Below, piece after piece: positions 1-64,000 of a stretch of DNA of 64,000 bases (position 1 is the stretch's first letter; every line of letters begins with the position of its first letter). The notes beneath the pieces were generated by a model that made no database searches, had not been told where the DNA came from, and saw only the letters and a program-made list of their open reading frames with translations. This stretch comes from Zootoca vivipara (taxonomy: Eukaryota). The position numbers were made by a program, and so were the translations under genes. The DNA is taken from assembly GCF_963506605.1 (NCBI RefSeq), contig NC_083277.1:98394001-98458000 (forward strand). Reading direction: 5' to 3'.

Positions 1-149
1 ATGCAATTTGTTGCAAAACATTTTTTTTAAATCCAGCTGCGGGAGTAACAATGCATTGTCCAGTCCTGTCTGGGACCACCATGCTGTCCGCAGTGCTTTG
101 ACACAATTACATGACAACTTTCTGAGCTGATGAAACTACCTATCCCCAG

Positions 150-750
150 CACAATTAAATGTGCAAGTACAAATAGGCAGTACAGGTCGGTAGACAGTAG
201 CACTGCAGAGAAGGATGGATAGGTACGTGGAATGACAAACTGAAATATGAGTCACCAGGGTCACTCTTCCATATCAGAGAGGAGTTATACTGAGAATAAA
301 TGTGGGGAATAAATAGCCCCATTCTAGTGCCGGCTGAACGGGCAAGCCTGGTGTTGGCTAGTTTTCTGCTTTCCTCTTAAAAATGGAATAAGAAAGTAGT
401 GAAGTGTATAAATGGGTTATATTGGGGCCAGAGAAAGCAGGCAGGGGGCGGAAAACTAGTCTGTAGCAATAGGGTACAACAGGCTATTTGGAGCTAGAAA
501 GTAGATGTTTCATAAGCAAAAGGCAAGCTGGGAACTAGAAAAGTTTATGAGAATATTTCAGTAGATATATCACTGGCAATCTGGTATAAAGAACCCTGTA
601 CAGCTCTATAAATATGGGGGAGTGGGAAGAGGTTGGACAAATATCATAAGTATTTGCTGGGCAAAGGAATCCTGAGTATTCTGAATGATTCCAACAACCA
701 AGAAGGTATGTACTTAGCATCTCATGTCCCTGTCTCAAGGCAACATCAAC
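150..750 (+). mobile_element. Highly decayed CR1-like ORF2 remnant
   Basis: Residual similarity to the CR1 segments KY..G..LDSSTAEKD..DKL.MS.Q and L..LFSLE.R. Confidence 0.45.
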
Positions 751-3700
751 AGAACATCAGGATTCTCAATTTATCCCCAGACTGAATTAAAGGTCTCGTA
801 CATATCAAGTGCTCATAACTCAACAATACCCAGGAATACTGGTTTTTAGAAGAAAACAAGTACCAGGCAGCTCTTAATAAAGAGTGCTTGGCCTTCCAGT
901 ATTGCCACTTGACAAGAAGAAACCTGCTGTATCATACTAAAATCTAGCAGCTAGCAACTCTTTAGACCAGTGTACCATACAAAACTGAAGCAACAGCCTA
1001 AATGTAAAACTGTATCCAGTTTTTCAATCTGTAAAAGAATGATGCAAGGGGCAAATGTCTCTCGGTAACACAAGTGTCCTCAAGTGCCTTTCATCTTTTA
1101 CCAGCCCCAAACATTTCCTGGACATTAGAACATCAATAGCAACATAACTCACTGTAAAAGATGACTTCTTTGCATTGGTCCTAAGATCATATGTATTTTT
1201 CAAAAGTCAACAAGAGAGCAGAGTCCTGCAAAAGCACTAAACCTTTGCTACTTTGCTTCAAAGGATCCATAAAATTCAGATTCCCCTTTGGATCCCCCCC
1301 CCCTTTTAGTTTTTTGGCATGCTGCATTTGATGGAATGTTGAGACATCCATGAAATAAGTCTAGAGCTGGAGTCCTGCGGTGCAGCAACCAACTTCAAGA
1401 GCAAGAGACTCACAGGGGTGCCCAATAAGATGACAGCCAGATAATGGAAAGTCAAACTTAGCAGACTGGCTGAATGCTGCTTCAGGAAGAGGAGGAGGTG
1501 TTTGCAACACCCAGAAACATAAAATCGGAGAACTGCTCTCCATTAATGCAAATTGCAAATGGATGAAAATGCCAAATTTAAAGAGTGTTCAGCTCTCATG
1601 GATTCCAGTGATTTCATCTGCCTATGCTATGATAACTAATGCCAATATATTTTAGGAAAGGAGATCTAAAATTTATAGACATCTAGTGTTATGCGAAATG
1701 TAAGTCAAACAACATCTGCTTGTCAGAAGTTCTCCCACCCCCCATAAAACCTCTAGGCTTGGTCTCTGTTGACATTCGATAAAGACCTATGAAAGGAACA
1801 CAGCGTTTTATTCGGCCTGGAAATTCTCTTATTCAGACTCGCAAAGGCAAAATACATTCCAAGCTTAAGTGAAAAAGGAAACTGGTTGAGATGGGAAAGA
1901 ATTGTCTTCTAAGACAGCATACTCACGTCTCCTACATTCTTGAAAATAATGCAATTAGCCCTTTCTCCATTATAAATTGTTAACCTAGCAACTCTTATTT
2001 CCGGTGCTACATGAAGTCACAAATACCCTGCCTGTCCACATCCAACTGAAAAGCAGAGAAATGTACTTTTATCAACTAATTGATATACTACATGATGCCA
2101 AACTGCTTCTAAGCAGTTTATAAAGCATAAAAAACCCATTACAGATTACTCAGGTGTTGGATGCATGATAATGATATAAAGGCTGCCTTAATTCTTAATT
2201 AGCTATCCGACTACTTAAGTTCAAGGTGCTGGAATTGGTGACAAAGCCCTATACAACTTGGGACTATGATACCTAAAAGACAGCCTTAGCCATTATATAC
2301 CAAAGCAATCACTATGCTCTGCAGAAGAGGGCCTCCTGCAGATGCCATCTTATCAGGAAGTCCATTTCACACGGTATCTGAATCGGGCATTTAGTGTGGC
2401 AGCACCTGCCCCTTGGAATGCTCTCCTGTTACATATCAAACAGGCACAATCTCTGTTGCCTTTTTAACACTGGTTGAAGACTTCTTGCTTTGAGCAAGGC
2501 CTCCTCAGTGGAAATTTTTTTTTCAGTCAGTCTCTGTACTGGATTTTAAATTGTTTTTATATGTGCAATTGTTTTATACATGTTTGTATTGTATTGTATT
2601 GAGATGCTTCATAGGAAGCGATTAATGCATGAAATAAGTAACACAGGGAATCAGACTTTCCGTTCCAGACACGCTCTCCATTGGTGGGTGAGGGGAGGAG
2701 GTGTTCTTCAACAGTGAGAACAGCTATTTAAACAGCTTTTTTTTTGTTCTGGTTCTCAAAACTCCTAATGTTCACACCAGCATAAGCCTCAAGCCCTTCA
2801 CACCAGTCAAATTTCAGCATCCAGATGCAGTTAAAAGCATTGCTGCCAGTGCTGATTTAGTCTTTAAGGGGCCAAAATAAAGAGAGTGGTAAAGACATAA
2901 AAGTCTTGCACGGCCAGAGGAGTCAGAAAAATGCCTGGCTCCATAAAGCTGGAGCAAACCTGGTGCTGTTGGTTTTCCTGTTTTGGTGCTTTTTGAGATA
3001 TGGGTGAGTCATACTTGTTCTCATGGGAACAAGCAATGGCTGGAACATGCCGTCATGGGTGCAACAGCCTCCGGCCCTGTTCCACAAACACGCACTGATG
3101 CGCACCGCCCAAGGATGGCTCAAGAGAGAAGAAGCCTGTTATTTGCTCTTTAAGCCCCTCTATGCTCACTGAGGCCCTGCAGCCAGTAACACTCTCAGCC
3201 ATTTCCCCTAGACGTGTTGTGGCTTTGATCCTAACATGGGCTTCTTTTGTGCAGCAAGCAATTGAGACAACTTTGTGAAAAAAACGTTTTCCAAAAGTAT
3301 AGAAACAATATACCAGGACCGTATACTTTATGCAACAAGCAAAGTTTCACATAGGCACCGCTTCAAGTCTCTCTGATTTTACATACATCACCTCTTCTCT
3401 GCCTGCAGGAGTTTAAAGAGCATCTGTTCTCCTACCCAGCTAGACGACACAGGGGTTCAATAGCTTCTGCTGTATTTAAACTGCTGCTAACCTTGCGAGA
3501 TAAATGTACTCCACATTACACAAACATTGGCTTCTTGGGGCGGATCCAACAAATTTCTAAAAGCTCTTTCATGTGAGTTCTTAACCCATATATACATTCT
3601 CCAAAAACCTCCAATGCAGATCTCTCCTAATTTTCTGGAAGGGTAGTTGTGCTGGTTTGTAGTAGCTGGCTGCCAAGAGACCAACCTCTAAAAAGCTTTT

Positions 3701-6700
3701 ACCCCAATAAATAATTTAGTCCAAGTAGCTCATTAACGTCTTCCTGTTCTGGGCATGCTATAAACCAACACTGCAGGACAACAGCCTCCCTTAGCTAAAC
3801 CCCTAGCCTGGATCAAAATATATTCCTTCATCTCCCAAGAATGGGGCGTTGAGTGTTAAGTGCTCCTAATACGATGGTAAGGACAGAATATGGAGAAAAT
3901 AAGGCAACCCTTTGTTATGAACCACAGGCGCAAAGGAGGGTCTGTGCAAAAAATGGTTTCCTGCAGGGATAGCAAAGGAGGATGTCAAGAATGCCAGAAT
4001 GGCCAGTTTTAGTGCTATATTAAGCCTGCAAAACCCTCAAAGCCACTGCAGGTGTGGGTCGGACACCACAGCAGTGAGGTGTTGTCATGACTTGTCTGCA
4101 CCCAGAAAAATATTCATTCATTACTTATACAAATGATAGCATGCATCAGTTTGGCCATAACCTCCCATCAATCCACCTGGCGCCATGAGGGCACAGGTGG
4201 CAACTATCCAAGGCTTACAGATAGCTTCCCTCTCTGGGCCAACAGCCCAGCACCCCAGATAAGCACTGCATCAAAGCGAGCCAATTAGCGTATATTAAAG
4301 GAAGGGAATCTATAAACATATGTGAGCTCATCCTTGCAGCAACTCCCCATTAAATGGCATTTGCAAGCCTTCTGAGACAGTCTCGCCTTTGGTTCAACAC
4401 ACCTGCCTTTTATGAAAGGAACGGTAAAATAACATTGACAGAGTGAAAAGTTCAAAATGCACTGAATGGACTTCAAAAAAAGAAAGCATTTTATTCACAG
4501 AACCTTTGCATTCTTTTGCTCCTGCTTTCTGAATATGTAAAAGGCGACCACAATTTGTGCCCACTAAGTTGTCATAAAGTCATATGGCATATTTATACAA
4601 TAACTCTCCCCTACTGTACAAGGCAGGAACTGAAAATTATAGAACCATAACTAGCCAAATAAAATAAGAAAAGCCGTACTTGATGACTAAGGCCGTGGAT
4701 TCTTAGCCTGCTTCGTATTCTAACAGGGCCAGAGCCTACCAGAAATAATCTGACACCAAGACAATGTCTCAATGATCCTTTATGATGCTGTCACTCACAA
4801 AATCTGTGATAAAGTATTGTCTAAAGAGCCAGGTCTTCCACATTTATCAAGGCCCAAGTGGTCCTTAAACACAGAATTTACTAAACATTCCAGTGATTTC
4901 ATTACGTTGCATCTGGCTCAAGGATTACTGAAACACTTGCCTAAATTCCAGAGTACATTTCCGAGCAGACTGAATTTTAAAGGCTCAGTGATCAATTCAA
5001 GTGACAGCTATATAGCCAGGTAAGGTTGTATTCAAAGAAAGGAGAACATCTGAGAAGCAATGTAATTTTCAGTCACAAGCCATAGCTGGAAATTTCTGTA
5101 CTGCAGGATTGAAAAGTGCAAGTGAGAACCCTACACAAAATGGCTTCACACTGTACAAGTAAACAGAAGTGGGACTGATAGCGGAGGCCTTGGTAAATTC
5201 CCATTCCAGAGTGCCACCGTCAACACTTTGTGCATTGGGTGTCGGCTGCACATACTAATTACTGCTTACAAAATGCTGCCATCTTAGGGAGACTTTTGCT
5301 GAGAGGATAAAAAAAACCACAATACTAAAAGAAGAAGAGAGTAGTCAGATTTCAGTCTTCTAAAGTCTGCTTCAGAATTTTCTGGTTTGGAAAGCACACA
5401 TACACACAGAGTGAAGTACTGAAAATATCTCAATTTTTTTGTTTCTTGAATCGCAACATATAAAGCAGACATAAGGGGGGGGGGGAGAAAAATGCTGTCT
5501 GCTTGTAGTAACAGAAAAGAGGAATTATTTATATCCTACCTGCTGCCCAATCTTCTGGATCTACCTATGCCTTTTCTTACACCATTCTCCACTCAAAGTT
5601 CTCATCCTCCCTCTTTCCCCACCACAAAATTCACCTTCTCTGAATCCACATTTTCTATTTTGCTACTTGTCACTATGCAGCAACTGATGCTGCTCACCAG
5701 GTGTCTTATAAGTATATCCTACGTAACAAAAACTATTCTCGCTGACTGTCAGAAACCTGCAGCTTTTATTGCTGTATCGTTTTGCTTCACTGAGCATCTC
5801 CCCTAAGCATAATTGGGCAAAGGAAACAGCAAACATTAGTCAGGAATCTGAAGTCAACAAGAGGGGTGGCAGTCACAGCCAAACACAAGTGGCATCATTA
5901 ATTCAGAGGGCTCGACAGGGGGCACAAAGTAGCATACCTCTGACTGAAACTGAACAGGATCTGGAGTATGATAGGAGGATATTCAAGAAAAGGGATATTG
6001 AGCTTATTTATGCAAGAAACTATTGCAAATCTGTATTTCCATACATATTGCTGAACTACTGTTTGTAAGCTCAATCAATACAATAGCTTACTGTTCTGAT
6101 GATCCCCTAAAACATGCATAGGCAAACTCGGCCCTCCAGATGTTTTGAGACTACAATTCCCATCATCCCTGACCACTGGTCCTGTCCACACCCCATGGAT
6201 GATGGGTGTTGTAGTCCCAAAACATATGGAGGGCCTATGCCTGCCCTATAACTTCAAGGTTCAGAGGTTTCGTTGTGGATCCGATAGAGACAACATCAAA
6301 AGGAACAACTGCGGAGCCATGGCAGAATCTTGACTTAGGTGGCTCCCGAACGCTGATGCACTGCTCTGAACAACATAGGCCAAATGTGCCAATGTAGACA
6401 GGAGATATGGCTCAGTGGCAACATCTTCCAATACACAGGGCAGACAAGACAAATTGTCTCCAGAGCTAGGGAGGAGAGGAAGCAAGCGGGTACCAGGAGA
6501 ACTGCGGCCCATGCAGCCATCAACCCAGAGAAAGATGATCGAACAGCTAGTGTACCTTTTTCTTTGACAGCTAGCTTAGGCATGAAAAACCCTTAGCCTA
6601 GGCTTTCAAAAGCCTTTCAGGAGAAGGCTAAGCACCTTCCCAAGGGCAGAAGGAAATTCCAGACGTTAAGTATTGGGAAAGGGCTACCCTCCATGGCTTG

Positions 6701-6802
6701 CCACCACTGTTTAGTTACCTTACAGAAAAGAAGAGAGGGAACCATACCCCTTTCCCAGAAATGTGAAAGGACCACCTGTTGATGGAGGTTATCCACACTT
6801 GC

Positions 6803-6963
6803 CTTATAGAACACATCAGGCACATATTGTTCACTGCTGGATTCCTTTGCATAGCCGAGCTCTGGAGCATCACGGCATGGCAACAAGCACTCGTCACGTA
6901 CTAGAGCCATGCACTGGTTGGATACCTGGTAGCCCTCGAAGTGGACTTGGTTGTCAGGACCAC
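6803..6963 (-). CDS. NPLOC4: NPLOC4 exon 12 ([29 protein letters not shown]...VFYK), GC donor
   Basis: 161 nt; acceptor CCCCAG; homology ends at AAG|GCAAGT. Confidence 0.93.
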
Positions 6964-9900
6964 CTGGGGGGAAAAGGTACTTTTAAGCCACTCGAGAAGG
7001 AGAAGGTGAAGGTACACAGGTTGTAGCACACTCAAAATGGATATAAGATGTCATTGAGCCAATAAATGTTAAGTGCATCAAATCCACATTTTCTGCCTTA
7101 AGTACAAAGAACTCTTTTTCTGAGCCCGTATTGGCTTAAGAGCTTCAAATGGCAAATAGTACACAACTTTCCAAGAGAGGTATCCAGATAGAGGAGACTT
7201 TTAAGAAATCATATAACATATAATGAAGAGATCACACGTATTTGTGAAGTTTTATGCATTTACAAGGGTAAAACTATCTGCAAGTTGTTTTATGTTTTAC
7301 TGGGTTTCCACCATTTTCACAGCACGGCACGGTGCGTGCCAGGCCAGGCCACTGTGATTTTTATGTTGTGCTGTAGACTTTTCTTGTGCGTGCAGCGCTG
7401 AGCAACACTTTCTCATACAATTAGGAGAATTCAGCTTCATCTCACACAGTCCTTGTCTTAGCAAAAGGTATCACTGAAAAGCTTTATTCAATACTGCACA
7501 TGGAGGGCATTTGTCAAGGAAATTTTTAAACCAAAGGAAAGGAAAGATGTATATTGTTTATCAGCAGCAGCACCTCCCACCCCAGCATAAGACGAAATGG
7601 GAAGGCAGAATGACTGGCTTTAATTTGTGTGCACAAAAATCATACGGTTTTAACATTATTAACATAAGCATTTCCAAATAACCAAACTCCCATTTTGGGG
7701 AGGGGAAGGAGGTTTCCTCTTCAACTAAAGTTGAAAACACTCAGGCTTAAAAGCAGAGAATAGGGGCAAGGGCACACATGCAAGCCCCAATGCTCCTGGG
7801 TTTGCAGGCTCTCTCTTTTTAGCCTGCAGAGGGTTCCTAAGCACATGCAGTTAAGACACCACCTCATGGCCCAAAACTGTTTTCTTTTACTGGTCTCAAT
7901 TTCTGAAAAGCTTGCTGCTTTACTGGGGTGGGGGTGGAGGGTTATGGAATCTTTCAGGTGTCTGCAAAAGAGGCTGCATTTTGTTTTTTACCTGTAGCCA
8001 CCACAGTGAAAAACTTGGATCCAAAGTGACCATCTGGGGACAGGCGGCATATGTTTGGGTGCTGATTCTGAAAATGCCCAGCTGTGATGCACTCTTCTGC
8101 ACTTAAGAAATAAGCATCCTAAAGAAGGCGAGAAGGTGAGGCTGTTAAAGAGACGGAGCCATTGCATGAGCGGCATTTAAGGTAACCCAGGAGTGCGTTC
8201 TAAAATGAAGCATGGATTAGTAATTTCTAAATCTAGCACAGATGACCATCTTGGAAAATCATCACGAAGCATAGGCACTACAACCTGCAAAGCTTTAGTT
8301 TCAGCAAACAATTCCTATCACACTAGGAAAAGCAAGCTTTTTAAAGGAGATTTTTAAAATGAGAAATAAATCAGGCAAGTTTATTTGGCTTCTGGTCACT
8401 GAACTTTTAGGACACGGGTTTTATGAGCTCTCTTTAGAACTATGACAACTAAAAATTTACTGGTTTTCAGATTCGCGGAAGTTAAGATTGCCTAACGAAA
8501 GTCCACAAGCTGAGGTGAAAAACATCTTGAGCCTGACATATGGTCCAAGGTCTTCATGCTCACATCTGGTTGATGTAAAGAACGGAGGTGGCAAAATTAG
8601 GGCAGAAGGAGAACCCAGACAATAACTTCCCCATGAAAGGTTAATTTCCCCAATGTGTGATCAAACTATTAAATGAATAATGCAACGGGTGTACTTCATC
8701 ATGAGCAGGCAGGCTGTTTTAGATTTCTGCCTGATTTTCACTATAGTGGAAGTAGGCAAATCCTACTATTAGCTTATGCTACTTGGTTATGGTCATAGAA
8801 TAGTGGTTGGTTGAGATAATTCACTATAGAAGGTCCAAGTAAGGGCAGCAAATGTGTTAAAACTGTCTAGAAAGAGGATTCAGAAGGATAGGAGGAAAGC
8901 TAGACAGATATTATCCAGCAGAGGGAAGCATTAACAATAATCAGGTATGTGGGGCATTGCTATGTGCTGAGTTGAAACAAACTGCAGAATAAGAGCTTGC
9001 TTCCTGTAACCACAGCTCCAGGAGACTTGGAAGATCGAGGAAGGTATACAAAAGCACTCTTGTAAGTTTAGATAGATACAAGAATAAGTTACAATGGGAT
9101 CTTATGGTATTGGCGCTGCTGAAACATTTTAAAAACAAGCAAGATGAAGTGAAGTCGTAATTAAGGGAAAAGGAAGTAGGATTTTGTGTTTGTAGTGCAC
9201 CTTTGCCAGGTATCCAAGAATCCAGACAGATTTCAAACCATCCCAACATCCTATCCGTACAAAGCTCCTTTCTAAATCATTCATGGCTCCTCTAAATTCC
9301 CACCAAACTCATGCATTATTCTAATTTTAATAAACAAGGCCCACCCTTAAAAGCAAGGCATCAATCTACACACATAGTTCTCTGCATAAAGTGTTTTTTT
9401 CCCCATCAAAGCCTGCAAATAAAAGAGTGCAAGGACAAAAAAGAAAACTCGCTTCTCACCTTGTTCCGGCTATACCGGACAGTCCCCTTCCGTGTATCCT
9501 CTGAGACCAGATCTGTGAATATCCAGCCAACCTTAAAACACAAATGCTCATTATATTCTTCTACCTCGTTTTTTTTAAAAGGTGACCTTCCCAAATTGGT
9601 ACAAAATGTTCTTGGCTAGAGGAAGCTCTTTGAGAAAGCCTGCTCAACAGCAGCCTGAAGGAAATTACTCCCCTAGCTACGCGGACCACATTTGAATACA
9701 ATTCACACATTTGCAGTGACAACTGGTGAGACCGGCAGTTTTATGTCCCCTTACGGAAAGATCTGGAGACTGCAGGGATTCTCCTCCGCACCTCGCCTAT
9801 AAAAATACATTTACTTTTCTGTGTCCACACTGTAGAGCAGTTCACAGAAGTGCTCTCAAGATATCAAGTTTCTATGCTGGCTAATCTAAAAGGGAACCCT

Positions 9901-12900
9901 CTCAAATTTCCCATTTCCCGAATCCCACTTGATCATGCTAAATAAGTGCAAGCCTTTCTGAAATGTAGATCCATACAGTATTCATATCCACCATTGCTCA
10001 CTGTTCAAGCACTCAGTTGTTGTTCAGATGTTGCTGTTATACTTGCAACAAATATCAAGAGCTAAACCTGATATGCTTTGTAGATGTTATTAGTGATGAT
10101 CTGTAGAGCAAAATAACCATAAAACTAGGATAAAACAAAGGCTAGATTAAAAAAAAAACCCAAATTGTTTTATATCTTAAACACAGGTGCCTTATATAAA
10201 CCCAAATTTAATGACTAATCTGCCCTATATGACCCACTCATTCAAAGTTTGAAAATATTCAACCCTTTTTGGGAGGTAAGGAAGCAATGTATTTTATCCT
10301 TTATTTTCGCAACACAAGCAGTATCTTCATAAAGGCAAGAAAACTAAGTATGGATCTGAAAGGCATCTGCGTAAGGGTGGTGTCAGAATTTATTAAAAAG
10401 CTGACAGTTTGCAGATTAAGGAGAAGATTTCCAAGAGGTGAAATCTTCTCTACCCCAGTCATATCAGAAAAGCACAGCTGGGGTACTGTTTAACGTGCTC
10501 TGCCAAGATTCCTCCTGCTTCCCTTCCCTTCATAATAAACAGCTGATAAGCAGGAGGAGCCTGATCAGCAGACTGAGGAATTCAAAACTATGTGACCACA
10601 TCTATATGTCCTTTGTGCTACTGGCAACACAGATATGCTTAACTACACCACTTTCCACTCAGTTTCGTGTTGGCTCAGGAATATGCAGCAGAAAAAAGCT
10701 GCACAGTTCACAAAACCTCCAGTACTGCCAGCATGCTGAAGCAACACTAGCCCAATTAGCTTCCAACAAACCAGATTCCGTGCATTTGCCAACCTTCCAA
10801 CTCCTTACAAAAGGTTTCCCCCTATATGCTGGCCCACACATGTTTTTATTACCTTCCTCAGGCCCAGCTTGTTCGCAATCTCATCCACAATCTCTGCCTT
10901 TGGGTCTTCGAGGAGTTCCAGGCTGTTTTGTGTACCAATCTGAAAACAAAGAGAAAAGCAACAGAGAACCAGTTTGCAAACAGGGGTGGACATTTAGCAT
11001 CCCAAGGAGACAAAATGTTTCGTTCTCGAGAATGAAATGATGGGAAATGTCAGGAGAATGAATATTGACAAGCTGCTGTGTCTCGCTGCAGTTACATTGA
11101 TACGTGTCATACCAGGCTATTTATTGCTGGTTCTATTGAACATTACTGTAATTTGAACAAACCATGTGCTATGCTTCTCTACGAAAACCAGTCATTTCCC
11201 AACACATAACTGTAAAGAAACCTACGTTCCTTCACCAGTAAAAATCTAAGAAAAGGCCTGAAGGATCAGGCCATGACCCATCTAGTTCAATATCCTGTTC
11301 TCACTGGTCAAGCAGATGCCCATAGGAAGATCAGAAGCAGGATCCGAGCTCAGCAGCACTCTCCCCAGCTGTGGTTCCCCATTGGGGTTCCATCAAATCT
11401 TCTTAAGCAAGGAACAAATGAAGTATTTTTTTAAAAAGCCTCTTACAAATTGTGTTTAAAGTCTGTGATCTAGAAATCCTTCTAGTATCTCATGCATTGG
11501 CAATTTTACCCTCGGCATCACTGTTTGCTTAACATTGGATTCCTTACCTATATAGGGCACCCAGCAACACTTTTTGGTGGATGGGCATAAATGTGTCATA
11601 AGGTATTAATTAATTTTAAGTTAAGCCACCTGACCCACAACCTTTTATTCTCTTGTCTCTAATTTACAGATTTCTTATCTTCTAGTCTCTCCTCCCTTTC
11701 CCACTTCGACACTCTAATTCTGCCTTGCTCCTTAGCTTCCTACTTATCTGACTGAAAACAGAAGGCTGGATTTTCAATAATTCTATATAGTTATTAGAAG
11801 CCTCTTTTCTTTCCAAATACTTATGAACCACCCTATGGTACAATTATGTGTTTCCTAAGACTAAACTTTTAATTACGATTCTTCCCCTTACCGTAATTTT
11901 GATTCATTATTAGCATTATATGAATGCTGATATGAAAATTTAACAGGCAGCTAACAGTGATAATTTCCTTCCACATGCTATAAAAATCTGCCATAAGCAC
12001 CTCACATTCAAGCTAGTCTCAATCTCCAAAGTCAAATCCTGTGCCATATGGAAGCATAAAATATGGAAACACACTCAGGAATGTATCTCAAGAGTGCAGA
12101 CTTCTCTCTAGATTGGGGATTCTCTCTCAAACATGCTTTGAGAGTCAGAGTTTTTCTCTAAGTATTTTGCCTAATGTGGGGTTTGAACCCATGACCTTGA
12201 GATTAAGAGTCTCATGCTCTACAGACAGAGTACCACTTCAGACTGAATACTGGGAGGTGCTGTTTTGAATGCGTTCCCATGTGAAAGTTTATCGGCAAGT
12301 AAATAATTAACTTATCAGGGGAAAAGCCCAGCTGACTTTTTGCTGTGGCACTGTTCTACTTGCAAATATATCTTCTTTTTTAATGTAGGGGAACAATCAA
12401 AAGTCTTATCCTCCATCAATATTTTGAATTGACGCCTCCCATTCTTCCTCCTTAGAACTCTACTACCATATTCTGTTACATACTTGACAAGCCGGCTTTT
12501 CTCTTTCAGAAAGCTTGTCTTTAACTGACAGGCAACATCCGCTGTTTTTACACCTTCCACCCAAAGTTTTCTTGTTGGGGAAACAGATGCATTAAATCAG
12601 GTGGTATCTCAACTAACAGGGCGACTGAACTGGACCAAGGATGTCTCAGATCTACTGTCCTCTTGTCTGCCTTTGACCAAGCCAGCAGAGATCTTGAAAG
12701 GTTGCCAGGATACCAAGGAACACAGCCTCTCTTGCAAATCACAGTAATACTGTTTGCATCAATTCCAAACTCAATGCTTTTAATTCACATGGTTCCAGCG
12801 ACATTATAACTGCCAATCATCACAACTCTAAAATGGGAACTGTAGGTGCTATCTATTTATCTAGGGCTGAACAAGCATTAGTGCAGCTCTGATATATCAC

Positions 12901-14430
12901 AGGAGCTACAAAACCAGAGAAGAAACCCCTCTAGCACGGCTGCTTCTTGGTTTCTACACATTGTACCATGATGCAATACCAAAACACACAAACTGGCAAG
13001 CGAACAAACTGCTCAACACTTAGCTTCATGGTGTGCAGAGGATTCAAGGGCGCTGATGTAAGTTTATTTTGCAACTTAACAGAAACTCATGAATCTTGCC
13101 ACTGAACAGTGCACCAATGAATTATTACTGCTTGCATGTCTCAAATCACCCGACAGACATATATTTTATGCATAAGCAAGGAGCTCCCCACCAACACTCC
13201 CAAGGTCGCTATGTGTTGAGAAAGCATTTTATAAAAAGGCCAAAGGAGGATCATAGGACAACAGACTGTCCTCTTTCCTCAAACTACAACCTGATATACT
13301 AGTAAGTACTCTGAAAACTACTTGGTCCTAGTATCCTCACTTGCTGCTCCCTGGTCGCTATGTTAAAGTTGCATGGTGGAAAATGCTATATATTTTGATG
13401 CTAATAATGGGCAGAAGAACTATAAAGACAAGTGGCCTTCTTGGTAGTTGTGCCCACCCTGTGGAACACCCTCCCAGCTTAGAGTGCCTGGGGCAACCAA
13501 GTCAGATGGGTGGAGTAGTGGTAGTCGTAGTAGTAGTAAAGGGACCCCTGAGCATTAGGTCCAGTCATGGACGACTCTGGAGTTGCGCCGCTCATCTCAC
13601 TTTATTAGCCGAGGGAGCCAGGGTACAGCTTCCGGGTCATGTGGCCAGCATGACAAAGCTGCTTCTGGCAAACAAGAGCAGTGCACGGAAACGCTGTTTA
13701 CCTTCCCGCTGGAGCGGTACCTATTTATCTACTTGCACTTTGACGTGCTTTCAAACTGCTAGGTGGGCAGGAGCAGGGACCGAGCAATGGGATTCAAACC
13801 GTTGACCTTCTGATCGGCAAGCCCTAGGCTCAGTGGTTTAACCCACAGCGCCACCTGTGTCCCTAGTAGTAGTAGTAGTAGTAGTAGTAGTTATGAACAA
13901 GGATGATAATCATAGTAACCTCTTTTAATAGCTGATCAAAATTCTCCATCACTTTCAGCTTTCAGCGAACACTTCAGCTGGGTTAAGTTTGATGCAAAAT
14001 CAGTTGAAAGGAGTTCAGTCAATAATAATATAATAATAATAATTTTATTATTTATACCCCACCCTTCTGGCTGAGTTTCCCCAGCCACTCTGGGTGGCTC
14101 CCAACCGAACACTAAAAACAGAATAAAACTTCAAACATTAAAAACTTCCCTAAGCAGAGCTGCCTTTAGATGTCTTCTAAAAGTCAGGTGTTTATTTCCT
14201 TGACACCTGATAGGAGGGCGTTCCACAGGGCAGGCACCACTACCGAGAAGGCCCTCTGCCTGGTTTCCTGCAATCTCACTTCTCACAATGAGGGAGCCAC
14301 CAGAATGCCCTTGGTGCTGTGAAAAGTGGGCTTTTGCATAAAGTGCCAGTGGTTTTTTTGCTCCTACCTCCTGAAAAATCCATATAAGCAGAGAAATAAA
14401 TGGCTCCTACTTTTTTTTTTTGCAAGGGAG

Positions 14431-14483
<53 letters not shown>

Positions 14484-17400
14484 TGGCAGTAGGATAGTTT
14501 CTTTCCCTTCACATTGGCAGAAGCCATAGCATGCAAATAGTGCTTTCTGCAAAAGTCCAGCTTATAGGAGAAAAACGTTTCCCTCACCTCAGTGAAGAGG
14601 AAGATAAAGGTAATTGTTATTAGTTCCTGTTGAGATTTTGCAGGAGGGAGAAGTAGAAAGGTGCTGCCTGCACTTTTTGCCAAGGCCCAGCCGCAAACAC
14701 CCTTTCATGAGTTCTCCGCTCATGTCACAAGAAAGGGTGTCATCAAGGAGGATTGAGCTTGGCTAGTAAACCAAACAAAAATTCATGAACCACTGATCCA
14801 ATCAGATCTCTATCATCACAATTAAATTTATATACAGCTCTTCATTCAAGGATCGGAGGGCAGTTGACCAAAAAAACCACACAAAATACATAACATAATA
14901 ATAAAAAGTCCAATAACACACACCCATATTGAAAAGGCTACAGATAGTTTAACAGCAAAATGACTAGTTAAAGAGGAATGTTTTCACTTGGCACCCGTAG
15001 ACACTCCCTTACCTTAATTTAGAAAATTATATATTTACCCTGTTTCTCATATTTTAAGACATACCCATAAAATAAGCCATAGCAGGATTTTTAAGCATTC
15101 AAGGAATATAAGCCATACCCCGAAAATAAGACATAGTGATAGGTGCAGCAGCAATGCCGGCCGCAGCAGGAGAAGGAAGAAAAAAATAAGACATCCCTTG
15201 AAAATAAGCCATAGTGTGTTTTTTTGAGGAAAAAATAAATATAAGACATGTCTTATAATATGAGAAACACGGTATACAAATTTATTCTACTAGAAGGGAC
15301 GTGGGTGGCACTGTGGTCTAAACCACAGAGCCTAGGGCTTGCCGATCAGAAGGTCGGCAGTTCAAATCCCTGCGACGGGGTGAGCACCTGTTGCTTGGTC
15401 CCTGCTCCTGTCAACCTAGCAGTTCAAAAGCATGTCAAAGTGCAAGTAGATAAATAGGTACCGCTACAGCGGGAAGGTAAATGGTGTTTCCTTGCGGTGC
15501 TCTGGTTTCGCCAGAAGCGGCTTAGTCATGTTGGCCACATGACCCAGAAGCTGTCTGTGGACAAAGGCTGGCTCCCTTGGCCAGTAAAGCGAGATGAGTG
15601 CCGCAACCCCAGAGTCGTCCACAACTGGACTTAACAGTCAGGGGTCCCTTTACCTTTACTAGAAATTTCCATTCCGTTGTGAAGTTGTAGTTTCCCCTTA
15701 ACAATCATCTGAACCACACTACTCAACTTCATCTTGCAGCTATGAGACCCAGCGGCTAGTGCCACCTAGTGACTTAATACGACCTTACAGCTTCAAAAAT
15801 TTCCAGTCCACCATAAGCTGCTATACTGTAGTTCAATAGCGGCTGGTGCAGCAAGGCAAAGCATTAGAGCTCCCTGCCACCTTTTTGTCTGTGGGCATCC
15901 AGAAGGCACTGGGGCCAAACACTGCACCACAATAAGGCTGAGGATATGGGGGTGGCCCTGCAAGGCTAAGGGTGTGTGTGTGTCAATTAGCATTGCTCCC
16001 CAAGGCTGCAAAATGAACCCCACTTATCTGGGAGTTAAGTCCCATTGAATTCAACAGGACTTCTGAGTAAACATGGTTAGGATTGCACTCTAAATCCCAT
16101 CAATTTCAATTGTACTTCCTGCAATATTCATAAGATCAGAGCCTCTTTCAATTACCCTTTTCTGCCATCTAGAGCTCTGTTGAGATGCGGAAAAGAAGAG
16201 GTTGTTGCTGCCCCCTTGCCCCAGTCAATCTGTCTAGTCCACAGCAGTCGCAGCCATATTTGCAAGGAATCTGTTTGTTGTTTGCTCTGGCAGTAGCTTC
16301 TCTCAAGGTGGCCAAAGCAAACAATAAATGGGTTCTTTGCAGAGACGGCTACAAATGCTGTGGGCAAGACAGGTTCTCCATGGGGTATGAAGCAGTGCCT
16401 CCCCCCCGCCCAAGATACAGTGAGTCATAATCCCATGCACAATTACATAGAAATAGACCCCACTGAGCTCAGTGAGAACTTATTTGCATATATAAATGCA
16501 CAGTATCAGGACTATAAAGTCACAAAGCTGACACATGTGCCATTTGTGGAGAGGCGTCATCACCACAAAATAGCTGCATGCTTTAAAGTTGACAGTTTTA
16601 CTCCAGTGTTAGCAAGTGCTAAGGACTATTTTGTTTCCCAGGCAACTTTCCAAATGGAGCAAACAAAGACATTTTACAGTGGAGTATCTGTTACCTGTGG
16701 AGGTTCATAAATGGCAGCAACCTCAGCTCGGATACCTAGAGGGATGTCCTTGTGCTCTGTATACTTCCCGTATAAGTACCCAAAATGCTGGTTTCCTGTT
16801 TTTCTCCAGAAGTCCAAGAAACGATCTGCAATTGTATGGTTCTCAAACATGATGTTATCCACATGCCTGTATTTCTGCCATTTGAAAAGCATAATAATGT
16901 ATCAAGCAAAGCCCTTTGATAAGGATCAATGATGTTCAACACAGTCATCCAGGATACATAAGATTTGAGCTTGCTATATTCTAATTCAATTCTGTCTTAC
17001 AGACTGACACCTCTTGATTCTCAACAGACTTGCCTAGGCTGTATCAGTGAGGAAAACAGTGGATAGAATTATTTGCCTCTACTATTCTACCACTTTTTCA
17101 AAACAAAAAACAAAAAAAACCCACCACCACAATAGTTCTCGCATGGCAAATCAGCAATCTAGTTCAGCTGTTAATGCTCAACCATGGTTTAGTGCTATAC
17201 ACGAGCCTTAGACCAGGGGTCACCAACCTAAGGCCCATGGGCCGGAAGCGGCCCGTGGAGGTCGTTTGACCAGCCCACAAGCCGCCCCCTGAATCGAGCT
17301 GCCTGCTCGTGTGCTGCGCTAAACCGGCACAGCGCAGAAATTGAGTCTGCGCATGTGCAGACGCCGAAAATCACTGGCGCGCACGCGATCCAGCCCACAG

Positions 17401-20400
17401 AGGGATCTCCGTGGGACTGATCTGGCCCAGGCAAGATAAACCTTGCTGACCCCTGCTTTAGACTCACATATTATAATTGTCTTCCTTCTCCGATGGAGCC
17501 ATGAGAAACAAGATAGAAGCTTTCATTTATATTTTCAGTTCCCCATGGATGACTGTGATAGTCAAAGCTAAAACCGTGGTTAGCATTAACTACAGTTTAC
17601 AGAAACAAGCCAGGGTCATTAACCTTGGTTAAGTTGGCTTGTTCTCCCAAATCAACTAACCAGTATGCCTGGCTTGGGACATAATGAATCAGTTAGTTGA
17701 AAATGGAAGCAAAAGCTTCCAAACTCCCTTGCTGTGGCTGACCCAGAGGAGCAGGAAGCAAAACTCATAAGCCTGAGGTTCCTTCACGTTAAATCTAAAT
17801 CACAGTTGAGAATTATGACTGAACAGAGCCAGTATACATTACAGGAATTCAAAGAAAATAGATCTCTTTTCACCAACCCCTTACTCCATTCTTACAAGTC
17901 CACAGCTTTTTGTGATCGTATTAAGAAATCTGAGCAGGTGGTTCTCAAATCCACTAAAGGGTCCTTTCCTATCTCATGTCAAGAACACGAGTCCTCCAGT
18001 TACAAGGAATAAGAACATGTCCCTGTCACATAGCTGCCAAGTTTTCCCTTTTCTCGCGAGGAAGCCTATTCAGCATAAGGGAAAATCCCTTAAAAAAAGG
18101 GATAACTTGGCAGCTATGCCCTGTCACCCTGTACAAAAGCTAACCAACCATGTTTACACCAAGGGAAAAACACACCCAAATCTAAGCTGGACATTAATTT
18201 CCAAAAAGAAAAACAGCAGACATAAGAAATGCCTCTGCTGTTCTGATCTTACCTGCCTGTTGAGTGTGATGGCACTTGGCTGGCACTTAGTGCAAATGCC
18301 TTCTGGCCACGGGGGATGGCCCTCACACCCAGATTTAATCTTGCAGCTAATGTTTTCAAGGGCAACAAACTTCCCCCTAAACAGGGGAAAAAGGACATAC
18401 TTACCACCCAAGTATTTATAAAAACTCAGCAACACATGGACTAAAGTCTGTGTGTAAAAGATCAACATCAGCTAGAGCATCTACAGGTTGCTTTCATTGT
18501 GATGGAAAGACAAGATGCTTAGCAAGCAATTGATGTTTCACACCTCTTTTGCACATGTACAGAGTCCTTGCAGTGTTCTTGCAGTGTTTATGAGATCATA
18601 ATTCATTGACTTAAATAAATGCAACCTCCCTTCACAAAACTATGCCAATGACATCAATCTGTTTTCCTGGTTTAGGAAAATATCTGCTGATCAAGGGAGG
18701 AAAATAACTACGAAGTTCTCAATCTTTCCTCCCCTCTGCAAAACTGTTTTGAAAATTACCTTTTTGTCACTGCTTGAAGTGAATTAAGTTTTCCCGGCTA
18801 TCAATAATCTTAAGGATTTTCACATTCTGTTTTATCATCTATAAATAGTTTTCTCTGAAGAAAAGGTGCAAGTTTCTTACTTGTCTGCGCCTCCGGTCAG
18901 TTTCCTGATGTAGGCATGGAATGACATATGCTTCACAGGGGGTTCCAGATGGTTTAAATAATCCTCATCAAAAGGCTGCCAAAAAAAAACAAAACCACAA
19001 ATGCATAAAGGAAAACCAGGTCAGACACCTACTTGATAACACATTGATCACTGAACAAATGGATGTTTTTGTCTGAATCCTTTGCTAGCATTCAATGTGG
19101 AAACAATCAGAAAGCTTTGTGCTTCTTTTCCACAGCTGTTACTAGCCTGACAATAATGGTGGAGGCCTTTCTCCAGACAGTAGAAGTGTTAGGCCCACTC
19201 AAAATGTCTTCAGAAACCCAACTTGTCTCATGGGTAGAATAGTCTTCTTTTTAACTGGCAGAGCTAAAGGCTAACTGATCAAGCATGCCTGGAGAACTCT
19301 GGCACAGGTGAATGTGTCCCCGTTTGTCTCTATCAGAACATCGCTACACAACTGAGAAAGGAAATAATAATCAGAACTGTTTCAGAATACAAGAGTACAG
19401 CACAAGTTGTTCTGAGGTACACCTCTGCAAACGAATGGAAAATTCATAATGCCATGAAAGCAGAGAATGTACAAACTGCACACCAATTTGGTGAGGGCAG
19501 GGGGAGAGAGAGCTTTGCTTGAGCATTTAGTGATATAACCTGCTTAATCCACTACTGCAGAAAAACAGATGTCAAAAGCCTGATAAATGCAGGTACTGCC
19601 CAGACAGATATATCCAAGGGACTTGTTTAGCCTCTTTGGCCATTATCAGCACAGACAGGACACATTAATGTTTCAGCAACGTCCTCTCAATTGCTGCCAT
19701 TAAAGCAACTATATTGAGAGGGGGGGGATGGACATTTTAACAAGTAAAATATTACCATAGCAGCTATAGTTTATCTCCTTACCTCTAATGGTACACAGTG
19801 CACACATTTGCCCAGCGGGCCATGTCGACATCTGTGTAAAGAGAAACAAAAGTCAACAACCATGTTCCCTAGCAGCCGAAAAGCACTCTGAAGTTTTCAT
19901 ACATTTTTTAGACTTAACAAATTTAATAGAAGTAACTGGAAAAACCAGCAGCAAGTCTGCTTTAAAAATAATCATAATGGTCAGACATTAACATATCAGA
20001 GAAGCCTACATCTGCTAATTAAAATACTGTATCATCTAGCTTTGATTTTCACCACCAGGTATCAGAAACTAATTATGTGGAGCACTGAATTAAGACACCA
20101 TAGTTTTTTTGCAATACACAGATTGGCTATTTTTGTAGGACAGGTGCAGTGTATACCAGCTGATAAAGGATAATAAGAAACACTAGGCAGTGCATCCTCA
20201 TTCAATGAAATAAAGCTCTAAGAATCACTTTCTTGGCTCACTGTTGGTTTCTTCCTTAATAAATGTTAGTCTGTCACTATTGCTAGCAACAACATAATAC
20301 ATTCTCCAGGAATATATGTAGGAAAAGTTAGGCATAGCCTCTTAACAAAAGAGCAGAGAATTTTGCCTTTGAAGGTTTTATGAGCACAATTTTTATCACT

Positions 20401-23400
20401 GAACTGCTGTTAAAAATGTCTAGACAAAAGTTCACTATTCAAGGGCTTCCACTTTTTGATCTTCACCAAAGCAATGATTCACATGTACGGAAGGTCATAT
20501 AAAGGGGCAAAACGGAGCTATTAGATTTTAAATTGAACCATGCCATTTTTAAATTTTAAGTCCAACTCTTTTGCGAGTTACTACCAATAGAATGATCGTT
20601 ACAGGGAACAAGTGGCCAACAGGTAGTCACAATGTCCCTTCCCAGTCACAGGTCAAACCACAGGACATCTTCAATATTCCTCCTGAGAGCTGAGTGTTTC
20701 AAGCTTCTTTAAAGCTTCCATAAAGGAAATACATGGCAACTCTAAGCTGGAGTCTCAACATAATTGACGAAACCTTTTGACATTTCTGTAGGTATGTGGC
20801 TATTTCAACTCAAAGAAAAAGAGGCAGCATAAAGACAAAGACATAAAACCAGGCAGAGACTCTAGAATCATGACGCCTGTGCACTGGGTTCCATTTTCAC
20901 AGCTTCTTTGAAACAACAACTAAATATACACACAGCCTTTCTGTAATGCGAGTTTTCTTGTTTTTCGTATTTATAGGAACATCAACATTTGAACCAACTT
21001 CAAATGAGTGTGACGGCAACTAGCAAGGATAGTCATCTCATTGTACTCCAAAACACTAACGCTTTTAGTGCAAGAGTAATTGGCTGTCACAGCACCATGC
21101 GCATTACCTTACAGATGATTTACTTTTTAATGGGGTGGGACGGGGGTCGTCCATTAACAAACTACATGATATAACTTTTGCAAATTCTGTATCTACTGGG
21201 TAACAGTATGTATTGAAACAGCTCAGGGCCACAATACCTGAAGGACCACCCCTCCCCAGATAAAATTGTCCTGGACTCTGCGTTCATCATCCGAGGCCCT
21301 TCTTCATGTGCCTCCTCCATGTGAGTCCGGAGGGTGGCAACACGAGAACGGGCCTTCTCTGTAGTGGCTCCCCGTCTGTGGAATGCTCTCCCCAGGGAGG
21401 TTCACCTAGTGACTTCGTTATATATTTTGAGGTGCCAGGCGACAGTGTTCCTCTTCAACTAGGCCTTTGGATGATTAATATTCTATAGCCTTTTAAATGC
21501 AGTTGTGGGAAGGGGGGTTATTGTTTTGCTGTTTTGTTTTACTTATTTGCTTGTTTTTATCCTGTATTTTATTCTGTGAACCGCCCTGAGATCTTATGAT
21601 GAAGGGCGGTATATCAATCTAATAAATAAAATAAATATTACTGAGTCAAGTCATACAACCACTGTGGTATAAACTACTAATTTACAGCTTGGACAGCACA
21701 GAGACAGAACTGGTAGATTTTTCATAAGGGTTCTCGAACTGCAAGGCTGGCTTTCTTAAGGATGTCCCTACCACTATCTGAGCTAGATATCACTGCAGCA
21801 ATCCTCATCTTTAAAAAAAACAAAACATTCCCCAAGTTCTGTCTCCTGACAAAGAACCTTGAAATAGATCCACATAGCCCCTTCCCGAACCCCCTTTCAT
21901 ATGTGGCCTGCTTGCCAGCAGTCTGAAAAAGTGAGTGCTGCAAGGTGAATCACATGGATTGGCATTAATTAGGTTTGGGAAAGCTTATAACAGTAAATGT
22001 CCCCCTGTAATATTATGGAACTTTGAGAACTGCTCTATAAAGTCCAGAGAGAAAGTGCAATGGTATTTACTGTTGCTGATCTTTGTTCCTGTAAATCTTC
22101 CCATCTTGTTTTATTAGGTACTGGTCAATTTCATCTTCTACCACCTGGGGAACACCTAGAGGGCGAACTCCTTGAGACATTGATGATGTATCCATGTTCT
22201 CAGAGGAAGAGCCAGCTGGACTCGAGGGAAAGAGAAACAGCATATCCCCATGCCTATAGTTGGAGACAAAAATGTGACAAAACCGTTACCAAATGAACAC
22301 CACTTTCATAATTAGGTACCACACCACCCCAGTGCCACAGTGTCTAATTCACAAGCACTTACATGAACCTTACACATTCGCCATATTGGCTCCAAGGGCT
22401 GCATTTGGTGGGAAATGATGGGCCACATATACAGAAGCCAGACACTCACATGGGCAGATGGGAGGGAGGCATGCAGTGGATTTCAGTGATCCCATCATGT
22501 ATCTGCTTAGGCTCCCTACCTTTTGGGTGCTGGCAATCACAATGTACAGAAGGCAAAGGAACACAGGTAGAATTACTCCCATGGACCTTCTTCCCCATAT
22601 TTGCAGACAGACAGGAATGCAGCTGGGGTGAACTAGGTGCGGGGAGGCTGGGTAACTCATAGCAGGGTGTGGAATCCTTTTCACACACTGGCAAAGCAGG
22701 GTTTTCTTGGGGGAAAGTGGGCAGGACCAAATCACATATACATTCCATTCTTCTAGCACGCATGTGCACACACACACTATTCACTATCATTTCTTAGCTT
22801 GGCTTTCTTACTGAGCTTTGAGAAAGGGGCTCAGCAAAAGGCTCTGTGCACAGCAACAAACCAAACGGGCCTTACAGGAAGCTATTTTTTTCCTGCGTGG
22901 CCACTCATCATGGAACAGGACTGGTGGGGTAAAGCCTAGGTGTAAGAGGGTTTGGCTTACGTGAAAACAGGAGCCCAGATTCAGATGCCTGGGGGACCAC
23001 CTGCCTGTTCTACAGTCTTAACATTATCACTATACATTATGGGTTGGATCTAGACGAGTGTCCCTTCTGCAAAGGGAAGGGCTTTTTCTGTTCCAGAAGG
23101 AATACGGTCTTATGAAGGCTCCTACTGGAGGAAGAAGGGAGACATTTTTTACCCATTCCCATCCCCTTGTAGTCCCCTGTAGGAGGGTCCTTCTAACCCA
23201 GGCATCCCCAAACTGCGGCCCTCCAGATGTTTTGGCCTACAACTCCCATGATCCCTAGCTAACAGGACCAGTGGTCAGGGATGATGGGAATTGTAGTCCA
23301 AAACATCTGGAGGGCTGAAGTTTGGGGATGCCTGTTCTAACCCTTCAGAGCAACTTTTCGGGGGGCATAGGGGGCTGAAGGGGGGGTGGAATGCTCCTAC

Positions 23401-26400
23401 CTTTCCTCAAGCAGGAGCTCCGAATCCCGCCTAAATCCATATCAGTTACAGAGCATTAATGTGCATGCTAACTTGGAAGTTAAATCTAGTTGTGTTAAAG
23501 TACCTGTGCAGAGGCCTGCAATCTTAAAGAATCTCTGGTTCTCTGCATCATTTCTTTCTAATTCACGGCAATCAATGATGCTCCTTTTTTAAATACACGG
23601 TTTTCGGTGATGCAGTTTCCTCAAGATGAGCCAACAGAGTGCAATCACTCAACTTCTGTCCTGTGCTACATTTTAAAGATGTTTCCATCTCTCCTCCTCA
23701 ATCAGGGATGGAACAACTGAGAAGCCATGGAAAACATAAAAGCTTTTCCAGATTCTAGTTCTAAACAGCACATTCCCTTCTATCGTTATTGATAGGCTAC
23801 CAAAAACAGCAGACAGGGGGAAGGCTATTCGCCAGGGTAGGGGCAGCACATCTCATCTTGCTGCCTGAGGCAAAACGGGAAGTGTCATCTTTGCCCTGCC
23901 CTTCTGCTGCCAACACCATACCTACTGCTGCTAGTGCTGCTTCTCTGCCTGCCCTGCCACCTTCACTGCTGGCAGATAAACAGCGCCAATTTCAGGCAAG
24001 ATCTTGCTGAAATCTTGCACGCTCAACAAGATCTCGCACAATTTCAGCTGCTACCAGTGTCTCTTCTGTTCCAGTGTCTCTTCTGCCTTGTGGGCTTCTG
24101 CCACCTAAGGCAGTTGCCTCAGTCTGCCCAATAGCTGAGCCGGCTCTGTGCCAGGGTTCTGGAAAGAACCTTGCTACACCAAGCCTAACTTTTCTTCTCC
24201 TAACAGAAACATCCAAGCTTAGCAGACTCAGACCACAACTTTTAAGAACTGGAGAAGGAGTGTTCTATTTAGATAAAATTACTTTATTTAAAATAATAAA
24301 AAATAAGAACCTACATGTACTTGGAAAGCGCTACTATCCAGAATATATCAACTGTTTTTGAGCAAGTGAACTAATGTGCTTGGGTTAGTGGAGCAAGGTA
24401 TTGGCAGCAATATCTCTGTGAGAGTCTGGGAGAATCTCTGGATCAAGTTTGGAAATTCATTTTAATGTCAAAATTGACGCATTTTCTGAGATTTGATGAG
24501 ATGGGTTAAAGACAAAATTAATTTACTGCAAACACTTTCTTTGAATGCAGTCGAAATTACTCCTGCCTCTAAGGTAATAGTAGTTTGGAATTCCTTTAAT
24601 GACACTGAAATTACTTTATTAATTACTTTTCTGGGTTTATTTTTAATTCTTTATTCTATTAACTGTAATGAAGACAGTTACAGTCAGGAAGTCCGAGATG
24701 CTACAATAGGATTGTTTTATTACTAAAAACAATGTTTTCTGGTGTTCTGCTTTTATCTGTAAAATGGTTTACCTACTTGACAATATCATTCCAGGATGAT
24801 GGTAAAATATTACTGCTGTTGCTGCTTCTACTACATTCTAAACAAAAAATGGGTAAGCACAGATTTCCAATGGGCTCATTATTCAACCCATGTAAACCTG
24901 AATGCATGAGGCGTCAGACTGGATGTAATGTTAAGTGAAAAAACATGAAGACTGCATGCCATACTCTGCAAACCACCAGGATTAGCTAGGAAACTTATTG
25001 CTAAGCCACAAATTAGCCAACAAGCAGGAGGCTTATCCATTAGAGTTCATGCAATTAAAGAAAACATAGGTGCATCTGGCTGCTGTTCAGCTGCTTTTTC
25101 GTTCCAAAGCAAAAGGCAATTAAAAAAGAAAAAGAAAACTAACAGAGGAGCTAATTAGTCACCTGCCCTTAAATAGAACATCCATCCAAGGGAAATGGAA
25201 CAGCTTCCTCCCTGCTGGCTTTTTACAAACAAGTGAGAACTGACTTGTTTTGCTGAGAATTAGCTACTGCTCTACCCCATTTTAATTTTATCAGAATAAT
25301 AATTATTACTATTTTAATTGTTTATCAGAATAATAATTATTACTATTTTAATTGTTGTCAATTGCTAACGTGACTGGCAACAACATGTGTGTACCTTTTA
25401 GATCTGGAAGAGGGCAAAACGGGGCAGGGCCTATGCATGCTCCGCCAACACACACAGGGGCCAGGAATGGGACCCCCGCATCTGTATGCAAATTTATAGA
25501 TCCAATAAATCCAGCATTGCCATTAGAGGGCAAGCAACATACCTTCCAAATTTGGTTCTTATGATATCGAGCATATAGTACTCTAAAATCCTTTCTTTTA
25601 AAAAACTAGTACAGTGGTACCTTGGTTTTCGAACGTAATCCATTCCAGAAGACCGTTCGAGTTCTGAAATGTTCAAAAACTGAAAACACAATATGGAAAA
25701 CTAAATATGGAAGCCATGTGGCATGTTCCACTTCCAAGGTAAGTTCAAAAACCGAAGTATTTGCTTCTGAGTTTACGGCGTTCGAAAACCGAAATGTTCA
25801 TCAATGGAGACCTTCGAAAATCAAGGTACCACTGTATCATGAAATTAGGTGCCCAAGGAAAATTTGTGCAGCAGAAGCAGCCCAGCCCTCCCATCTCCTT
25901 TCTAGACCAAGCGCATGTAAACAAAGAAAGAAATGGATTAAAACAATATTTGGGGTCAAAAAAAGAATTAATGCACTGTAACATATTAGAATAGGCTACT
26001 AAGTAGTACCTCATAATCCTTTTAAAATCTCGATTCAAGAGATCTGCTTCATCTAAACCCATAGACATAGATAAGACAGATGACACCACATAGGGAATAC
26101 TAGAGTGGGTATTTTTGTTCAGTTGTCAAGACAGGCACTGTCAAGAAATCTGACCAGCCTTGCCCAAACAGAAACAGAGCCTACTATAGTCCAACAGTTG
26201 CTCCATGTCTTTTGCAAAGTACTTACTTGATTTTTAATAAGTTGAGGGACTTATTGGGAGATGATGTGATCTCACCAGTCCTGTTTCTATTGATGTACAC
26301 AGAAAATCCATTATTTCTAAAGCCAAATTCTTTTGCAACCTAGAAAAAAAGGGAATAGAATGTCTACAGCAGAAATTTCATACAGTTACTGTATGTTTAT

Positions 26401-29400
26401 CCCTACAACACAAGTCTCAGATGTTATCTCCACATGGAGTTCATGACACAAAAGTGGAAGCAGAAATATCTGAAATGCACACTCAAAGAATCCACAATAC
26501 ATATTATGTAGACATTGTATGGGTGGAAATTTCAAATTAAGCTACACTTGTCAGCAATTAATGTTGACGTCAATGCTGAAACAGGGTTAGGCCCATTTCA
26601 GGGAATAATTTTCACTCCGGAAAACAGGGAGCAGGCAAGCCCAATTGGTGAACTCCCAATTGTTTAAACCTGGTTAAGGAAATTTCTAAATGCAAGTGGA
26701 ATACAGATTAGAAGAGGAAAATGTCACCAAGATCTTTCAACTCTTCCTTTTTTTTTTTTTTTTTTTTTTTAATTTTTTTTTTTTTAGTTTAAAATACTTT
26801 ATTAAATATTACACATATTAACAATAAAATCCAAATAATTCAACACAACATAACATAACATGAATCAACACAAATAAATACATTAATACAAACATAAATC
26901 AGAATTGTACAAAAAAAAAAAAAAACCAAAGCTTATTAGAAACTTATTAAGAAAGGAAGAGGAAAAGAAAAAAAAAAAAAAAAAAAAAATTTAGGAAAAA
27001 AAAAAATGAAAAAAAAAAGAAAAAAAAAAAGAAAAAGGAAAATACAAAAAGTTAACTTCCCAGCATTTACATATCGGTTTCCTATTATACTGAACGTTAC
27101 TATGCTTTCCTTTATAAAACACATCATTTACATTTATCTCATTTTCTTCACCCATTCTTACAATTCCCATAACCTTGTGTGAATTTATTCAAAGCAAATT
27201 ACCCATCTAGCACTAATACCTTCAGCTCTCAAGTAATCCTCTACGTACTTCCATTCTTTTATCCATTTCTGTTTGGGGACTTTCCTAATTATCGCGGTTA
27301 ATTTAGCTAAATTCATAAATTCCACTAATTTAATGCGCCAATCCTGAATAGTCGGTACTTTCTCTCCCTTCCAATTTTGTGCTATTAATAATCTGGCCGC
27401 GGCACAGGCGTAAAGCAAGATGTTCTTTCTATCTGCAGGCACATCCTCCGGGATCAGGCTTAACAATAAGATCTCGGGTTTTTTCTCTAATGTCCATTTT
27501 AATATTTTTTTAACATTCTCATAAACTTCTGTCCAAAATTTATTTATTTTTTTACAACCCCACCAACAGTGGAAATAATCCCCTTTAATTTCCTTGCACT
27601 TCCAGCATTTATCGGCATCGTTTTTATATATTTTTGCTAACTTTCCAGGTGTTAGATGCCACCTATAGATTATTTTCCAGATGTTTTCCCTGATTCCCAT
27701 GCAGGCTGTGAAGTTAATGTCAATTCTCCATAGCCTTTCCCACTGTTCACTATATATTGTTCTTCCCACATCCTGTGCCCATTTAATCATCACATGCTTC
27801 ACCGCCTCGTCCTTCATCTCCCATTCTAATAAAAATTTATATATTCTTGCCAATGGTTTTTTTGGGTTATCAATTAATAGATCTTGTAACTTTGATTTGT
27901 TCTCCAAAAAACCTATCATTTTATGTTTATTAAATGCACTTTGTACTTGACAATATTGAAACCAACTTTGACAGAAGCACTCAACCTGTTGATATGATTT
28001 TAATCTATATTCACCATCTACTTTTTCCACAAGATCTTTATACGTCTGCCACTTCCCTCCCTTCGGATTACTATCCATTGCCACCATTTCGAAAGGTGAT
28101 GCCCACCATGGGGTTTTGGGTTCTAATAGATTCTTATATTCTTCCCATATATATAATAGTGATTTTTTAATTATATGATTTGTAAATAGATTATAATCCC
28201 CCTTTCTTTCTTTCAACAGGTATGCATGCCATCCTCCACAATTCCTGAATCCTTCTAGTCTCAATAAATCTCTGTCTTCTAGAGTGAACCATTCTTTCAT
28301 CCAACATAAGCAGGCTGCCGCATGATACAGCTTTAAATCAGGGACCCCCCACCCTCCTCTCTCTTTAGCATCCGTCAACAATCTAAACTGAACCCTCGCT
28401 TTCTTTTTTTGCCAAATAAACTTACTAAGGTCTTTTTTCCACCTCTCAAACGTCTCTTTTTTAATTTTTATGGGCAACATTTGAAATAGAAAAAGCATTT
28501 TAGGCAAGACCATCATTTTAATCGCCGAAATTCTACTTGCTAACGTCAAATTAAGCCCGGTCCACCTTTCCAAATCTTCTCTAATTTTGATCCATATTTT
28601 GGCATAATTATCCTTGAATAAATTTATATTATTTGGTGTTAATATTACCCCTAGATATTTTATTTTATTCGTCACTTCCCAATCCTTTATTTGGCTTAAA
28701 TCCTCTATATCTGTCCTCCTCATATTTTTTGTCATTATTTTAGTTTTCCCTCCATTTGTTTTAAATCCTGCCAATTCCCCATACACCGCCAATTTCTTAT
28801 CCAAATTTTTTATTGTCTCTATCGGATCTTCCATCATAACTACCAAATCGTCAGCAAAAGCTCTGATTTTATACTCGCTTCCTCCCACTCTAATCCCTTT
28901 AAATTCTTTATCCTCCCTGATATCTCGAATCATGAATTCTAGAGACCAAATAAACAATAATGGGGACAGCGGGCATCCTTGACGCGTCCCTTTAGTTACC
29001 TCAAATTCTTCAGTTATCCTTCCATTGATTATTAGCCTTGCCACCTGTTTATTATAAATTGCATTAATTCCCTTCATGAATTTATTCCCTACCCCTAATT
29101 TTTCCAAAGCCTCTTTCATAAATTCCCAATTTAGGTTATCGAATGCTTTCTCAGCATCTAAAAATATAAATGCTATCTTTTTACCTGGGTTCCAGTCGGC
29201 ATACTCTAATAAATCCAAAACAATTCTTATATTACTATTCATTTTCCTTTTAGGTAAGAATCCCTGCTGTTCACCTCCTATTACTCTATTTAGTATCCCT
29301 TTGATTCTGCTTGCCAGTATCTCTGCGAATATTTTATAGTCAATATTCAACAGGGAAATCGGTCTGAAATTCCCCATCTCTTCTTTCCCGCCTTTTTCTT

Positions 29401-32400
29401 TCGGTATTAATGTTATGTATGTCTCCTGCCAAGTCTTTGGTATCACCCCTCTTCCTAAAATTTCATTTGTTATTCTTTGGTAAATGTCACCAAGATCTTT
29501 CAACTCTTCCTGTTCATGGGTAAAAGTAGATGAGAATTACTGTGGAAACATAATCTGTTGTTTAGTTGTATAGGTAATTAGGCAAACTATCTTATTGCAA
29601 CTCTGGCAAATGCACAAAATAAACCCCATTAGAGCTGATAATATGGTTATAAATTAAACAGTTGTCCGAATCAGAAGTTCTACTTTGAAAATGGAGCTCA
29701 GTGTAAGAAAGCCAGTCTTGGATTATGGAATTTGCTCTCAATGGGGTTTCACCTAGCCACTTCCCATAAAAAGAACTTGTTCCATTGGCAGTGGGTAACA
29801 AAGTTTAGTACAATGGGGGTGGGGAAGAGCCCCTGCTGAAAAAGGGCTAAGAGCTTAACCCCACTGCAGTAAGCCTCAGGTGCTGAAAATTCAGTGTTTT
29901 CCAAGTATCACTGTGGTTCAGGGCAGTCTCAGAAAGAGCCTCTGCCATTCTTCCATGCTTCTGAGTCAACCAGGGACTGTCCTCAAAGTTCTCCAAGAAC
30001 AGTGGAGACCCTCCTCCAACGTCATCCTCTTGATAGAGCAAAAATAAATAAAAATGGGAAACTTGCAAGTGTATTTGTGGGTCCTTGTCTACTGGAAGAT
30101 CTTTCCTGCATTTTGACATATGCCACTGTACAGGTTCTATAGGTGAAAATTTGAATTACAGTACTTATGGTTTTGGTTTCAGCTGCATTGCAATTTTAGG
30201 CCGTTTTTATGAAGTTATTGTTTATGTTGCATACCACTTTGGTTATATTTCAGTTAAAAAGGCAGCCATACAGTAAGTTATAATAACACAGTCCAATTTG
30301 AAACCATTTTTTCTTAAGTTCCACTGGATTCAATATAACTCAATTCCTGGACTACAGACTCAGGCTGCATAAAGACATCTGATTTATTTTGCTTGGCAAC
30401 TAAATTATGGAAGAGGTTCCCAACTAACAGATGAATATTGCACTACAGTCACTGTTTCGGCTTATGAGCATACAAATCAATCCCACTAGTCCCCAAAGAA
30501 GCAAGCATAAACACAGAGGCCACCACACTACTTGTAAAGCTTGCAAGTGCCTGGTGTATTGAACCACTACATCTGGTTCTCTGCCATCAAAAGCTTTTTA
30601 TATATAAAAAATACACTTCTAATTGAAACAGCACTGGTGACATTTTACAATGTACTAAAAAGTTAGGCTTTGATAAAGGTTTCAAATGTGGGTTTACAAC
30701 CAAAGGGTGTTGGAGTTTAATTTTGGAAATATTAGCTTCTTGTGTGATGTGTGTTGAACCACAAAGCCATCACTACTCTCTTCTAATTATGTTAAATCAT
30801 CGTCAAAGAAAGCTTCTGGGTAAATCCAACCAAATCCAAAAGAGCAGGTGCACAAACTGGCTGTGATGGGGAAACAGAGGTTACCTATTGTTGCTTCCTT
30901 AGAAGAACAGCAAAGAATATGCCAAGCTAGAATACCTTTTTCAAAAACGTTGCAGCAGTTTCCCGTTTTGTTGCTGTGATGCGTTTCACTCCATCGGGTG
31001 ATTGGACACGAATTATCTATTAAGAAAGGCAAAGGTTTTTGAAGAAAATTAGAAATAAAACAAAACTGTGAAGTTCTGAGTTTTGTGGCAAGAGGGGCCA
31101 AACATAGAGAACTAGCTTTTGAATGTAGGAAATAAAGCAGCACAAATGCAGCCTGTAAGTTCTTAGGAGGACAGTGATACAAAATTTAATGCAGGAACAT
31201 ATAACTGGCAGGAAGAGGAGTAAGTGGAATAGTAAAATATAAAGCATTTTCATATTATCCTTTTTAAAAGAATCAAAGACACACAATAATAGGTTTCTAA
31301 GTTCTTTTCCTGATAAGAGACTGAGTTTACAAATCACAAACAGCAGGAATTATATACAAGCTTAGCAATAAACATTCATGAGTTTTCAGACTGTTCTCTT
31401 AGGAGGAAAAAAATTACATCAAGTAGCATCATTAACTGCCAGTGGCTTTCATTTTAGCATAGGTAGCAGGGCCAATCGCACCTAGAGTTCAAACACCACA
31501 GCAGTACAGTGCATTACAACAGTGGAGCAATCTCTTGAGATGGAAAAAGAAAGGCAGCTATCTACTCTGGGAAAACAACAGTTCAAGGTAATTGTCCCTA
31601 GGAAGGTAATCTTGGGCCTGAAGCACTGCTGCCTTGTTTTACACTTCTGAAGCTTTCATACATAGAGGTCAAGAAAAATAATCTGATACCCCTTTGCAAC
31701 TTTGCCCTGTGAAAAAATGAAGGGCAACCTCAGCAGGAGAGCTATCCTTAAGTCCCTAGAAGGTAACCTAGGGGCCACAGGATTTTGTGGATCTCCCTCT
31801 CCATGGGTGGAACAAAAGGCCTGCCTCTTGGTGGGTGGAGTATGGATGCCTCCCCCCCATCATGTAGGAGGAGAGCATGTTGAGGGAGGCGCTGGATCCA
31901 AATTCCTCCTGTTCCCAACACACACAGAACAGGGACAGTGCGAGTGCATTGGCTCTGGTTCCAACATACCATATTGCCCTGAATTTAAGCCTCACTTTTC
32001 CCCCACATTCCAACCGTGAAAAGTTAAAGTGTGGCTTATATTCACGACCTTACAGTATGCAGCCAGGAGCGCAGGGCAAACAGCTCCAGGAGTGTGGCAA
32101 AGCGGCGCCCGACCCGTGTGTCCTCTCCTCCAAGGCCGGGAAGGGAGAGAACGAGGAAGGAAGGGGAAAGGCCACCAGCAACACAGCGCGGGAAGGGAGC
32201 AGCTTATATTTGGGTATTTCTTCTTTTTTCACCTACAATTTTAAAGGTGCAGCTTATATTTGGGTGCAGCTTATATTCGGGCTAATACGGTACTTATTTT
32301 CCCATCTACTGGGAACCATGGAAGGGATTTGTCTTTTAAAAGACTGCAGAAAGGGAAAGAGGAAAGGAAACAAACTTTACTTTTTATACTGTTGGCATAG

Positions 32401-35400
32401 TGTTTTATGTTTTATTGTACCGGCATATACTGTTTTGCACCACCTTGATACTTTCTATAAGTTTTAAGTAAATAAACATAATGTGGTTTTGTAACAACAC
32501 TGTTTTAACATTCACTTTTTCTGATGTTTGCTTTTATTACCTAACAAAATCCAACATGACAAAGCAGCATGTTGCCCCTGGGAGCAAGTCCCACTGAATT
32601 CAATAGAACTTACTTGACAGTAAACATGCAGTGGCTCTCTGTAGTATTCCACTCTGGAGTGAAAGCAGAATGACTAATACTAAGACCAAGTCACCTATTA
32701 ATTCCAGGCCCAACCCCTTTGAATTTCAACATCATGTAATAGGTCTTTTCTTTGCCATTTGAAAAATCTCCTTAAAACTTGTGGGTGTTTCCAGATGGGA
32801 ATTTACTGGGGGAATTGGTGCACATACACACACCTTTTCACAGCTTCCCCATGTCACTGCTACCATCAAAAAGCCAGCCTATACATTTTCTTTGTTGAAT
32901 CCAGATTTTCCCTTACCATGGAAAATTCAGTAAGTAAAAATAGCCAGTTATAAAAACTGCAGTCATTGCTGGTGTGAAAGCTCACTGGTGCATTTTTGGA
33001 CAGGTGGTTTGTCATGTGTCTAGCAACATTTCAGTCCATGGTCACCAAACCCATATTTTCCATTTGCTCATTGGAACACAACTTACTGGTAACTGTTATG
33101 CTTCCACCAGCCTAAATGAAATACCTCTGTTCCCTCAGACTGCAACATGCTGAAGGCACACACAGTTGGCAGGATCAATTCACTCAGTATTTTCACACAG
33201 TAAATGTGGGGATTACTTTTGAGATCATGGTAATACACTGGGATCTTTTTTTTTAAAAAAAAATAGTAACTATTGAGTCAGCCTGCTCCATCCCACTGAT
33301 GCACCTACCATATGTAAACATTGTTAATGGATGTTAGCTTGTATTTTCTTTTTTGTACATCTAAAATCAATAACTTATTTTTTTTAAAAAAAATACACAG
33401 AATTAGGTAAGACCTCTTTATCAGAATGTCCAATATTCCATGCTGCAGTACTTTTTCTGGAGGGGAGTAATGGAGAGGAGGGACGTGGGTGGCGCTGTGG
33501 TCTAAACCACAGAGCCTAGAGCTTGCGGATCAGAAGGTCGGCGGTTTGAATCCACATGATGGGGTGAGCTCCCGTTGCTCGGACCCTGCTCCTGCCCACC
33601 TAGCAGTTCTAAAGCACATCAAAGTGCAAGTAGATAAATAGGTACCGCTCCGACGAGAAGGTAAATGGCGTTTCCATGCGCTGCTCTGGTTCGCCAGAAG
33701 CTGCTTAGTCATCCTGGCCACATGACCCGGAAGCTCCCTTGGCCAGTAAAGCGAGATGAGTGGCGCAACCCCAGAGTCGTCTGCGACTGGACCTTACGGT
33801 CAGGGGTCCCTTTACCTTTAATGTGCAGTTGTGCACCTTATGGATATGGGATTTTGTTTTGTTTTTTATTGACACACCCCATCTTGTTCCTCAAATCAAT
33901 TAGCAGTTTGACATAGCTAAATGCCACTTATGTTCAAGGCCTCCCTATATTTTTAAATTAAAACCAAATGGGAATGTATAATCCTGCATCCTACCTTCCA
34001 AAAAAGTGAAAGCCCATATTTAATTCATTGGGACATATGACAACTAAGAGCTAGTAATGTTTGTTTCGGTGCACTTCCATGATTATTTTCCCCCCTCCCG
34101 AAGTGTGCACATGCAGTACAGAAATACCTGTGTGCACGCCCAAATTATAAACAAGTAGCAGAGGGCAGGCAAATAATGATTTGAGTGGAAAGCCCCTTTC
34201 CAAAAGGAAGGATACATTCCCCAAAACTCCACCCATTGGCACATAGAATAGCAACTAGCACTCATGCCTGGGGGGGGGGACACACAACTTGTGGGTGTTA
34301 ACATGCCAATCACACATAGAGAGAAAAATAGATCTGAATAATACAGTATATAGCACTTGTCCATAATTACTCTGAAACTGTAGTACTGTAATCCTCTATT
34401 GCGGTAACAAACAAAAAAGACTGTTAGAAGACACTTTTAAAATGCTGGCTATGTGGCTTTAGAAAAGAAACCTTCAAGGTTTTTGAAACTGAAAGGTTGC
34501 AGATGATAGGCAGATAAGCTGCCTCAGCAGATGGCGCAAAGCACAGAGAATATCAACCAAGAAACCTGCCAATATTAAATCCCACCTGTAAGTCAGAATC
34601 TTGTAATAGTGACATGCATTAGAATCCTTCACAAGCTGGGAAACTACCATGTTTCCTAGACAGGCAAGGACAGATAATTTTGAGAGAAGCCCCAACAAGA
34701 GCATTTCCCCAAAACTATCGTCTGTCAAATTTTTCATGGGATTTGCACTTCCTACTGAAAACCATGCTGACTCAGCTCTACTGATAAAACTTGGTTTACA
34801 CTGAAAACCAGGTGTCAGCAACCAAGTGGGGCATTTAATTGCCACAAAGAATACTACATAAACAACCTACCTTTTAAGCAGGTTAAACAGTGGCACTTAC
34901 ATTCTGTTTAGCTACAATCAAAGTGGATGATCTAACCCTACCAAAAACAGGTTTAACTAGAATGCCATTAAAACAATACCACAGTCTCGCTCTGGAGACT
35001 AAAGGCTCTGACTGCATGCCAGAAATGCCCAAATAAGGCCCTGCCTCATTTACTTGTATGGACAATTAATGAATATTGATACATATGGTCAAGACTATCA
35101 CAGATACTGGCAACAATTTGTTAACATTGGCATAAGCTATGTCTAGTTAACACACACACACACACACATACATTACTATAACTTGTGCTATCTGATCCTA
35201 TGCAGTTACATACACCTGAATCTTCACAGAACCAGGCTGTTGAGAAAACTGAGTACTAATTACCTAATAATTCAAAAGACAGCATTTCAAGCTGCCCATG
35301 GTTTCTCATGATTATGTGTTCATGCCTATGTGCTATTAATCTGTATGCACTATAGGGAGGGATACACCCACACTATACAGTCAAACCTCGGTTTACACCT

Positions 35401-37372
35401 ACCTCCGTTTACGACCGCTTCGGCGAGTGACCGCTGCGGACCCGGAAGTGTTTACATCCGGGTTCTGCAGCAACAGATGCGCATAAGCGATTTGCGCAGC
35501 GTGTGCATGCGCAGAAGTGCTCTATTGGCGCTTAGTGCACGTGCAGAAACGTGCCTTCGGGGAGCGACCGCCTCCGCGGAACGGATTGGGGTCGCAAACC
35601 GAGGTACCACTGTATGTAGTTCAACCTTTAGAAGTGTGTGCTCTTATGGCACATTCAGAGCGTCTTCAAACATCTTCTATAGGAAGGGGATGGAGCACAC
35701 AAGTAGAGCACACGCTTTGCACACAGGATGTCCTGCATTCTGTCTGTAGTATCTCCAGTTAAAAAAAGGGTCAAGCAGCAAGTAACATGAGAGGTTTTTG
35801 TCTAAGATGCTGCAAAGCTGCTGGCAATTAAGAGTAGATTATACTTGGCTAGTATTGACTGTCCTGGTGCAAGACAGCTTCCTACGGTATGTTGCATATG
35901 GTATTATAATAAATCTGTTCTTTCCCAAATGCCTCAAATAATACCCTAAATTTTCTTCCTTCATCCCATTAAAAAGTGCCTTAACACAACTTATATTTGA
36001 AGGGATTAATTTCTCACCTTGTCCACATGGACATAGGAAAACAATGTGAAGGCTTCTTCATAAAAACAACTTAATGTAAGGCAACCGCTGGAGTATTCCC
36101 ACACTCTAGCCTGAACTAAGTTTCCCTTATTCAGTAAGGAACATAATCCTCTGACATTCTACAACTGGAGCTAAGCCAAAAACACTTATGAATTTTCTAC
36201 AAGTTAAATCCAGGGTTTGGGTTTTTTTGCCTTGTACCCAACCTAACTGGGTATTGTCAGATGGATATAAATGCATCTAAAGCTTCAAGTGGAAAATAAC
36301 TGAGCTATTTATGACCGTACATTGAGTTACTGATCTCATGAGGCACAAAATTACAATTACAGCCTGTGAGCTAGCCTCCTACTTAATTCTGAAACATATT
36401 AAGGATCCAATGCCACTTGCCCCACTCACCTCTATGCCCACACTTGCACACATGCACAAACACAAGACATAATGAATTTTGGGCAGGCTGCCAAATAGCC
36501 CAACAGCACATCGATCTTGAAAAAATTGCAAAAAGTACTGTAACTGAACCTGGATGCGGGTTGCACATTGGCCACACATGCTCCCTGCTTCAATGGGTTT
36601 TTGACAGAAGTTAAAGGAGACTAACTAGGCACATGTACACTGTATTTTTTTAGTTTTATGCTAGCTGAAGTGTCATGGTTTCACCTGGAGGATTCTGGGA
36701 ATTGTAGTTTGGTGCTCTGCTGGGATTTCTTACCGGTAGTTCGCGGCCCCTCCCCCCAACACTGTACTCTCTTTGGGGGGGGGCGGAGGAAGAGAGAAGA
36801 AATTGTGATTAAAGCGGCTTAGCCCTGGAGTGCCTCGTCTTTTCCGCGGATGCTGCACTCTTCCTCCCTTTGGTGAAAGCTTCATACTCTCAAGTTTTTG
36901 GGGGGTGGGGGTGGGGAGGTCGGACGCAAGCGACCGCCAGTGCCAGTATCCCCAGGCCGATACACTCTCTCTCTCTCCCTCTGAAAGAAGGTGGGCCGAG
37001 GAATCTCCGGCCTCCAGCCCCCTCGGAGAAATCATTCTTCCGCCTCCTTCACAGGACCTGCATGGAGAGGCTGGAAGGGAATCAGACCCAGTTGGCCAAT
37101 GCCACCCACCCACTGGGGTGGAGAGGGGATCCAGGGGCAGGGCGAGGCAGTCGGGGGGGGGCGCTCCGAAGACTCGCCGACTCCCTCACCACGACAAAGT
37201 GAGGGGGGGAGGGAGCGGCGGCGCCTCCTGTTCCCTCACAGGCCTCACGCCGGGGGAACCCAGGGCAACCCAGGGCTGGCTGTGGGGGTGGGGAGGACGA
37301 CGACAGATGACCCCATGTGCTCTCTTCTCTTCTCCCCCCCCTCCAAGCCCAACTTACAATAGTCTCCGCCAT
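6803..37372 (-). CDS. NPLOC4: NPL4 homolog, ubiquitin recognition factor (p97/VCP-UFD1 cofactor); coding exons 1-12 span, 3' part outside the window
   Basis: Twelve exons with consistent phases translate to [24 protein letters not shown]...[16 protein letters not shown]...[14 protein letters not shown]...[18 protein letters not shown], matching vertebrate NPL4 as recalled. Confidence 0.97.
7992..8118 (-). CDS. NPLOC4: NPLOC4 exon 11 ([42 protein letters not shown])
   Basis: 127 nt, AG/GT. Confidence 0.95.
9460..9531 (-). CDS. NPLOC4: NPLOC4 exon 10 ([24 protein letters not shown])
   Basis: 72 nt, AG/GTGAGA. Confidence 0.96.
10853..10939 (-). CDS. NPLOC4: NPLOC4 exon 9 ([29 protein letters not shown])
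   Basis: 87 nt, AG/GT. Confidence 0.96.
12168..12232 (-). pseudogene. tRNA-Lys(CTT)-derived remnant (pseudogene or SINE head)
   Basis: Minus strand GTAGAGCATGAGACTCTTAATCTCAAGGTCATGGGTTCAAACCCCACATTAGGC; the 5' acceptor strand is degraded. Confidence 0.8.
13536..13863 (-). mobile_element. Sauria-type SINE
   Basis: Similar to the other copies; tRNA-like head, (ACCTTT) tail; sits in a TAG microsatellite. Confidence 0.9.
14431..14482. repeat. (TC)n(TG)n compound microsatellite
   Basis: Seen directly. Confidence 0.95.
15038..15272. mobile_element. Tc1/mariner-superfamily MITE
   Basis: TA-flanked TIR CC(C/G)TGTTTCTCATATT; near-identical inverted copy at 38195-38429. Confidence 0.85.
15296..15657 (+). 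mobile_element. Sauria-type SINE
   Basis: GGGACGTGGGTGGCACTGTGG...GGGGTCCCTTTACCTTT; TSD TACTAGAA. Confidence 0.9.
16695..16874 (-). CDS. NPLOC4: NPLOC4 exon 8 ([14 protein letters not shown]...AAIYEPPQ)
   Basis: 180 nt, within ORF 16674..16892. Confidence 0.96.
17214..17455. mobile_element. hAT MITE, CpG-rich
   Basis: TIR CAGGGGTCA; TSD CCTTAGAC / CTTTAGAC. Confidence 0.85.
18029..18118. mobile_element. 90-bp hAT MITE
   Basis: TIR CATAGCTGCCAAGTT; 8-bp TSD CCCTGTCA. Confidence 0.9.
18253..18376 (-). CDS. NPLOC4: NPLOC4 exon 7 ([41 protein letters not shown])
   Basis: 124 nt, within ORF 18154..18468. Confidence 0.96.
18881..18975 (-). CDS. NPLOC4: NPLOC4 exon 6 ([31 protein letters not shown])
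   Basis: 95 nt, AG/GTAAGA. Confidence 0.95.
19783..19831 (-). CDS. NPLOC4: NPLOC4 exon 5 ([16 protein letters not shown])
   Basis: 49 nt, AG/GTAAGG, zf-NPL4 cysteines. Confidence 0.95.
21215..21635 (+). mobile_element. L2-type LINE 3' fragment
   Basis: GGCCTTCTCTGTAGTGGCTCCCCGTCTGTGGAATGCTCTCCC and a terminal hairpin with (AATA)n; similar fragments at ~2160-2630, 14040-14310(-), 56845-57000 and 58730-58905(-). Confidence 0.7.
22071..22253 (-). CDS. NPLOC4: NPLOC4 exon 4 ([14 protein letters not shown]...[24 protein letters not shown])
   Basis: 183 nt, AG/GT, phase-compatible with exons 3 and 5. Confidence 0.93.
23199..23334. mobile_element. hAT MITE, 136 bp
   Basis: TIR CAGGCATCCCCAAACT; 8-bp TSD TTCTAACC; related copies at ~6112-6246, 42233-42466 and 60486-60621. 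Confidence 0.9.
25612..25834. mobile_element. Tigger/pogo-like MITE
   Basis: TA-CAGTGGTACCTTG ... CAAGGTACCACTG-TA; relatives at 35378-35612, 57151-57391 and ~61505-61772. Confidence 0.85.
26227..26339 (-). CDS. NPLOC4: NPLOC4 exon 3 ([37 protein letters not shown])
   Basis: 113 nt, AG/GTAAGT. Confidence 0.95.
26749..29481 (-). mobile_element. 5'-truncated L1-clade LINE (ORF2 RT domain plus C-terminal CCHC), poly(A) tail, 30-bp TSD
   Basis: ORF 27185..29503 contains [35 protein letters not shown] and CWKC..HCWWGC; T-rich 3'UTR; AATAAA and poly(A); TSD at 26719-26748 and 29482-29511. Confidence 0.95.
30936..31016 (-). CDS. NPLOC4: NPLOC4 exon 2 ([27 protein letters not shown])
   Basis: 81 nt, AG/GT flanked, translation matches NPL4. 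Confidence 0.95.
31969..32290. mobile_element. Tc1/mariner-superfamily MITE
   Basis: TA-CCATATTGCCCTGAATTTAAGCC ... GCTTATATTCGGGCTAATACGG-TA imperfect TIRs. Confidence 0.7.
33481..33819 (+). mobile_element. Sauria-type SINE
   Basis: Same head and tail as the other copies. Confidence 0.9.
35378..35612. mobile_element. Tigger/pogo-like MITE
   Basis: TA-CAGTCAAACCTCGG ... CCGAGGTACCACTG-TA. Confidence 0.8.
37358..37372 (-). CDS. NPLOC4: NPLOC4 coding exon 1 (MAETI)
   Basis: ATG GCG GAG ACT ATT followed by GTAAGT donor, inside a CpG island. Confidence 0.92.
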
Positions 37373-37660
37373 GTCCTCGCAACCGCTCCCGACCCTGCGT
37401 CCTGTCCCGGCACCGGTAGCGCCGCCTCCTGCCTGCCAGCCAGCTTGTGCACCGCCAATAGTGCCGCGTCACCGTTCCCGGCCCGGTAACGCAAGCGGAG
37501 GCAATAAGGTTCCGGGAGAGAAACGGTCCGGCGTCGAATGCGGGCGCTGCACTCCCCGCCCCTTCTTCTTCTTTTGGGCTTAGGCTCCGCCCACTCAGGA
37601 CTCTGTCTCTGTTCATAGGCTCCACGGGGATTCTACGCCAAGCACGTGACACGCCTCGAC
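37373..37660 (-). promoter_or_regulatory. NPLOC4 CpG-island promoter / 5'UTR
   Basis: CpG-rich stretch (~36900-37660); CCAAT at 37455, ARE-like TGACGCGGCA (37462-37472, minus strand), GC box ~37585, CACGTGAC at 37643. Confidence 0.75.
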
Positions 37661-37667
37661 AGAAGGA

Positions 37668-37668
37668 T

Positions 37669-37735
<67 letters not shown>
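37668..37735. repeat. (TTTA)n microsatellite just upstream of the NPLOC4 promoter
   Basis: ~17 direct units. Confidence 0.95.
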
Positions 37736-38194
37736 GATAAGTTTCTTAGAAAGGTAGCAACTTTTCTTTCGTCATAACTTGCAATGCAGTTGTGGTTCCC
37801 CCAAGTCTTGTAATGCGCTGAGTTTCTCCAAAATGTCCTCCTCTGGAAGCTGCTCTCTCCAGTCGCAATTCATTCATGCTTTCCCTTCTCCTGCCTGAGC
37901 ATGTCTTATGGCAGACAGGGAAACCGTTTTTACTAGGGTTAGCAATCCCAGTGCTTGTTCTAGGATTTTTGTTACACATAAATATAACGTGTCATATAAC
38001 ACGCACACACGTGTGTGCGTGTGTTAATATAATATAATATGATATAATATAATAACATTGGTTCTACTGACAGACCGGCATTACATGAACCAAAGCGATC
38101 ATACACACACAAACACTAATTTTTATTAGTTTTCAATTACAATCCAACAATAGCCTCATTATAGCAATACCAATTTATAATACAATTACTAATA

Positions 38195-38429
38195 CCGTGT
38201 TTCTCATATTATAAGACATGTCTTATATTTATTTTTTCCTCAAAAAAACATACTATGGCTTATTTTCAAGGGATGTCTTATTTTTTTCCTCCTCCTCCTG
38301 CCGCAGCCGGCATTGCTGCTGTGCCTATCACTATGTCTTATTTTCGGGGTATGGCTTATATTCCTTGAATGCTTAAAAATCCTGCTATGGCTTATTTTAT
38401 GGGTATGTCTTAAAATATGAGAAACAGGG
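38195..38429. mobile_element. Tc1/mariner-superfamily MITE (inverted copy of 15038-15272)
   Basis: Same TIRs, TA TSD. Confidence 0.85.
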
Positions 38430-40103
38430 TACCAATCATTCAAATACCGAATTTAGATGTCCCCGCCCCCTGCGTGTTAGAAGAATGGATGGTTTGGGGT
38501 TTTTCTTTATTTCTGCATTCCAATATCTTACTAATTTCAATTGAATCCCGGTCGTAATAATAATCCCTTCTACAACAGCTGCAATATTAATAACTTCTAT
38601 TCGTGTTGACACGTTAAATGGCATTTGGAACCACAAGTGAGGCACTCAAACTATATCCTTGCTCTTCCTGTGTGTGGACATTATTCTGTCCCTTGTGTTT
38701 CTTCCTGTCCTTGTAAAATGTTATGTCTATCTTTTCCAAAGGGATCTATTGTTGTCTATGTTGACCCATGCAAAAAAGAAAGGGGGGCGGGCAAACTTGA
38801 AAATAGTCCAATCTGAATAAGGGAGAAATACTTTTTTTATAAAAAAAGAATAAAAATAATGCCTTATAGCCATTGCCTCACAATCTGTGCTGAGAGGAAG
38901 GGCCTTACTGTTTGGGCAGTCCAGGACCTCCATACACACAGCACAGATTTGCACCCAAGGAAGGGTACATTGGTGCTGTATTTTGACTTCACCCCTGGAG
39001 GTTCACTCCATTGTCTCTCAAGACAGATGGATGTCAGCAGCAGCAGCAACAATAATATCCTGGATAATAGCTCTGTAGGGTAGGTAGAGGATTTTGGGAG
39101 ATTATCTGCCTTCCTATTGATGCAACATACCCTTGCAGAGATCATTTTAAACATTCAGCTATGTTTTAAAAGTACAGGATATTTCCTCCCGTTAGGAATA
39201 TTTTACACAATGCCTACTTTACACACTGGTGCATTGGATCCTTAGCATAGGAGTCAACTCCTAGGGGCTGAGGGGGCTTTGCCCCTTCAATAAAATATTT
39301 GACACCCCCCCCCCACCAGTTCATGGGCATTGGTATTCAAATGGCGAGTGTGCACCGTGTCATGTGATGGATTATGTACGGTGGGGCTTATTAGCTTGGC
39401 CCCCCCCCATATTTTATTTTATTTGGCACCCCTGATCTGTCACATTTCTCTTTTGCAGATGGGAAGCCAGAGCTTGGAATTTCTTTATGGCCACTCAGCA
39501 AATCCATTACTGAATTGGAACTTGAATTCATATGTTACAAATCAGAAGTTTTGCAGAATGTACGGTAAAACTGTGATGCTTTGATGCTCTTCCGGATGTT
39601 CAGTGTGTCTCCTGTTTGGCGGTACAGTTAAGAGTTTAGGCCAAATAAGGACATAGCTAATTTTCAGGGTAAGGTGAATCTCATTTTGATCTTGCAATTT
39701 TATCTGTCGTGGAAGGCTACAGTGCAGCAGAACCCTTATCATTGTAAGTCTGAATATTATATATATGTGTGTGTGTGTATGAAATGCATTCAGTTGTGTG
39801 GTATTAATTATAGCACAGAACATATAACTACTTAGTGGATAATTCATAAGCAAGACAAAGGTGGCCTCTTTGAGCCAAGAAATGTGATTTCTCACATGAT
39901 ACAAGTATGACTGCAGCGGGGTCTGCCCTGAAACTCCCTCCCCCTGTGCAGTGCATAACATTTGCAGCTTTCTCGCTTGGTAAGCAAGGAGAAGGGCAGA
40001 ATGATATCCAACTAATTGCTTTTACGGCCTTAGAAATATGAAAGAGAAACTTGCTGCATTTTTAAATCCTTTTTTGCCAGGACTATCTTTGCAGGACAGC
40101 AAG

Positions 40104-40139
40104 ATGGAAGATGATGAAACCAGTGCATTGCTACCAAAG
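40104..40139 (+). CDS. TSPAN10: TSPAN10 first coding exon (MEDDETSALLPK)
   Basis: Good Kozak (AAGATGG), AAG|GTAATT donor, resembles human MEEGERSPLLSQ. Confidence 0.8.
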
Positions 40140-43100
40140 GTAATTATTTTCATTTGCATATTGTTTCTGAGTTTACCCTTGTCTTTGGAGAGCTTTAGTC
40201 CTCTGTATATGGCATCGTTTCCCCATTTGTGTGGAGGGGAAATCCAGTGAGANNNNNNNNNNNNNNNNNNNNNNNNNNNNNNNNNNNNNNNNNNNNNNNN
40301 NNNNNNNNNNNNNNNNNNNNNNNNNNNNNNNNNNNNNNNNNNNNNNNNNNNNNNNNNNNNNNNNNNNNNNNNNNNNNNNNNNNNNNNTAGCCCATCATGT
40401 TGCACGGTCATCAATATGAAAATATTAAGAATAATCCTAAATAAGTTTACTTCGAAGTAAGTCCCCTGAGTTCTATCAGACTTTCTTCCAATGAAATATA
40501 CTTAAGACTGTGTATTAGCCTGTCCACTAAGAAGAATGCCTTAAAATGACGTTCCTTGGACTTACATACGTCCCTTTTGTTCTATTCCAAGTTCAATCAC
40601 ACCATCCATCACTTTGCCTGCCACTTCCCTCAATCATTTTAAGCGGTCTCTTCTCCCTCTTGAATGGATCACAAATGCCTTGTCCTTCCCATCAGACTTC
40701 TCCATAATGTTGCCCTCTGCCCACTATATCTCAGCAGTGATACATCAGAAACTTCTGTCATCACTACGCATAGGGCAGATCCCCGTCATAATTTTAAAAC
40801 AAATGGTTCCTTCCCCCCCCCAAAGAATCTTGGGAACTGTAGATTATTACATTGCAGCTCTGTAAGGGGTAAACTACAGTTCCCAGGATTCTCTGAGGGG
40901 AGTCATGTATATTAAATGTTCGTTGAATGTACTTTAAATGTATGTCGTGGATCTTCCCTTAATCTATGCTTCTGCCTCCAGCTGATTTATAAAGTGGAGC
41001 CACAGGGGAACAAGTCTTCACTGACTAGATGATAATCCAGCCGTAATGGATTATACCCCCCTGCCATATAAGTCGATCAAAAATCTCCTTTCTGCCCTGT
41101 CCTCTGCTTTCTACCCTACTGTTATGCCAAAGGCCTCCAGTTAAACAACAGGATATTCCGGGAGGAATTAATGTACCTCCCTTTTTGGTTTTGTTCCTCA
41201 TCTCTGACACTTGGTCTACGTTTTCTTTGGTTCTCTTCTTTGTTTAGGCGGACAAAGTGGACATATTTTGCCCCTCTAATGCACAGGGCTCCCTGCTGAA
41301 CCCCAGCAGAGAAAGAGAATCATGGCATCTTAGGAAACAGACAAGAAAATGGCACCTCTGCCCCTCTTCCCATCACCCCCTGGATTCTCTTAGCCACTGT
41401 GTTAAATACTTGACCTTTGTTTGGAATCTGGCCTTCTCCATTACAGGATTGCTCATTTTGGCCATCGGGATCTGGGGTCTCTCCGACAAAGAGTCACTGG
41501 CAAGTGAGCGGATCACTTATTTGGGCAGCGACCCCATGCTCTTTTTTGTATTAGCGGGTCTTGTAGCCAGCACGATCTCTCTCTTGGGCTGTCTAGGAGC
41601 CCTCTTTGAAAACACCTGCCTCTTGAAGCTTTTTACGGGAGGAATCATGGTGTTTGTGGTCCTGGAAACTCTGGGTGGCATCGTTCTCTTTTCTCTGAGA
41701 CACCAAATCAAGACCTCCTTGCAAGAGTCCCTTACGGTGGCCGTGCTACGATACCAGGATGACCCAGATCTCAAATTCATCATGGATGAAATTCAGGTGG
41801 GCCTGCAGTGCTGTGGGGTGGAATCCTACCTAGACTGGAAAACAAATTTGTGAGTATAAGCCTACTTGGAGAATTCCCCTTGCCCTGTTCTGTTAACACC
41901 TAGGAACCACGTCGTCATCACCCATCAATCAAAATTGCTAATAATGCCATCGGTTTTCTTTTCATCCACGCTTTATGTGATTGAAAGAAAACTATGTTGT
42001 TGTTCTCCTCACATGATGCCTGCAAGAAGCCTGGGAAGCCCAGGGGGACAGTGTGTGATGTGACCGACGCCCATCTTGTTTCACCATCATGGTCTTCACA
42101 TTTGGGGGGGGGGTTTCACCTGAGCTACTAACCTGGGCTACTAACCTGGGTTGATCCTCTTGCTTGCTTTCATTTTAAGAGACCTAACCGAGTTCATTTC
42201 TTACCAGAAACATGCTGAGAGAGGCCCTAGTCCAGGCCATAGCTGCCAAGTTATCCCTTTTTTAAAGGGATTTTCCCTTATGCTGAATAGGCTTCCTCGC
42301 GAGAAAAGGGAAAACTTGGCAGCTATGGTCCAGGCACCCCCAAACTTTGGCCCTCCAGTTGCTTTGGACTACAATTCCCATCATCCCTGACCACTGGTCC
42401 TGTTAGCTAGGGATCATGGGAGTTGTAGGCCAAAACATCTGGAGGGCTGCAGTTTGGGAATGCCTGCCCTAGTCCATAAGCAGTTTAGCCACACTAAAAT
42501 CAGTGGGACATGTTGCTTGTGAATAACTTAAGCATGACTAATTTTCTCTGGATTGGCTCCAGAATATCCAAGGAAACCTCACAGCCACAGACAATTTTCT
42601 CAATGGTTTCTGTGCTGCATCTCCTTAATGTTTCCACACACACATTCTTTATTGAAAAAGGAATTGTACCTAGTATAAAATTATAAGTGCACAAGGTAAA
42701 ATAAGATGTGGAAAGAAATAACAGTTGTTAAGATACTCCCATGTAAAAAGACAACAGAAAAAAACCTTATAAACATTGAGGTATCAGGTTAAGGTATTAG
42801 GATAAGTACAATAACAAGCTGTAAGTTTTTTGTGGGTTTTTTGCCCTTTATAAAAGCATATTGTGCCATGTTACTGTCTGTAAATGCAAGAAGTGCTGGA
42901 TAATTTTTAAGGCTGTGTCAGTTTAGTCTCATCTTTTGTTCAAAGATTTGTACAGATTTATCATTTTACTCAGGACCTGCATGTGCACACCCACTGACAA
43001 TTGGCGCAATTGGCTTTTAACACTGGCAGGAAGTAGTGTATGAGCTGCTGCGGCTCGTTCTTGTTAAGAGGCTTCCTTAGCTGCTGCATCTGGTCTGTCT

Positions 43101-43878
43101 CTGTGCTCCCATCCTTTGGAGTGAGCTGGTAAGTGGTGCACAGCTTGAATCCACACCTGCCACCTCTCCCTGTGAACTCAAACCCTAACAGGCAGTGTCA
43201 AACCTGCTGCCTCCGTCCATTCATTCAGCAATGCATGCATAAAGTCAATTACGCATGGATCACACTGTGCACACAATTTCAGTTGCCGGGTGTGTAGTTT
43301 CCCTTTCCAAAGTACGCCTCTGCATGCATTGGTCCTGGTCAAGTTAGCGAATCCATGTGCAGACTATCCTTACCAGCAGGAATGTCCTCCTTTGCCTGGG
43401 TATCTTCTGCATTCACATGCAGAAAACGGAGTGGGTGTGCTGGAAGAGGCGGAGAGCCTCTGTGCCTTAGCAGCAGGTGAAATGATTCTTCCTGTTCTTA
43501 CATTCCAGATATTTTAACTGTAGTTCTCCAGGCGTGCAAGCCTGCGGCGTCCCATCTTCCTGCTGCCTGGATCCGCTGGAAAACGGCACCATCCCGAATT
43601 CCCAGTGCGGCTTTGGCACCCTGGCCCTGGAGGAGTTTGTGGCTCAAAGCATTGTGTATCTCGGAGGCTGCGTTCCCCAGCTGAGCAGATGGCTCAATAA
43701 TCATGCAGGAGCAATTGGCTTGTATTGTGTGCTTCTGATTGTGATTGAAGTAGGAAGCTTATTACTGACCACTAAGCTCCTGGCAGGCATTGCCCTTGCT
43801 AGGGCTCGGTATTCCAGTGAGAGGGAGGAAACATATTTGCTCTCCTATCATCAGAGACAAAAGGGATTTTTCTCATGA
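40104..43878 (+). CDS. TSPAN10: Tetraspanin-10 (oculospanin), three coding exons, ~335 aa
   Basis: Exons 40104-40139, 41248-41849 and 43509-43878 join in frame; CVKYL, DPML, YQDDPDL, CCG and YFNCSSPGVQAC motifs of TspanC8 tetraspanins; synteny between NPLOC4 and PDE6G. Confidence 0.93.
40253..40387. other. Assembly gap (135 N) in a TSPAN10 intron
   Basis: Run of N. Confidence 1.
41248..41849 (+). CDS. TSPAN10: TSPAN10 large coding exon (TM1-TM3 and start of large extracellular loop)
   Basis: Polypyrimidine tract plus AG at 41246-47; ORF 41257..; GTGAGT donor at 41850. Confidence 0.95.
42233..42466. mobile_element. 136-bp hAT MITE with a 90-bp hAT MITE (42238-42327) inserted in its left TIR
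   Basis: Outer TSD CCCTAGTC; inner TSD GTCCAGGC; inner TIR CATAGCTGCCAAGTT. Confidence 0.88.
43509..43878 (+). CDS. TSPAN10: TSPAN10 last coding exon (YFNCSSPGVQACGVPSSCC...TM4, stop)
   Basis: TTCCAG acceptor, in frame with ORF 43534..43878. Confidence 0.94.
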
Positions 43879-43902
43879 TCTGCTGCAAACGTAAGAATCC
43901 AG

Positions 43903-44599
43903 TTACAGGTAGGTAGCCGTGTTGGTCTGAGTCGAAACAAAATAAAAAAATTCCTTCAGTAGCACCTTAAAGACCAACTAAGTTTTGAAGTGTTTCTCCT
44001 ACTGGTTTCTCCGTCTTGTGGTTCCTGATATCAGATTTATGTCCATTTATCCTTTGGCGTAGGGTTTGGCCTGTTTGTCCAATATAGAGAGCTGAAGGGC
44101 CCTTAAATGGACATAAATCTGACATCAGGAACCACACGACAGAGAAACCAGTAGGAGAACACTTCAATCTCCCAGGACATTCTATACAATATCTCAAAGC
44201 AGCTGTTTTATTACAGAATAATTTCAGAAACAGACTGGAAAGAGAAGTTGCTGAATTGCAACTCATTAGCAAGCTTAAAACCATGGAGCCACCTGGAATG
44301 AACAAAGACATAGGATTCTTATCTCATTATACATGATCAAGCTTTCCTTAGCATCTCAGCCCTTGCTTACCCCCCCCCCCAGACCAATTGCAGTCATTAA
44401 CAGTCGTTAACAGTCATCAACAGGTTTACCACAGGTTTACCACCCATCACCCCCACCCCCACCCTCTGAATATACATAAGGGTCTGGCTGCTTCTGTTTC
44501 AGTGTATCTGACGAAGTGTGCATGCACACGAAAGCTCATACCAAAATAAAAACTTAGTTGGTCTTTAAGGTACTACTGAAGGATTTTTTTTAATTTTGT
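43903..44599. mobile_element. Penelope-like element fragment with inverted segment (GIY-YIG endonuclease remnant, pseudo-LTR)
   Basis: LYIGQTGQTLRQRINGHKSDIRNHKTEKPVGE on the minus strand and a partial copy on plus; inverted ends; flanking TAAGAATCCAG / TAAGAATTCAG duplication. Confidence 0.88.
44504..44541 (+). ncRNA. Minimal type I hammerhead ribozyme motif (Penelope-associated)
   Basis: GTAT-CTGACGA-A-GTGTGC-AT-GCACAC-GAAA-GC-TC-ATAC: catalytic core, 6-bp stem II, 4-bp stem I, palindromic AGCT stem III. Confidence 0.75.
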
Positions 44600-45619
44600 T
44601 AAGAATTCAGAATACTGTAGAAGCGCTGTTATGCCCCACCAGGTCCAGTATACTATTTAATTCCTCAGAGCAGGGTTTGCACCTTGTATGAGGAACAGGG
44701 AGATCCTTTGTGCTTGGAGTTCTCTTGCTTACGTCATACCCTTCCTCCTTATTCTCACTGTCCCCGATTCTCCTCCGGCTGCATCCCGTTCCATCAGTAC
44801 TGCCTCTCTTCCTCCGACACACCCTCCAAATATGCATAGAGAAAGAAGAAGAGTGTTGCAGCAGAACAGCTCCCTTTCAGGATCTGGTCTCCATGTGTTG
44901 TGGAAAGTTCTTGTGGAAACCCATCCATTAGTTTCCTGTGGCCCTTTCTCAAAGCCGCTTTCTGAAATGTGCCTGGGAAGCATTTTCGGCCCAACAACCG
45001 ACTTCCCCCACCATTCCCAAAACCAACACTCCCAAGGTATGTTCCTCTGCGGTGGCAAGATTTAGGGAACATGCTCCTGTAGGAATCTTACTTATCCCCT
45101 CTCTGTATGCCTTTCAGCAGGCAGTGAAAACAGAGATTACAAACCAGCAAACCTTTTATGGCTACCCTACAACCTCTCTGGAGAAACTATATCCTATTCT
45201 ATATGTGCAGAATCCATATTTTTCAACCTAACTCCTTTCCACTGCAGTATTCCACTCACATCACACTGCATCTTAAAGGTTCCCTGTTGCAATTAAAGTC
45301 TCTCTCCCTGCCCTCATGCTTCCTTGTTTGAGCCCAACAAGTAGTGCTGCAATAGCTTTCATTGCATGAGTTCATCTGCACACAGGAGGCTGATCACTCC
45401 AGTATTTTTTTTTGCTCGGTCTTTGATTAAGTGTCCACAACATCTTCACAAGGGAGGAGGGAGAGAAAACCGGAACAAATCTGCCCTCCTTCTGGTGAAC
45501 TCCTTGGCTGCCCCACCAGGTCCAGTGGTTGCTAGCCACATTGCATCCACTGCTTTAAACCTCCCCACCACCACCACTGCCCCACTTCCAGGAAATAGAT
45601 AAGAAGGAAGAGAATGTCA

Positions 45620-45957
45620 CAGACCCTCCAAGTGTCCCTATTTTCCAGGGATAGTCCCTGATTTACAGAATCAGGGTTTCTGATTTGATCCTGGAATGTC
45701 CTGCTTTTCCTTAGGACGTCCCTATTTTCATCGGAGGAACATTGGAGGGTATGGAGTTATCCAACTCCCGAGCCACCTGAAGGCAATCCTGTATAGTGTA
45801 TAGGGATTCATTTTTTTTAATGTTTAACATTTTATTATGTTTTTATATGTGTTGGAAGCTGCCCAAAGTGGCTGGGGCAACCCAGTGTGGAGTAGTAAAA
45901 TTATCATAATGGAATGGGACATCCCTATTTTCATTGGATAAATGTTGGGAGGGTATG
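45620..45957. mobile_element. Non-autonomous TIR element carrying an L2-like 3' fragment (second copy at 49002-49350)
   Basis: CAGACCCTCC...GGAGGGTATG termini; internal GGAAGCTGCCCAAAGTGGCTGGGGCAACCCAG is shared with free L2-like tails. Confidence 0.7.
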
Positions 45958-46264
45958 CTGTCATAGTAAAATGGAGAAACTAGTATACAGTACATGTAAA
46001 GATGTCTATTTTTGCAAACTATAGCTGCGATGGGGGGGAGGTTCATTGCAGATAGAGACAATAGCATAAAGTCAAGCGTAATACTTGCCCACTTGGGTTT
46101 TATTTTGGTTTTATCAATTGCTGGAGGCCAAGGGCTGATTTCTGCAAAGTTGGTTCATTTGAAGAGGCTAGGAGCACAGATGAAAGGAAGGTCACAGAAT
46201 CTGCCTCCTCAACTGGAGGGAAGGCAAATATCCATGCAGCCCCACTTTTCTGGCCTCTGTGTGT

Positions 46265-46341
46265 TTATATGATGCCATATTGGGCCAGCTCGTGTAGCTC
46301 CAAGTGGCTGAAGGCTTCCCAGGGGCAGATCACAGTAATAT
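46265..46341 (-). CDS. PDE6G: PDE6G coding exon 3 ([24 protein letters not shown])
   Basis: 77 nt ending in TAA. Confidence 0.96.
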
Positions 46342-49300
46342 CTGAAAGAAAGAGAGAAGCATCAGGGCAACCTACGTACAGTACATGCTCATTGCCAAAG
46401 GTCATCGCGCTTCTAGGCTGAAATCTGCCCCAAAGGCCTATGGTGACAACTGGTCGAGGAAGCAATTGTGGGGGTTCATAATCATAAATTCAGCTCATGC
46501 TAAGTGAGCACTTCAGCTTCTGTGCAGTGATGTTTAGAGAGAAGGGACCCTGACTACCAAACACTGCGTGGTATGGTGGCATGGCCTTGGCCAGGATGCC
46601 AAGACGAGCGATAAAAACAGTCTTCAACCAATGTATGGAAGGAGGTAGCACTAGCAGACATGCAAAGAAAGCTCTGCAGGTGCTGTGGAGGTAGTGGGTT
46701 GCACCAAGGCCTTCTGGGAATGAGTTCTAGACATACAAACACAAGCTGGTTCCCAGGTCTGTCTCCATCCGTAGGCAAAAAACGCAGATTCCTTGGTAGG
46801 TGGGAAATGTCAATAAAGAGAAACGAGGCAGTTTTTATACTAACAAAGGTGCAGATTAATGTTGTGTGGTGCACTAAAAATAGGAATCATTGGTACCTGT
46901 TCCCAAGCCCTCCATTCCAGGGATGTCATCGCCAAATCTGCAAAAGAAGAGAGAAAGAGCAGTCTACCATGCAATTGGCTTTTTCACCCAACCCGGATCA
47001 TTCCTCCACATTATATAATTCATGGATGGTCAATGTGATGCCCTCCAGATGTTGGACTACAACTCCCATCAGCCCCAGCTAACCTGACCAACAACCAGGG
47101 ATGGTGAGAGTTGTCCAATAAAATCTGGAGGGCAACATGTTGTCTATCCCTGATATAATTTCTTTATAGGGCTCCACGTGAAGCGGTTTAAGGCGGAATG
47201 CTGGTTTTTTTTTCCATGCAAGAGCTTAAGTCTCAGGACAGCCATTGATTCAATAATTCCATACATGGCAGAACCTTCCCCAGCTTTGGGCAAAGTTGCC
47301 GCAGGTTCCTTGCAGGACACAATCGAAACACAGTCTAAAGGGCACATAAATGCTATTGCCATGGTGCCTGACATATTAATCATATTCTAAATATCTTTTT
47401 GCTCAGAACCTGCATTTGCACAAATCAAGAAAGAAAAGAAGAAGAAAACCAGCTCCACGTGGAGCCCTATAAAGTCTCAGACTGGCAAACCTTGCCCTTT
47501 TGAAACCTTAAACAAAAGCAATGGAGCATGCCACCATTGATTTCTATCTGCTGCAGTACCAACAAGACAAGATGGGTGAATATTAAAGTAAATTGCAGAT
47601 CCAAAGGAACATAGGAAGCGAGGCCAGTGATTTGTCTAGCTTAGTATTTTCTATACATGTTAATTGTTACATCATTGTCAAATATCTAGACCAACCATTT
47701 CCCCAGAATAACAATTTGCACCACATCACCAACTTAGTGCCCCATCTCCCAGTTTGGCGGTGAGAAAGTGAGTTTCTTAATTGAGAAAGAATGCACTTCC
47801 CCATGATAGTGGAAGAGGCACTGTGAAGGATATTTGTTCCTGGATAGGCAAATGACTAGATTCACTGATGGGAAAGGTTCCAACATGCTGCTTGTAAAGG
47901 AATCGTTCCCAGCCAGAAAAACTGCTGGCAGAGAGAAGAATGCTACAAGCAGCAGGATTGCACCCGTTCTCTCCGTTACCAGCAGATTGATTAATGAGTC
48001 AGCATTCTGGCTTGCTGTTCCACATAGCAGGCTGGCATGCTGACTCATAAGTATTCCTTGTGGGTGCAAACTGGATAGCTTCACTAGTTTAAATCCTAAT
48101 ACTATCAAATCCAAAGTGTGTATGGATGGCAATTGTTATCCCAGGGCAGGATTAAAGGTGTTGCGTGTTTATTTAATTGCAACATCCCATGTATAAGACA
48201 ACCCCCAATATTAAACTTTAAAAAATTGGGGGGGGGGAATACAGTCTTATACATGGAAAAATACAGTATTTATGTGTGAGCAGACCTTGTCCCTTGTTTG
48301 CATATCCCACTTAGCATTGCATTGAATTCTACTCACAGAAAATTTCTCCTTTATTTTGGGGGACCCTAAACCATGGTTTGTCCAAATCCCCCAAAATTAT
48401 TAGCGTTGTGGCAAATATAGAAATTCCCATTTCTAGTCATCTGGGAGCAGGAGAGGAGAAACAGGAATGTTATTGAAACCTGCTGTGAAGACTGGAACTA
48501 AATGTGTGACCTATAGACTGAATGTGTTCTCTAAAGCTGGCCCACCCATGAAACAGGGTGAGGCGGTTACCTCAGGCGGCACCTACCCAAGGGGTGGCAG
48601 CTGTGTTCTGTCACCCAGCTTTGCTGCTGGTCTCCCCAGCCTCCAGGGGCAGAGAAGGACCAGTGTCAAAGCTCTGCAGAATGCCCCCCCTCCTGTCACG
48701 AGGAAAAGCCCTTCTGAAGAAGAAGAAGAAGAGTTTGGATTTGATATCCCGCTTTATCACTACCCGAAGGAGTCCCAAAGCAGCTAACATTCTCCTTTCC
48801 CTTCCTCTCCCGCAACAAACACTCTGTGAGGTGAGTGAGGCTGAGAGACTTCAGAGAAGTGTGACTAGCCCAAGGTCACCCAGCAGCTGCATGTGGAGGA
48901 GCAGAGACGCGAACCTGGTACCCCAGATTACGAGTCTACCGCTCTTAACCACTACACACTGGCTCTGGAGTTTGTGCCCCTCATCACAGGGGTAGCAGCA
49001 GCAGACCCTCCAGGTGTCCCTATTTTCCAGGGACGTCCCTGATTTAGAGAAGCCGTCCCAGTTTCTAGTTTGATCCTGGAATGTCCCGCTTTTCCTTAGG
49101 ACGTCCCTATTTTCATTGGAGAAACGTTGGAGGGTATGGAGTTATTACAACTCCTGAGCCATTGGAAGGCAATCCTGTATGGGGAATATTTTTTAAAAAT
49201 AAATAAAATGTTTTATTATGTTTTAATATATGTTGGAAGCTGCCCGGAGTGGCTGGGGCAACCCAGTAAGATGTGTGGGATGTAAATAATAAAATTATCA

Positions 49301-49676
49301 TTATGGAATGGGACGTCGCTATTTTCACTGGAGAAATGTTGGAGGGTACGCAGCAGGACATTTCACCTCAGGTAGCCCCTGCTTCCTATACACCAAACAA
49401 TGATTTTAAAACTGCTCCTGGACTGGTAGGGATGCTAGCTGTTGACAGCGGTGGGTAAGGAGGCCTATGGCTGTTTTTGGAGGAAAGTGAAATCAGTCCT
49501 CTTCACCCAAGGAATGTCTCCATCTCTCACCCTTGGACACCCTTCTTTGGTGGCTTGCTTTTGAACTGCCTGGTTTGCCTCTGCTTGAATTTGGGGGGGC
49601 CTTTTCTGGGGGTGGCAGGACCTCCAGTCACTCTGGTGGCCGATTTGATTTCCGGCTTGGGAGGTTCGAGGCTCAT
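46265..49676 (-). CDS. PDE6G: Rod cGMP phosphodiesterase 6 gamma subunit, 87 aa, three coding exons
   Basis: 146+41+77 nt = 87 aa plus stop: [87 protein letters not shown]. Confidence 0.97.
46897..46937 (-). CDS. PDE6G: PDE6G coding exon 2 ([13 protein letters not shown])
   Basis: 41 nt, TGCAG/GTACC. Confidence 0.96.
48716..48966 (-). mobile_element. tRNA-derived CORE/L2-tailed SINE (Squam3-like) with (TTC)n tail
   Basis: Minus strand has A/B-box-like head, core CTGGGTGACCTTGGGC, L2-like 3' end and microsatellite tail. Confidence 0.75.
49531..49676 (-). CDS. PDE6G: PDE6G coding exon 1 (exon acceptor at ~49737)
   Basis: Kozak ACCATGA; GTGAGA donor. Confidence 0.96.
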
Positions 49677-50037
49677 GGTTGCCGTGAAGAGAAAACGCCG
49701 TGGCACACAAAATGGCTTCCGATTCCTGCGGTTTAATCTGTTGTGAAGAAAGGAAGAAGGGAAAAGAATTACACTCCCGTGTCTAGTGTTTCTGTGGACA
49801 GCTAACTGAACTTCCATCACATCTTGAGTTCGTGTTCCAAAGCAGAGAAACAAATGAGGTGTAACATATTTAATTCCAGAATATAGAGAGTCAGACCATT
49901 AACTCATCTAGTCCAGTAACGTCAATGCTAACTGGTAGTGGCTCTGCAAGGTTTCAGGCGGGGGGCACCCCCAACCCCACCTAAATATGCCAGGGTAAAG
50001 CTTTTACCTTCTAAAACACACCTCCTCACAGATATTT

Positions 50038-51100
50038 CATAGAATCATAGAGTTGGAAGAGACCACAAGGACCATCCAGTCCAACCCCCTGCCAAGCAGG
50101 AAACACCATCAAAGCATTCCTGACAGATGGCCGTCAAGCCTCTGCTTTAAAGACCTCCAAAGAAGGAGACTCCACCACGCTCCTTGGCAGCAAATTCCAC
50201 TGCCGAACAGCTCTTACTGGAAGTTCTTCCTAATGTTTAGGTGGAATCTTCTTTCTTGTAGTTTGAATCCATTGCGCCGTGTCCGCTTCTCTGGAGCAGC
50301 AGAAAACAACCTTTCTCCCTCCTCTATATGACATCCTTTTATATATTTGAACATGGCTATCATATCACCCCTTAACCTTCTCTTCTCCAGGCTAAACATA
50401 CCCAGCTCCCTAAGCCGTTCCTCATAAGGCATTGTTTCCAGGCCTTTGACCATTTTGGTTGCCCTCTTCTGCACACGTTCCAGCTTGTCAGTATCCTTCT
50501 TGAATTGTGGTGCCCAGAACTGGACACAGTACTCCAGGTGAGGTCTGACCAGAGCAGAATACAGTGATACGAATATTTCCCTTGATCTAGATGCTATACT
50601 CCTATTGGTGCAGCCCAGAATTGCATTGGCTTTTTTAGCTGCTGCATCACACTGTTGACTCCTGTCAAGTTTGTGGTCTACCAAGACTCCTAGATCCTTT
50701 TCACATGTACTGCTCTCAAGCCAGGTGTCTCCCATCCTGTATTTGTGCCTTTCATTTTTTTTTTTGCCCAAGTGTAGTACTTTACATTTCTCCCTGTTAA
50801 AATTCATCTTGTTTGCTTTGGTCCAGTTGTCTAATCTGTTAAGGTCATTTTGAAGTGTGATCCTGTCCTCTGGGGTATTAGCCACCCCTCCCAATTTGGT
50901 GTCATCTGCAAACTTGCTCAGGATGCCCTCAAGCCCATCATCCAAGTCATTGATAAAGATGTTGAATAAGACTGGGCCCAAGACAGAACCCTGTGGCACC
51001 CCACTAGTCACTACTCTCCAGGATGAGGAGGAGCCTTTGGGTTCAGTCAGTCAGCCAGTTACAAATCCACTAAATGGTAGCATTGTCTAGCCCACATTTT
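50038..51100 (-). mobile_element. 5'-truncated CR1 LINE (RT C-terminal part and 3' tail)
   Basis: ORF 50214..51011 has [19 protein letters not shown] and [13 protein letters not shown]; terminal ATTCTATG repeat. Confidence 0.95.
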
Positions 51101-52584
51101 ATTTCCATACAGAACAGTACCAGGTTCATCACCATTTCAATCTTTGAGTAGAACAGAGCGTAATAACATTTAGTTCGTGGGATAACTCTCCCATTAGCCT
51201 ACTATCGCAGTGCTGTACTTAATGCCATTACATCTGCCTGAGGTACGCATTCTCTCCAGCTTTAGTTCATGTGACTTGACTATCTCTATACTTGGACTGG
51301 AACCCATGTGTGGGCCAAGCTTTGATGTTGAAACACTAATTATTCCACCTGAAACTTCAGATTATAATGTTCAGAGCCACGCAAAAAGTAGCTGGCTAGG
51401 ACCCAGGAAATACCTGATTTATCTTGGCCTTGTCTGGGTGTGGCCTTGTACAAGCCGCACTTCCTGTTCAACTCACCTGATGTTTTCTATTTCACTTTCT
51501 TCCCTAGGAATGAGGGCAAGAAGAAGACACTGGAAAGGGGTTGCACAGGAGAGTGCCATGTGAAATTTATTCTGTGAATGATGCGTGCAAAATGCAACTG
51601 GCATGGCAATGGGCTTGACACACAGCAGTGCAGATAGAATGTGCCCAGTGCATTTAGTTGCCCAATGGGCAACTAAACTCCAAATTTGGTTTGGTGCTTT
51701 GTGTGCCCTCAACAGATTGCACAGCCTAGCTAACGAAAAGCTGCAGCTGTCAATGGGTGTTGTCGTTGGGACACTAGGATAAATGGGCCACTGATCTGGT
51801 ACAGTGTTGTGTTTATTTTGTTCATAGTTAAATCCCTAAACAAATGCTAATCTGATTAAACCTTTTCTCTCCCTCTCCAGTAAACAAGCTTGCTAATATC
51901 TGCACTTGTTTGCATGATTATTATTTCAGGGGGAGGGAGAGGGGATTTTATTTTTGTTCATCAGTTATTACCAACCATCTCTGAAAACTCCTGCATATCC
52001 TGCGTAGTCCTGCTACTCCCCGTTTCGGTAATGTTAATTTTTCCAGATCACACAGATCATGATATTTATTCCAAAGCTATTCTAGCAAATGAGGGAAGAC
52101 TTGGCAGCTGAATTGCTGTTCTGAGGATTCCCACGCCTTGTAACTAAAAAGCCAAACCGTTAAAATAGATATGATTCTGATATGCAGCCAATCAAATAAA
52201 TGCGTACATTCACCCTGTTAACTGTTTAATTATACTGTACAAAATTAGCCACAACTCTCACATCTACTTTTATGCTCCCGTATCCATTAACTTCATTATT
52301 TGTCAATACCAAGCTGTCTCGTCAAGCTACAAAAAGCTATTCATTTTTTAATTTTAATTTTTGCTGCCTTGCTATTCCTTGGAAGTCTCACTTCCTCCCA
52401 TGTCAGTATGCATAGCACTGCAGGATCAGTCAGTTTTATGATGCTTTTATATTTGTTGGAAGCCGCCGAGAGAGGCTGGGGCAACCCAGTTAGACAGGTA
52501 GGGTACAAAGAATAAAATGATTAATATTATGCATGCTAATAGCCACCCTATGGCAGAAAGTCAGTATTTGCCCAAAGCTACCCA

Positions 52585-52935
52585 GGGACGCGGGTGGCGC
52601 TGTGGGTTAAACCACTGAGCCTAGGGCTTGCCGATCAGAAGGTCGGCGGTTCGAATCCCTGTGACGGGGTGAGCTCCCGTTGCTCGGTCCCAGCTCCTGC
52701 CAACCTAGCAGTTCGAAAGCACGTCAAAGTGCAAGTAGATAAATAGGTACCACTTCAGCGGGAAGGTAAACGGCATTTCCGTGTGCTGCTCTGGTTTGCC
52801 AGAAGCGGCTGTGTCATGCTGGCCACATGACCTGGAAGCTGTATGCCAGCTCCCTCGGCCAATAGAGCGAGATGAGCGCCGCAACCCCAGAGTCGGTCAC
52901 GACTGGACCTAATGGTCAGGGGTCCCTTTACCTTT
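52585..52935 (+). mobile_element. Sauria-type SINE
   Basis: Full-length copy, TSD TACCCA. Confidence 0.9.
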
Positions 52936-53145
52936 ACCCAGTCAGATCCCATGCTGAGGAAGCATTAGAATGAAATTCAACACACAGTCTGTTGCACCCA
53001 TGGGCCACCCCTTCTATAGCTGGGTCTACCCTCCCAGGAATACAACCACAACGGGACCCACATTAAAGCAGAAGCTGCAAGTTGGCTGGACTACACAGGT
53101 CAGTAACTAGGAGCCAAATAAAAACATAAGGGGGCTGCTACTCAC

Positions 53146-53300
53146 CAGTGTTATGTTTGCTTGAACCACTGCAGCAAGACTTTAGAGTTGCTAGTGAGTG
53201 TATCTCTAGCTTTCAAACACTCTGGAGAGGTTTCAAAGGGGTTTGCTAGATTTATTCTGCTCCTCCTAATAGGATTATATCTCTTCTTTCTAATCCGGTA
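53146..53300 (-). promoter_or_regulatory. Candidate PDE6G non-coding first exon and photoreceptor promoter
   Basis: GTGAGT donor at 53145-53140 (minus); AT-rich element ~53250-53256; CRX/OTX-type GGATTA (53272) and TAATCC (53291). Confidence 0.5.
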
Positions 53301-55605
53301 TCAACCTCAATGACAGGTACATTGTAGGCTGAATGTACAGGGGGAGTGGAGGAAATGTATGGAAAAAATTCCAAATCAATTGTGATAGGCTCAGCGTCTG
53401 TCCGTTGCTTCTAGAGCCAGTAGACAAATGCACGCGCAATGTTCTGTGTCGTTTGAAGGCTCATATATACTCCTATGCCAGCAGACACTGGTGCCATATG
53501 AAATCAAAATATCCTATTTGGGCCTGCAAACACCCACTTCTGTTTTATATGGTTTGGGCAGGAATGGCAAGGCTTAGTGAGAGGAGGGTGGAGGCATCCA
53601 GCAGAACAACTCAAATTACCGGTAGTCTAATACAGGTGTTATCTATGTTTAGCCAGAAGTTGTGGAATATTTGTAAAAACAAGATCTGCAATAACCAAGT
53701 GCTGAGTGACTGTGGGAGACGATGGCTGCAGGCAAGGCTTCTCAATGAATTGCACTCAGGGCAGAGAAGGGTGCAAGAGGATGCACAGAGGTTCCCTTTC
53801 ATGACCAGCTGTTCAGCAGAGCAGTAGGAAACCGCAGGTTGCAGGGAGCCAAGGCCATTTTCACCCTAATGGTCTATATTGCTTGCAAAATGTTCCTCCA
53901 CACCACACCCCCATTAGGAAAGAAGAGATCGTTACAAAGCAAAATGTCCTGAAAGGAAGCTTGCCATCTGGCTAGAAAACCAAACCAAACCTGTTCTGAC
54001 CTGTTTTTGCACCTTAAAATATATGCCCATCAGGTTGCTGTTGGGAGGCACTGCCACAGGAACTGGTTTAAAAAAGAGTTGGTGATCTTAAAGTAAGAAG
54101 CTATACTCCGTGCAATAATCATGAACAAAGGGCTGTCTGTGTAAACATAAGGTGGCATGATGAATTCAAGGCTTCTGATGTTCTTCTTTCTCACAGGCAA
54201 GAATTCCCACCAATGAATTTCAGTACAATGAGTTCCACGCCACTTGCACCAAATTAAGCATTTTTTAAAAATGTTGATACACAAAGTGATCCAGCTGTGT
54301 TCACTTAACAGAATGTAGCTTAATCCTATTTACTAAAGTCTAGCTAGCTGTACTTCGTGGAAGGTTCAGCAGTTCCATTAAAGTGACCTGTGGTTAGGCT
54401 GTCTTGAGAAATCCTTTAGCGCAAGGGGGTTAGGAAAGGATCGTAAGTGATATTATCCTGGTAGGCAAACCAAGGACAAGGGCGGTGGTTTGCTTTTCTA
54501 GAAGGGGCAAGAGGAAATGCAAAGCTTTGCATAAGATCCTTCTCTGTTTTGAAATGGGGTTTGTGGCTTTTTACCAATGAGGCAAGGCTGGTCTGAATTA
54601 AGTGGAATTAACACAGCCAAATGGAAATTTCTCTCTTTTAGGAATGCCATCTTTTTAATTGGCTCCTTTAACAGCAGGCACAATGTTAATCCATTCTGCA
54701 AAAAAGGTTCACTGGCAGATTTGTGCCAGTTAACAGTGATCTTAAAGGTACAAAGCCAGTTTTGCCAGTTGTTTTGTGGTCAGTTCGCAATCATAGGCAG
54801 TGCTGTATATGCATGTATCACATGGCTAGGCAGCTCCCCAATAATAATACTGTATTACACAGAAATAGATGCCTCTGATACATTGGGTTTCCAGTTGGTT
54901 GCCCCTTTTGGCCTAGAAGGGGCATGCACTTTTGTGGGTGCTAGTTCTCTTCTACAAAAGCCTAGAAAAGCTCTTCCTATCATTGAGGGGGGAAAGTAAG
55001 TGCTACAATTGGCAGCACTGCTGGAAACGGAGACAAAATCTGCCAAGCCCTCATCCCTGACCAATATTGTTTTGCTGTATGCTTAGCAGCATTGCTGATT
55101 GTAGGCCCTTTGTGGGGAAAAGTAGAGGACAATGGAAACCATTCACTTTTATGGCTCATCCTCAATCTATGTAACAGGGCAGCGATAAGGATTACTGAAA
55201 TAATGTAGGCTAAGCACTTTGAACAGTCATAATAAATAACATTATCATCCTACTGAGTGGCACTCTTGTTATATCATCAGCCAACCTGAGGTAGCCTTAA
55301 CTCCAATCTTAAACCAGCATTTTTTCCATCATTAAATAATAAATACAGTTAAACATAATCATCATCATAGGATACAGGATAAGGACATCTTTTTAAGAGC
55401 AGGTAGTTTAATTTTACCAGAATATTATCATCCCGATAGGCTTAATAATGCTGGGACTCCTGTATAAAATTAGACTTGCCCCTTCTACTTCAGAAGGGAG
55501 AATAAACAATCAGGATATATTTTTCCTTCAGAATTTGTTATGGCCCAAGACCAGGTGTGAGGTATGCAGCTATGCCAGTGTTGTTGTTTTTCTTTTTAAA
55601 AAGTT

Positions 55606-56052
55606 TCAGTCTTTCTTCATGCGGAATCTGATCTCCATCTTTAAGATTATTTTTATATTCTCATCCTGTATGTGTTTGTCCACAGCTGCTAATGCCTGTT
55701 CTCCACCGTCCTGGTAATACTTCAGAAGCTCTTCAGTGTATGCAATCCACACACAGTTGTGGCATCCACTCATGCAACAGTTTGTGGGGGGGAGAAGTGT
55801 TGGAGGGATGGCAAAAGCAGAATCTTTGTCCTCTGAAGAAGCAGCCTCTTCCTTGGAGCTAGGCTCCTTGCCCATCAGGGAAGTAGCATTTTCGGAACCA
55901 TTGCCCTGTGCATCTGCGTGCATGTACCGCCGTCCATCGACTATCAGCACTGCAGGGAACCTCCACATGTTAACTAAGCACTTGTGATGGGATCTGTACA
56001 AAGGCACTGTAGTACCACTATTGTGCGGGTGCCTGAATAGATAGATGCATTC
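55606..56052 (-). CDS. OXLD1: OXLD1 exon 2
   Basis: TTCTTGCTAG acceptor, phase 0, Oxidored-like Cys motif. Confidence 0.92.
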
Positions 56053-57555
56053 CTAGCAAGAACAAAAACATAAAGAAATGGATCAAACCCTTTCTATATC
56101 CCCACCGCTTATTTCCAGTACTTCCCATCCATCCCAGGGTGTGACCTGCCAGTTTTCATTCAGGTATGTCCAACAGGTAGATCGTGATCTACCAGTAGAT
56201 CATTGGATGTCTGTGGTAGATCACTGGCTCCCCCCAAAGAAGCTCAACAACTTTGGCTCCCTTAAAAAAGCTCAACATTTTAGCCCTGCACCCCCCAAAA
56301 CAGTGCTCTCCTCCTCCTTAAAAAAAGCTCAACAACTTTGACATGAACTTCCAAAAAGGGGGTAGATCACTGCCGGTTTTTTAACTCTGTGAGTAGATCG
56401 CAGCCTCTTGGGAGTTGGCCACCCTGTTATTCATAGAATTTGTAACATGTGCCATGCCGTATATCCCAATTGCAGTATCAGTAATGACAAATTCAAACTC
56501 CGAACGGTTTAAAAATCTGCGACATATTAAACTCGTACGTCTTGCCTCTAGGGCAAGCAGCCATCCTCTTTGAATCTGCCCAACCTCCTGTTAAGGCCAT
56601 CTCAGTCAGCAGCTATCACATTTTGAGGCAACAAGTCCTGTAAATAAAGTGTGTGTTGTGGGAAGTCTGAACAGAAATGGAGCGTCAACAAATGCATGTC
56701 TACTAAATGCCACACAGGGAGATGCAAACCTGTGGTCCTCTAGGTGTTGTTACTGGCCTTCCAACTCCCACCACCCCTGATCCATGGACCCTGAGGGTTG
56801 GGGGATGCTGAGGACTTGGGAGAAACAAGTGGAAAACCCTCCCATCAAGTGTTAAGGAGATAAAGAACTACACAACCTTCAGAAGACATCTGAAGACAGC
56901 CCTGTATTGGAAAGTTCTTAATGTTTACTGTTTCAAAATGTTTTTGTATATGTTGGAAGCTGCCCAGAGTGGCTGGGGAAACCCAGTCAGGTGGGCAGGG
57001 TGAGTGCTTTTTTATGGGGGTATGCAGTACCCGCACTTTTTTTTCCCCTAGAAGAAAAACACTGGTTAAAAATGTGCTGCTTACCGTAACAACTTCATGG
57101 CAAGTACCGCCCCCACTTTTTTAGAAGAAAAACACTGGACAAATGAAATACAGTCAAACCTTGGTTGATGAACGTAATCCGTTCTGGAAGACTGTTCAGC
57201 TTCCGAAACATTCGACAACTGAGGCGCGGCCTCTGATCGGTTGCGAGAGCTTCTTGCACTCAAGTGGAAGCCACGTCAGACATTCGGGTTCCGAAAAATG
57301 TTCAAAAACCGGAGCATTTACTTCCGGGTTTTCGGCATCCGGGAATCAAAACGTACTATAACGGAGGTGTTTGGGAACCAAGGTTTGACTGTAATGATAA
57401 TGAAAGCTGCCTGGAGCTGCTATGGCAACCCAGTCAGATAGTTTAAAATGTGGCAGTAACTGTAACAACTTCATGGTGAGGACCGACCCCTTTTTTCTAG
57501 AAGAAAAACACTGGGCAAGGTACAAAAAATAATGATAATGATGACGATAATGACG

Positions 57556-57588
<33 letters not shown>

Positions 57589-58046
57589 GGGGTAATAATA
57601 ATTGTGATCAGAGTCTTTCATGGTGGAGCAGCACACAAATTCCCTTCTAGAAACAGTCGCCACAACATTATTGCTATTTGTTATGGTGCCTTATAAACAA
57701 ACCACAAGCCATCTCCTGAGGCTTGTAACTCTAAAAAAAAAGGGAAAAGGAAAAGGAAAAGGGAGACTCCGGGGTGCCTCTTCAAGCGGGCATTTTAGGC
57801 ACAGTTGCTCTCTCCCTTTGCCTCCTCCCAGCAGCTCCTCCGTCTGCGGGCAAGAGCGACCGGCTGCCCAGTGAACGCGCTGAGGACCAGGCATGCAATT
57901 CTGCCCTTCAGCAGCTTCGCCCTCCGATCCGCCCCGTCGCTGGACCCCCTCACCTTCCCCAGCGAGCGCCCGGCCTCTGCTGCAGCCTGAGACCCGGCCA
58001 GCCGCCGGCTGCAGCGGAGGGCACCCACTAACAGCAGCAGCAGCAT
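55606..58046 (-). CDS. OXLD1: Oxidoreductase-like domain-containing protein 1, two exons, ~179 aa
   Basis: Exon 1 57954-58046 ([18 protein letters not shown]..., transit-peptide-like) plus exon 2 55606-56052 with [15 protein letters not shown]...[13 protein letters not shown]; synteny. Confidence 0.92.
57151..57391. mobile_element. Tigger/pogo-like MITE
   Basis: TA-CAGTCAAACCTTGGTT ... AACCAAGGTTTGACTG-TA. Confidence 0.85.
57954..58046 (-). CDS. OXLD1: OXLD1 exon 1
   Basis: 93 nt, AAG|GTGAGG donor, CpG island. Confidence 0.8.
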
Positions 58047-58280
58047 CTCCGGATTGCCTGGGAAGAAGCCACGCCCCGTCCCTGCACCGGGCGCCGGGAC
58101 TGGCATCTCTCTCGACCAATGGCTTCAGCGGCTTCGAGGGAGGCTGTGGGAGGGGAACGACGAGATGTCAAACGGTGGGCGTATGAAAAAAAAAGATCAA
58201 CCAATGGGGAGCGGGCGAAGGGGGGCACCGGAAGTAGAGCAGGCGCACGTGGGTGAAGCGGAAAGGAAAGAAGAGGCGCG
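58047..58280. promoter_or_regulatory. Bidirectional CpG-island promoter of OXLD1/CCDC137
   Basis: Start codons are ~235 bp apart head-to-head; two CCAAT boxes (~58116, 58201), ETS/GABP CCGGAAGT 58228-58235, CACGTG 58246. Confidence 0.8.
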
Positions 58281-58354
58281 ATGGGCAAAAGGAAGGTGCG
58301 GACGCAGGCGGCGCCTGCAGCCGCCTCGCGGGAAGGGGCTGCTCCAAGGGACAG
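58281..58354 (+). CDS. CCDC137: CCDC137 exon 1 ([24 protein letters not shown])
   Basis: GCGATGG Kozak; CAG|GTGAGT donor. Confidence 0.8.
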
Positions 58355-58661
58355 GTGAGTGTTTATCCCGCTGGTGATGTTTCGGGGTGCAAAGCGCTTC
58401 CTTTGCGTTGTCCCTGGGGGTGCTTGCAAGCAACAGCCCTGTAAGGTAGGCCCGCGGGATGCTCATCACCCTCATTATGGCAGACGCGGGGCTGAGGATG
58501 AAAGGTCAGCGGCTTGCTTAAAAAGCAATGTCGGGTTTCGGTTTGGCGCTTCCCGGTTGTGGGGTAAGCGTGCCTTTCGGGTTTCTTTATGTCTCTTTTT
58601 GGCACTGGGAATGTCAGCTGTGTCTGGAACCCGGCTTAAGAAGACCAAAACTCACGCAACA

Positions 58662-58704
<43 letters not shown>

Positions 58705-61700
58705 GTGTAATAATAATAGTAATAGTAATTTATTATTTATACCCGGCGGCTTCCAACAGAATACAGTATTAAAATACAATAATCTATTAAACATTAAAAG
58801 CTTCTCTAATAAGGGCTGCCTTCAGATGTCTTCTAAAAGTCTGGTAGTCTTTCTTTGACATCTGGTGGGAGGGCATTCCACAGGGCGGGTGCCACTACCG
58901 AGTGTAATACTCAAGCTTGAGGTTCATTGTTTTTTATTCAGATGATTAGTAGTAGTGGACTCAGTGTTGGATATTCTGCTGTTTCTCAGGTGTTCATCCT
59001 AATCTTGTGTTGCTTTTGGGTAAATATAATCAATTGCCACTTTATACCAGGCGTGTTTAAGCTGTTTCCCATCAGGTCTTAGCTTCCCAATTCCTGTTGC
59101 TGGTCAGAGATTATGGGAGTTTTAGCCCTGCAACATCTGGACGGGCATATACTAGGTACCCTTGCTTAAAACATTGATGTCACAGTGTAATAAATGATGC
59201 TGTTGCAGCTGTCCTGTATGTGGGTAATGTTGTAGCAGCCCCGTACAGATGGTGTAACCTTGACATTCTAATAAGTCCCTACCTGTACTCATTGTACACA
59301 TATGACTGCATATACTGCATCCACAGTAATTATTAAGTTTGCAGATGATACTACCATAATGGGTCTAATTGCAGGCGCAGATGAAACAGCATACAGGGGG
59401 GAGGTTCAAAAAGTATCTACATGGTGGTTGGAGAATAACTTGCACCTAAATCTTAGTAAGACAAAATAGATGGTGTTGGACATCCAGAGAAAGAGAGGGG
59501 AACCTGCCCCGTTGTATATGGGGGGGGGAGCTGTGTGGCCTCCTTTAAATTCCTGGGAGTTTACCTTAGTGAAGACCTCACTTGGAAAATCAACATAACT
59601 CAGGTGGTCAGAAAGGCCCAACAGAGACTCCATTTCCTCAGGGTCTTGCGGAAGAATTACGGTATGTTAAACAGCAACTGATGAACTCCTTTTATCCGTC
59701 CACAGTAGAAAGTGTCCTTTCATATCGTATCACAGTGTGGTATGCTGGCCTGACAGCCACGGACAGAAAGTCTCTACAGAGGGTGGTGAATACAGCACAT
59801 GATATCATGGGCTGTCCCTTGAGTCCGCTAGATGACATCGCAAGGGATCGTTGCCTTAGGAGAGCGAGAAAAATTCTCAGGGATGACTCACACCCCAGCC
59901 ATCACCTCTTTAATATTCTATTCTCGGGCAGGAGATATAGAAGTATAATCAGCCGTACCAACAGGCTAAAAAATAGCGATGACAATAAAGGTATTATTAG
60001 TATCAGTATTAGCCTGTGAAATTGTGAGCACAAGCTTTTGCCTGCTAGTTGCCTGTGCGATGGACAGCTGCTCTAAACCTGTCATTTGAGCGGGTCTTCA
60101 GGTCGTACTTACCAAAGGTATTTTGAAATTTTAATTGGTGGTAGCTGTTGTTGAAACAAGCTTTACAACATTGCCAATAACCCCCCCCCTTTAAAAACCC
60201 TGTAGACAAATGAAGAAGAAAAAAACTCAGTGCCTGGATGAGCAAGAAATTCCTTTTCGCCTGCGGGAAATAATGAGGAGCCGTGATGAATTAAAGAACC
60301 CCAAGAGCAAGAAGAAAAAGAAAAAGGGTAAAAAAAGCAGTCTTCATATTTTTCCAACATACGCTATGGACCCAACTCTGATAGCTCAGTTGGTGAGAGC
60401 ATGGTTCTAATAACACCAAGGTTGCAGGTTCGATCCCCATATGGGACAGCTGCATATTTGTGCATTGTAGGGGATTGGACTAGATAAGGCATCCCCAACC
60501 TTCAGCTCTCCAGATATTTTGGACTACAATTCCCATCATCCCTGACCACTGGTCCTGTTAGCTAGGGATCATGGGAGTTGTAGGCCAAAACACCTGGAGG
60601 GCCGCAGGTTGGGTATGCCTGGACTAGATGATCCTCAGGGTCCCTTCCAGCTCTACAATTCTAGGATTACTGTCTCTTGACCATAATAGCACATGTGTGC
60701 ATACACACATACACCCCTCTGCAACTTTCAGTTCATTAAGCTTTGGCATGGGGAATTGATCGGTTGTGGATTTGTTTTCATGAAAACTGGGTGTAAACTT
60801 ATTAAGGAAATAAATAACCCATTGCAAATCCATTTGTCTTTTGGCAACAACATCAGTTGCCTGCTTATGGCAGAGGGCCAGCAGCTATCTGCTGTAAGGA
60901 GCTCTGTAATAATAAACACAATCAATGCAAAAAATGCATGCTATATTGGGAAGTTAATGGATTCCAATGTAATTTGATCCTATATTCAGTTGCAGAGCCA
61001 GTCCTCCTAGCTAGCACCAGGGCTGTGACATTTTGGGGGTGGGGAAATCTAGGGTGGTTGGACATGATGCGACACCCATTTATGCCCCACAGAAGTATGT
61101 TAGACCGCTCTAGCTTGGACCATTGTCAGACACTGTGCTTGTCAATTTTTGTTTTGCAGAGGGCCAGGGTAAATAAAGGTATTTTTGTCTTCATCTTGCT
61201 TTATTTCTCTGGGGGCTATTAGGCACAGTAAGACTGTAATAGTCTGTGTTTCTGTCTCAGAGAAGCAACCAGCGCATATACTGGAGGGCGACATACCTGT
61301 GCCGAAATTCAAGCAGCGCAAAGGAGAGGGAGACTCTACCTACATCGGGCGCATTGAGCGGGAAACTCAGCGTGTGATGTTCCTTACCAAATACCAGCTG
61401 CAGCGTGAACCCGAAAAAGAAGAGCCAGCCCCAGAAAAGTCCCAGAGGAAGAAAGAGTAAGCTTGATCCCTTAATTTGCAGCTAATGTTAGAAACTCAGA
61501 TATACAGTTTAAGTACACAGTTGGTTCCGGAAGTCTGTACTTAACCTGAAGCGTACTTAACCTGAAGCGAACTTTCCCATTGTTAGTAATGGAAAATGGA
61601 TTAATCCGTGCCAGACAGGTCCATGGAGTACTCAACCTGAAGCGTACTTAACCTGAAGCGAACTTTCCCATTGAAAGTAATAGACGGGGGATTAATCCGT

Positions 61701-62744
61701 TCCAGACGGGTCCGTGGAGTACTTAAACTGAAAGTACTCAAACCGAAGCGTACTTAAACCGAGGTATGACTGTATCTGTATAAGCTAGGTTAAAGGTGCC
61801 AGACGTCCCTGTTTCCTGGGGACAGTCCCCGGATTTACAAACCAGTCCCCTGACAAAATCAATCTATTTAGTAGGAAGTTGAAAAGTGTCCCCGGATTAA
61901 TTGAAAAAATCTGGTAAACTTAAGCTAGGTGCCAAATGGCTCCTTAAACCAAGCTTACTGTCACCAAAATGAAATGTCTCATTGCCATTTTGGGGCAAGG
62001 TGGCTCTAAAGTCTTATTTTTCAAATGATGGGCTGACTGTGATTGATTCTCAGTTAAACATCTGGCTGGTTCAGATGACAACCTTGAGCTAGGGTAAGAA
62101 CTTTGAGAACTTAAAGAAGAAATGTCACTTGATCCAGGGACAGTCCATATCTATACTGGCCTATTCCTACCTCTTTTTCTTAATGGTGGCACAGAATATC
62201 CTTCACAACTGTGAGCAAGGCAGTGGGGTGGGGTAAGTGAAGACAAGCCACAACAACAAACTCTTAACATTCTTCACTGCTCCTGCACAAACTCTTAACA
62301 TTCTTCACTGCTCCTGCTCAGGCAGCACAGAAAAAGCATTTTGGTTCTTGAAATTCATTCCAATTGTGCAGATAAAATATGATTGATAGAATTATACAGG
62401 TTGTGGTATTAGTGTGTGCAAACATTTCAGATCCAAGGATCTCCAGGCATGCATCTCAGGGTGGTGGAGATGTCAGGCACCATTCTGGCACCCAGGCATC
62501 TTCACTTGACCCCAGGTGGCCAATAACCAGGTACACAATGCCTTTTATTGACACAGTATTTTTGTAGCCCTCTTTGCTCTGATTGGGGCTCTGAATTGTA
62601 TTCCATTCTTCCTTTGTTGAAATTCATGTGCGTCCTTTCTTTAACAAAACTTGCTTTCTAGATTTCAGAAGAAGAAGCTGGATAAAATCCGTAGGAAGAA
62701 AGAGGAGAAAAAAGCAGCATTGCTGGAGAAAGACTTTCTCAAAG
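58281..62744 (+). CDS. CCDC137: Coiled-coil domain-containing protein 137, coding exons 1-4 (gene continues beyond the window)
   Basis: Exons 58281-58354, 60206-60327, 61261-61456 and 62662-62744 are phase-consistent; [16 protein letters not shown] and [13 protein letters not shown] motifs; synteny. Confidence 0.92.
58662..58730. repeat. (AAT)n microsatellite (another at ~57527-57600)
   Basis: Seen directly. Confidence 0.9.
59280..59975 (+). mobile_element. Degenerate Rex1/Babar-like LINE RT fragment
   Basis: [34 protein letters not shown]; [16 protein letters not shown]...LQRVV; frameshifts and stops. Confidence 0.8.
60206..60327 (+). CDS. CCDC137: CCDC137 exon 2
   Basis: [22 protein letters not shown]. 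Confidence 0.92.
60376..60668 (+). mobile_element. tRNA-Ile(AAT)-headed SINE with CR1-like tail, interrupted by a hAT MITE
   Basis: TAGCTCAGTTGGTGAGAGCATGGTTCTAATAACACCAAGGTTGCAGGTTCGATCCCC head; tail GGACTAGATGATCCTCAGGGTCCCTTCCAGCTCTACAATTCTA. Confidence 0.85.
60486..60621. mobile_element. hAT MITE (same 136-bp family) nested in a SINE
   Basis: 8-bp TSD GACTAGAT at 60478-60485 and 60622-60629. Confidence 0.9.
61261..61456 (+). CDS. CCDC137: CCDC137 exon 3
   Basis: [24 protein letters not shown]...KSQRKK; AG/GTAAGC. Confidence 0.92.
62256..62317. repeat. Perfect 31-bp tandem duplication
   Basis: ACAAACTCTTAACATTCTTCACTGCTCCTGC twice. Confidence 0.9.
62662..62744 (+). CDS. CCDC137: CCDC137 exon 4
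   Basis: [27 protein letters not shown]; AG/GT. Confidence 0.9.
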
Positions 62745-62985
62745 GTAGAAGAAGTATTTTTCAACGTATGACTCTTCGGCTTTCTTCAGAGTTCCAGAAC
62801 ACCCCAAATCTCTGCCACAGAATTCCAAGGATTTGAAAACCACCACATCTTTCTGGATAATTCCTGCATGTATATTTTTTTCAAGGGGTGCTTTGAGTGT
62901 GCATTTATTTTTGTGGTGGTAGTTCTATCTAGATAATGAGAATTTCATACTGAGAAGAATTGTGATGTTGACTTATGTTACAATA

Positions 62986-63610
62986 GTAAAGGTAAAGGTA
63001 CCCCTGACCATAGGGACCCAGGCCTAGGGCTTGCTGATCAGAAGGTCAGCGGTTCGAATCCCTGCGACGGGGTGAGCTCCCGTTGCCAACCTAGCAGTTC
63101 GAAAGCACGTCAAAAATGCAAGTAGATAAATAGGAACTGCTACAGCGGGAAGGTAAACGGTGTTTCCGTATGCTGCTCTGGTTCGCCAGAAGTGGCTTTG
63201 TCATGCTGGCCATATGACCTGGAAGCTCTACGTCGGCTCCCTCGGCCAATAATGCAAGATGAGCGCGCAACCCCAGAGTCGGTCACAACTGGACCTAATG
63301 GTCAGGGGTCCCTTTACCTTTACCCCTGATCATTAGGTCCAATCACGGACGACTGGGGTTGCAGCGCTCATCTCACTTTACTGGCCGAGGGAGCCAGCTT
63401 ACAGCTTCCGGGTTATGTGGCCAGCATGACAAAGCCACTTCCGGCGAACCAGAGCAGCGCACGGAAACGCCGTTTACCTTCCCGCTGGAGCGGTACCTAT
63501 TTATCTACTTGCACTTTGACGTGCTTTCAAACTGCTAGGTGGGCAGGAGCTGGGACCGAGCAACAGGAGCTCACTCCATTGCAGGGATTCATTGCGGGGA
63601 TTCGAACCAC
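62986..63610. mobile_element. Nested Sauria-type SINEs (plus-strand copy ~63013-63321 inside a minus-strand copy)
   Basis: Outer tail GTAAAGGTAAAGGTACCCCTGACCAT resumes as ACCCCTGATCATTAGGTCC after the inner copy. Confidence 0.85.
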
Positions 63611-64000
63611 CACAGAAAATTGGTTTAGCATACCACTGTTTACAGTGATCTGTTAAATCAGTTGCCTATTATTTATTATCCTGCTATTCTGGTGCAAAAT
63701 TTCCACTTAAAAACTTCTAACATTATAGTTTTATTTTATTTTAAATATTCTAACACAGCCAAGCAGGATTGGAAGAATGAATGCACCCTTAAGCTACAGG
63801 CCATCTGCCGTAGCATCCAGCCATGGAGAGCTGGTGTTAGGAGTTTTCAGCACTGCAAACACTTTCATCAAATGAACCACCAGTCTCTCTGTCAGTTGTT
63901 GTTGTTGTTGTTGTTACTTATTAGTTGCTTTTTTAAAACAAATGTAACAACAACGAATAAATAAATAAATAAATAACACTTGGAGTAAAACCAACACAAA

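What the first reader, a model, noticed from the sequence alone, without database searches (positions are those of the whole stretch)
44504..44541. Minimal hammerhead ribozyme in sense orientation downstream of the TSPAN10 stop codon
Seen: GTAT CTGACGA A GTGTGC AT GCACAC GAAA GC TC ATAC. This contains the CUGANGA and GAAA core, a perfect 6-bp stem II, a 4-bp stem I (GUAU/AUAC), a palindromic AGCU in place of stem III, and a predicted CUC cleavage site after 44537. Established: Penelope-like elements carry minimal hammerheads that are thought to cleave as dimers through the palindromic stem III. Inference: the motif lies ~630 nt after the TSPAN10 stop on the same strand and just before an AATAAA (~44546), so long TSPAN10 3'UTR isoforms could be cleaved, possibly in trans with Penelope transcripts. 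That would couple host mRNA stability to transposon expression.
Basis: partly seen in the sequence, partly recalled or inferred. Interest (0 to 1): 0.7.

Follow-up and report, generated by a model that had tools for sequence, protein, structure and literature searches.

The report
Jumping-gene hammerhead stub in lizard TSPAN10
This tiny hammerhead-ribozyme motif is one of about 18,000 identical copies carried by a Penelope-type jumping gene; this copy sits in a broken stub inserted behind the TSPAN10 gene, is missing at that site in related animals, and likely does not control the gene by cutting its RNA.

Summary
The motif is real, but it is ordinary transposon cargo. It is the minimal hammerhead in the end repeat (pLTR) of a Neptune-type Penelope-like retrotransposon. 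The genome holds 17,884 exact copies of its 34-base core, one per 80 kb, so about 0.8 are expected in any 64-kb window.

This copy lies in a 700-base, two-armed, 5'-truncated insertion (43901-44600) with an 11-base target-site duplication, 22 bases after the TSPAN10 stop.

A spliced-looking TSPAN10 contig from another animal of the best holders' species label, and a DNA contig of a second species, bridge the site without the insertion. It is therefore lineage-restricted, not a conserved regulator.

Cleavage looks unlikely. Stem I is not predicted to form in context. Two copies prefer an unproductive 14-pair duplex. Genomic copies do not pile up at the cut site. Published metazoan minimal hammerheads are inactive alone. 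No RNA from an insertion-bearing allele was seen, so cleavage is not excluded. This scan has noted the same kind of motif in other genomes.

The parts
41248..41849 (+). TSPAN10 large coding exon
   Evidence: open frame; 39 homologs at E<=1e-40, most named tetraspanin-10; splice sites read from sequence
43510..43878 (+). TSPAN10 last coding exon, stop TGA at 43876-43878
   Evidence: Pfam Tetraspanin, E 2e-7; RNA-like contigs of X10 and X17 begin at 43509
43892..43902 (+). left copy of the 11-base target-site duplication (last 2 bases shared with the element end)
   Evidence: one mismatch to the right copy; length >=11 in 0 of 200 random pairs of places
43901..43986 (-). left arm 1: antisense pLTR end with the long 'tail'; supplies AATAAA at 43941 and a splice-donor-like CAG|GTAGGT at 43908/43909 on the TSPAN10 strand
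   Evidence: 95-100% identical to family copies; family reads end at 43901/43902; complementary to 44549-44600; donor read from sequence only
43985..44103 (-). left arm 2: antisense piece of the GIY-YIG endonuclease coding region
   Evidence: 93-97% identical to family copies; Pfam GIY-YIG E 6e-4, below the curated cut-off; 56-base inverted repeat with 44104-44159
44104..44336 (+). right arm: C-terminal 77 codons and stop of the RT-GIY-YIG ORF (5'-truncated)
   Evidence: 150 of 150 scored genome matches at 91-100% amino-acid identity, 8,018 candidates; contiguous with RT in L031
44337..44600 (+). right arm: pLTR, ending at the short (tail-less) end; contains AATAAA at 44545
   Evidence: family reads end near 44596
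44504..44541 (+). minimal type I hammerhead motif; predicted cut after C44537
   Evidence: 17,884 exact genomic copies of the 34-base core with position 7 free
44600..44610 (+). right copy of the target-site duplication
44650..45471 (+). host 3'UTR, joined to exon 3 without the insertion in another animal; host ATTAAA at 45292
   Evidence: X10 record 1

Best explanation
The motif is the standard pLTR hammerhead of an abundant Neptune-type Penelope-like retrotransposon, carried into the TSPAN10 3'UTR by a truncated insertion that other laid alleles lack, and it is likely a passenger that does not cut TSPAN10 mRNA to any useful degree. Shown: family membership, copy number, two-armed anatomy, target duplication and empty sites elsewhere. 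Inferred mechanism of insertion: the element's endonuclease cut both strands about 11 bases apart, and each free end primed reverse transcription from the 3' end of an element RNA, one from the long (tailed) start and one from the short start. The two short cDNAs were joined head to head, leaving inverted arms. Inferred effect on the host: on this allele the likelier effects are early polyadenylation at the element's AATAAA (43941), which would end the mRNA before the hammerhead, or a long hairpin between the inverted arms. Cleavage would need a second element RNA or the element's protein.
For: 17,884 exact copies, 0 for the reversed control; 0.79 expected per window. The same 38-mer, with position 7 free and at most one further change, lies at the matched place in 28 of the 29 other loci; the call's pattern found none at the matched place in L030. 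RT and GIY-YIG lie in one frame in a sister copy. 15 of 30 position-ordered copies have element ends in both orientations, mostly one long and one short. 11 of 13 other two-armed copies examined have 10-17-base duplications. Empty site: X10 joins 43902 to 44650 with 25 letters in place of 747, and X16 joins 43890 to 44652 with 38 in place of 761. The stub has 10 private differences in 694 columns, close to the 14 in 1,214 flank bases where this haplotype differs from letters that X10 and X16 share; this fits insertion near the time the haplotype split. Predicted stem I probability is 0.00 in 3 of 3 contexts, and the inverted arms pair with probability near 1. The dimer through the stem II palindrome is -28 to -31 kcal/mol against -11 for the active-like dimer. 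Copies starting at the cut site are not enriched. Papers: a single Schistosoma minimal hammerhead showed no cleavage and dimers low cleavage (PMC4209133). The Anolis Poseidon hammerhead cut only with the element's protein, and no RNA-seq reads ended at its site (PMC11167929).
Against: The copy is intact at every core position and lies in sense within the span of the host UTR. Family RNA is plentiful in one run (7,812 reads laid from about 6% of X21, most on the element), so partners in trans could exist. No transcript of the insertion allele was seen, and X21 had zero depth on TSPAN10 exon 3. Folding energies ignore Mg2+, tertiary contacts and proteins. None of the nine best DNA holders (X1-X9) was laid, so allele frequency is unknown. 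The empty alleles carry 25 letters where simple removal of the element and one duplication predicts 39; this 14-base shortfall is unexplained.
Confidence: 0.9

Rival explanations
1. The hammerhead cleaves long TSPAN10 mRNAs in trans with element transcripts or with help from the element's protein, tying mRNA level to transposon expression, as an accidental allele-specific effect.
For: The core is intact and in sense; the host UTR spans the site; family RNA is abundant in X21. Protein-assisted cleavage was shown in vitro for the Anolis Poseidon hammerhead (PMC11167929).
Against: Stem I is unfavoured and the stem II palindrome trap is far more stable. An AATAAA lies 560 bases upstream inside the insertion. 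Family reads show no pile-up at 44537/44538; the only one listed is at 44482 (fragmented libraries have little power). Copy starts are not enriched at the cut. In PMC11167929 the proposed help comes from protein binding near the RT start site, and here the matching stretch of the pLTR end is predicted to be locked in a hairpin.
Confidence: 0.05
2. The motif is a domesticated, selected regulator of TSPAN10, like the Clec2 3'UTR hammerhead of mammals.
For: Its position between the stop and the host poly(A) signal resembles Clec2 (PMC6765202, passage).
Against: It is absent from 2 of 2 bridging alleles, one of them under the best holders' species label. It is identical to the family motif, with no gained stem III. 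A neutral estimate gives roughly 100-250 sense copies in 3'UTRs genome-wide (with assumed gene number and UTR length).
Confidence: 0.01
3. The insertion alters TSPAN10 3'-end processing by means other than the ribozyme (new AATAAA, new splice donor, dsRNA editing or retention). This is compatible with the best explanation.
For: AATAAA lies 63 bases after the stop. A donor-like site sits at 43908/43909 (sequence). Inverted arms of 48 and 56 bases are 94-95% complementary and predicted to pair.
Against: There are no RNA data for this allele, and motif matches alone are not function.
Confidence: 0.35

Closest known systems
Minimal hammerheads (min-HHR) in pLTRs of metazoan Penelope-like elements (Cervera and De la Pena 2014, PMC4209133; parts 1-2 of 4 read, supplements not seen)
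   Same: Type I topology, short helix I (4 bp), enlarged helix II, extra base between positions 9 and 10.1, G10.1-C11.1 pair, palindromic 15.2-16.2 with no loop 3, thousands of dispersed single copies from truncated elements; reported in Neptune elements of fishes and in reptiles (turtle, snakes).
   Different: Nothing of kind. The count here (17,884 exact) exceeds the 4,000-9,000 quoted for coelacanth and Xenopus, and the family is uniform rather than heterogeneous.
Neptune-type EN+ Penelope-like elements with pLTR, inverted 5'-truncated copy and one-sided 30-40-base tail (Craig et al. 2021, PMC8557442; passages read)
   Same: [quoted passage not shown]
   Different: This copy keeps only 77 codons and the pLTR. 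The clade call rests on motifs; no RT tree was built.
Poseidon element of Anolis carolinensis, PAc (Frangieh et al. 2024, PMC11167929; parts 1-2 of 4 read)
   Same: Lizard PLE with a pLTR hammerhead; two RT start sites that bound the tail; both DNA strands cut and extended; no reads at the cut site.
   Different: Poseidon lacks the CX2-5CxxC linker that this family has. No activity was measured for this family.
Clec2 3'UTR hammerhead of mammals (seen only as a passage in review PMC6765202)
   Same: A hammerhead between the stop codon and a poly(A) signal.
   Different: Clec2's motif is bipartite, found in several mammals and shown to cleave in vitro. This one is minimal, partner-dependent, transposon-borne and missing in relatives.

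Membership tests
PLE minimal hammerhead | Core CUGANGA, GAAA, U16.1-H17 | tested here: met
PLE minimal hammerhead | Extra base after A9, G10.1-C11.1 pair, helix II longer than 4 bp, short helix I | tested here: met
   A44515; G44516-C44529; 5 bp with a 4-base loop; 4-bp helix I
PLE minimal hammerhead | Palindromic 15.1-16.1 in place of helix III | tested here: met
   AGCU at 44533-44536
PLE minimal hammerhead | Located in the pLTR of a PLE | tested here: met
   lies 170 bases after the GIY-YIG stop, here and in sister copies
PLE minimal hammerhead | Covariation in the helices | tested here: inconclusive
   14 variants in the held loci are single changes or position-7 changes, none compensatory; the family is too young
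PLE minimal hammerhead | Self-cleavage as a dimer or with protein | not testable with these tools
   indirect tests negative or weak
Rfam hammerhead families | Match to a covariance model | tested here: not met
   no hammerhead family among 9 matches at E<=10
EN+ Penelope-like element, Neptune type | Single ORF with RT then C-terminal GIY-YIG | tested here: met
   L031 568-aa frame: RVT_1 E 2e-11 and GIY-YIG E 4e-5, both above cut-off
EN+ Penelope-like element, Neptune type | [quoted passage not shown] | tested here: met
   both are present in the frames of L031, L032, L033 and L036 (read by eye)
EN+ Penelope-like element, Neptune type | pLTR, inverted truncated copy, one-sided tail, variable target duplication | tested here: met
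EN+ Penelope-like element, Neptune type | RT phylogeny places it in Neptune rather than Nematis | not tested
   no reference RT set was fetched; both clades share the linker (PMC8557442)
Domesticated 3'UTR ribozyme (Clec2-like) | Conserved at the orthologous site in relatives | tested here: not met
   absent in X10 and X16 bridging contigs
Domesticated 3'UTR ribozyme (Clec2-like) | Stable helix III allowing cleavage as a monomer | tested here: not met
   no helix III; stem I probability 0.00 in context
Non-LTR retrozyme | Tandem repeat units, each with a hammerhead | tested here: not met
   one hammerhead in the window; the inverted arm stops at the equivalent of 44549, short of the motif

The most novel reading that the evidence does not exclude
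The filled and empty TSPAN10 alleles form a natural experiment. On the filled allele the stub's hammerhead is switched on in trans by element RNA or protein and cuts the mRNA at 44537. Thousands of such stubs would then make a transposon-sensitive decay network over the hundred or more host 3'UTRs expected to carry one in sense.
Probability: 0.04. Interest if true: 0.65.

Novelty: new member of a known kind. Interest (0 to 1): 0.12.

Why it matters
As found, it matters little: it is a known motif in a known kind of stub, expected about once per window in this genome. The small value is practical. A presence/absence insertion in an expressed gene's 3'UTR gives an allele-specific in vivo test of whether metazoan PLE minimal hammerheads ever cut a host mRNA, which the papers read leave open.

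Tried and rejected
Rfam scan: no hammerhead model matched; the miRNA-family hits at 44021-44134 are the element's inverted arms. The loose core pattern is at chance level. A DNA search of the genome with the tail found nothing because common words are skipped, so it is uninformative. X21 raw RNA had zero depth on unique TSPAN10 sequence, so it says nothing on this locus. X17 (organism C) has a loose end at 43890 that reads like the empty site, but no listed record bridges it, so it is not counted. Splicing as the reason X10 lacks the element was rejected: the contig leaves at 43902, before the donor-like site, and the DNA-like contig X16 lacks it too. Precise deletion in relatives was rejected as less parsimonious, since X16 (3.9% different in the flanks) is more distant than X10 (2.0%). 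Cut-site test: 302 copies differ just 5' of the cut, against 137 and 120 at the neighbouring positions, out of about 14,600-15,000. In the first 30 loci of each set, 9, 25 and 22 were truncations, giving about 91, 114 and 88, so there is no enrichment; the excess at the cut is point change of C17. Eight of the 25 share flanks of other repeats; without them the estimate is about 78. The protein atlas gave no answer. Lunse et al. 2017 on dimer cleavage is not held; only its citation in PMC6765202 was seen. Paper searches 'TSPAN10'+'hammerhead' and a five-term host-gene search needing four terms found 0 papers. Supplements of PMC4209133 were not read and may list this or a sister lizard motif.

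Full report
Observation. The 38 letters are at 44504-44541 as written. The numbering fits a type I minimal hammerhead with the predicted cut after C44537. A full descriptor with core, both helices and the paired 15.2-16.2 finds this one site in the window and none in 200 simulated windows, whereas the loose core pattern is at chance level. Stem II cannot be 6 bp with a 2-base loop; it folds as 5 bp with a CAUG loop, and its 14 bases are a perfect palindrome. Rfam has no matching hammerhead model at E<=10. The upstream gene is TSPAN10, and the top homologs are from lizards. Frames that I recognise from recall as NPLOC4, PDE6G and OXLD1 flank it.

What it is. The 171 bases around the motif have 2,329 candidate matches in the genome; the 40 scored gave 41 matches at 94-100%. 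The 34-base core occurs exactly 17,884 times (8,883 + 9,001; reversed control 0), one per 80.5 kb, or 0.79 per window. The 77 codons at 44104-44336 match 150 of 150 scored places at 91-100%. In sister copies that frame extends into a reverse transcriptase (L031: RVT_1 and GIY-YIG above cut-off), with the CX4CxxC linker that PMC8557442 (passages) gives for Neptune and Nematis but not Poseidon. The motif is therefore the pLTR hammerhead of an EN+ Penelope-like element, the class described in PMC4209133.

Anatomy of this copy. The insertion spans 43901-44600. It has an antisense pLTR end with its tail (43901-43986), an antisense endonuclease piece (43985-44103), and then the sense endonuclease end and pLTR (44104-44600). 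An 11-base duplication with one mismatch flanks it. 11 of 13 other two-armed copies examined have 10-17-base duplications, against 1 of 200 random pairs at 10 or more (one listed locus, L011, was not examined). 15 of 30 position-ordered copies show ends in both orientations, mostly one long and one short. This matches the two RT start sites and the two-strand cutting and extension reported for the Anolis element (PMC11167929). Priming from both cut ends is my inference from that paper and the anatomy.

Not conserved. Four of 23 listed runs were laid. X10 carries the same species label as the best holders and is guessed to be RNA. It has one 1,268-letter contig that starts at the exon-3 acceptor with 29 further letters, has no intron depth, covers 43509-43902 and resumes at 44650-45471 with only 25 letters between. 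X16 (another species, guessed DNA) has one contig covering 43401-43890 and 44652-45192 with 38 letters between. Both bridging records lack the element. X17 has a loose end that reads like the empty site but no bridging record. The host UTR thus normally runs across this place without a ribozyme. The stub's private changes (10 in 694 columns) are about as many as this haplotype's own flank changes (14 in 1,214 among the rows shown), which fits an insertion about as old as the haplotype. Against a tidy picture, the empty alleles are 14 bases shorter than simple removal predicts, contigs drop rare variants, and allele frequency is unknown.

Would it cut? In three contexts of 181 to 1,442 bases, stem I has predicted probability 0.00 and stem II 0.93-0.95, while the inverted arms pair almost fully, starting 8 bases after the motif. 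For two copies, the duplex through the stem II palindrome (-28 to -31 kcal/mol) far outweighs the active-like dimer through AGCU (-11). I infer that this duplex is unproductive because it holds the two AGCU apart. Genomic copies show no excess of starts at the cut (about 91 against 114 and 88 at the neighbouring positions). The 7,812 reads laid from X21, nearly all from other repeat copies, show one pile-up, at 44482, and none at 44537/44538; this is a weak test. X21 did not express TSPAN10. In print, a single Schistosoma motif showed no cleavage and dimers little (PMC4209133). The Anolis motif cut only with the element's protein, cleavage was not needed for insertion in vitro, and no reads ended at the site (PMC11167929). 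On the other side, the motif here is intact, in sense, and element RNA is abundant, so assisted cleavage is not excluded.

Mechanism and verdict. Most likely (0.9) the hammerhead is a passenger of a lineage-restricted stub. If the insertion affects TSPAN10 at all (0.35), early polyadenylation at 43941 or the arm hairpin are likelier routes than cleavage (0.05), and domestication is contradicted (0.01). Searches for TSPAN10 with hammerhead and for host-gene cleavage by such motifs found no paper in the held library. Earlier notes of this scan on other genomes describe the same kind of motif and stubs; none lies near this place or resembles this sequence. A preprint (10.64898/2026.07.22.740005, passages) notes that related retrozyme copies that overlap exons tend to lie in 3'UTRs. 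Interest 0.12; new member of a known kind.

Noticed in passing
window 44632-44649 and 45509-45526: A perfect 18-base direct repeat. The first copy lies in the 39 bases after the right duplication, where the empty alleles have only 25 letters; it may be a templated insertion private to this haplotype.
   Followed up: partly
window 44497-44506 (family coordinates): 9 of 30 position-ordered copies begin within 10 bases just upstream of the hammerhead, and family reads have many loose ends at 44502 and 44513. This may mark the element's RNA start; the sample was chosen to contain the motif.
   Followed up: partly
window 44482: 44 molecules of run X21 begin at this base against a depth of 172; unexplained, possibly an RNA end of the family or duplicates.
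   Followed up: no
G000:C1:2777823-2779650: Four hammerhead copies at an exact 598-base spacing on one strand: a tandem array that could form dimers in cis, retrozyme-like.
   Followed up: no
window 43906-43914: The antisense tail of the element reads as a strong splice donor on the host strand, 30 bases after the TSPAN10 stop; every antisense tail in a gene would offer one.
   Followed up: no
loci L099, L107, L112 and L101, L108, L109, L125, L126: Several stubs that start one base after the cut site share the same upstream flank of another repeat, suggesting a composite repeat or a preferred target.
   Followed up: no
window 27188-29536 (-), 50217-51050 (-), 45620-45950: A 783-codon open RT frame that looks LINE-like, a 278-codon CR1-like RT piece (family names recalled), and another high-copy repeat near 45620-45950.
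   Followed up: no
window 43509-43880 versus 44660-45400 in run X17: In organism C the exon contig has depth 154 but the distal UTR only about 8, so most TSPAN10 transcripts there may end early or take another 3' path.
   Followed up: no
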